Shown here piece by piece: positions 1-50,189 of a DNA stretch of 50,189 nt. Origin of the DNA: Desertifilum sp. SIO1I2 (GTDB taxonomy: Bacteria > Cyanobacteriota > Cyanobacteriia > Cyanobacteriales > Desertifilaceae). The stretch covers positions 20,519 through 70,707 of the forward strand of contig JAAHGE010000006.1 of assembly GCA_010672635.1 (NCBI GenBank). The letters are read 5' to 3'. The notes beneath the pieces are model-generated. The model ran no database searches, was not told the DNA's origin, and saw only the letters and a list, made by a program, of their open reading frames with translations. The number at the start of each line of letters is the position of its first letter. Within the stretch, counting starts at the first letter, position 1. The position numbers and the translations under genes are program-made.

Positions 1-272
1 CCCTTTTTCCAAGACAAGAAGTCACACACTGGTCTGCTGGAACACCTCAAGGATTTCAAGAGGGCAGAAGATATTGGGTGCAGCTTGGTCGCAACAACTG
101 GTTGAATTGGCAGCTCACTGGTAGAGGAAGCTCTGGTAGTTTGATGGGACAGCCAGTATATCCTTCTGGGAATAGTGTAACTGTCAGCGTGATTGAATCT
201 GCTCGATTAAGTTACCCTGATAGATTAGAAATTTGGAAAGGACTTATGGGACAGCGGATATACAGACCATGA
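1..272 (+). CDS. 3' end of a gene entering from outside the window; possible Rhs/polymorphic toxin C-terminal domain
   Basis: Frame 3 is open from base 3 to TGA at 270-272 (LFPRQEVTHWSAGTPQGFQEGRRYWVQLGRNNWLNWQLTG...RIYRP). The stop overlaps the next ATG (ATGA). The toxin call is resemblance and gene-pair inference only. Confidence 0.4.
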   Translation, partial: LFPRQEVTHWSAGTPQGFQEGRRYWVQLGRNNWLNWQLTGRGSSGSLMGQPVYPSGNSVTVSVIESARLSYPDRLEIWKGLMGQRIYRP

Positions 273-709
273 GAAATAACCCATCCCTCAAGAAGGTCTT
301 AATAGACATTTTCAAAATTGAATCAATCGCGTTTCTGATAGTTTGGCTATCAGCATACATACAGTTGTCTGTTTTCAACGAAGCTTTTGACTCAAAATCT
401 TGGCAAGAAGCGGCTTACTTATGGGTAATAGGTGTTTGTATTGACTTCCAGGTACTTCTGACAGCAATTTTACTAGCCTTGAGAGGGAGGAATACTTCTA
501 TTATGGTAGGTAGAGGATGGTTGTTTTATTTCATTTCTACAGTTTCTTATGGCAAACTAACCTTTCTTAGGTTTGATATTGACAGTACTCTGTTACTCAG
601 TTTTCTGAAAGCAGTCGAGTTTCTTATATTAAGTTTCTTTCATCTTTTATGTATGTTTATTTCAGCTCGTATAGGAGGAACTCATAGTCGAGAAGATGCA
701 GGGGGATGA
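269..709 (+). CDS. Small multi-pass membrane protein, possible immunity protein
   Basis: ATG at 269 overlaps the upstream stop; about four hydrophobic segments; AT-rich coding sequence. Confidence 0.55.
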   Translation: MRNNPSLKKVLIDIFKIESIAFLIVWLSAYIQLSVFNEAFDSKSWQEAAYLWVIGVCIDFQVLLTAILLALRGRNTSIMVGRGWLFYFISTVSYGKLTFLRFDIDSTLLLSFLKAVEFLILSFFHLLCMFISARIGGTHSREDAGG

Positions 710-779
710 CAGTTGTTCTAGCCAGGGTTACTTTAACCAGCATTGTGTACCGAATTAACGACCCTCGTTTAGCTAGCTA

Positions 780-812
780 GTAGGTTGGGTAGAACGACAG
801 TGAAACCCAACA
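780..812. repeat. REP-like palindromic element (GTAGGTTGGGT...GAAACCCAACA)
   Basis: GTTGGGT/ACCCAAC stem; resembles dispersed intergenic palindromes of cyanobacteria (recognised by eye). Confidence 0.4.
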
Positions 813-1032
813 TCCCTAATTCTTTTGAACGTTTGAGCTGGCATCAATCGCTATACCGATAACGACAGATGATGTGGGTAGAGATTTGAAGTTAGGCAAT
901 TTCCGCCTCTCGTTTACTGACTTAGAGATTCCCCTGACGGGGATTCCCATCGGTGTTACTCGCACTTACGATTCGCTCAGTATACTAACACGGCTCGTTC
1001 GCAATGGGTGAAGCGGGAATTGCAATAGAATG

Positions 1033-1476
1033 AGAGCGATCGCCATTGGTTCAATATAGTGATTCTGTTGCTTGAACTGAGTTGAGTGCAAGGTTGAAAG
1101 ATTACAAGAGCGATCGTCATTTGCGAGACGATAATGACTCTGGTATTTAAATGGATTGCAAGGTTGCAACTTGCCACCAGAGCGATCGCCATTGGTTCAA
1201 CACAAAAACTCCGCTGCTCGAACTGAGTTGAGTGCCAGGTGAAAATCTGATCAAAGCGATTGCTATTTGCCCAACAATTACTGAGCAATCTAAGTTTCTG
1301 CACTTCCTGTTGAATCGGATCAGAGCGATCGCCCTTTGTTCAACCTAATAACTCTGCTGCTCGAACTGAGTTGAGTGCAAGGTTGAAAGATTACGAGAGC
1401 GATCGTCATTGGCTTAACAACCCCTAAGAAACTCAAGTCTATGCGCTTTCTATGGAAATCAGATCAGAGCGATCGC
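1033..1476. repeat. Degenerate ~144-bp tandem repeat (3 units plus start of a 4th)
   Basis: Units start AGAGCGATCGC at 1033, 1179, 1322, 1466. Core GAACTGAGTTGAGTGC at 1074, 1220, 1363. A second HIP1-like site lies 74 bp into each unit. Confidence 0.85.
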
Positions 1477-1574
1477 TGATTGCGATGTTGTCTTTGGCTG
1501 TATGGACACCATTGATGGGAGGTGGCTGTTAAACCGTCTCGCTACGTTTTACGTAAAATGGAGCTTCTTGGGGT

Positions 1575-1925
1575 ATGAAGTCGCTCCGGTATTTCTGGCG
1601 ATCGCTCAAACGGCGGTTACTAGGACAGCCAATTCCTAAAAGAACCATTAAAGTTGAGGAATTGCCAAATCGTTTGCATCCAAACTGCGTATATGTGGCG
1701 GGGGAAGGAGCGTATCTTTGGTTTGTAGCGATGCTTTGTCCCTGCGGTTGTAGAGCTACGCTGTATCTGAGCTTGATGCCAGAAGGCCGTCCGAGGTGGC
1801 ATCTGACGGAACATAAGGACGGTACTATTACGCTTCACCCTTCAGTTTGGCGGACGAAAGACTGTAGAAGCCATTTCTTCCTGCAACAGGGATTAATTCA
1901 ATGGTGTAAATCAACTGAGCAATAA
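1575..1925 (+). CDS. DUF6527-like protein
   Basis: Motifs MLCPCGC, W-x-L...DGTITLHPSVWR...CRSHFF and terminal IQWC. Confidence 0.7.
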   Translation: MKSLRYFWRSLKRRLLGQPIPKRTIKVEELPNRLHPNCVYVAGEGAYLWFVAMLCPCGCRATLYLSLMPEGRPRWHLTEHKDGTITLHPSVWRTKDCRSHFFLQQGLIQWCKSTEQ

Positions 1926-2410
1926 TCATCTCTCACTGATTTTCTGAGTAGAATGACAGGGGGAGCCTTCCTCAATAAACCTCGTTGCTGGCGGAAAAAA
2001 CCTCACCTTCACCATTTCCTTCGCCAACAGTCCGTTCAACTCCAGTTGCTGTTGTTCCGGTTCCCCCAAATCTAAACTTTAACCATTCGACAACAGCCAA
2101 TACGGTCGCTCCAAAACTCAAAAACACTAAATACCTGACCCTCAAAGCCTCTCTGATACCCCGATACACCAGAGAAGCTAAGCTCTCATAGATTTTGCTG
2201 TGGATAGTAATTCCAGGCAGGGTAATCATTGAGTGCTCCCCCGATAAAGGACTGTCATCCGTTTCCCAAAGTATATCGCTTGCCAAACTCCAGAATATAA
2301 AGCTTCTTGTGTTGTATGAATGTACTTTCGATCAAATTCGGGTTCTAACTTAAGTTAGAGCCAGTCTTCTACTTCACGATGGAATGCTTGCTCTATCAAT
2401 TTGTACTGTG

Positions 2411-2536
2411 ATTATTAACAATGTTATAGGTCTTGCCAAATCGGCAAAGGTGTTCAATGTGCCCACAATCCTGACCACAGTCATTGAAGAAAGAGGGGGT
2501 TATATCATTAAGGGACTACAGGATGTTTTTCCTGAA
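2411..2536 (+). pseudogene. Internal fragment of a YcaC-like isochorismatase-family hydrolase
   Basis: Reads IINNVIGLAKSAKVFNVPTILTTVIEERGGYIIKGLQDVFPE; lacks both ends of the family fold. Not in the ORF track. Confidence 0.65.
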
Positions 2537-2769
2537 TTTGCTGGTATGTAGAGAATGAGGTATCGATCCATTGGAAGACTACGCAATCCAGGTAAGATTT
2601 CGCTGCGCTGTCGTCCGAGATTTGGAAATTGAGCAATTTTAGAAAATTTTGCATCCAGTTTAGCAAGAAACCGATCGGCTTGAGCCACACCAGATTCACG
2701 CGCAATATAGTCTGCAATTTGCTCAATATCTCGAATCGCAGGTTCGGTGAGGCGAAACTGGGGGGTCAT
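2500..2769 (-). pseudogene. RelE/ParE-family toxin, C-terminally truncated
   Basis: MTPQFRLTEPAIRDIEQIADYIA...FPNLGRQRSEILPGLRSLPMDRYLILYIP, then an unrelated tail (ANSGKTSCSPLMI) that is the antisense of the hydrolase fragment. Confidence 0.75.
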
Positions 2770-3032
2770 GGCTGGGTAGCATGACGAGAATGCAGGTTAG
2801 CGCGAATTTGTGCCATTGCGGTGGAGCCATCGACGAGTTCACCCCGTTGAGCGGCTTCCCATCCAATTTGAGCTTCCTGTTGGAGTTCTTGCAGTCGTCC
2901 CTGGTAAATGTCTTCCTGCTGTTCGAGGAGTTTTGCACCTGCAATAAGAACGTCGATCGCAGTCTGATATTTGCCGCTAGCCAGTTGGCGCTGCACGAGT
3001 TCTTCAAGTTCGGGTGGGAGAACAATTTGCAT
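2766..3032 (-). CDS. ParD-like ribbon-helix-helix antitoxin
   Basis: MQIVLPPELEELVQRQLASGKYQTAIDVL...; ATGA overlap with the toxin; start placed at ATG 3032. Confidence 0.8.
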   Translation of the reverse strand: MQIVLPPELEELVQRQLASGKYQTAIDVLIAGAKLLEQQEDIYQGRLQELQQEAQIGWEAAQRGELVDGSTAMAQIRANLHSRHATQP

Positions 3033-3527
3033 AGAGGACTCTGGCAGGAATGCTGCTCTTATTGTATGCGATCGCGGTTTAGCCTGCCTCTGAAAGAGCG
3101 ACCTCACTCTCGTCAGCATTTTGCCTGAATCTACAACCTGAATGTAGGGGTCACTTGTTGTTCTGCTCTATCTACAGATTCAAGCCTCTCTAACCAGTCG
3201 ATGTTTATTGCTTCGGCTCTAGCTCGTTGCACCAATCTATAATCAGGTAATTTGATTTCAGGTTGGCGTTGCTGGGGATTGGTGAAATTATTCCTCAATG
3301 TAAATAGCGATTCTTGTGCTAATTGCGATCGTGCAAATCATTCTGAGTGCAATCCAACTGAAAGCCGAGCAGATGAGTCGTTCTTATCCCTCTACCTAGA
3401 ATTTAGGAAAACAACCGAAGAAAAGAGGTGTTACTTTGTGAAGTGACACACGGCATAGACGCAAAATTGATTGAATTCTATCATCATCTGATTAGACGAT
3501 ATCAATCTTTATTAGTGTATATCTTCG

Positions 3528-4475
3528 ATGAATGCTCTAGAAAAGCCTCAAGTTCATCCTGAATTACTCAAAGCACTCTATCATCAGAAACAGCATTCCT
3601 ATACGCGTCTGCTGGTTTTTGTGGCGCTGTATGCGGTTAGCGCGATCGCAGTTTTCTTTCTCTCTCAAGAAATCCAGAGTTTCTGGATCTATCCAGTCGG
3701 GATTCCCTTCTATATTATTGCAGCCGCTTCCCTGCATGGAATGAGTTTATTTACCCATGAAGGCGTACATGGGGTTTTAGATCGCAATCCCCAGATTAAT
3801 CGATTTCTCAGTATTGCCTGCGCCTTACCTGTCGGACAAAACTTTTCAGCCTATCAGGTATTACATCTGAGACATCATCAACATTTAGGTGCAGAAGGCG
3901 ATCCAGATCGCTATAAAAACTATACTCGCCAATCTGGGTTAGTCTTCCTGATGTATTGGGGACGATTATTGATTGGTTATCCTGTTTATTTGATTGTCAT
4001 TCCGATTTTAGGCTGGCTTCAGGGAAATGCTAAAGAACGATTTTGGATTGCATTGGAAGTGCTGTTACTCGGTTTAGGGGTGACAGGTGCAGTTTTATCT
4101 CCCATCCCCCGTGCTTTTTGGGTTCATGGCTGGTTAATTCCCATGCTATTGATTAACCTAATGGTCAATATTCGTGGCATGAGCCAGCATACCTTGTTAG
4201 AACCAGAAACCGATTTAATCCGAGGTACGCGCACGATTATCACCTCGCCTTTAGTGCGGTTCTTTATGTGCAATGAAAACTATCATCTAGAGCATCACCT
4301 GTATCCAGCTGTGCCGTGGTATCACCTGCCACAGTTGCATGAGGAGTTGAAAGCGGAATTAGAAAGACTCGGCGCGCCTTATATTCCTTCCTATTTCTCA
4401 TTTGTGCGCGATTTTGCGATCGCAAGTCTGACCAAAACCACGACAGGTAGCGTCGCAATCGCACCCAAGACCTAA
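3528..4475 (+). CDS. Membrane-bound fatty acid desaturase-family diiron enzyme
   Basis: Three His boxes (HEGVH, HLRHH, HLEHH) and hydrophobic segments. Confidence 0.9.
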   Translation: MNALEKPQVHPELLKALYHQKQHSYTRLLVFVALYAVSAIAVFFLSQEIQSFWIYPVGIPFYIIAAASLHGMSLFTHEGVHGVLDRNPQINRFLSIACALPVGQNFSAYQVLHLRHHQHLGAEGDPDRYKNYTRQSGLVFLMYWGRLLIGYPVYLIVIPILGWLQGNAKERFWIALEVLLLGLGVTGAVLSPIPRAFWVHGWLIPMLLINLMVNIRGMSQHTLLEPETDLIRGTRTIITSPLVRFFMCNENYHLEHHLYPAVPWYHLPQLHEELKAELERLGAPYIPSYFSFVRDFAIASLTKTTTGSVAIAPKT

Positions 4476-4493
4476 TCCTCTGAGAAAATTATC

Positions 4494-5225
4494 ATGCAAC
4501 AACTTGAAGCGCAACGGATGATTTCACCTCAAACATTAGGCTGGCAAGAATTAGTTAAATATCCTACCCTCAACGCAGCCGTGTTGCACGTCGCCAGTAG
4601 CTATGATTTTCGCTACCATCCTTATCTAGTTTGGATGCAGGAAACAGCGACTTCGCGAGAGGCTTTTTGCCAGAGTCAATTACCCTTTCGGTTTGCAGTC
4701 GAATCCTTTTCTCAAGCATTGGCGGCAGTTTTGGCGCGGATACCCCTTCTAGAAACGCGCATGACGCTATTTGAGAATATCGCCGAAGAACATGGTAGAG
4801 GCGATCGCAAAATCTCTCATAAAGCCACCTTTCAACGCTATCTGCAAGCTTTAGGTGCAACAGCAGTGGAACTCGAAACCCCTTGTACTATCCCAGTTCT
4901 CGCCTTTAACGCCTCTATTTTGTCCTACTGCTTAACTCAACCCCCCGAAGCGAGTGCAGCCATGTTAGGGACAATCGAATATCTCTATGTGGGAATTAGC
5001 AGCGCGATCGCGCGTACCCTATTAGAACGCAACTGGACGCTTCCGGGTAGCCAATCTCACTACACCACTCACGAAATTTTGGATACGCAACACGCTGAAG
5101 ACTTGCTAGCATTGGCGGCGACTAGCTGGGATGTCTCCCACTCTCGCATCCTAATTGCTCAAGCACTACTCTTGGGAGCCTACTATTTTTGGAGTTTATA
5201 CGATGATTTGCTCCCCCGCCTCTGA
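4494..5225 (+). CDS. Heme-oxygenase-like diiron oxidase (iron-containing redox enzyme, TenA/PqqC/CADD fold)
   Basis: ENIAEEHG...SH, IEY and HYTTHEILDTQH ligand pattern. Confidence 0.75.
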   Translation: MQQLEAQRMISPQTLGWQELVKYPTLNAAVLHVASSYDFRYHPYLVWMQETATSREAFCQSQLPFRFAVESFSQALAAVLARIPLLETRMTLFENIAEEHGRGDRKISHKATFQRYLQALGATAVELETPCTIPVLAFNASILSYCLTQPPEASAAMLGTIEYLYVGISSAIARTLLERNWTLPGSQSHYTTHEILDTQHAEDLLALAATSWDVSHSRILIAQALLLGAYYFWSLYDDLLPRL

Positions 5226-6273
5226 AATTGCGTTTTCTCAAACACGAGAAGATCCAAATATAGAACTGCAAATCATCGAGCAGTTAGCTACAAATATAGG
5301 ACATTCCCTGCGGGTTTTGTTAATTGCTTCCGGAGGGTGTACGGCGCTTAGTTTACTCGTTCATCCTGCTATAGCTAGCATTGAAGCGGTTGATTTAAAT
5401 CCGGCTCAATTGCATCTAGTCGAGTTACGAAGACAGGCTTTATTACATTTAGACTTAAACGCACAGCTTCAATTCATTGGCGCAGATTTGGCTGGGGATG
5501 AGTCTGAACGACTTCGATTGTATCAGCAATTGCGATCGCACTTACCCACCCCTACCCAAGCATTTTGGGATAACCGACAATCGCAAATTGCCTTTGGCGT
5601 GAATCGGGTTGGACGGTTTGAGCAGTTATTTCACGAACTTTCAGAACAGTTTAATCAACTGGGTTTAGACCCGATAGAGAACCCTGAGATCGCCGTCAAT
5701 CATCCCCAATGGTCTGCAATATTTGAAAAAGTATTTGAGCGTCAGAAACTTACCAGAACCTTTGGTGAGGCTGCTGTTAACTATTCAATGGATCGCAGTT
5801 TTGGCGAACATTTTGCCGATGTCTTTGCTTTAGCATTGCAACGCTTTAGTCCCCAAGATAATTACTTTTTAACTCAAGTTTGGCGAGACAGTTACTCAGA
5901 CAACAGCAAGCCGCTCTATTTGCAAGCCGAGGCTCAAGAAATTATTCGCCAGCAGGGATGTCACCGCCTTCACTTGCATCAAGGTTTATTCGTTGAGCAA
6001 ATGCTAAAACTTGCTCAGTTAGGAAAATTTGACCTGATCCAATTTTCTAATATCTCGGATTGGATGCCGTTACCAGATCTGCACAAAATGCTAGCCAATG
6101 CCTTTCAGTGCTTGAACCCAGGCGGCGCTTTACTCGGACGACGGCTTAATGGCGATCGTCATTTAGCAACAGTTATGGCAGAGCATTTAGAGGTAGATGA
6201 TTCACTCAGCACTCAACTTCTAAAGTTAGACCGTTCTTTCTTTTATCGCGAAGTTGTGGTGGGATTCCATTGA
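5203..6273 (+). CDS. DUF3419/BtaA-like SAM-dependent 3-amino-3-carboxypropyl transferase family protein
   Basis: REDP..E, IASGGCTALSLL, VDLNPAQL and SNISDW motifs; ATG 5203 overlaps the upstream gene end. Confidence 0.75.
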   Translation: MICSPASEIAFSQTREDPNIELQIIEQLATNIGHSLRVLLIASGGCTALSLLVHPAIASIEAVDLNPAQLHLVELRRQALLHLDLNAQLQFIGADLAGDESERLRLYQQLRSHLPTPTQAFWDNRQSQIAFGVNRVGRFEQLFHELSEQFNQLGLDPIENPEIAVNHPQWSAIFEKVFERQKLTRTFGEAAVNYSMDRSFGEHFADVFALALQRFSPQDNYFLTQVWRDSYSDNSKPLYLQAEAQEIIRQQGCHRLHLHQGLFVEQMLKLAQLGKFDLIQFSNISDWMPLPDLHKMLANAFQCLNPGGALLGRRLNGDRHLATVMAEHLEVDDSLSTQLLKLDRSFFYREVVVGFH

Positions 6274-7043
6274 TGAAATTTCATTGCATTACCCCCGAAG
6301 AACGCTTGAGATTTCAACCGTCAATTGTGGCAATTGAGCAAATTGCTAAATATCCTTTGGGGAATGACTTTTTTCAGATCGACCATGGGGAAAACTACTT
6401 TGCTTTTTTCGATCGTCTGGGGGAAGTCAATTATTATGTAGCATTAGATCGCGATCGCGTAGTCGCAGTTGGTGCGGGAATATTGCGCCAAATCTTGAAT
6501 TCCCCGGCTTGGTATTTGTGCGATCTCAAAGTGCATCCCGACTATCAGCAACAATATCTCTCGCTGCGCCTGTTGCGTTACGCACTTGGGGGAAGTTTGC
6601 AAAAGTGCGATCGCGGTTATGCCATTTTAATGAATCCTAGCCGTTTAGCGAGGATCTATCAGCGATTTCCCTTCTTGCAATTTCGCCACGCCACCACGCT
6701 GAACCTCTACAGCTTCGATGCAGAGACAATGGATCGTTTTTCTTCTCTACTTGCCGCACATCGAGGTCCTATTTCCTACCTATCCTTACAAGGAATTAAG
6801 GATTTAAGGTTAACCAGTACCAGAGAAATTCTGCCGTTATTGCACGTTCAGTGGGGTGTAACGGCAGATCAAGGGCATTCTACCCCTTTACCGGGATATA
6901 CTCATATGTTTTGTGCACCTGTGGAAGACGAATTAGCGATCGCACTAATAGCCAAAGGGATCTCCCCAATGGCAACCGCTACTGTTATTAGTCAGGGTAT
7001 GGCTGAGAGTGATTGGCGATTTATTTTAACCAGCGAGATTTGA
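6270..7043 (+). CDS. GNAT-fold acyltransferase-like protein
   Basis: WYLCDLKVHPDYQQQ motif-A-like segment; start overlaps the upstream stop. Confidence 0.6.
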   Translation: MMKFHCITPEERLRFQPSIVAIEQIAKYPLGNDFFQIDHGENYFAFFDRLGEVNYYVALDRDRVVAVGAGILRQILNSPAWYLCDLKVHPDYQQQYLSLRLLRYALGGSLQKCDRGYAILMNPSRLARIYQRFPFLQFRHATTLNLYSFDAETMDRFSSLLAAHRGPISYLSLQGIKDLRLTSTREILPLLHVQWGVTADQGHSTPLPGYTHMFCAPVEDELAIALIAKGISPMATATVISQGMAESDWRFILTSEI

Positions 7044-7221
7044 TCTCCCAGTTTAAGGAGTTTACCTTTGTTGTATCACCGTTATTACACCTAGATTGAG
7101 ATAGATAGCTCATTAATAATAAGTAGTTATACTCAAGACAAGTTTATTTATTTAATTAATTATTGAGATAAACGACAATGAATTTAGCTTAAATTACGGT
7201 CAACCTTTCTTTTGTTAACTC

Positions 7222-7746
7222 ATGAAAATTAATTGGATACAGCAATTACAACGTCAAATAATTATACTAATTGCTACCGCTTTTATTTTCTTAACAGCTT
7301 TGGTAATTTTACCCACTTTACCCGCTCATGCCAAAGTCACTTCTCCTTCTTCTGAAATTCATTTGTTCTTACCTAATGAATGGAAATCAATGAATAATAA
7401 ATCCAGTTTGGAAGTGGCGGCTGAAATTAACCAACGTTTGGACATTATGCGTAATGAAATTGGTCGAGCTATTCTTCATAAAATCCATAGTCTTGGAGTT
7501 TATGAAGAAGCAGAACCCGTTCTTTTTGCTGCTCATGATGGAGGTATATATGTTTTTCGATTTGTCCTACATTGGAATAGAGACTTAAAAATTACCGAAA
7601 GAAAACATACAACTGTAGTTGATTGGGAAGTCTTAAAAAATCAACATTATCGAACTATAGTTCAAGCAGATGATTCAACCTTTGCTGCCAAGAATATTGA
7701 TGAATTAAATTATTTCTTTTTTCAGATGCTCGGTCAGGACATTTAA
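7222..7746 (+). CDS. Hypothetical exported protein
   Basis: ATG ORF of 174 aa with a signal-peptide-like N-terminus (hydrophobic stretch, PAHA-K); AT-rich surroundings. Confidence 0.6.
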   Translation: MKINWIQQLQRQIIILIATAFIFLTALVILPTLPAHAKVTSPSSEIHLFLPNEWKSMNNKSSLEVAAEINQRLDIMRNEIGRAILHKIHSLGVYEEAEPVLFAAHDGGIYVFRFVLHWNRDLKITERKHTTVVDWEVLKNQHYRTIVQADDSTFAAKNIDELNYFFFQMLGQDI

Positions 7747-7967
7747 AATATTGACCTGACGATTATTCGCTCGTTTTGCCAGGAGCTAATTTATATTATT
7801 CCCTGGCATAGAATAGTTCATAAAACAACAATATATGCAGTTAATTCTGATCGTTTAATAATTGATAGCAGAACCACTAATAATTTAAATAATGATGTTG
7901 CTTGACCTTTCCTTTTTTTTCAACTAATTGACCGTCGTAATAAGGACAAAACAGTTCAGTATCGCAC

Positions 7968-8657
7968 CTAAAATCCCAACTTCTGCACAGCCCGACGCTT
8001 AGTTTCCTCACCTCTGCGATCGTACTTAGCAGTTGTCACTAGGGAAGAATGACCCGCAAGTTTCTGCACCGTCACAATATCGACTCCAGCATCTAACAAG
8101 TCAGAACAAAACGTCCTTCTGAAGTCGTGGGGACTGAACTGTTCAACACCTGCTTGAGCTGCCCGTTTCTGCACAATCAGCAAAACCGCTTGGGGGGTCA
8201 TGTGCCGCCATTCGACGCGCCCGCTTTTATGGATCGGACATAGGAGCGGGCCCGCTTGGTCGCCGCGATGAGAGAGCCAAGGCTGTAGATAGGCGATCGC
8301 TCCTTCTGGTAAATAAACCGTTCTATCTTTGCCACCTTTCCCCTGGCGAACTTCCAGCGCTCCGGTTTTCGGGTTGAGGTCTTTGAGTTCTAGTTTCACC
8401 ACCTCAGCTCGTCGCAATCCCGAACCGCGCAGAATAGCAATCAAAGCAGCATCTCTAACGCCTTGTAAAGATGGGTCATTAGCGCAGACTTTCATCAAAG
8501 ATGCAATCTCAGCACTGGTTAAGGCGCGACCCCGGAGTTTACGAGTATCTTTGATTTTGGGCAGATCGATCGCCATTGTGTAACTGTCAGAATCCATCAA
8601 CTTTAATCGGGTCGCTTCCTTAAGTACCCGCCGCAGCGCCGCCATCATTTTCTTCAC
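7968..8657 (-). pseudogene. Tyrosine recombinase/integrase, N-terminal domain missing
   Basis: Catalytic set present (GLRRAE, GKGGKDR, PHDFRR, LAGH, TAKYD). An in-frame stop lies about 9 codons upstream of GTG 8657, so the N-terminal binding domain is absent. Confidence 0.8.
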
Positions 8658-9054
8658 GGTGCTGGGACTATTGCTTCTAGAAAGTCATTGTCGCTCAGAT
8701 TGGGGCAAAAAGTTCTGGGGGTGTCGGTTTGCACATAAGATGTAAAGGACAAGCTTTCACGATCTTCCAGTCCCAAATTTTTCGGCAATAAAGAGCTTCT
8801 TTCAAACAGCTTGGACATAGATGCTGCTGAGCCGATGATGACGAGAGTTTGCCGAAAAGGGTCTAATTCGGCAAAGTTGGAGGTAAGGTCTGACCAGACT
8901 CTCCAGTTAAATCTCCCCCAATTTTTTTCACTCTCATTTGAATCAGGCTGTTAGTGTACTACACGGAGTTAGAAACTGCTGTACCGTCAGTTTCCTCTCG
9001 TTCCTAAAGGAAACCTTTACTAACCCCCGTAATAACGTGGTTTTATGATTGACT

Positions 9055-9288
9055 TTAGGAAAGAGAACTAACTGGAACTACCAGTAAGGTGATACCTTGG
9101 ATAGCAACTACAGTGACTGGCTCGTCGGGAAGAACCGTCGCTTGGCAATCTGGATGATAAAACTGGGCTGGCCAGTAAGTCCCCTGAAATTTAACTCGTC
9201 CGGGCTGATTGCGGGTGATCTCACGCTCGACTTAACCTAGGAGCGGATCTGGCAATTTCTGAATCTCGCTGCGGGTAAATAAATTCAT
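9055..9288 (-). pseudogene. NfeD-like OB-fold small protein with an in-frame stop
   Basis: MNLFTRSEIQKLPDPLLG*VEREITRNQPGRVKFQGTYWPAQFYHPDCQATVLPDEPVTVVAIQGITLLVVPVSSLS; TAA at 9232-9234. Not in the ORF track. Confidence 0.7.
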
Positions 9289-9432
9289 GGTCTGGCTACT
9301 TTGCTGCTTCCCTATAATTCAGGAGGTAACTTTCATCAATGAAAGCCTGAATCATTCTTATTGTCGTAATAGCAATGTACTGGGCAGTAAAATTTTTTTC
9401 AATACATAATCTTCAACTTTTTTCATGAAATT

Positions 9433-9459
9433 AAGTTCATAAAGTTCATAAAATTCATC
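9433..9459. promoter_or_regulatory. Three 9-bp tandem direct repeats, possible operator
   Basis: AAGTTCATA AAGTTCATA AAATTCATC in the divergent intergenic region, 64 bp before the NB-ARC start. Function is inferred. Confidence 0.35.
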
Positions 9460-9522
9460 AAACTAATCACATTTTTATTAAGAGTGTTGAACTTTTATAA
9501 GGTTTTGAGATTGAGCTAGCTA

Positions 9523-10492
9523 ATGAATGAAAAACCATTTTCTGGGCAAATTATAAGTTTTGTAAATCTGGCGAATGAGTTAGTCTTTCGCCAATACGGA
9601 AAACCCTTGGATGAACTAGAAGAAGACGTACTTAAAGGAGCTTTAGCTGGTTGGGACTATGGACAGATTAAACGCCAAGCCAGACGGGATGTTAGTGTTG
9701 AATACCTGAAAAAATGTGTCAGCCCCAGTATGCGGAGGAAAGTTACAGAAGCACTTAAAGCTATAGGCGTACTAGACCCAGAACTGATTAGACTTAGAAA
9801 AAACGAGCTTCTGATATTGCTGAGGCAAGCGCAGGAGAAGCTTCCCCCACCCGATCGAAGAAAAGACCTAAAAGAAACGACATCTAAGCAGCTTGAGATA
9901 GATACTCATCCACAGGTGGATTGGGGAGAGGCAGTTGATGTCTCGGTTTTCTATGGACGAACAGAAGAACTGGCAACTCTTGAGCAGTGGATTGTGCAAG
10001 ATGGCTGCCGATTAGTGGTACTGTTGGGGATGGGGGGAATTGGCAAAACTTACCTGTCTATTAAATTGACCGAACAGATTCAAGATCGGTTTGATTACGT
10101 TATTTGGCGATCGCTACGTAACGCCCCATTAGTCCAAGATATGTTAACCAACTTGCTTCAATTGTTGTGCAACAATCAAGAAATTGATTTTCCGGACGAC
10201 ATAAGCGGTAAAGTTTCACTACTAATTAATTATTTACGCTCCTCACGCTGTCTGTTGGTACTGGATAATGTCGAGTCAATTTTGCGCTGTGGTGAGTGCG
10301 CGGGGCAGTATCGCGAGGGATATGAGGGGTATGGGCAATTCGTTAAACGAGTAGGAGAAGCAATTCATCAAAGCTGCTTGATATTGACCAGTCGGGAGGA
10401 ACCAGAGGAAATTAGCAGCTTGCAAGGAGAAACGCGACCCATTCGCTCATTTAGGCTATCAGGGTTAGGAGAAGAAGCAAAGGAAATCTTTA
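9523..10492 (+). pseudogene. NB-ARC/STAND ATPase (cyanobacterial NB-ARC-WD40 type), truncated at the IS
   Basis: DWGEAVDVSVFYGR, Walker A GMGGIGKT, IWRSLRNAP, Walker B LLVLDNVE, LILTSRE. Reading enters the IS after EIF; no sensor repeats follow. Confidence 0.9.
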
Positions 10493-11402
10493 GAGGATGT
10501 TTTAAAAGTCGAAACCCGTCAAAAATCATGCCAGTCGTCTGACCATGATACGAATCATCGCAATATAGATAAATGTCTCCGAGGTTTCAGGTAGTCTTTC
10601 AAAATCCTTACTTAAACGCCGACACCAATTAAGCCAGCCAAAAGTCCGCTCGACAACCCAGCGCTTTGGTAAATGGACAAAACCCTTTTTATCCAGTGGT
10701 CGAAGAACAATTTCCACAATCCACCAAAACATATCCATCACCCAACGTATAAATTCTTCGCCTCGGTATCCTCCGTCCATCCAAATGGTGTTTAACCGTT
10801 TTACGTGATTACCTGTATCGTGAACTCGCTGGAGAACTTGTTTGGCTCCTTCACGTTCTGGAAGACTGGCAGACGTTACCAAGACCCGCAAAACTAGCCC
10901 TAACAGATCCACGCTTAGATGTCGCTTGCGCCCGTGTATTTTTTTACCAGCGTCATAGCCCACATCAATCGAAATCATGGTTGCTGTTTCTACTGATTGA
11001 CTATCAACTGCTGCTTCTGATGGACTAGGTTCACGTCCTGCGGACACTCTCACCCAAGGCACAAGTTTGTCGTGAATCTTTAGCCAAGTACCGTCCTGAC
11101 TCCATCTCCAGAAATAACCATAAACAGTTGACCAGGCAGGAAAATCTCCTGGTAAGCCTCGCCATGTACACCCCTCACACAAAACATACAGAATTGCATT
11201 CACTACCGAAAATAATGCTAATTTTCGGGGACGACCACCTGGTTTTGCTTCTGGGAAAAGATCTTTCATTAATTCCCACTGTTCCCATGTCAGATTGCTA
11301 CGGTATGGTTTAGTCATCGCTCACAGGGTGCTGGTTTCTACAAATTTCAGCATATGCCTTGTGAGCTTTCTTACAGTAGCCCCCCACTTTTAAAACATCC
11401 TC
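10493..11402 (-). mobile_element. IS5-family element (IS1031-like group), apparently intact
   Basis: Perfect 17-bp IRs GAGGATGTTTTAAAAGT (10493-10509, 11386-11402); TTA on both flanks; single transposase ORF. Confidence 0.95.
10526..11317 (-). CDS. IS5-family DDE transposase
   Basis: YRSNLTWEQW, WRGLPGDFPAWSTVY, AVDSQSV, GRKRHLSVD, RWVVERTFGWL motifs. Confidence 0.95.
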   Translation of the reverse strand: MTKPYRSNLTWEQWELMKDLFPEAKPGGRPRKLALFSVVNAILYVLCEGCTWRGLPGDFPAWSTVYGYFWRWSQDGTWLKIHDKLVPWVRVSAGREPSPSEAAVDSQSVETATMISIDVGYDAGKKIHGRKRHLSVDLLGLVLRVLVTSASLPEREGAKQVLQRVHDTGNHVKRLNTIWMDGGYRGEEFIRWVMDMFWWIVEIVLRPLDKKGFVHLPKRWVVERTFGWLNWCRRLSKDFERLPETSETFIYIAMIRIMVRRLA

Positions 11403-11486
11403 TTACGAACATCTCAGTAAAACGGGTAGTTTACCTGTAGTTTGGGATGACCCCCCACGCAATGGTGACAGATCTAGGGCGTGTAA

Positions 11487-11876
11487 TCAATTAAGCCAGA
11501 TAACGGTAGCAGCAAGATAAATTGCTCCCAGAAAATTCTTAGCCCGCTTATCATAGCGTGTGGCAATCGCTCGATATTGCTTGAGTGTGGCAAAGAAGTT
11601 TTCAATTAGATGGCGTGCTTTGTACAAATCCTTGTCATAGTCACGAAGAGCAGTGCGATTGCGCTTGGGCGGAATCACTGCGATCTTCCCCTGTTGCTGA
11701 AGTCGCTCAATGACACGCTGATCAGCATCATATCCCTTGTCGGCAAGGACTGTATCGGCTGCCAGTTCATTGAGTAAGACATCAGCTCCATCAAGGTCAC
11801 AGGCTTGTCCAGGAGTCAGATGAAAGCCAAGAGGATTGCCCAGAGCATCGACCAAAGCATGGATCTTGGTACTCAA
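11487..11876 (-). CDS. IS5/IS427 transposase C-terminal ORF
   Basis: TKIHALVD, ADKGYD, RHLIENFFATLKQYRAIATRYDK. Confidence 0.9.
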   Translation of the reverse strand: MSTKIHALVDALGNPLGFHLTPGQACDLDGADVLLNELAADTVLADKGYDADQRVIERLQQQGKIAVIPPKRNRTALRDYDKDLYKARHLIENFFATLKQYRAIATRYDKRAKNFLGAIYLAATVIWLN

Positions 11877-12274
11877 TCCACCTTTGCTTCTACCAATGGC
11901 TTCGCTAGAAGCATCCCCCCTTTTGCCCCAGCACTATGCTGGTGGGCACGCACAATTGTCGAATCAATCATGGCGTATTCATTGTCCGCATCAATAGCTA
12001 ACTGCTCAAATATCTGTTGCCACACGCCGCGCTTTGCCCATCGACTGAAGCGGGTATGAACCACCCGGAAATCTCCAAATCGTTCGGGTAAGTCTCGCCA
12101 AGGGATGCCTGCTCGATAACGGTACAATACGGCTTCGACAAATAATCGATTGTTTTTAGCTGTCACCCCGACAGTTCCTTTTCGCCCTGGCAATAAGTGT
12201 TCGATGCGTTCCCACTGGTCGTCGCGCAAGGCATAGCGGCGCGTCATGATAGCACTCCTCTCGGTTGACTCCAC
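11873..12274 (-). CDS. IS5/IS427 transposase N-terminal ORF
   Basis: RRYALRDDQW, GIPWRDLPERFG, MIDSTIVRAHQHSAGA. Confidence 0.9.
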   Translation of the reverse strand: MESTERSAIMTRRYALRDDQWERIEHLLPGRKGTVGVTAKNNRLFVEAVLYRYRAGIPWRDLPERFGDFRVVHTRFSRWAKRGVWQQIFEQLAIDADNEYAMIDSTIVRAHQHSAGAKGGMLLAKPLVEAKVD

Positions 12275-12327
12275 CCACTGAGCCTACTGATTCTAAACTA
12301 GGTCTGCACCCATTTGATGACACGCCC

Positions 12328-14719
12328 TAGCAAAGCCCTTCTGCCACTCGCCAATCTGCCGGATTGCCTCCGGTTCCATCTCCTTAATTACCTTATCGGT
12401 GTAGTTTGCCATCCCCGGATCGCCCAGCAAGAAATGAAAAATGGCATCCTTCGGCAACGCCTGACCCAACGGAATCCGCTCCGGTTCAGACTCATGCCAC
12501 TTTGCTACCCCCTTCTTCAACCCCGTCACCTGCTTGCGCCGATACACCTGCCGCCGCGCCCCAATCAGCGAATTCCCACAGTGCAACTGCAAGCCAAACC
12601 AGGGGACAAACACGTCACCCTCAACAATGCGCGTCCAGGTTTGCCCCCGTTCATTGGTTTCCTCTATCTCCTGGCGGTCGCGAAAAATGCAGTTCAGCCA
12701 TAGCGACACCTCTGCCAACTCTCTCGCGATCGGGTTTTTGTCAATTCCATACACATTGCGATCCGCCAGCAGCATCTTCACCTTCTGCTTTTCCAGGGTG
12801 ATGCGATCGTGAGGAATCCGCTGGTTCAGTTCGTCCTGCTTCCGCTCCAGGTAAGCCTCTGCCAGTTGGTCGATCGCCTCATTCAAAAAGGCAGCACTTC
12901 CCATCGCAGGCTCACAAATCGTCAGCTTCAGGATGTCATCGGCCGTCTTGTCCTTCAGTAATTCCTTGAGCGCATACTTGACCAAACATTGCGTTAGCGA
13001 TTGCGGTGTATAGTAGCTGGCACTCTTTTGGCGATCGCGTCCCGCCAACCGGAAGATAAACTTGCCCTTGGGATGCTTTCGCACCTTTCCCCGCTTCCGT
13101 GCATGGTCTTCCTCAAATTCAACCTCATCATCCTCCGGGTCATGCAGCATTGCCTGGTAGATGCGATCGCTCTCCTTTTCTCTAACTAACTCCTCTGGCT
13201 TAAACTCATCCAGCCGAGATGCCGGGACAAAGTAGCCGACTTCCAAATCTGAGCGATCGTCCGGTTCACTGGCAGGCTTCACCTCATACAAATCCTCCTC
13301 TGCCAGAAACGCCGACAGGCTCAACAAGCCCTCATAGACCTCGCCAAGCTGGTTCACCCCTAGCTGAGCATAACTAATGCGCCCCCGCCGCTGCTTGCCC
13401 TTCGATCGCGACAGCGACATCAACTCCAACACCTGCCGCAACACCCCATTGCGGAATTTTACCCGGTTCAACATTTGGGTGCGATCGGGGTCAAACAAGT
13501 GACTTTTCAGCGCAGGCAACCGGAACGTATTGTGAACAACCTCCTCCTGGATACTCTGAAGATCCAGTTGGATCGAGTCCTGACTGGGATACCCCTCCCA
13601 CAGCAGCTTAAATAACCGTCGAATCGAGGTATCGATGAAATAGCCATTCTCATCCTCACTGGTGAGCAATTCCGCTTGCTCCAAATCCCGCAAGGTTTCC
13701 AGGCTGTACCCCTCCCGGTACACCTCAGAACCCATTGGCACATAACCCAACTCCGGTCGTGCTTCAATATAGAAAACAAATAGCAGCCGATAGACCCAGC
13801 GCAAACACTCCTGCTTCAACCGATCCGGATCAATTTCTCGCTCACCCCGCTCTCGCTGCGCCTCACTGGAAAACACCCGCCGCTTGCTCACTTCCCGCCG
13901 ATAGTACAGCGCCTCATTGCCCAACAACTCGATCGCTTCTCTCAGGGCAAACTTAAGGTCTTCCGAAACACTGTAAGCATGACGATGGCTATTCTCATCC
14001 AACTCATCGAGCAGCGCACTTCCTTCCGTGGGGCAGGTATGCTCTCGATGCAACAGCGTTGCCACCGCTAACAGCGAATCCGGATCGCGTTCGTTGAGCA
14101 ACTCCTGAAGGTCAAACCGCAACAGCCGAGACGCATTCCACTTGTGGCGATCGACCAGTACCATCTGGTCAATGCTGAGCAGAATCACCCATCGCGGTGG
14201 ATTATCCTGGGCAAACACCTGTTCCGTCAGCAAGTCTTCCAGGTTCATCCCCTCCAATCGCTCACCCTCAATTGTGGGCAAGCCTTCATACTGCTGGGCA
14301 TCCAACGTCAGTGAAAGAATATCCGTTGGTTCGGATGTAGAGTTAAAGCCTTCGATCGCCCAGAGTTGCGGCATCCCGTTACTGCGCGTCACTTCCGCTA
14401 CCACAGGCAATAAGCTGTCATCGTCCAACACCTTGAGCTGCGGTTGCCAGTCATACCCCAAAATTGCCAACACTTTCCGGAAAAACTCGCGCTGAAGCTT
14501 CAGTTGCTCTTCCGCATCACGAGTGCGTTCCAGGCGGTACTCGCGCAAGCGAAAATAGTCTTGCCGCAAACCCCCCAACAGGCAATCGGGTGTTTTCTCA
14601 TCCTCAGTCGCCTTTTCCTTCCATTGCTGCGCGACACCCTTCAAGTCTTCCTTGAGAATGGCATCCAAGTAGTGAGCCGAGTAAAACTCATTTTCGTTAG
14701 CAATTCCGGCTAGAGGCAT
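12328..14719 (-). pseudogene. Large Eco57I/type IIG-like DNA methyltransferase (DISARM DrmMI-like), truncated at the IS
   Basis: RKxSASYYTP and SAM-binding motif I (CEPAMGSAAFL) present. No NPP(Y/W) catalytic motif before the frame runs into the IS at 12327. Confidence 0.85.
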
Positions 14720-14730
14720 CTTTGCAACTC

Positions 14731-15219
14731 CTATTCGCCTGCTTGTTGTTTCAGGAGATTAATCAAATCAGTCGATAGCCAAAGTCCTGCATCTTGCAGT
14801 TTCTTCAACCCGTCCGCAGCAGAGGTAATTAGTCCTCGCCGCTTGGCTAAGACGATTGCAGCTCCTGTTCCCAACGTGTTAATCGATAAAGCCTTTGCAC
14901 ATCGTCTGGCAGCCCTGTCATCAACCATAGCTCGATAGGCTGGATTTTCCAGCGCAAAACTCAAAACCGATGATTCTCCTGCTCCTAAATCCCAAGCAGC
15001 TACGGATGGCGCGATCGTCACCTCAACTCGCTTCACCCAAGGCACATTCGGAAGCTGTTGAGCGGCTGCGTCCTGAGTTCCACTTGAAGTTACCTCTTGC
15101 CAGACAGCCTGCGGTACAACAATTTCATCAAAAAGCTGAGGTAGGAGGTCAGCCTGATTGCTTTTGAATAACACAATGAGTGGGGAGGCATTAATCGCCA
15201 CCTGGTTAATCGATACCAT
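14731..15219 (-). CDS. DUF3368 PIN-domain toxin-like protein
   Basis: INASPLI, VPQAVWQEV, DLGAGES, VDDRAAR, LGTGA. Confidence 0.85.
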   Translation of the reverse strand: MVSINQVAINASPLIVLFKSNQADLLPQLFDEIVVPQAVWQEVTSSGTQDAAAQQLPNVPWVKRVEVTIAPSVAAWDLGAGESSVLSFALENPAYRAMVDDRAARRCAKALSINTLGTGAAIVLAKRRGLITSAADGLKKLQDAGLWLSTDLINLLKQQAGE

Positions 15220-15460
15220 TTAGCTCCTCAGCTAATTCTTCAGGTGTGTATTGCAGTACACAGACTTTATAGCGAGAAAGAGCATTGATAAAATCGGCTC
15301 GACTCAATCCGGCAATTTCGGCAGCTTTCCCCTGAGACACTTCCCCCAGTTCATACCACTTCACCGCCGCTGCAATCCGCATCTCCTGAACAAACTCATC
15401 AGGCGCTTTACGCAGGGCAGAGAAAACCGTCTCAGGCAGTTGGAGTTGAATGGCTTTCAT
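15206..15460 (-). CDS. UPF0175-family antitoxin-like protein
   Basis: AAAVKWYELGEVSQGKAAEIAGLSRADF; overlaps the PIN gene start. Confidence 0.85.
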   Translation of the reverse strand: MKAIQLQLPETVFSALRKAPDEFVQEMRIAAAVKWYELGEVSQGKAAEIAGLSRADFINALSRYKVCVLQYTPEELAEELNGID

Positions 15461-15470
15461 CGTTTCTCAC

Positions 15471-18341
15471 CTATTGACATCTGAGAACAGCAACAATCTT
15501 GATGTATGGATCGGGTTCCGTCGTCATCGACAACTCTACCCAATCCCGATAGTCCTTGAAAATCTTCTCAATGTGACTTAGTTCTCCCTGTCGTCGCTGT
15601 TGCTTGATAGCTTCGGGTCGCTTGTCATCCTCAAAGCGTAGCTCTAATTGTTCAATGTGGTATCCTTTCAACCGTTCCAACCGTTCCCGTTGTTCCTTCA
15701 GCTTGGGCGCGAGGGTTGCGTCAAAGAGCTGGCGTTCTTTCTGCAAGTAGGTCATCGCTTTTGCGATCGCCTGCGTTCTTAACGGTAACAAATCGCCAAC
15801 TTCAGTCGCGCCAGGATTCGGAATGGGACGTTGCCCCAACTCTGTACGCTGCACTGTCTCTGAAAACGGCTCTACCCGGATGAATTTTCCCCGCTCAAAA
15901 ACCACAGATACCCAGCGATTAATCACCGGAGAACCGCGACGGTTCGGGAAGCTGCCAAACAGCACGAACGTGACTTCCTGAGATGCCATGCCGTCATGCA
16001 GCAGTAAAACTGGAGCCTGATGCCGCCCAAACCGGAACAGGCAGCGATCGGTCAGCCACTCCATCAGCGGATGCAAATCCCACAAGTATTGCTTACTCGT
16101 CCAGGTTGCTTCCTGACGACGGGCATCCTCCATCGCTTTCATGATAGTCTGAGGGCGATCGCTTAGGTGCAGCAAGGCATTGTTTTGGGGGCGAATCTCA
16201 CGCGGCAGGCGATCGTAGCGACGTTCCAGTTCGGCTGGAAGCTGTAGCTCAATGAAGCGCTCCGTTTCGTTGATGTTCAGGTTGGGAGGGAGTTTTTCCA
16301 AGGATTGCAGGGCAGCGATCGCATATTGGAAGGTGGATGGAAACAGGCTCAATAGGGTTCCTTCTTTAACTGTTACCTGATGGTCGGTTCCCTCAGCGCT
16401 TTCCTCAACTTCATCGGGATTGTCATACCAGTCGAAGATGTTAAACTCTCCACCAGTAGCCGCATTTTCATCTAATTGTTGAGAAAATGCCTCCGCTGAC
16501 ATTCCCTCTTCAATCACTCTAGCGGTGACTTCCTCCTCGGCTTCTGCCTCAAACACCCCCATAAACACAGAGGGGTCGCCAATATTTTTGATTGCCTGCT
16601 CATCCTTATCCAGCAGCACTTTCACAATTCGCTCGACCTCATCCATGCGCTCCAGTTGAGAGCGGGTCAACAGATAGCGAATCTCCGGCTGACGGTTCTG
16701 CCCGTAGCGATCGATGCGTCCGTTACGCTGCTGCAATGTCATTAGCGACCAAGGGATGTCAAAGTGAATCAGTTTGTGGCTCAAGTAGTGCAGGTTCAAC
16801 CCCTCTGACGCTACTTCCGTCGCAATCAGAATGCGAACTTTGGCGTTCTCCTGCCCAAATTCCTCCACAATGCGCGTTTGATCGATATCCGGCATCCCAC
16901 CATCTAGGACACTAACCGCTTCCGGCTTTAACCCCAAATCCTTCACTAACTGCTCTTTCAAAAACCGCAGCGTTTCTAACCGCCCGCTGAAAATGACCAG
17001 CCTATCTTTGGCATCTCGACCCATCCAGCCAAAGTCCTTCTGAATTAGCTTGAGTAACCGCTGGTACTTGGAGAAATCTTCTACCCTGACTCGCACTAGA
17101 GCTTGTTTCAAGTCTTCTAGTTCAGCAATATCATTTCGATCCGCCTCATCAGCCTCCTCTTTCTTCGTTAACCGTTTCAGCCGATTCGTGACCGTCTCCA
17201 AACAAGCAGCAGGGCTGGAGAGCATCGCTTTGAGTAGCGTGGTTTTGAAAAGCTGCCCTGCCTTACGCCGACTGTCGATACTATGCAGCTTCAGTTCGTT
17301 GAGAATCTCAAAGACATCCTCTTCAGCCGTCGATGCCTGAGCCTCGACCGCCTCTACATTCCTCTCTGGCACATGCTGCTTCAAATCGTGAAGTACGTCC
17401 TTCTTGAAGCGCCGGACATACAAATCGCGAATGTCGTCTTTGGTGTAGTTGGACTCCGACGCGATCGCTGTCGGGTCGAGCATATTCATCAAACTGGCGA
17501 AGCTCTCCGGGCGACCATCATGCGGTGTAGCCGACAGCAGAATCAAAGTATCGGAACGAGTCGATAGCCGCTCTGCTAGCTTTGCCCGTTGGGACGCTCC
17601 CTCTCCTTTGCCACGACGAGCTACGTTATGAGCTTCGTCAATAATGATAATGTCCCAGTACGCCCGCTCCAGAAAGCTGCGATATTCCCGGTCTTGCTTG
17701 AGCGTATCAATGGAAACGATCGAGCGATCGTAGTAATGGAAGGGGTTGTGATTACCTGGAATTCGAGTCCGAATCCGTTGCAGTTGAATCGAATCAAGTC
17801 GAACCAAAGGAATTGTAAACCGACTCCAGAACTCCTTCTGAAACTGCACCATCATCGATTTGGTCGTCACGACCAAGATACGTCGCCCTTGCCCCCGACG
17901 AATGAGTTCAGACACCAAAATTCCACACTCTAGCGTCTTCCCCAACCCTACAGCATCAGCGATCAAAATCCGTTGCCTTGGCATCTGTAGAGCTTTGCTA
18001 ACAGGCAGCAGTTGATAGCTCATTACATCCATTGCTGCCCGTTGTCCCAAGTAAATTCTGCGATCGTCTGGAACGGTTTGCCGCAGATGAGACTCGATAA
18101 ACAACAAGCTGTGGTTGTATCCAGAGGATGTATCGGCGATTAACTCGGTTTCTTCTGGACGTAGGACTTGCAGGTCGTCTTCCAGGTTTTCAATAAATTG
18201 TGCTGTCCGTCCTCGGATGAATTCTGAGACACCAACGGCTTCAATAACCCGACCACCATCAGACGATTGAGTCGTGGACTTAACCAGCCACTCGGCATCT
18301 CGACAAAGGATACGCGCACCTGGAGCGATCGTTCTTACCAT
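15471..18341 (-). CDS. SNF2-family helicase (DISARM DrmD-like)
   Basis: LIADAVGLGKT, IIIDEAHN, LSATPHDG, TEVASEGLNL, QRNGRIDRYGQ. Confidence 0.9.
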   Translation of the reverse strand: MVRTIAPGARILCRDAEWLVKSTTQSSDGGRVIEAVGVSEFIRGRTAQFIENLEDDLQVLRPEETELIADTSSGYNHSLLFIESHLRQTVPDDRRIYLGQRAAMDVMSYQLLPVSKALQMPRQRILIADAVGLGKTLECGILVSELIRRGQGRRILVVTTKSMMVQFQKEFWSRFTIPLVRLDSIQLQRIRTRIPGNHNPFHYYDRSIVSIDTLKQDREYRSFLERAYWDIIIIDEAHNVARRGKGEGASQRAKLAERLSTRSDTLILLSATPHDGRPESFASLMNMLDPTAIASESNYTKDDIRDLYVRRFKKDVLHDLKQHVPERNVEAVEAQASTAEEDVFEILNELKLHSIDSRRKAGQLFKTTLLKAMLSSPAACLETVTNRLKRLTKKEEADEADRNDIAELEDLKQALVRVRVEDFSKYQRLLKLIQKDFGWMGRDAKDRLVIFSGRLETLRFLKEQLVKDLGLKPEAVSVLDGGMPDIDQTRIVEEFGQENAKVRILIATEVASEGLNLHYLSHKLIHFDIPWSLMTLQQRNGRIDRYGQNRQPEIRYLLTRSQLERMDEVERIVKVLLDKDEQAIKNIGDPSVFMGVFEAEAEEEVTARVIEEGMSAEAFSQQLDENAATGGEFNIFDWYDNPDEVEESAEGTDHQVTVKEGTLLSLFPSTFQYAIAALQSLEKLPPNLNINETERFIELQLPAELERRYDRLPREIRPQNNALLHLSDRPQTIMKAMEDARRQEATWTSKQYLWDLHPLMEWLTDRCLFRFGRHQAPVLLLHDGMASQEVTFVLFGSFPNRRGSPVINRWVSVVFERGKFIRVEPFSETVQRTELGQRPIPNPGATEVGDLLPLRTQAIAKAMTYLQKERQLFDATLAPKLKEQRERLERLKGYHIEQLELRFEDDKRPEAIKQQRRQGELSHIEKIFKDYRDWVELSMTTEPDPYIKIVAVLRCQ

Positions 18342-18459
18342 GTCATATTACAACCACAGACCAAAGTTCCCAATCTCTAATCTATTCCCTTTTCAAAAAC
18401 TTCCCTCAAAATGAGCGAGTTCTAAGTTTCATCCTCGTTGGTTTTTCAATGGCACAAAA

Positions 18460-19008
18460 TATAGCCCTACGTAGATACGTTAGGACGCTATTCTAGAGGA
18501 AAAGAAGCATTGAGATACAACCATGCCTGCCCCTTATAGTTACGACCTCAGACAAAAAGCGATTCGCGAAGCGATCCGCATGGCTACTGTGAGGTGGGGG
18601 AACGATTCTATGCGCTCAAGTCGGGTAAGCGCACTGAACGAGTCAGTTGGATTGCAGCATTAAAAGAAGGATGTTTATTGGCTCCAATGACATTTGCCGG
18701 TTCTTGCAACCGAGACTTATTTGAGATGTGGTTGGAGGAATGCTTAGTGCCGCAATTGAAGACAGGAGATGTAATTGTAATTGACAACGCTAGTTTTCAT
18801 CGTTCCCAAAGGATTGAAGAAATTGTGGCAGCAGTTGGATGTGAAATTTGGTATCTGCCGCCTTATTCTCCAGATTTGAACAAGATTGAAAACTGGTGGT
18901 TTGTGCTCAAGAATTGGATGCGACAACGATGGGATGAGTTTGAAAACTTTCGAGATTGTGTGGATGCTGCGTTCAAGCAATGTCCTAACGTATGTTCGTA
19001 GAGCGATA
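18460..19008 (+). mobile_element. Internally deleted IS630-family element
   Basis: 27-bp imperfect IRs (18460-18486, 18982-19008; 4 mismatches). MPAPYSYDLRQKAI from ATG 18523 is joined directly to C-terminal DDE sequence (...VIDNASFH...LPPYSPDLNKIE). Confidence 0.85.
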
Positions 19009-19194
19009 CTTAGATTCTGTTACCCATTGCCATGCGATCGCGTCTTTCATCCGTTGCTCCCGCATGTCCGCCATTACCAGTTCCAGTTCTGCCCCACTCA
19101 AGTTAATCTTAGCTGGAGCTAAATCAACGTTGTGGATGTCGGCATGGATGAGAGCGATTTCTGCTAATGTAATATCCACTCCCGATAACCTCAC
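19009..19194 (-). pseudogene. Possible pentapeptide-repeat-like fragment cut by the IS630 end
   Basis: LSGVDITLAEIALIHADIHNVDL...NLSGAEL is only weakly periodic; the frame runs into the IS IR. Confidence 0.25.
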
Positions 19195-19207
19195 TGTTCA
19201 GGTGGTA

Positions 19208-22200
19208 TCAACCTAGTACTGCTTGCTCCTCAGTAGCTTCATCCTCAAGCAGGATGGTGTTGAGAAGATTCAATTCACTAGATGCCATAAAGTAGCGATC
19301 GTCAAAAATTGTTTCTAATTGTCCAAATACCCGCCGCCCTGCCACAGCCACCCAAGGAAATGATCGATACTGTGCTATTACAGGCATCACCAAGCCTTGA
19401 GGCGTGAGGCAGCGTCCTAGTGCATTCCTCCAAGTTTGCGGGTCTTCTAATACCTGTTCCCGAATACCATCATCTAACTGCTCAATCCAAAAATGAGGAT
19501 AGTCCAGTGGTAGGCTGATTACAATATTCTCTGTTTTCAACGCCTGAAGTGTTGAGTATTCAAGGATTCTTTCCTTTTGTTCGCGAATCAATAGCTTGTG
19601 CAATTCCTTTGCTGGACGCTTGAGTTTTGGTGGAAACTTGGTTCCTTCATAAATCTGTCGTAGCAGTCCTAAAAGACGGCTGCTAGTCAGCTGAACATCA
19701 GTTCGCCATCCCTCAAAACTGAATCGCTCCTCAGTTTGGCGATCGCTCCAGTCTTCCATCCAAAACGAACCGATACAAGTTAGGCTCTCTGGAATCACTA
19801 GCGCTCCGGTATCCAACGAGGGTAATAACCGACTTGAAGGACGCGAAACCGTCTTGGCTAAAGCCTCCAAATCCTGATAATTTATATAGGATTTAGCATT
19901 CCTATGGGAGGCTAAACCTTGCAATTTGAAATGAGCAAAAATTGAAGAGGTTAGTTGCACTGCCTTGCTGACAATCCCTTTGACATCATCCAGGTGAGAA
20001 TCGCAGATAAAGACTCTAGCCTCGTGCAAGAAACTCCAAACATCCTCAGACATTAAGCTCAGCAATTCTTCGTCCCCAACTGCTCCAACGGGGACAAATG
20101 CGATCCGCTGTCGCCTGAGTCCGGCATCGCCTTTGATGCGCGTGTGAATTGTAGAACGCAACATCACGAGCAAAGTCAATAAATCGCTCGCCTGACGCAA
20201 CCAGACTCTTTGACGGTCAATGTCTTCTTCTACAACGAGAAAATCGTTGATGAGCATCACTAACCGTCTAGCTTTGTCATCTCCAGAAACTTGCGCTCTT
20301 GTTTCTGGATTTGTATACATCCCCCGACCCCGATAAATGAGTTGTGCAACTTCCATCAAAGCGGCTTCAATGTTGAAGCGGGGAATCGCAGCAATAATCC
20401 AATCTGTTTTGGGGAACGAGACTCCTCTTGCCCCTGAAGAAGTCATGAGAAAAACTCGGATCTGATCGCGTCGCGGCGGGGTAACCAGTTCCAAGCGTTG
20501 ATGCGGTGGCACGCTTTGATCCAGAACCTCTACCTGTTTGCTAGGCAATAGAGCATCTACTCCATTTGTCAACTTCTCCTGTAGCTGACGGAGAAATGCT
20601 TTATCTTGGGCAAAGAAAATTAGCTGCTGTGCGCCCTGTTTTAACCCGCGCTGGATTTCCTGATAAGCATTCGTTAACAACTCGTCTTCTAGTTGCTCTC
20701 GAATTGCTTGTCGGATTAAGAGCTTTCTACCATCACTAGTTAGCCCTGGTGTGATGGGTGAAAGGCGAATACTATAATCAATGCTTAGTTCAGACGCTGG
20801 ATAGCTATTTGTCATTACGTGTAGCGTCGGGTGTTTTTTGGGTCCTACTTTTGTATAAGTGCCCGTTACCCGAAACGGTGCTTCACCTTGACTTTGACTA
20901 ATTAGCACTTTATCAGGAGCGCGATTGCCGGAGTTAAGAAAGCTATTGAGAACAATTTCATTGCTCAACGAGGCATCGGCAACAATGAGAACAACCTTGA
21001 AGGGGCATTGAGTTCCCTCGAATGGTTCAATAAATTGCTGGTGCAAAAAGCAGGCTAACTTATGAACAAAAGGCGCTCCTGCACCATCGCCAGCTAATTC
21101 ATCAACCATCGCAATAATGGTTGGAATTCGCGCTCCAAACGCTAGACGTTCGTTTTTTCCAAGCGTCGTATTGGCTTTCTTTCCAAACAAATTGCTGAGG
21201 GCATCAACTGTAGTTGTTTGGTCGAGCGAGCGATAGCCTTGAATCGCCGCCGTCATTACCAACTGATTTACCTGCGGATTGCACGCAAGCAATCGTCGGG
21301 CAGCGCCTGCTAAGGTGCGTAATACACCCGGACGCTCTCGTGATTCCACGCTGTCTTCCCGTTCGGAGCGAGAACGCTTAACCCGAGTAGAGACGGCTAC
21401 ATTGCAATCAATCTCGTGTTCCTGTTCGGGGGTAAGGAAGACGGTACTGCAACTAGGTAAGCCAAGTTCTTCAATCCCATCTACAACAACAGCACTATCA
21501 ATCCGGCGATGTTCCCATCCATGTTTCTCGACTTGTTGTTTGTACCAGTTGGGAGCAGAAGCAATTAAATTGGCATTACTTGTGAGGGTTAATATACCAG
21601 TGGCATTCCCGTTATCTCTGGCGAGTTTTGCTGTGACATCTCGATTAATCACAACTCGTGGACTGACGTAAAGAAACAGGAAGCCTTGAGACTTTGCTTT
21701 GAGAAAATCCATGACAGCCGTAGTTTTGCCAATTCCAGGATTTCCCTCTAAGGCAATGACATTGAGCCTCCCTGCTTGGGCGCAATTTAAACCTGCAATG
21801 ACGGCGGCAGCATGAACTTGGCGTAACGGCAATTTTTCGTTCTGCGCTCGATGCTGCTCGAGGGCAAGTGCGAACTGGGATTGAGGATTTCCACCAAAAA
21901 ACTCACTCAGTGCTTCTGTTTCCTCAACGGCAGCGATCGCATCCTCCGATGACATCTCCTGCATCGGGTTATAAAATCCCTCTACGTTCTCCTGAAACAG
22001 GAAGTGCAGATCTCCGCCTAAGTCTGGCAGTTGTTTAATTTGCTCAGCTTGCTGTTTGAAAGTTGTAGGTAGCGATCGCACCAGTTTATTGAACACCAGA
22101 CGAATTTCTTGCTCTAGTTCACCAGGGGCATCATCACTGAGTTTGCGAACATCTCGATACGCTTCCCCCAATGATTTCATCAATCTGGCTCTGGGGTCAG

Positions 22201-23146
22201 CTTCTGGTTCCGTTCCTTTGAAATGAGCGGCAAGGCTTTCAAAGCCATTGGATGTTACCGCGATCGCTCTAGCACTAGAAGCTCCCTTTAACCGTCCACA
22301 CGCACACAAGAGGTGAATCAGGCGTTCAGTGTAGGATGATGCCTGACAAAGTTTGAACAATGGTTTATCGGAACCGCTAAATGCAGATAGATGACTCGCC
22401 AGATTGGACGAGAGCGAAAACTCCTCACCGTTTACCTCAGCACAAACCCTGGAAAAAACGCCGCGTGAATCAATGTAGCGAGCATAACGACTAATTTCTT
22501 CTCGGTGAGGGGTTTCAGTTCTAAAATCTGCCAGTTTCGCAGGCGCGTTATACGAGAATTCCAAACAGAGGATGAAGTTATCAAATTTCTGGCGTTTCTT
22601 CTGTTTTTGGGTAAGAGAGCTCCCATATTTATGCCTGAGATTCCCTTGAGTCTTCTCATCGGTCGATAACCATAAGAGAAAATCAGCTCTAGCTGGTTGT
22701 CCCTGTCGCAGTAAAGCCTTGTCTGGATTTCCTGGTAGGTTGAAAGCTGCTTGAAATACCCGCGCCGTCTCTTCTATTTCTTCGTCACTACCAGATAGCT
22801 GCCCTGGAAGCGTCAGTGGACACCAAATTGCTTCCAGCTTTGCTCGTGCGACAGGGTTGTGCTTGAGGCACTCCCGCATTGCCGTCCAGCCTAAACCATA
22901 GCCTAGTACCAGGAGATGACGCACCATCGTCCCTGCCCATTCTCGGGCATTCGTATCTGTCAGCTTGAGCGTTTTAACCAGTTGATTTTCAATATCTGCA
23001 TTTTTGACCGCTTGCCAAGGTTCGAGAACCCGTGCCCTGTCTGAAAGCAACCCTTGATGAATCAGATGAAGCAGAACCCCGCGTTTGACAGCAATTTCAA
23101 ACACCTGACCCCAAACGGATGCCTGAAGAAGAAACGATAACTGCAT
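19208..23146 (-). CDS. Large SF2 helicase-like protein with putative N-terminal PD-(D/E)xK-type nuclease domain
   Basis: Walker A GNPGIGKT, YVSPR (Ia), MVDE (II), ADAS (III), TSSGARGVSF (V), QLIYRGRG (VI). N-terminal ADFLLW...CLEFS pattern. ATG 23146 overlaps the upstream TGA. Confidence 0.75.
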   Translation of the reverse strand: MQLSFLLQASVWGQVFEIAVKRGVLLHLIHQGLLSDRARVLEPWQAVKNADIENQLVKTLKLTDTNAREWAGTMVRHLLVLGYGLGWTAMRECLKHNPVARAKLEAIWCPLTLPGQLSGSDEEIEETARVFQAAFNLPGNPDKALLRQGQPARADFLLWLSTDEKTQGNLRHKYGSSLTQKQKKRQKFDNFILCLEFSYNAPAKLADFRTETPHREEISRYARYIDSRGVFSRVCAEVNGEEFSLSSNLASHLSAFSGSDKPLFKLCQASSYTERLIHLLCACGRLKGASSARAIAVTSNGFESLAAHFKGTEPEADPRARLMKSLGEAYRDVRKLSDDAPGELEQEIRLVFNKLVRSLPTTFKQQAEQIKQLPDLGGDLHFLFQENVEGFYNPMQEMSSEDAIAAVEETEALSEFFGGNPQSQFALALEQHRAQNEKLPLRQVHAAAVIAGLNCAQAGRLNVIALEGNPGIGKTTAVMDFLKAKSQGFLFLYVSPRVVINRDVTAKLARDNGNATGILTLTSNANLIASAPNWYKQQVEKHGWEHRRIDSAVVVDGIEELGLPSCSTVFLTPEQEHEIDCNVAVSTRVKRSRSEREDSVESRERPGVLRTLAGAARRLLACNPQVNQLVMTAAIQGYRSLDQTTTVDALSNLFGKKANTTLGKNERLAFGARIPTIIAMVDELAGDGAGAPFVHKLACFLHQQFIEPFEGTQCPFKVVLIVADASLSNEIVLNSFLNSGNRAPDKVLISQSQGEAPFRVTGTYTKVGPKKHPTLHVMTNSYPASELSIDYSIRLSPITPGLTSDGRKLLIRQAIREQLEDELLTNAYQEIQRGLKQGAQQLIFFAQDKAFLRQLQEKLTNGVDALLPSKQVEVLDQSVPPHQRLELVTPPRRDQIRVFLMTSSGARGVSFPKTDWIIAAIPRFNIEAALMEVAQLIYRGRGMYTNPETRAQVSGDDKARRLVMLINDFLVVEEDIDRQRVWLRQASDLLTLLVMLRSTIHTRIKGDAGLRRQRIAFVPVGAVGDEELLSLMSEDVWSFLHEARVFICDSHLDDVKGIVSKAVQLTSSIFAHFKLQGLASHRNAKSYINYQDLEALAKTVSRPSSRLLPSLDTGALVIPESLTCIGSFWMEDWSDRQTEERFSFEGWRTDVQLTSSRLLGLLRQIYEGTKFPPKLKRPAKELHKLLIREQKERILEYSTLQALKTENIVISLPLDYPHFWIEQLDDGIREQVLEDPQTWRNALGRCLTPQGLVMPVIAQYRSFPWVAVAGRRVFGQLETIFDDRYFMASSELNLLNTILLEDEATEEQAVLG

Positions 23147-25257
23147 CACTTCCTCCGGTGCAGGACTTGAGAAACATGGCTGAGTAAGGCGAGATAGCTG
23201 AGTAATACCCGTCCTTTTCGACGAGTGTGCAAAACTTCCACTTCTCCAGCCGCTTCAGTGGTAGTCGGTGAGATCCAACTAAAAGGATCGAGTACCGGAA
23301 TAAGTTGTCCCTTTACGACCCCTCGTTCAGCTTCGATAAAATGCAATCCTCGCAGCACTGCAATCAAGCAGGGATGAACGCTAGACTGCTGTTCTGGATT
23401 TACTAAGTGTTGACGAGCGCGTTCAGTCCAGTCAATATTGCTAACCCGCTGGTCAGATACTAAGAAATAGACGCAGAAACCCGACTGCGGACGCTGCTGT
23501 TCTTGAATTGCAAAAAGTGTGGCAAATGTATAGACCGGAATGACATCACGCACGCGAACTTTTTCAACAGACTGCAAGAAATTTGTATGGTCTCCAGCAC
23601 GTAAGATTTCAAAGGCGGCTTCTCGTGCGTCGCGTTTATGCAATCTTGTAGCGGGAAATACATCCCGCAGCATTGTGTAAATGGTTAAATCGGGGAAAGT
23701 TTGAAAGACTTCTTCCAGAAATTCTTTATTGGTTAAGTGAGAATTGTAATCTGCCGCTCGGTTAATCCGGCGACCGCCATAGGCATGAGACAATAAAATA
23801 ATGTGCTTACATCCTTTGGCTTTTAGATAACCAATCTCTTCTTGCACCAGTCGTTGTTTTTTCAATTGTTGGGGAGAATCAACGACATCAAATTGCATTC
23901 GCTCCATCTTAAGTTCGTAACCTGAAAACGGTTGATGGAGTGCTGTAGCAACATAACTTTGGGTGATAAAAAGATAGCCCTTTTCATCTTCACTCAGAGA
24001 GGGCATCTCATCGCAGGGACGGATTGCATAGGAAATTAAACCAATCTTGGGGACTGTTGGAGGATTTGGTGTACTGATGGCAAGCGGAAACGCACTTAAC
24101 AAAGCGTTAAAAATGCCAGATTTAATGTATTTTGAATCTGATCGAGTCAGATTTGGAAGAACAACCCCCTGCATTCGGATGGAAGTGTTTTCAGCCAGTA
24201 TAGCTTCAAGGGCTTGGGCGGCTGCATAAACATAAGAATCGCCGCTTCCACTTTTTTCATCAGTTTCTTTTCCCATTGCTTGTAGCCGCAGCATCAAGGT
24301 TGTAAACTCAGCAGATGTCGAATCACCCGATTGCTTCAACCGTTGGATGATGCGCCACAAGCAGCAGTAAGCTAGTACTACGAAGGCAGCAACTGCTGCT
24401 GCATGATACTGCTTACTTTCCTCAGATTTTTTGTCGGGTCGCCGATTCAATGTGTCAACATCGTATTCAACTTGAATGGCGGCTGGTAATACCCATCCTT
24501 TTGCTGTAAGAGCGGTTTCAGAAACTTTGTATGTCCGTTGACCGTTTCCCCCCTTTTGAGAACAATACGGAACCCAACAAATTTGAAGGAGTTGCTTTGA
24601 CAATAAGCGTTGTGCCTGAATTGAATGGGTATTTCCTTGGGTTGCCAAACTGTATTCAGAAAGTTCAGTGTTAACCTTGACTGAGAACAAAAGTCCCGGA
24701 GTTTCTGGTTGATCGCAAATTTCAATGTGTTTGAACCATTCCACCTGTTCGCGGGAACGTTGTTGGGGTCCTACGAGCAAATCTCTCACGCCAGCTTCTG
24801 CCCCTTCTAATCGCGACCACTGGATGATGCTTCGCTTCACACAGATGAATTGTTGGGAAGAATGACGCTGAACTTGGGAAATTATCTTTTGGCTTTTCGT
24901 GCGGAGTATGGAAATCAAAGCTGTGGCAATTGATTCCATTGACTTGGCTCGTATCCGTAAATCCTGTAAAATCGTTTTCACAGCCTCTTTTCCTTGCGAT
25001 TGCAGGAAGGAAAGAAGTTGAGCCACTGAATTCGGTATAGTTTCTTTAGATAGCGAGACTTGACTATTCCGAGGTACAACAATTGCTAGGAATATCAGTT
25101 CGGCTAAACGGCGACAAATTGTTCCGGGTTGTAGTGGTGAGTTCTCCTCATTCGTGAGTAAATCTTCTTCAATTTTCTCAAGTCTGGCTTCAAATGCGGG
25201 TTTGCCAAATTCAGGATTTTCTCCGTTAACTCGAAAGCGATAGCTAACCTCCCGAGT
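23146..25257 (-). CDS. Divergent Argonaute-like MID-PIWI protein, 5' end truncated
   Basis: Frame stays open to a TGA at 25258-25260, 77 codons beyond the tracked GTG 25026. The C-terminal ~330 aa follow MID/PIWI strand-helix order; DEDX residues are not recognisable. Fold call is inference. Confidence 0.6.
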   Translation of the reverse strand, partial: TREVSYRFRVNGENPEFGKPAFEARLEKIEEDLLTNEENSPLQPGTICRRLAELIFLAIVVPRNSQVSLSKETIPNSVAQLLSFLQSQGKEAVKTILQDLRIRAKSMESIATALISILRTKSQKIISQVQRHSSQQFICVKRSIIQWSRLEGAEAGVRDLLVGPQQRSREQVEWFKHIEICDQPETPGLLFSVKVNTELSEYSLATQGNTHSIQAQRLLSKQLLQICWVPYCSQKGGNGQRTYKVSETALTAKGWVLPAAIQVEYDVDTLNRRPDKKSEESKQYHAAAVAAFVVLAYCCLWRIIQRLKQSGDSTSAEFTTLMLRLQAMGKETDEKSGSGDSYVYAAAQALEAILAENTSIRMQGVVLPNLTRSDSKYIKSGIFNALLSAFPLAISTPNPPTVPKIGLISYAIRPCDEMPSLSEDEKGYLFITQSYVATALHQPFSGYELKMERMQFDVVDSPQQLKKQRLVQEEIGYLKAKGCKHIILLSHAYGGRRINRAADYNSHLTNKEFLEEVFQTFPDLTIYTMLRDVFPATRLHKRDAREAAFEILRAGDHTNFLQSVEKVRVRDVIPVYTFATLFAIQEQQRPQSGFCVYFLVSDQRVSNIDWTERARQHLVNPEQQSSVHPCLIAVLRGLHFIEAERGVVKGQLIPVLDPFSWISPTTTEAAGEVEVLHTRRKGRVLLSYLALLSHVSQVLHRRK

Positions 25258-25283
25258 TCAGCGTCATTCTTCCCAACAATTCA
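24846..25283. repeat. 29-bp perfect inverted repeat enclosing 380 bp
   Basis: TGAATTGTTGGGAAGAATGACGCTGAACT at 24846-24874 and its reverse complement at 25255-25283; extends to 34 bp with one mismatch. Confidence 0.95.
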
Positions 25284-25355
25284 AAAATTAGCAGGCGTTT
25301 AAGCATAATTTTTGTCAGCGATGAGTATATCTATCCTATTCCCCTATTAGGAGAC

Positions 25356-25967
25356 TTGCTGCGAGGGATTGAAATTGTAGAGCTTTCTAATATAATTCTA
25401 TTCGCCGTTTTAGGATTAGGATTTGGCATTGCCTGCGGTTTATTACCCCGACATTTAGGCCGTAAAGTCAGCATTTTCTTACTGATTCCAATTGTGCCCA
25501 TCTTGTTTAATATTACCGGCTTAGTCCGCTATCGAGAATGGTTAAGAGAAGTGGGCGCTCAAGAAAGCTTGCTACCCGCAGAAGCACAAAGCATGACCAA
25601 TGATTTCTTGCACAGCCGGGTGGGTAAAAAAGGCTATCTCGGCTTTTACCTGTTTACCGCCCAATACCCCGTTATCCCCACCAACCAGCAGCAAATGGAG
25701 GAAATGCAGAACGTCGATAACCGCGTCAAAGCCCGATTTAACCGCATGGTAGGCTCGCAAGCCTGGATCGTCAATTTTATCTTTGCAGCCCAAGGATGGA
25801 TTCTGCGGCTATTTTATTTTGGGATTGCTGCCATTGCTACCATTTTTCACTTTCAAGAAGGGATTAAAGAGTCGGAAAAATTCAGTCGCAAGCATCCGAA
25901 ATCCCAGCCCGCGCCCCCGCAACCTAGAGTTAAAAGACCCAAACCTCAAGATAGCGAAATTTCCTAA
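25356..25967 (+). CDS. Hypothetical membrane protein, probably 5'-truncated
   Basis: Several TM segments; frame open from 25248 with no ATG; protein-like YIYPIPLLGDLLRG lies upstream of the TTG start. Confidence 0.6.
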   Translation: MLRGIEIVELSNIILFAVLGLGFGIACGLLPRHLGRKVSIFLLIPIVPILFNITGLVRYREWLREVGAQESLLPAEAQSMTNDFLHSRVGKKGYLGFYLFTAQYPVIPTNQQQMEEMQNVDNRVKARFNRMVGSQAWIVNFIFAAQGWILRLFYFGIAAIATIFHFQEGIKESEKFSRKHPKSQPAPPQPRVKRPKPQDSEIS

Positions 25968-27358
25968 ACGCGATCGCCCTTCACCCCCATCGTCAATTCT
26001 TGGCGCAGGCGATAGAGAATCGTATTGGGTTCTACCTGATTGAGAATATCTTGAATCACCGTATTCGCCCCCAAAGGTCCCCAAGTGCATCCCTGTTCGA
26101 GGTAGACTTGAGCCACCCGTCCCACCTTATACGCCCCGTATCCGGCTAATGTAGCTTGAGCGATCGCCGTTCCTGCATAAGCCGTCACGCTTAACGCCCC
26201 CTCTCCAGCAGCCCCCACAGCAGCGGCGGTACTTTTACCCAACCCCATCAATAGGCTACTGCCCAACTCGCCGAGTAACAAACCCCCAGAACTGAGTAAA
26301 ATCGTCTTCCAGAGTTTCCCCGCCTCATAATTGGTCATCGGCAAGTCGTATAATTTCCCCAACGCCCGAATCAGCGCCAAATCTGCCCCTGCACCTCCTA
26401 CAAGGTCTAGAATCGCAATGGGATTGGCTGCTACTGCGATCGCCTTATAGCGAGCAAACTTCCAGATTAACGCCTCCGCTTCGCGATCGCGCAACTCCAA
26501 CGTCTTGCGGGCAATATTGACGCTGGCTTCCCGCGCCTGTACCATCGCATTCAACGCCAACAAGCTGCGTCCCTCGCGGTTGAGTAACTCCAACAGCTTG
26601 TGCTTCAGTTCGTCTACCTGCGGCTTCGGCGTCTCCCACTCATACGTCACCCGTCCATCGGGCCATTCTAAGCGCATCTGGCGCGGAATTGGATCGGCTG
26701 CAACCCGGACAATTTCATTCGGCGTGAGTAGCTTGCTTTGCGCTTCCGTCGCGCCCAACTGCTGTAACTTGCGATAAATCGCCTCAATATCCTGTTCCGG
26801 GTACAAATCCGTTTTATTAAACACCAAAATTAGCGGTTTCTGGGCTTGTTCCAACTCCAGCAGCGCCTGATATTCCGTCCGGGTAATATCTCCCGCCACA
26901 ATAAATAGAATTAAATCGGACTGACGCGCCACCGATCGCGCCATCTCCGCCCGCGCTTGTCCTTGAATCTCATCTAACCCTGGCGTGTCAATTAACTCAA
27001 CTTGCACCTTGCCATTATTCTGAGGCGTCCACCGCACCGAACGCGGCCATTGCGTCACCCCATTTAACGGCCCCGTTTGCAAAACCTTTTCTCCCATTAA
27101 GGCATTGAGAACGGCCGACTTCCCGCGACTGACTAAACCAAACGCCGCGATCCGAATTACCCCTTGGTCGAGTTTATCTAAGCTGGACTTTAAGACCTCA
27201 ACTTCCGGCTTTAAGGCCGCTTGCAGGCTTGGGTTCAGGGCAATTTGCCGATGGCGGTTGAGTTGTCCATACTGCGCGATCGCCTGTTTCAGACTCGCGC
27301 GGGCGCTTTTGAGATGAGACTCTTGCAGGTTCGGTTGAGGAGAAGGTGAGTTGCTCAA
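25964..27358 (-). CDS. Era-like GTP-binding protein with DUF697-type C-terminus
   Basis: GLVSRGKS, DTPG, NKTD; C-terminal hydrophobic helices. Confidence 0.9.
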   Translation of the reverse strand: MSNSPSPQPNLQESHLKSARASLKQAIAQYGQLNRHRQIALNPSLQAALKPEVEVLKSSLDKLDQGVIRIAAFGLVSRGKSAVLNALMGEKVLQTGPLNGVTQWPRSVRWTPQNNGKVQVELIDTPGLDEIQGQARAEMARSVARQSDLILFIVAGDITRTEYQALLELEQAQKPLILVFNKTDLYPEQDIEAIYRKLQQLGATEAQSKLLTPNEIVRVAADPIPRQMRLEWPDGRVTYEWETPKPQVDELKHKLLELLNREGRSLLALNAMVQAREASVNIARKTLELRDREAEALIWKFARYKAIAVAANPIAILDLVGGAGADLALIRALGKLYDLPMTNYEAGKLWKTILLSSGGLLLGELGSSLLMGLGKSTAAAVGAAGEGALSVTAYAGTAIAQATLAGYGAYKVGRVAQVYLEQGCTWGPLGANTVIQDILNQVEPNTILYRLRQELTMGVKGDRV

Positions 27359-27705
27359 GGTGGAATTGCACAGAAAAACGGGCTATATCCATTCTCTCTT
27401 AGCGTTTAATGACTCAAATGGCAAGGGGAGTGCGGATTCTTCGACTGCTCGCGCGCGCGAGTGGGGGTTAGACCCACCGAGCTGCTCAATTTGATGATAA
27501 TTTTTCGCGATCGCCTGCTACAAATTCATAAAAAATTCAGTTTCTGGCTCTGAATTGTCTATCCTAAAGCAGATTTTCAACATTGGATTTGCAGCGACAC
27601 TATAAGAGATTTGCAAATCACAGTCAAAATCTATAAAAACGACCAGAGTTTAAAATACCATTAACCTCTTGAACTAAGAGGATGGGTTATGTCTGGCTCG
27701 GTGAC

Positions 27706-27748
27706 AGCAGGCTTTTATTCCTAAAGTTTTTAGCAGTAAAAGCCTGCT
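27706..27748. promoter_or_regulatory. 12-bp inverted repeat hairpin upstream of the SLH gene
   Basis: AGCAGGCTTTTA (27706-27717) / TAAAAGCCTGCT (27737-27748). Confidence 0.4.
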
Positions 27749-27934
27749 CTTCTAAATTCCTAGGAATTGCCTTTGCTCCAAGACGATCTATTGATTGATA
27801 GCCAAGGGCTAAGTCAAACTGAGTTAGGCGAGTTGAGGCTGTCTTAACTTGATGGAGTACGACTCTAACCCTCCAAAAATTGGCTCGATCGGTCGCGCTA
27901 TGCTAGAGAAAATCGCTAACCGACCATTGTTTCT

Positions 27935-28267
27935 ATGCTTAAACTTCTCCGAAAAATCTCCTGGAGTCTAGCCCTTTTTGCGATCGCGCAACCTTCTGAA
28001 GCTTCATTTGCTCAAACCCAACCCCCTCCTAGCGTTAGCGGTTGTCTGACTGGATATCCCGATGGCAGCTTTCGCGGCAACCAACCCGTGACGCGCTACG
28101 AGTTTGCAGCCGCCTTAAACACCTGTTTAGATGGAGTCAACTCGCAGTTAGAAGGCATTAGCCAAGACGCTCCAACTGCTGAAGAAATTGCTAATTTTAG
28201 GCGCTTGCTAGAACAAAATCGCCGGGAACTCGACAGCCTCAATCAACGGTTGGATAGACTCAACTAA
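27935..28267 (+). CDS. Short S-layer homology (SLH) domain protein
   Basis: Signal peptide, GCLTGYPDGSFRGNQPVTRYEFAAALN, coiled-coil tail. Confidence 0.85.
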   Translation: MLKLLRKISWSLALFAIAQPSEASFAQTQPPPSVSGCLTGYPDGSFRGNQPVTRYEFAAALNTCLDGVNSQLEGISQDAPTAEEIANFRRLLEQNRRELDSLNQRLDRLN

Positions 28268-28271
28268 GGTC

Positions 28272-28832
28272 ATGGAAATTGTCGATCTCCGACCCGATGC
28301 TAGCGATCGCATTCACCAAGTTGCGACTTTGTTAGTTGAGGGTTTTCGGGAACATCACCCCCAGGCTTGGCCGACGTTAGACAGTGCTTTAGCAGAAGTC
28401 CAAGCATTTTTTGGCGAATCGCGGATTAGCCGAATTGCGATCGCACCTGCTGGCTTCGTCTTAGGATGGATTGGGGGGATTCCCAGTTATGGCGGTCATG
28501 TTTGGGAATTACATCCCCTGGTGGTGCATCCTGCCTGTCAAAACCAAGGCATTGGTCGGGCTTTGGTAGCAGATTTAGAGCAGCAAGTCGGTCAGCGAGG
28601 GGGGTTAACCTTATGGGTGGGAACCGATGACGAAAATGCTCAAACTTCCCTTTCGGGTGTATCGCTTTATCCCAATACCTTAGAAAAACTTGCCCAGATT
28701 CAAAACCTACATCGCCATCCCTATGGGTTTTATCAAAAATGTGGGTTTACTTTAATTGGCGCAATGCCCGATGCTAATGGTCGAGGCAAACCCGATCTGT
28801 TTCTCGCAAAATCAGTAGATACGCATCTTTAG
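28272..28832 (+). CDS. GNAT acetyltransferase, AAC(6')-I-like
   Basis: GWIGG, WELHPLVV, QGIGRALV, GTDDE, HPYGFYQKCGF, PDANGRGKPD. Confidence 0.8.
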   Translation: MEIVDLRPDASDRIHQVATLLVEGFREHHPQAWPTLDSALAEVQAFFGESRISRIAIAPAGFVLGWIGGIPSYGGHVWELHPLVVHPACQNQGIGRALVADLEQQVGQRGGLTLWVGTDDENAQTSLSGVSLYPNTLEKLAQIQNLHRHPYGFYQKCGFTLIGAMPDANGRGKPDLFLAKSVDTHL

Positions 28833-28915
28833 GGGTTCTAGCGGACAAAATGGTATAACAGAAGACGTTGGTTTCAGCCGCATCAATCGCCGCTCTTTTT
28901 CTGGGTACTCGCTCA

Positions 28916-29650
28916 ATGGCTTATGCTCGTCGGTACTTTCGCTTCAGGTCAAAAATTTGGCCTGAAGAACTAGAGGTATTGCATTTTGGTACCTCTGGTT
29001 ATCCTTTACTTCTATTTCCTAGCAGTTGCGGGCGATTTTTTGAGCCAGAGGATCGCGGTTTAATTGCGAGTTTGCGTTGGTACATTGATAGCAGTTATGT
29101 TCAAATCTTTTGTTTAGATACGCGAGATTGGGAAACATTTTTTGCGTCTAATTTAACGCTTCAAGAACGGCGCGATCGCTGGTTGTTACTCGAACGTCAT
29201 TGGGTGAAAGAATTTATCCCCTATGCTTGCGATGAAGCCCAAAATGATTTTCTGGTGGTTGCTGGCTGTGCCCTTGGTGCTACCCATGCGCTCAATTTAG
29301 CTTTACGGCATCCTACGCGGGTTCGTCGCTGTTTGGCGATGGGTGGCATTTACGATCTCGCCCATAGTTCTGCGGTTTTTAGCGAGTTTTCCTCAGCCGA
29401 AAAAGAGCAAGAACTCTATTTTATGAATCCAATGGCTTATATGGCGAATATGAGCCGCGATCGCTGGGTTGATTTAGGGGGATTAAATACCGATATTAAA
29501 CTCCTCACAGCCCATGAAGATGGAGGATTAAGCGAGCATTTGCAGCTCTCAGAACTTTTGCACCGCAACCGCATCCCCCATCATTTAGAAGTGTGGAATG
29601 GCGGTCATGATTGGCATACTTGGGCCGCTCAATTGTCAGCCTTTGCTTAG
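28916..29650 (+). CDS. Putative esterase (alpha/beta hydrolase)
   Basis: HFGTSGYPLLLFP, GCALGA nucleophile elbow, GHDWHTW; start placed at ATG 28916. Confidence 0.75.
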   Translation: MAYARRYFRFRSKIWPEELEVLHFGTSGYPLLLFPSSCGRFFEPEDRGLIASLRWYIDSSYVQIFCLDTRDWETFFASNLTLQERRDRWLLLERHWVKEFIPYACDEAQNDFLVVAGCALGATHALNLALRHPTRVRRCLAMGGIYDLAHSSAVFSEFSSAEKEQELYFMNPMAYMANMSRDRWVDLGGLNTDIKLLTAHEDGGLSEHLQLSELLHRNRIPHHLEVWNGGHDWHTWAAQLSAFA

Positions 29651-30561
29651 AATCGAGTAAACAACGGCAAGACGAGGGTGACAAAATAATAAACTAAAGG
29701 TGCGGTAAAGACATAGCTATCGGCGCGATCGAGAATGCCTCCATGTCCGGGAATGAGTTGTCCGGAATCTTTAACGCCAGCATCTCGCTTCATCATTGAT
29801 TCGGTGAGATCGCCCAATAAGCTAGCAATGCCAATCATTAACCCAAACGCAAACCCCGTTAATAAACCATGCGGCCAATCTAAATACCGCGCCCCCACCA
29901 ACGCGATCGCAATACTCCCCATCACGCCAAATAACGCCCCTTCTACGGTTTTCTTCGGGCTAATCTGCGTCAGGCGCGTCCGTCCAAACATCCGACCAAA
30001 TGTATAAGCGCCAATATCCGCCGCCCAGATGCACAGGAAGGTTAAAAGCGTTACGGTTAACCCTAGGGGCAGCGCTTGCCAGTTTGTCCAATCCTCCGGC
30101 CAGTAGGCGTCTAAGGGCAGGTTGCTGGTGGCTTGGGCGTCTAGCGATCGCAATCTCACCCAATAACTGGGTAGATAGCCGCAATAAAATAAGCCCAAAA
30201 TGGAAGCGGCGATATCGGCGATCGTCGCGAGTTTAGGCTGAAACAATAAATAAAAGCAAATAAAGGTGGCGGCGACGGGTAAAACGGCATCTGCTAGGGG
30301 CGAGGAGAGCGTACAGATGACTAATAAAATCAAGCTAACCACAATGGTGGTTTTAGCCGCCGGCGCAATCCCTTTTGCTCTCACCAGTTGAAAGTATTCT
30401 AACTGACCGAGATAGACAATTGCCCCAAAACATAAGGTAAAGTACCATCCGCCTAGGATCGTCATAGGTAGCGCGATCGCGATCGCTACTAGACCGCTGA
30501 GGATGCGCGACCACGGCAGGGAGAAGCTAGGACTAGAAGAGAACTCGGATGGTGAGGACAT
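29647..30561 (-). CDS. cdsA: Phosphatidate cytidylyltransferase
   Basis: ADIGAY, ISPKKTVEG, GDLTESMMKRDAGVKDSG, PGHGGILDRADS. Confidence 0.95.
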   Translation of the reverse strand: MSSPSEFSSSPSFSLPWSRILSGLVAIAIALPMTILGGWYFTLCFGAIVYLGQLEYFQLVRAKGIAPAAKTTIVVSLILLVICTLSSPLADAVLPVAATFICFYLLFQPKLATIADIAASILGLFYCGYLPSYWVRLRSLDAQATSNLPLDAYWPEDWTNWQALPLGLTVTLLTFLCIWAADIGAYTFGRMFGRTRLTQISPKKTVEGALFGVMGSIAIALVGARYLDWPHGLLTGFAFGLMIGIASLLGDLTESMMKRDAGVKDSGQLIPGHGGILDRADSYVFTAPLVYYFVTLVLPLFTRF

Positions 30562-30716
30562 TATCGGGTTAAGAAAGTTAAGAAACGATTTCGCTTACTT
30601 TAACGACTTTAAGCGCTCATTTGTTTTTTGTCATTCACGCTATCTTGATTTTGCCGCACTCTGCCAGAACTAGCACGGATTCAAAAGTTCAGACTCGCGC
30701 CTGCTGCTAGAGTTCC

Positions 30717-31310
30717 CTAATCTAATTTCTCGCCACTTAAGATAAAAATGGGGTTGACTGCTGCAAAGGTTTGATAAATCCCGCGTTTCTCTAAACGGTT
30801 AATGGAAGACTGAACCACCTCAATATTGCGGACTTGCAGTTCTGCGAATCCTTCGGAAATCGCATACAAGTTTTCTAGGCTGCTAGCAGTGGCGACAATT
30901 CGACCTTGGGGCGTTAAGTGTTGCCAAACGGCTTTTAAGATATCTTTAATCGGTCTACCCCCCTCAATACAGACGCGCTGGGGACGATGGGGTAAATCTT
31001 GCAAGCATTCTGGGGCACTTCCTTCAATCACTTCTACGTTAGAAACCTCAAAGCGATCGCAGTTTCGCCGAATCAGCGCCGCCACATCCTCATCCCGTTC
31101 TACGGCAATAATTTTACCTTGCGGACAGAGCAATCCCGTTTCTACTGGAATCGTCCCCGTTCCCGCCCCAATATCCCATACCACCGAATTCGGTTGCAGT
31201 CGCAAAGCCGAAATCATCAACAGGCGAACTTCTCGCTTGCTCAGAGGAATACCCGGAAGTCTCTCAAACCAATCATCTGGAATTCCCGGAGTGACATAAG
31301 GCCAGCGCAT
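30717..31310 (-). CDS. cbiT: Precorrin-6Y C5,15-methyltransferase (decarboxylating) subunit
   Basis: PGIPDDWF, SKREVR, WDIGAGTGTI, IEGSAP. Confidence 0.9.
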   Translation of the reverse strand: MRWPYVTPGIPDDWFERLPGIPLSKREVRLLMISALRLQPNSVVWDIGAGTGTIPVETGLLCPQGKIIAVERDEDVAALIRRNCDRFEVSNVEVIEGSAPECLQDLPHRPQRVCIEGGRPIKDILKAVWQHLTPQGRIVATASSLENLYAISEGFAELQVRNIEVVQSSINRLEKRGIYQTFAAVNPIFILSGEKLD

Positions 31311-31444
31311 AAGCGATCCGGTAAAAACAACTGTATCTCACCTTTGCAAAGCGAAGATTGTGTTTATCCTACCAAACCTTACCAGTCGCCTCATCTACCT
31401 GCACTGAGGAGTACGATAAATTCAACGATTCGAGAGTTCCGGCT

Positions 31445-32287
31445 ATGCGACGAGATTCCATCTTTTATCAACTGTTCCAACAATCGCCGGAACTGTTATT
31501 TGAGCTACTGGAAAATCCACCAATCAATGCTGAGAACTATCGCTTTGATTCAGTTGCAGTGAAAGAACCTAAGTTTGAAATTGATGGGGTCTTTCTCCCA
31601 CCTGAAGCGGAAACGCCCGGAGTTGTTTTTTTCTGTGAAGTGCAGTTTCAAAAGGATGAACAACTGTATGAGCGATTGTTTGGAGAGTCGTTTCTCTATT
31701 TTTACCGCAACCGCGATCGCTTTGAAGACTGGCAGGCTGTCGTCGTTTATCCATCGCGGATCGTCGAGCAAAGTCAAACCTTACCCTATGAAGATTTACT
31801 CAATGGCGATCGCGTTCATCGCGTTTATTTAGATGAACTGGGCGAAATGGCTCAATTACCGTTAGGGGTTGCTTTAATGGTCTTAACCACGCTTCGAGAA
31901 GATCGAGCCGCACTAGAAGCGCGAAATTTGTTAGCGCGCTCGCAACAGGAGCTACCTCCACCCACAAATCGTGCCATCCTAGAGATGGTAACAACGATTA
32001 TGACGTATAAATTTGCCAATCTCAGTCGGCAAGAGGTTGAAGCGATGTTAGGAATTACCTTACAACAAACGCGGGTCTATCAGGAAGCCAAAGCGGAGGG
32101 ACGCGAAGAGGGAGAGCGATCGCTGATCCTGCGCCTTCTCACTCGACGGGTTGGGGAAGTCCCCGAACCTCTCAGAAAACAAATCGAGACGCTGGCGATC
32201 GCTCAATTAGAATCGCTAGGAGAGGCGTTACTAGATTTTTCCAATCTATCTGACCTAGAAAGTTGGTTGGCTGCAAGGGAAACCTAA
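31445..32287 (+). CDS. Rpn-family recombination-promoting nuclease/putative transposase (DUF2887 + DUF4351 type)
   Basis: MRRDSIFYQLF, KEPKFEIDGVFLP, FCEVQFQKD, QLESLGEALLDF. Confidence 0.85.
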   Translation: MRRDSIFYQLFQQSPELLFELLENPPINAENYRFDSVAVKEPKFEIDGVFLPPEAETPGVVFFCEVQFQKDEQLYERLFGESFLYFYRNRDRFEDWQAVVVYPSRIVEQSQTLPYEDLLNGDRVHRVYLDELGEMAQLPLGVALMVLTTLREDRAALEARNLLARSQQELPPPTNRAILEMVTTIMTYKFANLSRQEVEAMLGITLQQTRVYQEAKAEGREEGERSLILRLLTRRVGEVPEPLRKQIETLAIAQLESLGEALLDFSNLSDLESWLAARET

Positions 32288-32291
32288 GTTT

Positions 32292-33785
32292 TCAACCTTT
32301 AACCACCTTAATGGTTTTTAAGGTGGGATCGCTGCATCCGGTCAGGCTCCCCCCTAAGTTGAGAACTTGCTGTAAATAATCTAGAGTCGCTAGGTTAATT
32401 TCCTCTCCAGGCATTAAAGCCGGAATTCCGGGAGGGTAAGGGCAAATCATTTCCGCACAAATCCGCTCGTCTGCCCGTTCAATCGGGACGCTTTCTGTGG
32501 CAGCAAAGAACGCTTGCCGAGGGGATAATGAAGGATAGAGCCGAAAGGAGGAAGGATGAATAAACAAAAATTCTTCTTTCCACCGGCTAAAAACAGTCTG
32601 TTCTTGAGAAGGGATGCTTAAAGATATCCGAGTTTGGGCTAACTGACGAAAAGCGTTAACCATTGTCTCAATATCAGTCAGCGTATTCCCTAAGCTGATA
32701 ATAAAGGTCAGGTGTTGCCTAGAAGGTAACTCCGCTGTGACGCCAAACTGTTGGCGTAAAATTTCATCCGCTTCATAGCCGCTTATCCCTAATTTACCGA
32801 GGTTCACGCTCATTCGGGTTGGGTCTAAAGTCACAAAACCGGGTGTATGAGCGGCGTGCAAAACAGATAAATTGGGAATTTGAGCAATTTGAGAGTAACA
32901 GTGTTTGGCGAGTTGTAGAGTTTTGCTCATTAATGCTTCGCCGTGGAGAGCCATTTGTTGGCGGGTTGCATCTAAAGAGGCCAGTAACAGATAGCTAGGG
33001 CTAGTCGATTGGAGGAGGCGCAAGGCTTGAGAAATGCGATCGCCATCAATTCGTTGCCCTTGAAGATGGAGCATAGAAGCTTGAGTCATTGCCCCTAATA
33101 CCTTATGTGCCGATTGTACGGCTAAATCTGCACCGCTGGCCAGGGCAGAGGGGGGGAGGTCTGGGTGAAAGGCGAAATGGGGGCCGTGTGCTTCGTCTAC
33201 AAGTAGGGGAATTCCGTGTTGATGACAAATTTGGGCGATCGCCCCCACATCCCCACACGCGCCATAATAGGTGGGATAGACGAGCATCACCGCTTTGGCA
33301 TCGGGGTGGACTTGCAGGGCATTGGCGACTGCATTCGGTGTAATACTGTGGGCTAAATCGAGATCGGGGTCATATTCTGGCGTCACAAAAATGGGGATAG
33401 CCCCCGATAAAATCAAACCTGCGATCGCGCTTTGATGCACATTGCGCGGCAAGATAATCTTATCGCCCTCGCCACAAGTCGCTAAAATCGCCGCCATCAC
33501 CCCACAAGTTGAGCCATTTACCAAAAACCAAGTGCGTTCTGCACCAAAAGCTTCTGCGGCTAGGTTTTGTGCGGCTTCAATCGCCCCGCAAGGCGCAAAT
33601 AAGTTATCGAGTTCGGGTAACTCCGGCAAATCCGCACGAAATACCTGTTCTCCTAGGACATCTCGCAGTTGTGGCGAAACCCCGACCCCGCGCTTATGTC
33701 CTGGCGCATAAAACGCGGCGTCGGGTTTGTTAGCCAATTCTTGGAGAGCTGTTAATAAAGGGGTTGTTGCTTGAGGCGTTTGCAT
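32292..33785 (-). CDS. Orn/Lys/Arg decarboxylase class I (PLP-dependent)
   Basis: PGHKRG, DLPELPELD, NGST, PRNVHQS, VDEAHG, QSAHK, SPSYLLLASLD, YPPGIP. Confidence 0.9.
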   Translation of the reverse strand: MQTPQATTPLLTALQELANKPDAAFYAPGHKRGVGVSPQLRDVLGEQVFRADLPELPELDNLFAPCGAIEAAQNLAAEAFGAERTWFLVNGSTCGVMAAILATCGEGDKIILPRNVHQSAIAGLILSGAIPIFVTPEYDPDLDLAHSITPNAVANALQVHPDAKAVMLVYPTYYGACGDVGAIAQICHQHGIPLLVDEAHGPHFAFHPDLPPSALASGADLAVQSAHKVLGAMTQASMLHLQGQRIDGDRISQALRLLQSTSPSYLLLASLDATRQQMALHGEALMSKTLQLAKHCYSQIAQIPNLSVLHAAHTPGFVTLDPTRMSVNLGKLGISGYEADEILRQQFGVTAELPSRQHLTFIISLGNTLTDIETMVNAFRQLAQTRISLSIPSQEQTVFSRWKEEFLFIHPSSFRLYPSLSPRQAFFAATESVPIERADERICAEMICPYPPGIPALMPGEEINLATLDYLQQVLNLGGSLTGCSDPTLKTIKVVKG

Positions 33786-34017
33786 CGTTAGCTACATCGG
33801 GTAGATTGCCACTCTGGAGAAGACAAGGGAGTTTGGCATTGGGGGAAGAAGAATTTTTGGGATCTGTTCAACAACTCTACTCAGCACCGATCGCGAAGCA
33901 CTTTGTTATGGACTCCGCGAAACTGTATTCCCCACTGACTAAACCCTATTTTGACAGATGTCAGAGACGCGCTTTCTTTTTACTCTAGGGGAAGTTGGCT
34001 CTCAGAGAACTCATATT

Positions 34018-34233
34018 GTGATTAATCCGATTCCTCAACCCGCTCCCCCCGCTCCTCCCGTCCCCGAACCCATACCCGATCCCGTTCCCAGTCCAGTTCC
34101 CTCCCCCGTCCCCGAACCCATCCCCAACCCCGTACCCGAACCCGTTCCTGCACCCATTCCGCAACCCGTTCCCGCGCCAGTTCCTCAACCGATTCCTGGC
34201 CCGGCACCCCAACCGGTTCCGCAACCCCAGTAA
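34018..34233 (+). CDS. Small proline-rich tetrapeptide-repeat protein
   Basis: GTG 34018; P-x-P-[VI] repeats encoded by degenerate 12-bp repeats; same strand as ychF. Confidence 0.5.
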
Positions 34234-34362
34234 AATAAGCTTGATAGCTGTAGCTCTAAAGATGAGGACAATACCCCTTGCTGAAGCGATCGCCCATAGA
34301 GGGCTTCCTTACTTGGCTATAGCTTCAATTGCGAACTTAATTTTACTGCCCACGAATCTAAA

Positions 34363-35454
34363 ATGCTCAGAGCTGGAATTGTTGGACTGCCAAACGTTGG
34401 TAAATCAACGCTATTTAATGCCTTAGTGGCGAATGCGAAGGCACAAGCTGCAAATTTTCCGTTTTGCACGATTGAACCGAATGTGGGAGTGGTTGCGGTT
34501 CCAGACGAACGCCTGGAAGTTTTGGCCAAAATTTCTAATTCTGAGCAAATTATCCCCACTCGGATTGAGTTTGTGGATATTGCAGGCTTGGTAAAGGGTG
34601 CCAGTCAAGGTGAAGGTTTAGGTAATCAGTTTTTAGCCAATATTCGCGAAGTGGATGCGATTGTCCATGTGGTGCGTTGTTTTGAAGATGATGACATTAT
34701 TCATGTGTCGGGTTCTGTCGATCCGGTTCGCGATATTGAAGTGATTAATCTGGAATTGGCATTGGCGGATTTGTCCCAGGTGGAACGCCGGATCGATCGC
34801 GCGCGCAAGCAGGCGCGGGGAAATAAAGAGGCTCAGGTTGAAGTCGATGCGTTGGAGAAGTTGCTGGCGGTTCTCAATCAAGGTCAATCCGCGCGGAATG
34901 CTAATCTGACGGAGGAAGAAGCGGAGTCGGTACAATCTTTGGGTCTATTAACGGCTAAACCTGTCATTTATGCCACGAATGTCACTGAAGACGATTTGGC
35001 GGCGGGGAATGCTTGGGTGGAGCAAGTCCGCGAGGTAGCCGTTCAAGAACAGGCTCAAGTAGTGGTGGTTTCGGCTCAGGTGGAATCTGAGTTAGTGGAA
35101 TTGTCGGAAGCAGAACGAGTCGATTTTCTCTCGGCGTTGGGGGTAGAGGAGGGCGGTTTGCGATCGCTCATTCGCGCCACCTATAATCTGTTGGGTCTGC
35201 GAACCTACCTGACGACGGGACCGAAGGAAACTCGCGCTTGGACGATTACGGCCGGAATGAAAGCTCCCCAAGCGGCAGGCGTGATTCACACGGATTTTGA
35301 GCGCGGTTTTATTCGAGCCGAGACGGTTGCTTACCAGGATTTAGTCGCTACGGGTTCGATGAGTGCGGCAAAAGAGAAAGGTTTAGTGAGAAGCGAAGGC
35401 AAGGAGTATGTCGTCCAAGAGGGCGATGTGTTGCTCTTCCGCTTTAATGTCTAG
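34363..35454 (+). CDS. ychF: Redox-regulated ATPase YchF
   Basis: GIVGLPNVGKST, FPFCTIEPN, DIAGLVKGASQGEGLGNQFL, EGKEYVVQEGD. Confidence 0.97.
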   Translation: MLRAGIVGLPNVGKSTLFNALVANAKAQAANFPFCTIEPNVGVVAVPDERLEVLAKISNSEQIIPTRIEFVDIAGLVKGASQGEGLGNQFLANIREVDAIVHVVRCFEDDDIIHVSGSVDPVRDIEVINLELALADLSQVERRIDRARKQARGNKEAQVEVDALEKLLAVLNQGQSARNANLTEEEAESVQSLGLLTAKPVIYATNVTEDDLAAGNAWVEQVREVAVQEQAQVVVVSAQVESELVELSEAERVDFLSALGVEEGGLRSLIRATYNLLGLRTYLTTGPKETRAWTITAGMKAPQAAGVIHTDFERGFIRAETVAYQDLVATGSMSAAKEKGLVRSEGKEYVVQEGDVLLFRFNV

Positions 35455-35505
35455 CCACTCTAAGAAGAGACGTTCTTTCTAGGGCGTCTCTATCGCCTTC
35501 TAGAC

Positions 35506-36765
35506 CTAGCGGTTTCCCTGAATAATGTGTTTCGTGGTCGTCAAGCTCTCTAGCCCAATTAAACCGCGACGGAAGCCCTTTTGGTTAGACATTCCCAGGA
35601 AGATTGCGCTTCCGCGTTGGGGATGGCGATAGAAGCGAGGGCTATTGTTGATGAAGGCGGCGGCGCTATTGATTAACAGCGCGAATTGGCGGCTCTCATG
35701 ATAGGATTCTGTCACCAGACAGTTGGCATGACCGCTGCTATAGCGATTCATCCAGGCGATCGCAAACTCTAAGTTTTCGACGCTCTTAAACGTCACCACT
35801 TTGCGTAAATAGGCTTGACTCCACTCACTAGGATTCGCCACGATTAGCTCTGGAAACTCGGCAACTAAAGCCGGATCTCCCCGCAATTCAAAGCCTTTTT
35901 CTTTCAAGCCGTTGAGCAGCGTGACTAGGGCGGTATAACTCTGATCGTGGTGAATCAAGACCTTTTCAATGGCATTGACGGGATCGGGTTCGCTTTGGTG
36001 CGAATCAATAATCATCCATCGCGCCAAATCCAAGCTACCCGAAAGCCCCCAATACAGATAACAATTGCCCATTGCGGACTTTAAGACAGGGGCGGTTGCC
36101 TGTTTAACGACCTGTTCGACGAGGCTAGGGCGACCGTAGGGAATAATCAGGTTAATGTATTGATCGAGCTTTACGAGGTCGCGAATGGATGCGCCCGGAT
36201 CGGCCGGTAATAATTCTAAGCTACTAGGCGGCAAACCCGATTCTTCGATGGCTCGCTGAAGCACCTGAGCAATAATGGTATTGGAGTTAATGGCTTCGCT
36301 GCCTCCTCGCAAAACCAGGCTATTAGCCGTTTTTAGGCACAAGCCGGCTGCAATGACGCCCAGTTCGGGAAAGGCTTCGTAAATTAGGGCAATTGTCCCC
36401 AGGGGCATTCTCTGACAGTAGGTTTGACAATACTCGACTTGATAGGGAGTGCTGAGGGCTTCTTGGATTGGATCGGGCAGTTCGGCGAGTCGATGGAGAA
36501 TTTGGACTGCTGTTTGCAGGCGTTCGGGAGTTAGTTTCAGCCATTCCAAAATTAAATCGGGAACGGCCATTTCGCGGGAGGCTTCGAGATCGAGGGTATT
36601 GGCTTCGAGAATGTTATCGATGGCTTTTTCTAAAGCCCCTGCCATCGCTTTAAGGGTCTGATTGCGATGGACTCCCTTAGCGTTTGCTAATTCTAAGGAA
36701 GCCTGGTAAGCGCGGCTAACGGCTGCCGTCGCGGTGGGTGAAGGAACAGTGGAGTCAGTTGTCAT
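35506..36765 (-). CDS. proA: Gamma-glutamyl phosphate reductase paralog (ProA2-like)
   Basis: ANTLDLEAS, MPLGTIALIYEAFP, LRGGSEA, YSSGHAN; the catalytic CNA motif reads VNA. Confidence 0.8.
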   Translation of the reverse strand: MTTDSTVPSPTATAAVSRAYQASLELANAKGVHRNQTLKAMAGALEKAIDNILEANTLDLEASREMAVPDLILEWLKLTPERLQTAVQILHRLAELPDPIQEALSTPYQVEYCQTYCQRMPLGTIALIYEAFPELGVIAAGLCLKTANSLVLRGGSEAINSNTIIAQVLQRAIEESGLPPSSLELLPADPGASIRDLVKLDQYINLIIPYGRPSLVEQVVKQATAPVLKSAMGNCYLYWGLSGSLDLARWMIIDSHQSEPDPVNAIEKVLIHHDQSYTALVTLLNGLKEKGFELRGDPALVAEFPELIVANPSEWSQAYLRKVVTFKSVENLEFAIAWMNRYSSGHANCLVTESYHESRQFALLINSAAAFINNSPRFYRHPQRGSAIFLGMSNQKGFRRGLIGLESLTTTKHIIQGNR

Positions 36766-37178
36766 CTAGAACGTCTGTAAGCCAGCCATTGCATGAGTGC
36801 CAGCAGTAGGACAACTAACAGCGGCACCATAACCCAGAGAATAATATCAAAGCCTGATGGAGAAACGAGAAATACTAAAGAAAGCCACACAACGGGCAGC
36901 ACGAGGATGGTAAACAGGGCAACGGATAAGTAATGTTCTCGGAGTCCGGAGTGCGCTTTGATCCACTGATGACCTGTCCAGCACCATGCTTTTTTATAGG
37001 GATAGTTGGTTGAGAGTTGTTCGATAACGTGACCGTTTTCTTCAACAACAAAGATTTGCTGGCATTTATTGCAGCCAAAGGCTTCGGTCAAGGTAATCGG
37101 AGTAATCCGACCCCGGCGACCGCAAGGGCAAGGGTAGTCAGCGTTGAGGTCTATTTTTTGAGCTTTCTGGGATGGCAC
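36762..37178 (-). CDS. Conserved hypothetical membrane protein with CPC...CxxC
   Basis: YPCPCGRRG, TEAFGCNKCQQIF, two C-terminal TM helices. Confidence 0.7.
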   Translation of the reverse strand: MPSQKAQKIDLNADYPCPCGRRGRITPITLTEAFGCNKCQQIFVVEENGHVIEQLSTNYPYKKAWCWTGHQWIKAHSGLREHYLSVALFTILVLPVVWLSLVFLVSPSGFDIILWVMVPLLVVLLLALMQWLAYRRSR

Positions 37179-37418
37179 AAGCAGCAGTCGAACTAACTAA
37201 AATAAATTTAAAACCACCTGAAGCAAAAGGGGATTTGGAAGTTTCCCCGTAGATACTCTTTAAGCGTACAAGTTTGAGCGGCTACTGCCAACCAAACGTT
37301 TACTCCTCTACGAAGTAGAGGATGGGCAAATTTTAGCATTGCTAGCTGGGAGAAGGAGGAGATTTATTGAGGATATCCGCCTGTTAACTTGGCTTTATCC
37401 CTTTGGGTAGATTTCAAA

Positions 37419-37490
37419 AGCGGGTAACGCGATTCGAACGCGCGACATTCACCTTGGCAAGGTGACGCTCTACCACTGAGCTATACCCGC
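37419..37490 (-). tRNA. tRNA-Gly (GCC)
   Basis: GCGGGTATAGCTCAGTGGTAGAGCGTCACCTTGCCAAGGTGAATGTCGCGCGTTCGAATCGCGTTACCCGCT; cloverleaf, anticodon GCC, no encoded CCA. Confidence 0.97.
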
Positions 37491-37514
37491 AAAATTCATT
37501 GCTTATCTATACTC

Positions 37515-38048
37515 TCAAAAAGACCGGAGCTTGTCAACCCCCTCTAGCTCGAAAGAAAAACAATCTCGGCTAAGGGCTTGTTGCGATCGCGACCGGGCGT
37601 TTTCTTGCAAGCGATCGAGCGTTTCAATAAAATCGCGAATGCCTTGAAACTGGCGATAAACCGACGCAAAACGGACATACGCCACTTCGCTCAACGGTTG
37701 CAGCCGCAGCAATACCATTTCACCAATATCGCTACTGCTGACTTCGGGAGTAGCTTGTTGTTGAAGTTCTGCTTCAATTTCATCGACGAAGGCTTCTAGG
37801 CGTCCCAAGGGAATCCCGGTTTTCTCGCAAGCTCGCACGACACCGCGCAACAGCTTGGAACGGTCAAAGGATTCTCGCTGTCCATCCCGCTTGATCACCG
37901 TAATGGAAACGTATTCGATCCGTTCGTAAGTAGTAAAGCGACGCTTGCAGTTTAAGCATTCGCGCCGCCGCCTAACACTCTGACCAGCTTCTGCTGCTCG
38001 CGATTCTAAAACTCGACTATCTGTGTGCTGGCAGAATGGACACCGCAT
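37515..38048 (-). CDS. nrdR: Transcriptional repressor NrdR
   Basis: [26 protein letters not shown] cone, AYVRFASVY. Confidence 0.97.
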
Positions 38049-38086
38049 GATCGAAGCCTTTCAAGCAGGATGGACGAACAAAAGCG

Positions 38087-38182
38087 TTATTTGCCGATGC
38101 GAGGGGGTTCGCGGAAGGCGATCGCAAAGAAAAGCGTACCGATCGCTAAAGCCAGAATCAAGATATAAGCAGCGCTTTCCAT
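38087..38182 (-). CDS. psbT: Photosystem II protein T
   Basis: [31 protein letters not shown] downstream of psbB; not in the ORF track. Confidence 0.95.
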
Positions 38183-38309
38183 GTCAGAAATTCCTGATAC
38201 TTTCCCTTTTAGTTTACCGAATAATGGCGATCGAAACGCACTTGAGCAGTTTTAAACAACAGGGGCAGGAAAATCCCACCCCTATTGCGGCTAACAGCTC
38301 AAGCTCGTA

Positions 38310-39839
38310 CTAAACCGCCTCTTTCTTCCGAGTGGATTTGTCGCCCACTTTTTGGAACAGACCAAATTCCACTTGTTCTTCAAGGTCAGCATCCACCCCA
38401 GCGAATACATCGCGGAAGATGGTTCTCGAACCATGCCAGATATGACCAAAGAAGAACAACAAGGCAAATACGGCGTGACCGTAGGTGAACCAACCGCGAG
38501 GGCTAGTCCGGAATACCCCATCAGAGCCTAACGTTTCGCGGTCAAACTCAAACGGTTCGCCCAATTGTGCCTTACGGGCAAATTTCTTGACGCTAGCGGG
38601 ATCTTCAAAGGTTTGACCGTCGAGATCGCCACCGTAGAAGCTAACTGTAACGCCAGCTTGCTCGAAGCTATAGCGAGATTCAGCCCGACGGAAGGGAATG
38701 TCAGCGCGAACAACGCCATCTTTATCCGTCAGGATAACCGGGAAGGTTTCAAAGAAGTTGGGCATCCGACGAACGGTGAGTTCGCGGCCTTCAGCATCCT
38801 TAAATACCGGGTGTCCTAACCAGCCAGTGGCAATTCCATCACCTTGGTTCATCGGACCTGTCCGGAACAAACCGCCTTTAGAGGGGTTATTGCCGATGTA
38901 GTCGTAGAAGGCCAATTTCTCAGGAATTTGCTCCCAAGCTTCACCCAGGCTGCTGCCATTGGCAACGCTCGATTGAACGCGACGTTCAATTTCCTGTCTG
39001 AAGTAGCCTTGATCCCACTGATAGCGGGTCGGGCCAAACAGTTCAATGGGAGTTGCCGCAGAACCGTACCACATGGTTCCTGCTACAACGAAAGCGGCAA
39101 AGAAAACGGCTGCAATACTGCTTGATAAAACGGTTTCAATGTTCCCCATCCGCAGGGCTTTGTAAAGCCGTTCGGGGGGACGAACAGTCAAGTGAAATAA
39201 ACCAGCAATGATACCAACAATACCGGCTGCAATGTGGTGAGCAACAATCCCACCCGGATTAAAGGGGTTAAATCCGGCGGGTCCCCATTCGGGGGCGACG
39301 GGTTGAACGCTACCTGTAATGCCGTAGGGGTCAGAAATCCACATTCCCGGCCCAAAGAGTCCGGTGAGGTGGAAAGCACCAAAGCCAAAGCACAGTAAAC
39401 CGGATAAGAACAGGTGAATGCCGAACATTTTCGGCAAGTCGAGTGCGGGTTCGCCGGTACGGGGGTCGGTGAACAGTTCTAAGTCCCAATAAACCCAGTG
39501 CCAGCAAGCGGCTAAGAACAGCAAGCCCGATAAGACGATGTGAGCGGCTGCAACGCCTTCAAAAGACCAGAAACCGGCATTGGTTACGGTTTCGCCAGTA
39601 ATGCTCCAGCCCCCCCAGGAGTCTGTTACCCCTAAGCGGGCCATGAAGGGCATGACGAACATGCCTTGACGCCACATCGGATTCAGGACGGGATCGCTCG
39701 GATCGAAAATGGCTAGCTCATATAACGCCATTGAGCCAGCCCACCCTGCAACCAGGGCGGTGTGCATCAGGTGTACAGCAATCAGACGACCTGGATCGTT
39801 CAGGACGACTGTGTGTACTCGGTACCAGGGTAGTCCCAT
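38310..39839 (-). CDS. psbB: Photosystem II CP47
   Basis: [19 protein letters not shown]...; 509 aa. Confidence 0.99.
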
Positions 39840-40360
39840 TGACTACGCTCCTCCTCTAATACTTTCTAGATGAACGAGTCTGCCAACCTCTTAAGAAAGT
39901 TGGAACAGAGCTTTTCGTGCTAGTTGACCCAAGACTAATCCTCACATTTATTCTGCGAGAATTCAACGCTATTGCGCCGGGAATGTCGCTCTAGTGCAGC
40001 GACGCCAACGCACTTTTTTGAGAGGGTTTTTCAGTTCGCCCCTGTCTCAAGGGACAGGTTCTCTATCTGAAATTTTTTGTGTTTTGCTGAAGGGGCTGCC
40101 CGCATGAGTGCGATCGCCTTGGTGAGTGCAGTCCACTTAGAATGATGGTTTAATCCACCGATTAAACGTCAGAAACCTAACAAGCCAAGGCTATAGGTTT
40201 GCTAACGGGTTTATCATGAGAATGAATATAACGAATTGTAACCAGTGTTGGAACCTATTGCAAGCTGGTTTGGGAGTTGAGCAACAGGTTTATCAAAAAG
40301 CAATTTTTTGCGTCAACATTTCTTTATAATTTTTAACGAAAAGCAACAGAGGGACAAGCA

Positions 40361-40657
40361 ATGGCGAATATCAAGTTTGTTAAGGAAGGTAAAGAGGCGA
40401 TCGCCGCAGATGGGGCCAATTTAAGGCTAAAAGCCCTGGAAAATGGCATCGATCTTTACAGCGTCTTCGGCAAAATGATGAATTGTGGAGGATACGGTCA
40501 ATGCGGCACCTGTATTGTAGAAATTGTCGAAGGCATGGAAAACCTCTCGCCCCGTACCGACGTAGAAAAGCGCAAGCTCAAGAAGAAGCCTGACTCCTAT
40601 CGCCTTGCTTGTCAAACGCTCGTTCAGGGATCGGTTTCTATCAAAACCAAGCCTTGA
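40361..40657 (+). CDS. 2Fe-2S ferredoxin-like protein
   Basis: [11 protein letters not shown] and RLACQ cysteine motifs. Confidence 0.9.
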
Positions 40658-40717
40658 GGTGAAAATGGTATTCTAGGTAGTGATTTTTCCACTATTTACG
40701 AGAGAGGCTTAATTGCA

Positions 40718-40831
40718 ATGGAAGTTAACGATCTAGGATTTGTTGCCAGTATTTTATTCGTCCTAGTCCCCAGCGTCTTCCTGTTGATTCTGTATATTCA
40801 AACGGCTAGCCGACAAAGCGATAATAGTTAG
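40718..40831 (+). CDS. psbM: Photosystem II protein M
   Basis: [37 protein letters not shown]; not in the ORF track. Confidence 0.95.
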
Positions 40832-40918
40832 TCACTGGTCAATGGCAGGTCAATCCATCAAAGGTTCGCAAAAATTATTTCTGGCGCTTTGAAACTTTGG
40901 CAGGAAAGACAACAAAGA

Positions 40919-40954
40919 AAGAAGGATGAAGCTAATGAGTCATCCTTCTTTTTA
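40919..40954. terminator. Probable intrinsic terminator between convergent psbM and usp
   Basis: AAGAAGGATGA / TCATCCTTCTT stem followed by a T-run. Confidence 0.6.
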
Positions 40955-41000
40955 TTGTCGGGGAAAAGCGATCGCGCCCCTTTGGCTAAATGAGACGATT

Positions 41001-41576
41001 TTAATCAACCGTCCGCGCGAGCAGAACCGGACAATTCGCCTTGACGCGCACGTAATCGGAGAGCGAAGTTCCCAGCAGGCGGTCAATATCAGGTAGCGTT
41101 TTGGCAACCGAAGGACGGCGGTCGGGAGAACCGAGGATCAGCAGATCGACGTTTTTCTCATCTGCGATCTGGCAAATCGTTTCACCAGCATTACCGCGAC
41201 CGATCGTTGCGGATACAGACACGCCTGCTTGTCTGGCTTGGGCCATTGCTTCAGACAAAACGGGATCTTCTTCAATCGTTGTAATTTTTGAATTGGGATT
41301 AACGTGAACGAGCAGCAGCTCGCTATTGGGAATCTCGCGTAAAAAGGACAACGCTAGCTTGATGCATTGTTGTGCGGCTTCAGATCCATCGGTAGCAACC
41401 ATAATGCGCCGGATTTTCTTGACGTAGATATCGTCTTTGATCAACAACATCGGACGCGAAGTGAGTTGAAAGACGTACTGACTCACCGAGTTTTTCAAAA
41501 TCGATTCTAAGCGACCGAGAGCGCGAGAACCCATCACAATCAGGTCAGAATCTTCTTCTTCAGCAATTTGCAGCAC
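41001..41576 (-). pseudogene. Tandem universal stress protein, N-terminal part of the first USP domain missing
   Basis: Begins mid-domain (LQIAEEEDSDLIVMGSR); second USP domain complete (IMVATDGS...LLILGS). Upstream sequence is the 3' flank of the neighbouring gene. Confidence 0.7.
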
Positions 41577-41630
41577 CAGGTCTTTCGATGCACTTTTAAA
41601 CCCACTCGGAACTCGGAACTCGTAACTTAA

Positions 41631-42131
41631 TTACTGCGATCGCCAACGCTTCTGAACCGGATGCAGTCCTGCTAACTTAGCGACTAACTCCGTCGGTATT
41701 TTTTTCGCTTCTTCAGACCCTACCCATTCAGCTAACTGAAGTTTCATCAAGCGGGAACGATGGGTCGAAGAGGGTTCGAGGGCAATTTGTTCTAACTTTT
41801 TGATATAGTTAATCCGATTTTTAAACGCCGTTTGACGTTCTTCGTAAGTTTCCGGGACGTTAAAGCGCACCACGCCGGCGACGTAGACAAATTGACACTG
41901 AACATCAAAACTTCCTCCGACAGCCGCTCCTGAGCCAGCAAAGTCGGCATAGAAGTCCTTGAGAAGGATTAATCCTCCAGGCGAGTCTTCCGCAATGGAT
42001 AAAAACTGTCCGCTCTGAAACAAAGAGACAGGAACAGACGAAACGCCCTCATTTTCTCGTTCGGCTGGCTTCATCTGTAAAGACGACAGGGAAAGGACTT
42101 GCATAAATATAAGCGCAAGGGAGAGAATCAA
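41631..42131 (-). CDS. Conserved cyanobacterial hypothetical protein, possibly Crp-like HTH
   Basis: GGLIL...FYADFAGSGAAVGGSFD and IPTELVAKLAG; start uncertain. Confidence 0.55.
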   Translation of the reverse strand: MILSLALIFMQVLSLSSLQMKPAERENEGVSSVPVSLFQSGQFLSIAEDSPGGLILLKDFYADFAGSGAAVGGSFDVQCQFVYVAGVVRFNVPETYEERQTAFKNRINYIKKLEQIALEPSSTHRSRLMKLQLAEWVGSEEAKKIPTELVAKLAGLHPVQKRWRSQ

Positions 42132-42348
42132 CTCTCTCTCGTTATATATCCCACAATGGGATAAATATGCACCTAATTTTACGTTTAAACAACAATTAAT
42201 TTTTGCATTTTACGGTTGCAATTGTTTAAAATTGCCCACCCCTTTCTACCTGTTTAGGTTTACCCCTACCGAATCAATAACCAGGGGGGTTCGCTACCTC
42301 TGCCATCGTCCTTTTTCAAGGAGGAAGTTCTTTCCTCCTTGAAGCCGG

Positions 42349-45162
42349 TTAAACGATTTCTGATTTAGCTTGTACCGTAGTTTGCGGTTGCGGTTGGAAC
42401 TGGAACAGCGAGTAAACGACGTTCCGGCGGATCGAAATCATCATTTCCAGGAACAGTTCGTAGCCTTCACTCTTATACTCAATCAGCGGGTCTTTTTGCC
42501 CGTAGCCGCGCAACCCAACTGACTCGCGCAACGCATCCATTTGTTGGAGGTGTTCGCGCCAGAGGGTATCAATTTGCTGCAAGATAAAGAAACGCTCGGC
42601 TTGACGCATCAGACCGGGTTGAATTTGGTCAATTTGGGCTTCTTTGAGGTCGTAGGCGATGCGAATCTGTTCGTGCAGGAAAGTCTTCATTTCTGCGAAG
42701 CTGAGGTCTTCGAGTTGTTCGGGTTCCAAGTCCGCCAGCAGATAGACGAATTCCTTTACCTTGCTAACCAGTTGTGCGAGTTCCCAATCTTCAGGGGGTA
42801 ACTCTGGGTTAACGTAGGCTTCTACGATGTCATCCATCGTTTTTTCGGCGTATTTAATCACCTGTTCTTTCAGGTCTTGACCTTCAAGGACGCGGCGACG
42901 TTCGGCGTAGATGGCGCGACGCTGGTTGTTCATTACCTCGTCGTACTCAAACACCTGTTTGCGGATGTCGTAGTAGTAGGTTTCAACCTTTTTCTGAGCG
43001 CCTTCTAACGAGCGAGTTAGGATACCCGATTCAATCGGCATATCTTCTTCAACTTTAAACGCTTCCATCAGACCGCGAACGCGATCGCCTCCAAAGATCC
43101 GCAGCAAGTTATCTTCCAAACTTAGGAAGAACTTGGTTGCGCCAGGGTCCCCTTGGCGTCCGGCGCGTCCCCGCAGTTGGTTATCGATCCGGCGAGAGTC
43201 GTGGCGTTCTGTCCCGATGACGTACAAGCCGCCTAAATTGACCACTTCTTCATGTTCGCGATGAGTGAAAACTTCGTATTCTTCGCGAATGCGGTTAAAC
43301 ACTTCCCGCAATTTTTGAATCACGGGGTCTTCCGTGGGGGCTTTTTCCGCAGCAACAGCGACCTTATCTTCGGCGGCTAACTCCGAGAGCGATCGCTCTC
43401 CGTACTGCTTCACCGCAAAGTCTACCGCCTCTTTGAGTAACTTTTCAGTTTCCTTGGATAACTCTGTCGGGAAAATCTGAGGGGAAGCCTTCCAGGTTTT
43501 CACCTTCTTATTGTCGCCAAACCCTTGTCCGCCCCCTTTACCGCTTGTTGCTGGAACTTTGGCTAAGTTGAAATTGCCTTCTTCATCGGGTTGGACAATG
43601 CGGGGCATAAAGTATTCCCGCAGTTTCAAGCGGGCCATGTAGTCCGCATTTCCCCCTAAGATAATATCGGTTCCGCGTCCGGCCATGTTGGTGGCGATCG
43701 TTACGGCTCCCTTGCGTCCGGCTTGGGCGACAATTTCCGACTCCCGTTCCACATTTTCCGGCTTCGCATTCAGCAGTTGGTGCGGAACTTTTAACTCAGT
43801 CAGGAGGGTTGATAGCACCTCAGACTTTTCAACGCTGGTAGTTCCCACCAGTACCGGACGACCCTTTTCGTGCATTTCTGCACAGTCTCGCGCCACCGCC
43901 TGCCATTTACCTAACTCCGTTTTATACACCACATCGGAGAGGTCAGCCCGTTTGGTGGAGCGGTTTGTGGGGACAACCGTCACTTCCAGGTTATAAATTT
44001 TTTCAAATTCAGCCTCTTCAGTTTTCGCCGTCCCCGTCATTCCCGACAGTTTGGGATACAGCAAAAAGAAGTTCTGATAGGTAATGGTGGCTAGGGTTTG
44101 CGTTTCTGGCTGAATTTCTACATGTTCCTTGGCTTCAATGGCTTGGTGCAAGCCATCGCTCCAACGACGACCGGGCATAACGCGTCCGGTAAACTCGTCT
44201 ACAATCACAATTTCGTCATTGCGGACGATGTAGTTAACGTCTTTAATAAACAGTTCCTTGGCTTTAATGGCATTAAATACAAAATGCGCCCAAGGATCTT
44301 TGGGATCGAACAGATCGTCTACGCCTAATGCTTGCTCGGCGGCGATATACCCTTCATCAGTGAGCAGGACGTTCCGAGCTTTTTCATCGACTTCGTAATG
44401 GTCGTCGCTATTGAGTTGACGGGCAACATCGGCGGCGCGCAAATACTTTTCGCTCGGACGGTCTACTTGACCGGAGATAATCAAAGGGGTACGGGCTTCA
44501 TCGACCAGTACCGAGTCTACCTCGTCAATCACGCAGAAGTTAAACGGACGCTGCACGACTTCGGCCATTGAGTTGGCCATGTTATCGCGCAGGTAGTCAA
44601 ACCCAACTTCGCTGTTGGTGGCGTAGGTAATGTCGCAGGCGTAGTTGCGCTGGCGTTCCTCTGGCCCCATGCTTTGTTGAATCAGACCAACACTTAAGCC
44701 CAAAAAGCGGTGAACTTGTCCCATCCACTCGGCGTCGCGGCGGGCGAGGTAGTCGTTAACGGTGATGACGTGGACGCCTTTGCCGCTGAGGGCGTTGAGA
44801 TAGGCGGGGAGGGTGGAAACGAGGGTTTTTCCTTCCCCGGTTTTCATTTCGGCAATTTGTCCGTCGTGCAAGACCATGCCGCCAATCAACTGTACGTCAA
44901 AGTGGCGCATTCCCAGAACTCGGCGCGAGGCTTCTCGGACGACTGCAAAGGCTTCTGGCAGCAGCTCGTCTAGCATCTCTTTTTGCTCGTTATCGGATTT
45001 CGCCTTTGCTAGCCGCGCTTTGAATTCTGCTGTTTTGCCCACTAAATCCTGGTCGGATAGGGCTTGGACTTCTTCCTCTAGTAGCTTGATTTCGGCAACG
45101 TAAGGTTGATATTTTTTGAGCTTACGTGCATTGGGATCGCCCAACAAATTTTTCAGGAACAT
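42349..45162 (-). CDS. secA: Preprotein translocase subunit SecA
   Basis: [53 protein letters not shown]. Confidence 0.99.
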
Positions 45163-45316
45163 AGCAGAAAAAAGAGATGTTTGAAAAACGCTGTCAGCTT
45201 GGAATTGAGTGCTGTCAGATTTATTATTTTTATCCTATCACTCTCGCTGCCTATGACTGGGAAAGTTGCAGGGGGTGAATCCCGAACGAACCCAGCATTG
45301 GGCTAGAGTTTTAATT

Positions 45317-45871
45317 CTAATCGACCCATTCGGGGCTAAGGGTGCGAAAATTGTATTCTTCTGCCCCAAGATGACAAGTCGCGCAGTTTTTCAGGTTGAC
45401 GGGTTGGGGAAATTGGACGTTGGGATGGAGAGCGTTGAAGAAGCGAGAACTGGCGATCCGGTAAGGGGTACGTTCTTCTGGGGAACGGGGGCGCGAGTAG
45501 ATGCGAAGATAGTTCCAGATCAGGAGGCGTTGCGGATCGACGAGGGGTTGAATGCGGACGCCGTAGTGTTGCGGATCTTGGATGAGTTCGAGCCAGGTTT
45601 GGGTAGGGAGAACCGCCGGGGGAATGGCGATGTGACAGCTTCCGCAGTTTTCAATGTAGAGCTGTTGACCGAGGCTGTAGCGGGGAAGGACGGGATCGAC
45701 GGCTTTGGTTTGGCGGACTAACTCTGTCTGCGGGGAGATTTTGGGGGTAGCGATCGCGAAGGCGCTGCCTAAGCTAATACTCCAAATGGCAATGAGGATC
45801 GTTACCACTAAGGGCGATCGCCATTTTCGCAGTTGCCCAAGGCGCTTGTTGAACCCAAACTGACGAAACAT
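45317..45871 (-). CDS. Diheme cytochrome c-like protein
   Basis: N-terminal hydrophobic/signal segment; two CxxCH motifs (CGSCH, CATCH). Confidence 0.8.
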   Translation of the reverse strand: MFRQFGFNKRLGQLRKWRSPLVVTILIAIWSISLGSAFAIATPKISPQTELVRQTKAVDPVLPRYSLGQQLYIENCGSCHIAIPPAVLPTQTWLELIQDPQHYGVRIQPLVDPQRLLIWNYLRIYSRPRSPEERTPYRIASSRFFNALHPNVQFPQPVNLKNCATCHLGAEEYNFRTLSPEWVD

Positions 45872-46165
45872 ACCTCACACTCTCACTCTTGAAACTTGCA
45901 AACACCAGACTAACAGGATCGCGCGATCGTTCCTCATGAGCAACGAAGTGCAAAACGCTTGCGCTCAAAAAGTCCGAGTTTTCTGACTTTTGCGATACCC
46001 CATTGGCAAAACTCGATTGTTATACTGATTTTCGGAATCGTTGGCCAGAGTCCAGTCTTCAGGGGTTTTGTCGGATACAACACCCGACTGTTAGGTCTGA
46101 AGGGGCGACTCGTTAGTTCTTGAACTGCCCATCAGGGTTTAGATTGACAGAGGAATGCATTGAGC

Positions 46166-46621
46166 ATGGATTGTCGTCATATTCAATTTTGTGCAAACCC
46201 GGACGCGATTGATTTCGAGCAACTGCAAGCTTTGTTTAATTTAGCGGCTTTTTGGGCAAAAGATCGGCGCGTTGAAGATTGGCAAATTGCGATCGCCAAC
46301 AGCGCCCCGGTGATTAGTATGTGGGATGGACAGAAGCTCATTGGCTTTGCGCGGGCAACCTCCGATGGCATCTATCGCGCTACGATTTGGGATGTGGCAG
46401 TTCACCCCGACTATCAAGGATTGGGATTGGGTCGTAAGTTAGTAGAAACGGTTCTCAGCCATCCTCAAGTCAGCCGAGTGGAACGCGTTTATTTGATGAC
46501 GACGCATCAGCAACAGTTCTACGAACGCATCGGATTTCAAAGTAACTCAACTACAACAATGGTGTTATTCAACCAACCCCTAGATACGCCCTATTCGCCA
46601 ATGGCGATCGAGATTGGTTAG
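46166..46621 (+). CDS. GNAT N-acetyltransferase
   Basis: LIGFARATSDGIYRATIWDVAVHPDYQGLGLG; ATG 46166. Confidence 0.9.
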   Translation: MDCRHIQFCANPDAIDFEQLQALFNLAAFWAKDRRVEDWQIAIANSAPVISMWDGQKLIGFARATSDGIYRATIWDVAVHPDYQGLGLGRKLVETVLSHPQVSRVERVYLMTTHQQQFYERIGFQSNSTTTMVLFNQPLDTPYSPMAIEIG

Positions 46622-46762
46622 AGCCAAGTGTTGTTGCTAGCTTCCGCGCAGCGGTGTGCTGAGTAAAAAACCAGCGCGGTTAATCTTTGATTCGATCAGA
46701 GCGATCTTCGCAGCTTTTCCTAGGAATCTCTACAGGAATCGTCGTTCAGTTTGTCCTCAGCG

Positions 46763-47113
46763 TTACCCGTCTATAGCTTCAGTGGCTAGAGGAATTGAGC
46801 ATTGAAGATAACAAGCGGAATGGTCGTTTAAGGGGGGGCTGACAATTTCTAAGCTACCGTTCATCAACTCCAACAAGAGTTTATTCACCATCAACGATAA
46901 GCCGGGAGAAAGTTTGCCATTAAAGGGGGCTTTGGGAGGATTGCTAGGAAACGGATCGCTCAAAAGACCCAGAGGTTCTGCCCAGTCGGTTTCAGGACGA
47001 TCGTCTTTTAAAACAATAGCGACTTTTTGTAACTCTGGTATGGGTATCGCAGACAGGCAAATTTTCCCTTCGGGCATTTGCGTAATGGCGCTATCAACTA
47101 AATTGACCAAAAC
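46763..47113 (-). pseudogene. C-terminal HATPase-like fragment of a sensor histidine kinase
   Basis: VLVNLVDSAI, GLSL...NKLLLELMNGSLEI; no upstream HisKA domain in frame. Confidence 0.6.
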
Positions 47114-47169
47114 CGAACACGGAACCGATCGCCTCCAAATTCAACCCATTGAACTCGCACAAGTTTTTT

Positions 47170-47742
47170 CAAGATGAAATGATTGATCAGATAAACCAGC
47201 TAGGAAATGTAAGTGACATTATTGCACCAAATCTATATCACCATTTGTTCCTCAATCAGTGCAAACAGAGATATCCAGACGCAACACTTTGGGCGACATC
47301 AGGCTTACAAGATAAATGTCCGGATTTGTTGATTGATAAAGCTATCAGCGACTATACTATTCAATCATTCAATGAACTTGAAGCAGCACAGGTAGCTGGA
47401 TTTAACACCTTTGACATCAAGGGATACATGCCATTGAATGAGTGGGTATTCTTTCATGCCAAAAGCCGCACACTCATCATTACTGATTTAGCATTTCATT
47501 TCGATCGCCAGAGTTCGCCATCTGCACAACTGATCTCCAAAATATTTGGTGGCTATCAGCAATTGCGTCCATCACTTTTAGAGAAAATTGCCACAAGAGA
47601 CAAAGAGCAAGTGCGCCAATCCCTTCAACCGATTCTTGCCTGGAATTTTGAGCGGGTCATTATGGCTCATGGCAGTATCATCGAGCAGGATGGTAAACGA
47701 CAATTTCAGCGAGGTTATGAGTGGTTTTTAGACGTAAAGTAA
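47170..47742 (+). pseudogene. DUF4336-family protein, 5'-truncated
   Basis: IIAPNLYHHLFL, EWVFFH..SRTLIITDL, IMAHG; starts mid-domain at QDEMIDQIN. Confidence 0.7.
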
Positions 47743-47748
47743 TGGCTT

Positions 47749-48624
47749 CTATTTGGTAGATGTGGCTGGTTCTGGATAATCTGTACTGACCGTTACGGGC
47801 TGCCAAGTATCCAAATCCGTTTTGAGCCATTCCAGTTTTTCTTGAATCAAGCTCATGGCATCGATGCCTAATGCCAGTCGCATCGGTGGATGCGGACTTT
47901 CCACAGCTTGAATGATGGCTTGCGCCGCTTTTGCTGGATCGCCGGGTTGCTGACCATCCATCTCTTTGAACCACTGCAATGTTGCATCGCTCATGGTCAC
48001 ATAAGCATCAATCGATCGCTCGGCTACGGCTAGAGAGCGTCCGTTAAAATCGGTGCGAAATGCTCCAGGTTCAATTAACGTGACTTTAATTCCAAACGGT
48101 TCAACCTCCTTAGCCAGGGCTTCAGACGTACCTTCCAGGGCAAATTTAGCCCCACAGTAGAGGCTGCTTCCCGCAAATCCCACGAGTCCTGCTGTGGATG
48201 ATAGATTCACAATGTGACCGCTGCCTTGCTGACGCATCACCGGCAAGACCGATCGCATCAGACGCAGTGCTCCAAAGAAGTTGGTTTCAAAAAATTGGTG
48301 AGTTTCAGCATCACTGACCTCTTCGAGTGCGGCAATCAGTCCATGCCCCGCATTGTTGACCAGCACATCAATGCGACCAAAAGTTGCGATCGCAGCATCA
48401 ATTGCTGCCTGGATATCTTGGGACACTGTTACATCTAAACGGACAGCCTTTGCGGCTTCTGGATAATCCTCGACCAAAGATTGCAGTTGTTCTGGCTCAC
48501 GAGCAGTTGCTAACAGGTAGTCGCCCTTCTGCAACACCGCTTCTGCGAGGGCACGTCCAAACCCAGTTGAGCACCCCGTAATTAACCACACTCTAGAAGC
48601 GACACGATTGTTGTCTGAGTTCAT
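47749..48624 (-). CDS. Short-chain dehydrogenase/reductase
   Basis: TGCSTGFG, NNAG, YCGAK; start placed at ATG 48624. Confidence 0.92.
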   Translation of the reverse strand: MNSDNNRVASRVWLITGCSTGFGRALAEAVLQKGDYLLATAREPEQLQSLVEDYPEAAKAVRLDVTVSQDIQAAIDAAIATFGRIDVLVNNAGHGLIAALEEVSDAETHQFFETNFFGALRLMRSVLPVMRQQGSGHIVNLSSTAGLVGFAGSSLYCGAKFALEGTSEALAKEVEPFGIKVTLIEPGAFRTDFNGRSLAVAERSIDAYVTMSDATLQWFKEMDGQQPGDPAKAAQAIIQAVESPHPPMRLALGIDAMSLIQEKLEWLKTDLDTWQPVTVSTDYPEPATSTK

Positions 48625-48742
48625 TTGCCTGCCTCCAATCAAAAACAATGAGATGTGCCTTATGTTTCTTACGGTAGGAGACAGCTATACGACTGTCCAA
48701 TATATATTTGTCTAAGATTAATATGTTAAACATATAAGTACG

Positions 48743-49624
48743 ATGGAATTACGGCACCTGCACTACTTCATCGCGGTGGCTGAGGAACTCCACTTCAGTC
48801 GCGCAGCAGAGCGGTTGTGCATTTCCCAACCTCCCCTCAGCCAGCAGATTCGGGATTTGGAAGATGAACTCGGAGTCAAGCTGTTTGAACGAACAAAGCG
48901 ACAAGTACATTTAACTGAAGCAGGCAAAGTGTTTTTGGATCGCTCGTACCTGCTGTTAGCCCAACTTGAACAGGCGATCGCAGCAACTCAGCGCATCGGG
49001 CGAGGTGAGGTTGGACAGTTAGCGATCGGGTTTGTTGACTCTGCCATGTACACGTCACTCCCAGAGATGCTCAAAGGCTTTCGAGAACAGTTTCCGGCGG
49101 TAGAACTGCGATTGCAGGAAATGACAACGGCTCAACAAATTCAAGCCCTGTATGACAAACAGATTGATGTCGGCATTGTTCGTTCTGCCATCAGCGAACC
49201 AGGTTTGAGCGTAGAGTGCCTTTTGCCAGAGTCGTTGGTCTTGGCATTGCCAGAAAATCATCCGCTCTCTGCTCAAACTCAAGTGTCTCTCTCCGCATTG
49301 GCAGATGAATTCTTTATCCTCTTTCCTGCTAAATTGGGACCCGTCTTTTACCAGCAGATTATGCAGAGTTGCGAGCAAGCGGGATTTCGTCCGAAAGTGA
49401 CTCAAGAGGCAGTTCAGATGCAAACGATTATCGGATTAGTGGCAGCAGGGTTGGGCATCGCGATCGTTCCTGCTTCCATGCAAAACTTCCACAGAAGTGG
49501 AGTCATTTACAGACTCTTACAAGAACAAATCTCGAATACTGGACTTTATCTCGCTTGGCGGCAGTATGGCTCTGCTCCAGTCCTCAGCGTATTTCTCAAC
49601 TTGGTACGGAAGACGGCACAATAG
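48743..49624 (+). CDS. LysR-family transcriptional regulator
   Basis: MELRHLHYFIAVAEELHFSRAAERLCISQPPLSQQI; divergent from the SDR gene. Confidence 0.95.
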   Translation: MELRHLHYFIAVAEELHFSRAAERLCISQPPLSQQIRDLEDELGVKLFERTKRQVHLTEAGKVFLDRSYLLLAQLEQAIAATQRIGRGEVGQLAIGFVDSAMYTSLPEMLKGFREQFPAVELRLQEMTTAQQIQALYDKQIDVGIVRSAISEPGLSVECLLPESLVLALPENHPLSAQTQVSLSALADEFFILFPAKLGPVFYQQIMQSCEQAGFRPKVTQEAVQMQTIIGLVAAGLGIAIVPASMQNFHRSGVIYRLLQEQISNTGLYLAWRQYGSAPVLSVFLNLVRKTAQ

Positions 49625-49697
49625 GAGTCAGATTGTGATGGTGCGTGAGCAGTTGGGAACAATCATCTCACCTAATAACGGCTCTAAATATAGATTC

Positions 49698-50075
49698 TCA
49701 TTGATGAAAGCTGGCATTATCAATAATAATAATAATGTCTCCCCGTTCTAGTACAGGGAGCAAACAATTTGAAGAGCCAAGTTTCAAATAAATCTCTATT
49801 ACATGACCCTTTAAAGATTAAAGTAACCAATAAGTAACCTGCTTTCAATGCTGATATGTAACTGATTCTTTCTCTTTCTTTACCGGACTTGAGAGCATAA
49901 CATCTTTCTCCTAAACGGCTGTATCCATAAGAGTAATCTTCTCGATTATCAAATCCGGCTTCATCCACATAAACTTTTTTATAATTTTCTATTTGCTCTA
50001 ATTTTTGTATAGATTCTCGTCTTTTTTCTTCATCTCTTTTCCTGTATCTATAAGTTTTTTTGAGTTATTTCCAGT
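49698..50075 (-). mobile_element. Degraded IS630-family transposase remnant
   Basis: YVDEAGFDNR...GERCYALKSGK...GSCNRDLFETW, then frameshifted GDIIII..DNASFHQ; stops and frameshifts present. Confidence 0.8.
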
Positions 50076-50189
50076 TATTAAAACCTTTCTCGCTCTGAAT
50101 ACAATTCATAATGAATTACATTTAATTAATCAAAATATTAAGGATAATTTGTAGCAATTTATTTTATTTTGTTCATATTTTTTACTCAT

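Follow-up and report, generated by a model that had tools for sequence, protein, structure and literature searches.

The window, a 50,189-nt stretch of the Desertifilum sp. SIO1I2 genome, carries on its minus strand the gene of a cryptic long-Argonaute-like protein, which is recognised by structure prediction alone. The slicer tetrad is gone from the window copy and from the whole family, so the protein, as modelled, cannot cut by the canonical two-metal mechanism, which is excluded to within the 2- to 4-residue error of the mapping. The absence of the tetrad in every relative, together with the constant pairing of the gene with a helicase gene, suggests by analogy with DdmDE (see below) that the two genes probably form a bacterial defence system not described before, in which this protein would hold the guide and act as the sensor. 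The family comprises approximately 214 clusters at 50% identity from at least three phyla, being widespread in cyanobacteria and also occurring in proteobacteria and actinobacteria.

Gene, reading frame and predicted fold

The minus-strand ORF at 23146..25026 encodes 626 aa from a GTG at 25026, the first in-frame start, and its frame remains open to 25257. The span 23146-24100 corresponds to ORF residues 309 to 626, i.e., the PIWI domain and the stop codon. Every PIWI motif of the original prediction lies within this ORF and, in an alignment of 70 homologs spanning three phyla, ranks with the best conserved columns, indicating that the motifs are not due to chance. The ORF itself, as first described, represents only the C-terminal two-thirds of the gene, whose full-length product of ~1,060 to 1,064 aa has a long-Argonaute architecture (Table 1).

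Table 1. Features of the Argonaute-like gene and its helicase partner, in window coordinates
Feature	Position	Strand	Assignment or basis
Partner gene, 1,313-aa SF2 helicase-related protein	19208..23149	-	Helicase motifs
TGATG stop/start overlap of both genes, preceded by GGAGG	23144..23148	-	Translational coupling
Argonaute-like gene, C-terminal two-thirds	23146..25257	-	Open frame, residues 364-1064 of the ~1,064-aa full-length protein
PIWI domain, RNase H-like fold, full-length residues 757-1064	23149..24072	-	Predicted fold
LDPFSW segment	23275..23292	-	Putatively in place of canonical P-x-P-x-Y-Y-A-[DH]; fourth tetrad position maps to ~W584 (23275-23277)
RPQSG motif	23479..23493	-	Putative start of the strand equivalent to canonical G-T-x-R-P / H-Y-H-V-L
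LRDVFPATR strand	23644..23670	-	Putatively in place of canonical K-R-H-H-T-R-L-F strand; strand order, conservation
PIWI strand beta4, HIILLSH (ILLSHAYG at 23776-23799)	23785..23805	-	Second catalytic ("RDG") Asp maps to H414 (23785-23787)
PIWI strand beta1, KIGLISYAIRP (IGLISYA at 24025-24045)	24016..24048	-	First catalytic Asp maps to A334 (24025-24027), range A334-R336
MID domain, full-length residues 584-752	24085..24591	-	Isolated AGO MID domains (4g0m, 2xdy) align to these model residues
Inverted repeat across the truncation junction	24846..25283		Arms 24846-24887 and 25242-25283, 42 nt, 90% complementary
126-nt stretch identical to the end of contig C212	25130..25255		Assembly-graph branch at which the 5' third of the gene is lost

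Argonautes occupy the top ranks in three independent structure searches, confirming at the fold level that the domain is PIWI, as originally called. In the predicted structure, an RNase H-like PIWI domain is preceded by a Rossmann-like MID domain in a bilobed, long-Argonaute arrangement, which places the protein in the Argonaute/PIWI superfamily by fold. The full-length protein begins with an N-terminal extension of ~170 residues; the remainder can be aligned with long Argonautes over their entire length and has MID and PIWI at its C-terminal end. The RNase H-like fold has been preserved, and in the AlphaFold model of the window segment, IGLISYA occupies the first strand of the sheet and HIILLSH the fourth, in agreement with the earlier placement of IGLISYA on strand 1 and of ILLSHAYG on the RDG-equivalent strand.

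None of this is visible to sequence models. The protein has no matches in Pfam, NCBIfam, PADLOC or PDB sequence searches. Pfam Piwi (PF02171) gives no match at E values up to 1, and the same model retrieves 24 ordinary pAgos in the phylum, none of them in genomes G000 or G001. Alignment of the family with 22 canonical cyanobacterial pAgos by hhalign, whether full length or PIWI only, yields probabilities below 1% and is topologically wrong, rendering it unusable for tetrad mapping.

Two other readings of the locus bear on these assignments. A CHAT/caspase-like or other alpha/beta hydrolase-type domain in the place of PIWI would accord with the naming of two homologs as "CHAT domain-containing protein" in NCBI or UniRef, with an SHxxGG motif that might suggest a hydrolase-type domain and with a weak phmmer match to an alpha/beta hydrolase over ILLSHAYGG (E = 1.8). 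It is ruled out by the fold searches, in which Argonautes rank first and the structural matches listed include neither a caspase nor a hydrolase fold, and none of 22 members matches Pfam CHAT (PF12770) at E values up to 1. The other reading concerns the N-terminal 364 residues, which are absent from the window copy because of an assembly junction; residues 1 to 405 sit on contig C212. Had the gene instead been decapitated in Desertifilum by a rearrangement at 25255 through the inverted repeat, the PIWI remnant would be a non-functional pseudogene. The contig upstream of 25255 is indeed unrelated to the gene and opens with a segment from within the gene in inverted orientation, and the first in-frame start leaves only 626 aa, but the missing 5' third forms the extreme end of C212 and shares 126 identical nt with the present contig, the hallmark of a branch point in the de Bruijn graph of this 1,045-contig assembly. 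Moreover, what is left of the frame is open, with 97% identity to residues 365 to 1064 of an intact homolog (P0003, 1,064 aa), making true decapitation doubtful, although it is the weightiest of the alternatives considered here.

Residues at the slicer tetrad positions

The DEDX tetrad consists of an Asp on strand beta1, a glutamate finger, an Asp at the end of beta4, and an Asp, His or Asn in the C-terminal segment. Its positions were located by range anchors to TtAgo, MpAgo, Siwi, Piwi, hAgo2 and KmAgo, with an accuracy of ~2 to 4 residues only, since the fold tools provide aligned ranges and not residue pairs. The catalytic numbers of TtAgo and D669/H807 of hAgo2 were confirmed from the literature. 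For MpAgo, Siwi, Piwi, PfAgo, MjAgo, KpAgo and KmAgo, we used the numbers that we take to be catalytic, a literature search for those of MpAgo having returned nothing.

On beta1, where residue 1 of the model pairs with MpAgo 436, TtAgo 467/468, Siwi 660, Piwi 604 and hAgo2 585/587, the position of the first Asp is filled by a small or hydrophobic residue (A334), and acidic residues occur in only 0 to 2 of 70 members across columns 766 to 774. The glutamate-finger region is a loop without conservation. In the model of the window segment, helices A and B are separated by a single strand, HIILLSH; across its columns 847 to 854, 0 to 3 of 70 members are acidic, and column 852 is His in 53 of 70 (76%). 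The anchors for the fourth position (TtAgo 642 to 1003, MpAgo 634/635 to 1032/1033, and KmAgo 713/714 to 1023/1025) lead to a site occupied by Trp in 59 of 70 members, four residues downstream of D580 (D1018), which is Asp in 55 of 70 (79%).

None of the 70 family members carries acidic residues on both catalytic strands, and the DEDX signature of active slicers is thus lacking. Conservation mapping across homologs, which had been suggested as a check, therefore bears out the original prediction that the tetrad is missing (the mapped positions being A334, a loop, H414 and ~W584) and, for the canonical mechanism and within the 2- to 4-residue mapping error, that the protein cannot slice. With no tetrad anywhere in the family, the place to look for effector activity is the partner or the host, not the Argonaute-like protein.

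Conserved pocket residues and the helicase partner

The most conserved positions of the protein point to a nucleic-acid pocket. In MID, Y705 (Y267 of the ORF) is kept in 65 of 70 members and Q724-G725 (Q286-G287) in all 70, and a basic helix in the region of K299 to S303 takes the place of the canonical Lys helix. In PIWI, R461 of LRDVFPATR is retained in 66 of 70 members, and in RPQSG, the Gln is retained in 65 and the Ser in 67. Strand order and motif likeness would place LRDVFPATR, RPQSG and LDPFSW where canonical Argonautes carry KRHHTRLF, GT-x-RP and P-x-P-x-Y-Y-A-[DH], respectively, suggesting that all three are inherited channel and pseudo-active-site elements. The earlier proposal was that these segments may form a family-specific guide or target pocket, but their apparent counterparts in canonical Argonautes argue against a family-specific invention. 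Several further polar residues hardly vary: H562, E565 and E567 are nearly invariant (H1000 in 70 of 70 members, E1005 in 68), E911 is present in 68 of 70, and E595 (E1033) is acidic in all 70.

Invariant MID residues and conserved channel motifs are the pattern expected of a pocket that has been retained. The Mediator subunit Med13 sets a precedent for an Argonaute fold as a scaffold, and were the same true here, no guide would be held, and the role of the pair would be to detect DNA structures or to control the helicase, with no targeting by sequence. The near or full invariance of Y705 and Q724-G725, the basic helix at the site of the Lys helix, and the fact that the best conserved PIWI motifs are those that line the guide channel in canonical Argonautes make such a role unlikely. 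The polar residues could also be viewed as a non-canonical active site (H408, H414, D339, D580, H562, E565, E567 and E595) through which PIWI still acts as a nuclease, and the near-invariance of several of them, together with the His that replaces the second Asp in most members, would fit this view. However, substitutions occur at D339 (to Asn, Ser or Thr in ~30% of members) and at H414 (to Arg, Gln, Asn or Lys in others), the obligate helicase partner suits an inactive sensor, and we know of no RNase H-like enzyme that works without carboxylates on strands 1 and 4; retained nuclease activity is highly improbable.

Gene context was gathered by a genome search and by a search for related loci seeded with an alignment of 22 closer sequences. 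At all 78 loci, from three phyla, the Argonaute-like gene is directly followed by a gene for an SF2 helicase of 1,280 to 1,320 aa, with no third conserved gene. The window copy of the partner has Walker A (GNPGIGKTT), motif II (DELAGDG), motif V (TSSGARG) and motif VI (QLIYRGRG), flanked by N-terminal (residues 1 to 430) and C-terminal (960 to 1313) regions without a recognised fold. Pfam models run on 31 members, a profile search of the PDB, and hhalign against a PDDEXK_1 (RecB/Cas4-type) profile built from 20 cyanobacterial proteins revealed no nuclease domain in the partner. Searches of the ESM Atlas gave nothing solid toward a nuclease for the N-terminal part and only a weak Cas3_C lead (0.75 to 0.78) for the C-terminal part. 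Of the "coupled helicase-nuclease" originally envisaged, the coupled helicase is therefore found throughout, but the nuclease is not detected by these three approaches.

Proposed role and relation to known systems

Positions 23149-24072 of the minus strand encode the PIWI domain of a slicer-dead long-Argonaute-like protein that is likely guide-loading and helicase-recruiting. Since conservation is highest in the residues of the MID pocket and in the PIWI motifs lining the channel, a short nucleic-acid guide is most likely still loaded and used to recognise complementary invader DNA. The protein would then, in analogy to DdmDE, recruit or activate the translationally coupled SF2 helicase, which would unwind or clear the target. 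More tentatively, and with slightly less than even confidence, the family may represent an unrecognised, sequence-invisible clade of long Argonautes engaged in an obligate two-gene, guide-directed defence with a giant SF2 helicase that bears no recognisable nuclease. On this reading, the mode of action may therefore depart from that of DdmDE: the guide might direct unwinding or displacement, for example, or a nuclease of the host might be recruited, with the His and Trp in place of catalytic residues shaping a handover site.

Argonaute-based immunity is usually catalogued through sequence searches with PIWI and MID models, and the present family escapes every such search despite being widespread. 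If guide-directed, it would join DdmDE and ApsAB as a third case in which a dead Argonaute has independently been paired with a helicase, suggesting that this combination is a recurrent solution for clearing invading DNA, and it would provide a new scaffold for programmable DNA binding.

The closest known systems are DdmDE, ApsAB and PIWI-RE, none of which is detectably related by sequence. DdmDE of Vibrio cholerae, which combines the "long-C" pAgo DdmE with the helicase-nuclease DdmD, is likewise a two-gene module in which a catalytically inactive long Argonaute without DEDX sits beside a large SF2 helicase (10.1101/2024.05.10.593530). It offers the best functional analogy, that of a guide-directed sensor handing its target to a helicase. 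The present protein differs in its length (~1,064 aa) and its N-terminal extension outside the Argonaute matches, the Argonaute gene comes first in the module, and in the partner a 430-aa N-terminal region precedes the Walker A, which is found near residue 470. DdmD has an N-terminal SF2 helicase and a C-terminal PD-(D/E)xK domain; in the partner, helicase motifs are present, and Pfam, PDB profile and hhalign searches detected no such nuclease domain. Family profiles recovered neither DdmE nor DdmD at E values up to 10 among all chains of a PDB copy made in 2026, which presumably includes the DdmDE entries 9EZX and 9EZY. There is thus no detectable sequence relation to DdmE, and DdmE, whose long-C features are C-APAZ and a PIWI insertion, is not among the best 50 structural matches in each list.

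PIWI-RE (Burroughs et al. 2013; PsPIWI-RE, PMC10991935) is also a divergent bacterial PIWI that lacks the tetrad in most members and clusters with a helicase, in this case of DinG type, and with a restriction-type nuclease. The present module has two genes and not three, its helicase bears no DinG signature in Pfam, and no member matches the Pfam pPIWI_RE models even at E values up to 1. Inactive long-B pAgos (RsAgo; long-B pAgo-nuclease systems) and short pAgos (SPARTA, SPARDA and SPARSA) are recognised by Pfam Piwi, unlike the present family, and rely on nucleases, TIR or SIR2 domains as effectors in place of a giant helicase.

In ApsAB of E. coli ST38, a helicase-containing protein is paired with an "Argonaute-like" protein whose MID motif reads Y-x3-K...QG...K (PMC11096173). 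The present family resembles it in this pairing, and its MID domain shows Y705...Q724-G725, with Gln, His or Lys at position 709 and with a basic cluster at 737 to 741 replacing the last Lys, and ApsAB-like systems too are found in cyanobacteria. ApsB is reported to lack the PIWI RNase H fold that is clear in the present protein, and the two systems differ in gene order and sizes (ApsB, ~740 to 790 aa). The hhalign probabilities were 0.04 for the ApsB-like protein of Nostoc sp. LPT and 0.19 for its ApsA-like protein, and the genome of this Nostoc carries both systems, the ApsAB-like one and the present family, separately.

Fold of a truncated Argonaute-like gene

The region at 23146-24100 forms the 3'-terminal part of an open reading frame (ORF) on the minus strand (23146..25026, 626 amino acids [aa]; frame open to 25257) and contains all five motifs quoted in the original prediction (table). 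Its stop and the following gene's start codon overlap in TGATG, with GGAGG just before. Homologs are about 1,060 aa in length, and the window covers only residues 365-1064 of the best of them (P0003, 1,064 aa, 98% identity over the 626-aa ORF). Residues 1-405 are encoded at the extreme end of contig C212 from the same assembly, whose last 126 nt are exactly identical to window positions 25130-25255. At 25255 the gene is cut, and the sequence upstream is unrelated and opens with part of the gene's interior in inverted orientation. The junction is either a branch in the assembly or a genuine foldback rearrangement; in an assembly of 1,045 contigs, it is most simply a graph branch (an assembly artifact or minority variant), and Desertifilum sp. 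SIO1I2 probably has an intact gene. Residue i of the window ORF corresponds to residue i+438 of the full-length protein.

Searches of Pfam, NCBIfam, PADLOC, and the PDB (sequence and profile) returned nothing for the protein. Applied to 301 genomes of the phylum, the Pfam Piwi model detects 24 long pAgos of the ordinary kind and has no match in the window's genome or its congener, and profile-profile comparisons of the family with 22 cyanobacterial pAgos yielded probabilities of <1%. The claim of a PIWI-like domain is borne out by the predicted fold, without support from any sequence method. The full-length model, computed from an alignment of 70 sequences taken from about 214 clusters, has a pLDDT of 90.0 and a pTM of 0.90, and all 50 matches listed by Foldseek against the PDB are Argonaute or PIWI proteins (probability, 0.98-1.00). 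A repeated search gave the same result, with isolated AGO MID domains matching residues 584-752, and the window's own segment (23149-24057, 303 aa), when folded separately, attained a pLDDT of 89.4 and a pTM of 0.90. By structure prediction, the PIWI identity of the domain at 23149-24072 is unambiguous, placing the protein in the Argonaute superfamily at the fold level only. Public databases name two homologs (P0052 and P0088) as CHAT domain proteins; neither Pfam nor the fold gave a CHAT signal, and these names look like annotation errors.

Features of the window and of a comparison locus
Feature	Position	Strand	Remarks
IGLISYA	24025-24045	-	Motif in ORF
ILLSHAYG	23776-23799	-	Motif in ORF
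LRDVFPATR	23644-23670	-	Motif in ORF
RPQSG	23479-23493	-	Motif in ORF
LDPFSW	23275-23292	-	Motif in ORF
Inverted copy of gene segment	Arms 24846-24887 and 25242-25283 (42 nt)		Start of sequence beyond the 25255 cut
Partner residues 1-280	22300-23146	-	Invariant D156, E197-x-S199, D261-K262, Q269-x3-Y273
Partner residues 950-1313	19208-20300	-	ESM Atlas: weak (0.75-0.78) Cas3 C-terminal-domain clusters
SNF2 helicase, 956 aa	15471-18341	-	Best match DISARM DrmD (PADLOC, 4.9e-99); NCBIfam DrmD below cut-off
Dynamin/Era-like GTPase with DUF697 (slr1306 family)	25964-27358	-	Beyond assembly junction
Start-less frame	25248-25967	+	No Pfam match; convergent with DUF697 GTPase
ApsAB-like pair, Nostoc sp. 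LPT (L115)	G329:C127:153000-164000		ApsA-like 1,314 aa, ApsB-like 791 aa

Position and conservation of the catalytic tetrad

Fold searches return aligned ranges, not residue pairs, so the separate model of the window's segment was begun three residues before beta1, such that the first aligned pair anchors this strand. Model residue 1 pairs with MpAgo 436, TtAgo 467/468, Siwi 660, Drosophila Piwi 604, hAgo2 585/587, PfAgo 548, MjAgo 494, and KpAgo 964; for KmAgo, the pair is model residue 5 and KmAgo 521. In each anchor protein the first catalytic Asp follows 10 to 12 residues past the anchor (D597 in hAgo2), and these range anchors therefore place the first Asp position at model residues 11-13 (A334-R336), the end of IGLISYA. 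For TtAgo this Asp is D478 (PMC2912339; the D557 given there for hAgo2 is a misprint of D597). Just after strand 3, where the glutamate finger is expected, the window has D383 and Q386. In the RNase H fold, the second Asp closes strand 4 at its C-terminal end, and this is the sole strand between helices A and B; in the window model it reads HIILLSH (residues 408-414), which puts the second position at H414. Three concordant anchors locate the fourth position at about W584 (full-length W1022), within LDPFSW: TtAgo 642 pairs with full-length residue 1003 (D660 at ~1021), MpAgo 634/635 with 1032/1033 (N624 at ~1022), and KmAgo 713/714 with 1023/1025. Comparison with the R-L-P-x-P-x-Y-x-A-D motif of cyanobacterial pAgos identifies the same position.

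Across the 70-sequence alignment, acidic residues occur in 0 to 2 sequences in the beta1 columns (766-774) and in 0 to 3 in the columns of beta4 and its end (847-854), and no member has them in both. Position 852 is His in 53 sequences and position 1022 is Trp in 59, and the best acidic columns of the glutamate-finger region reach only 31/70 and 44/70. Even if the register is off by a few residues, the family thus cannot form a two-metal site of the RNase H type, and the predicted lack of the slicer tetrad is upheld. Other conserved residues call for caution: D580 (full-length 1018), only four residues away from where the fourth position maps, is Asp in 55/70 sequences, E595 (full-length 1033) is acidic in 70/70, and H562, E565, E567, and E473 are nearly invariant.

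The best-conserved parts are, in the MID domain, Y705, Q724-G725 (invariant), and a basic helix (737-741); R774, directly after beta1 and likewise invariant; and the segments LRDVFPATR, P-x-Y-T-F-A-T-L, RPQSGFC-x-YF, L-R-G-x-H-F-x-E-x-E, and PVLDPF-x-W. In canonical Argonautes, K-R-H-H-T-R-L-F, G-T-x-R-P, and P-x-P-x-Y-Y-A-[DH] segments line the guide/target channel beside the active site, and we infer from strand order that LRDVFPATR, RPQSG, and LDPFSW are their respective counterparts. On this reading the three are inherited elements rather than the family-specific guide or target pocket that was proposed. Their conservation argues for retained nucleic-acid binding.

The helicase partner and related systems

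The downstream neighbor is a gene for a 1,313-aa protein that carries SF2 helicase motifs (Walker A and motifs II, V, and VI all intact). Among 79 loci from Cyanobacteria, Beta-, Gamma-, and Alphaproteobacteria, and Actinomycetota, the helicase gene is directly downstream on the same strand in all 78 with room for it. The predicted coupling to a helicase-nuclease is therefore sustained for the helicase but not for the nuclease, no such domain having been found by Pfam, a PDB profile search, ESM Atlas (N-terminal part), or hhalign. The invariant N-terminal residues are reminiscent, in sequence, of RecB/Cas4-type nuclease motifs and mark a candidate site; hhalign against PDDEXK_1 gave no match (probability, <1%). 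The weak C-terminal matches, the sole lead, hint at a Cas3-like accessory helicase domain rather than at a nuclease.

No gene besides these two is conserved (the next commonest cluster occurs in 22 loci), flanking genes vary from genome to genome, and only 2 of 40 related genomes searched, the window's aside, contain full-length copies. The adjoining DISARM-type SNF2 gene gives a defense-island context. Because the pair is conserved alone, amid variable flanks, in few related genomes, and beside such a neighbor, it appears from gene content to be a mobile two-gene defense-type module. The adjacency of the GTPase and start-less frame may be artificial because both lie beyond the assembly junction. 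In other cyanobacteria, three loci (L005, L006, and L007 in genomes G021, G036, and G040) contain open frames of ~1,000 aa that match the Argonaute-like protein only weakly (E ~1e-4 to 1e-5) and may represent remote offshoots of the family.

By comparison with DdmDE, ApsAB, and PIWI-RE, the pair can be filed with "inactive Argonaute plus helicase" systems. DdmDE, a tetrad-less "long-C" pAgo with a helicase-nuclease (10.1101/2024.05.10.593530), is the best functional analogy; however, neither protein has a detectable sequence relation to it, and gene order and partner layout differ. The original observation is confirmed and its interpretation partly supported: a slicer-dead, helicase-coupled PIWI domain is upheld, whereas a nuclease and a kinship with DdmE are not. 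PIWI-RE is conceptually similar, but the family gives no hit to the PIWI-RE models of Pfam, and the PIWI-RE operon has three genes. [quoted passage not shown] LPT. That genome also carries the Argonaute-like system (L055) and so harbors two "Argonaute-like plus helicase" modules that are unrelated to each other.
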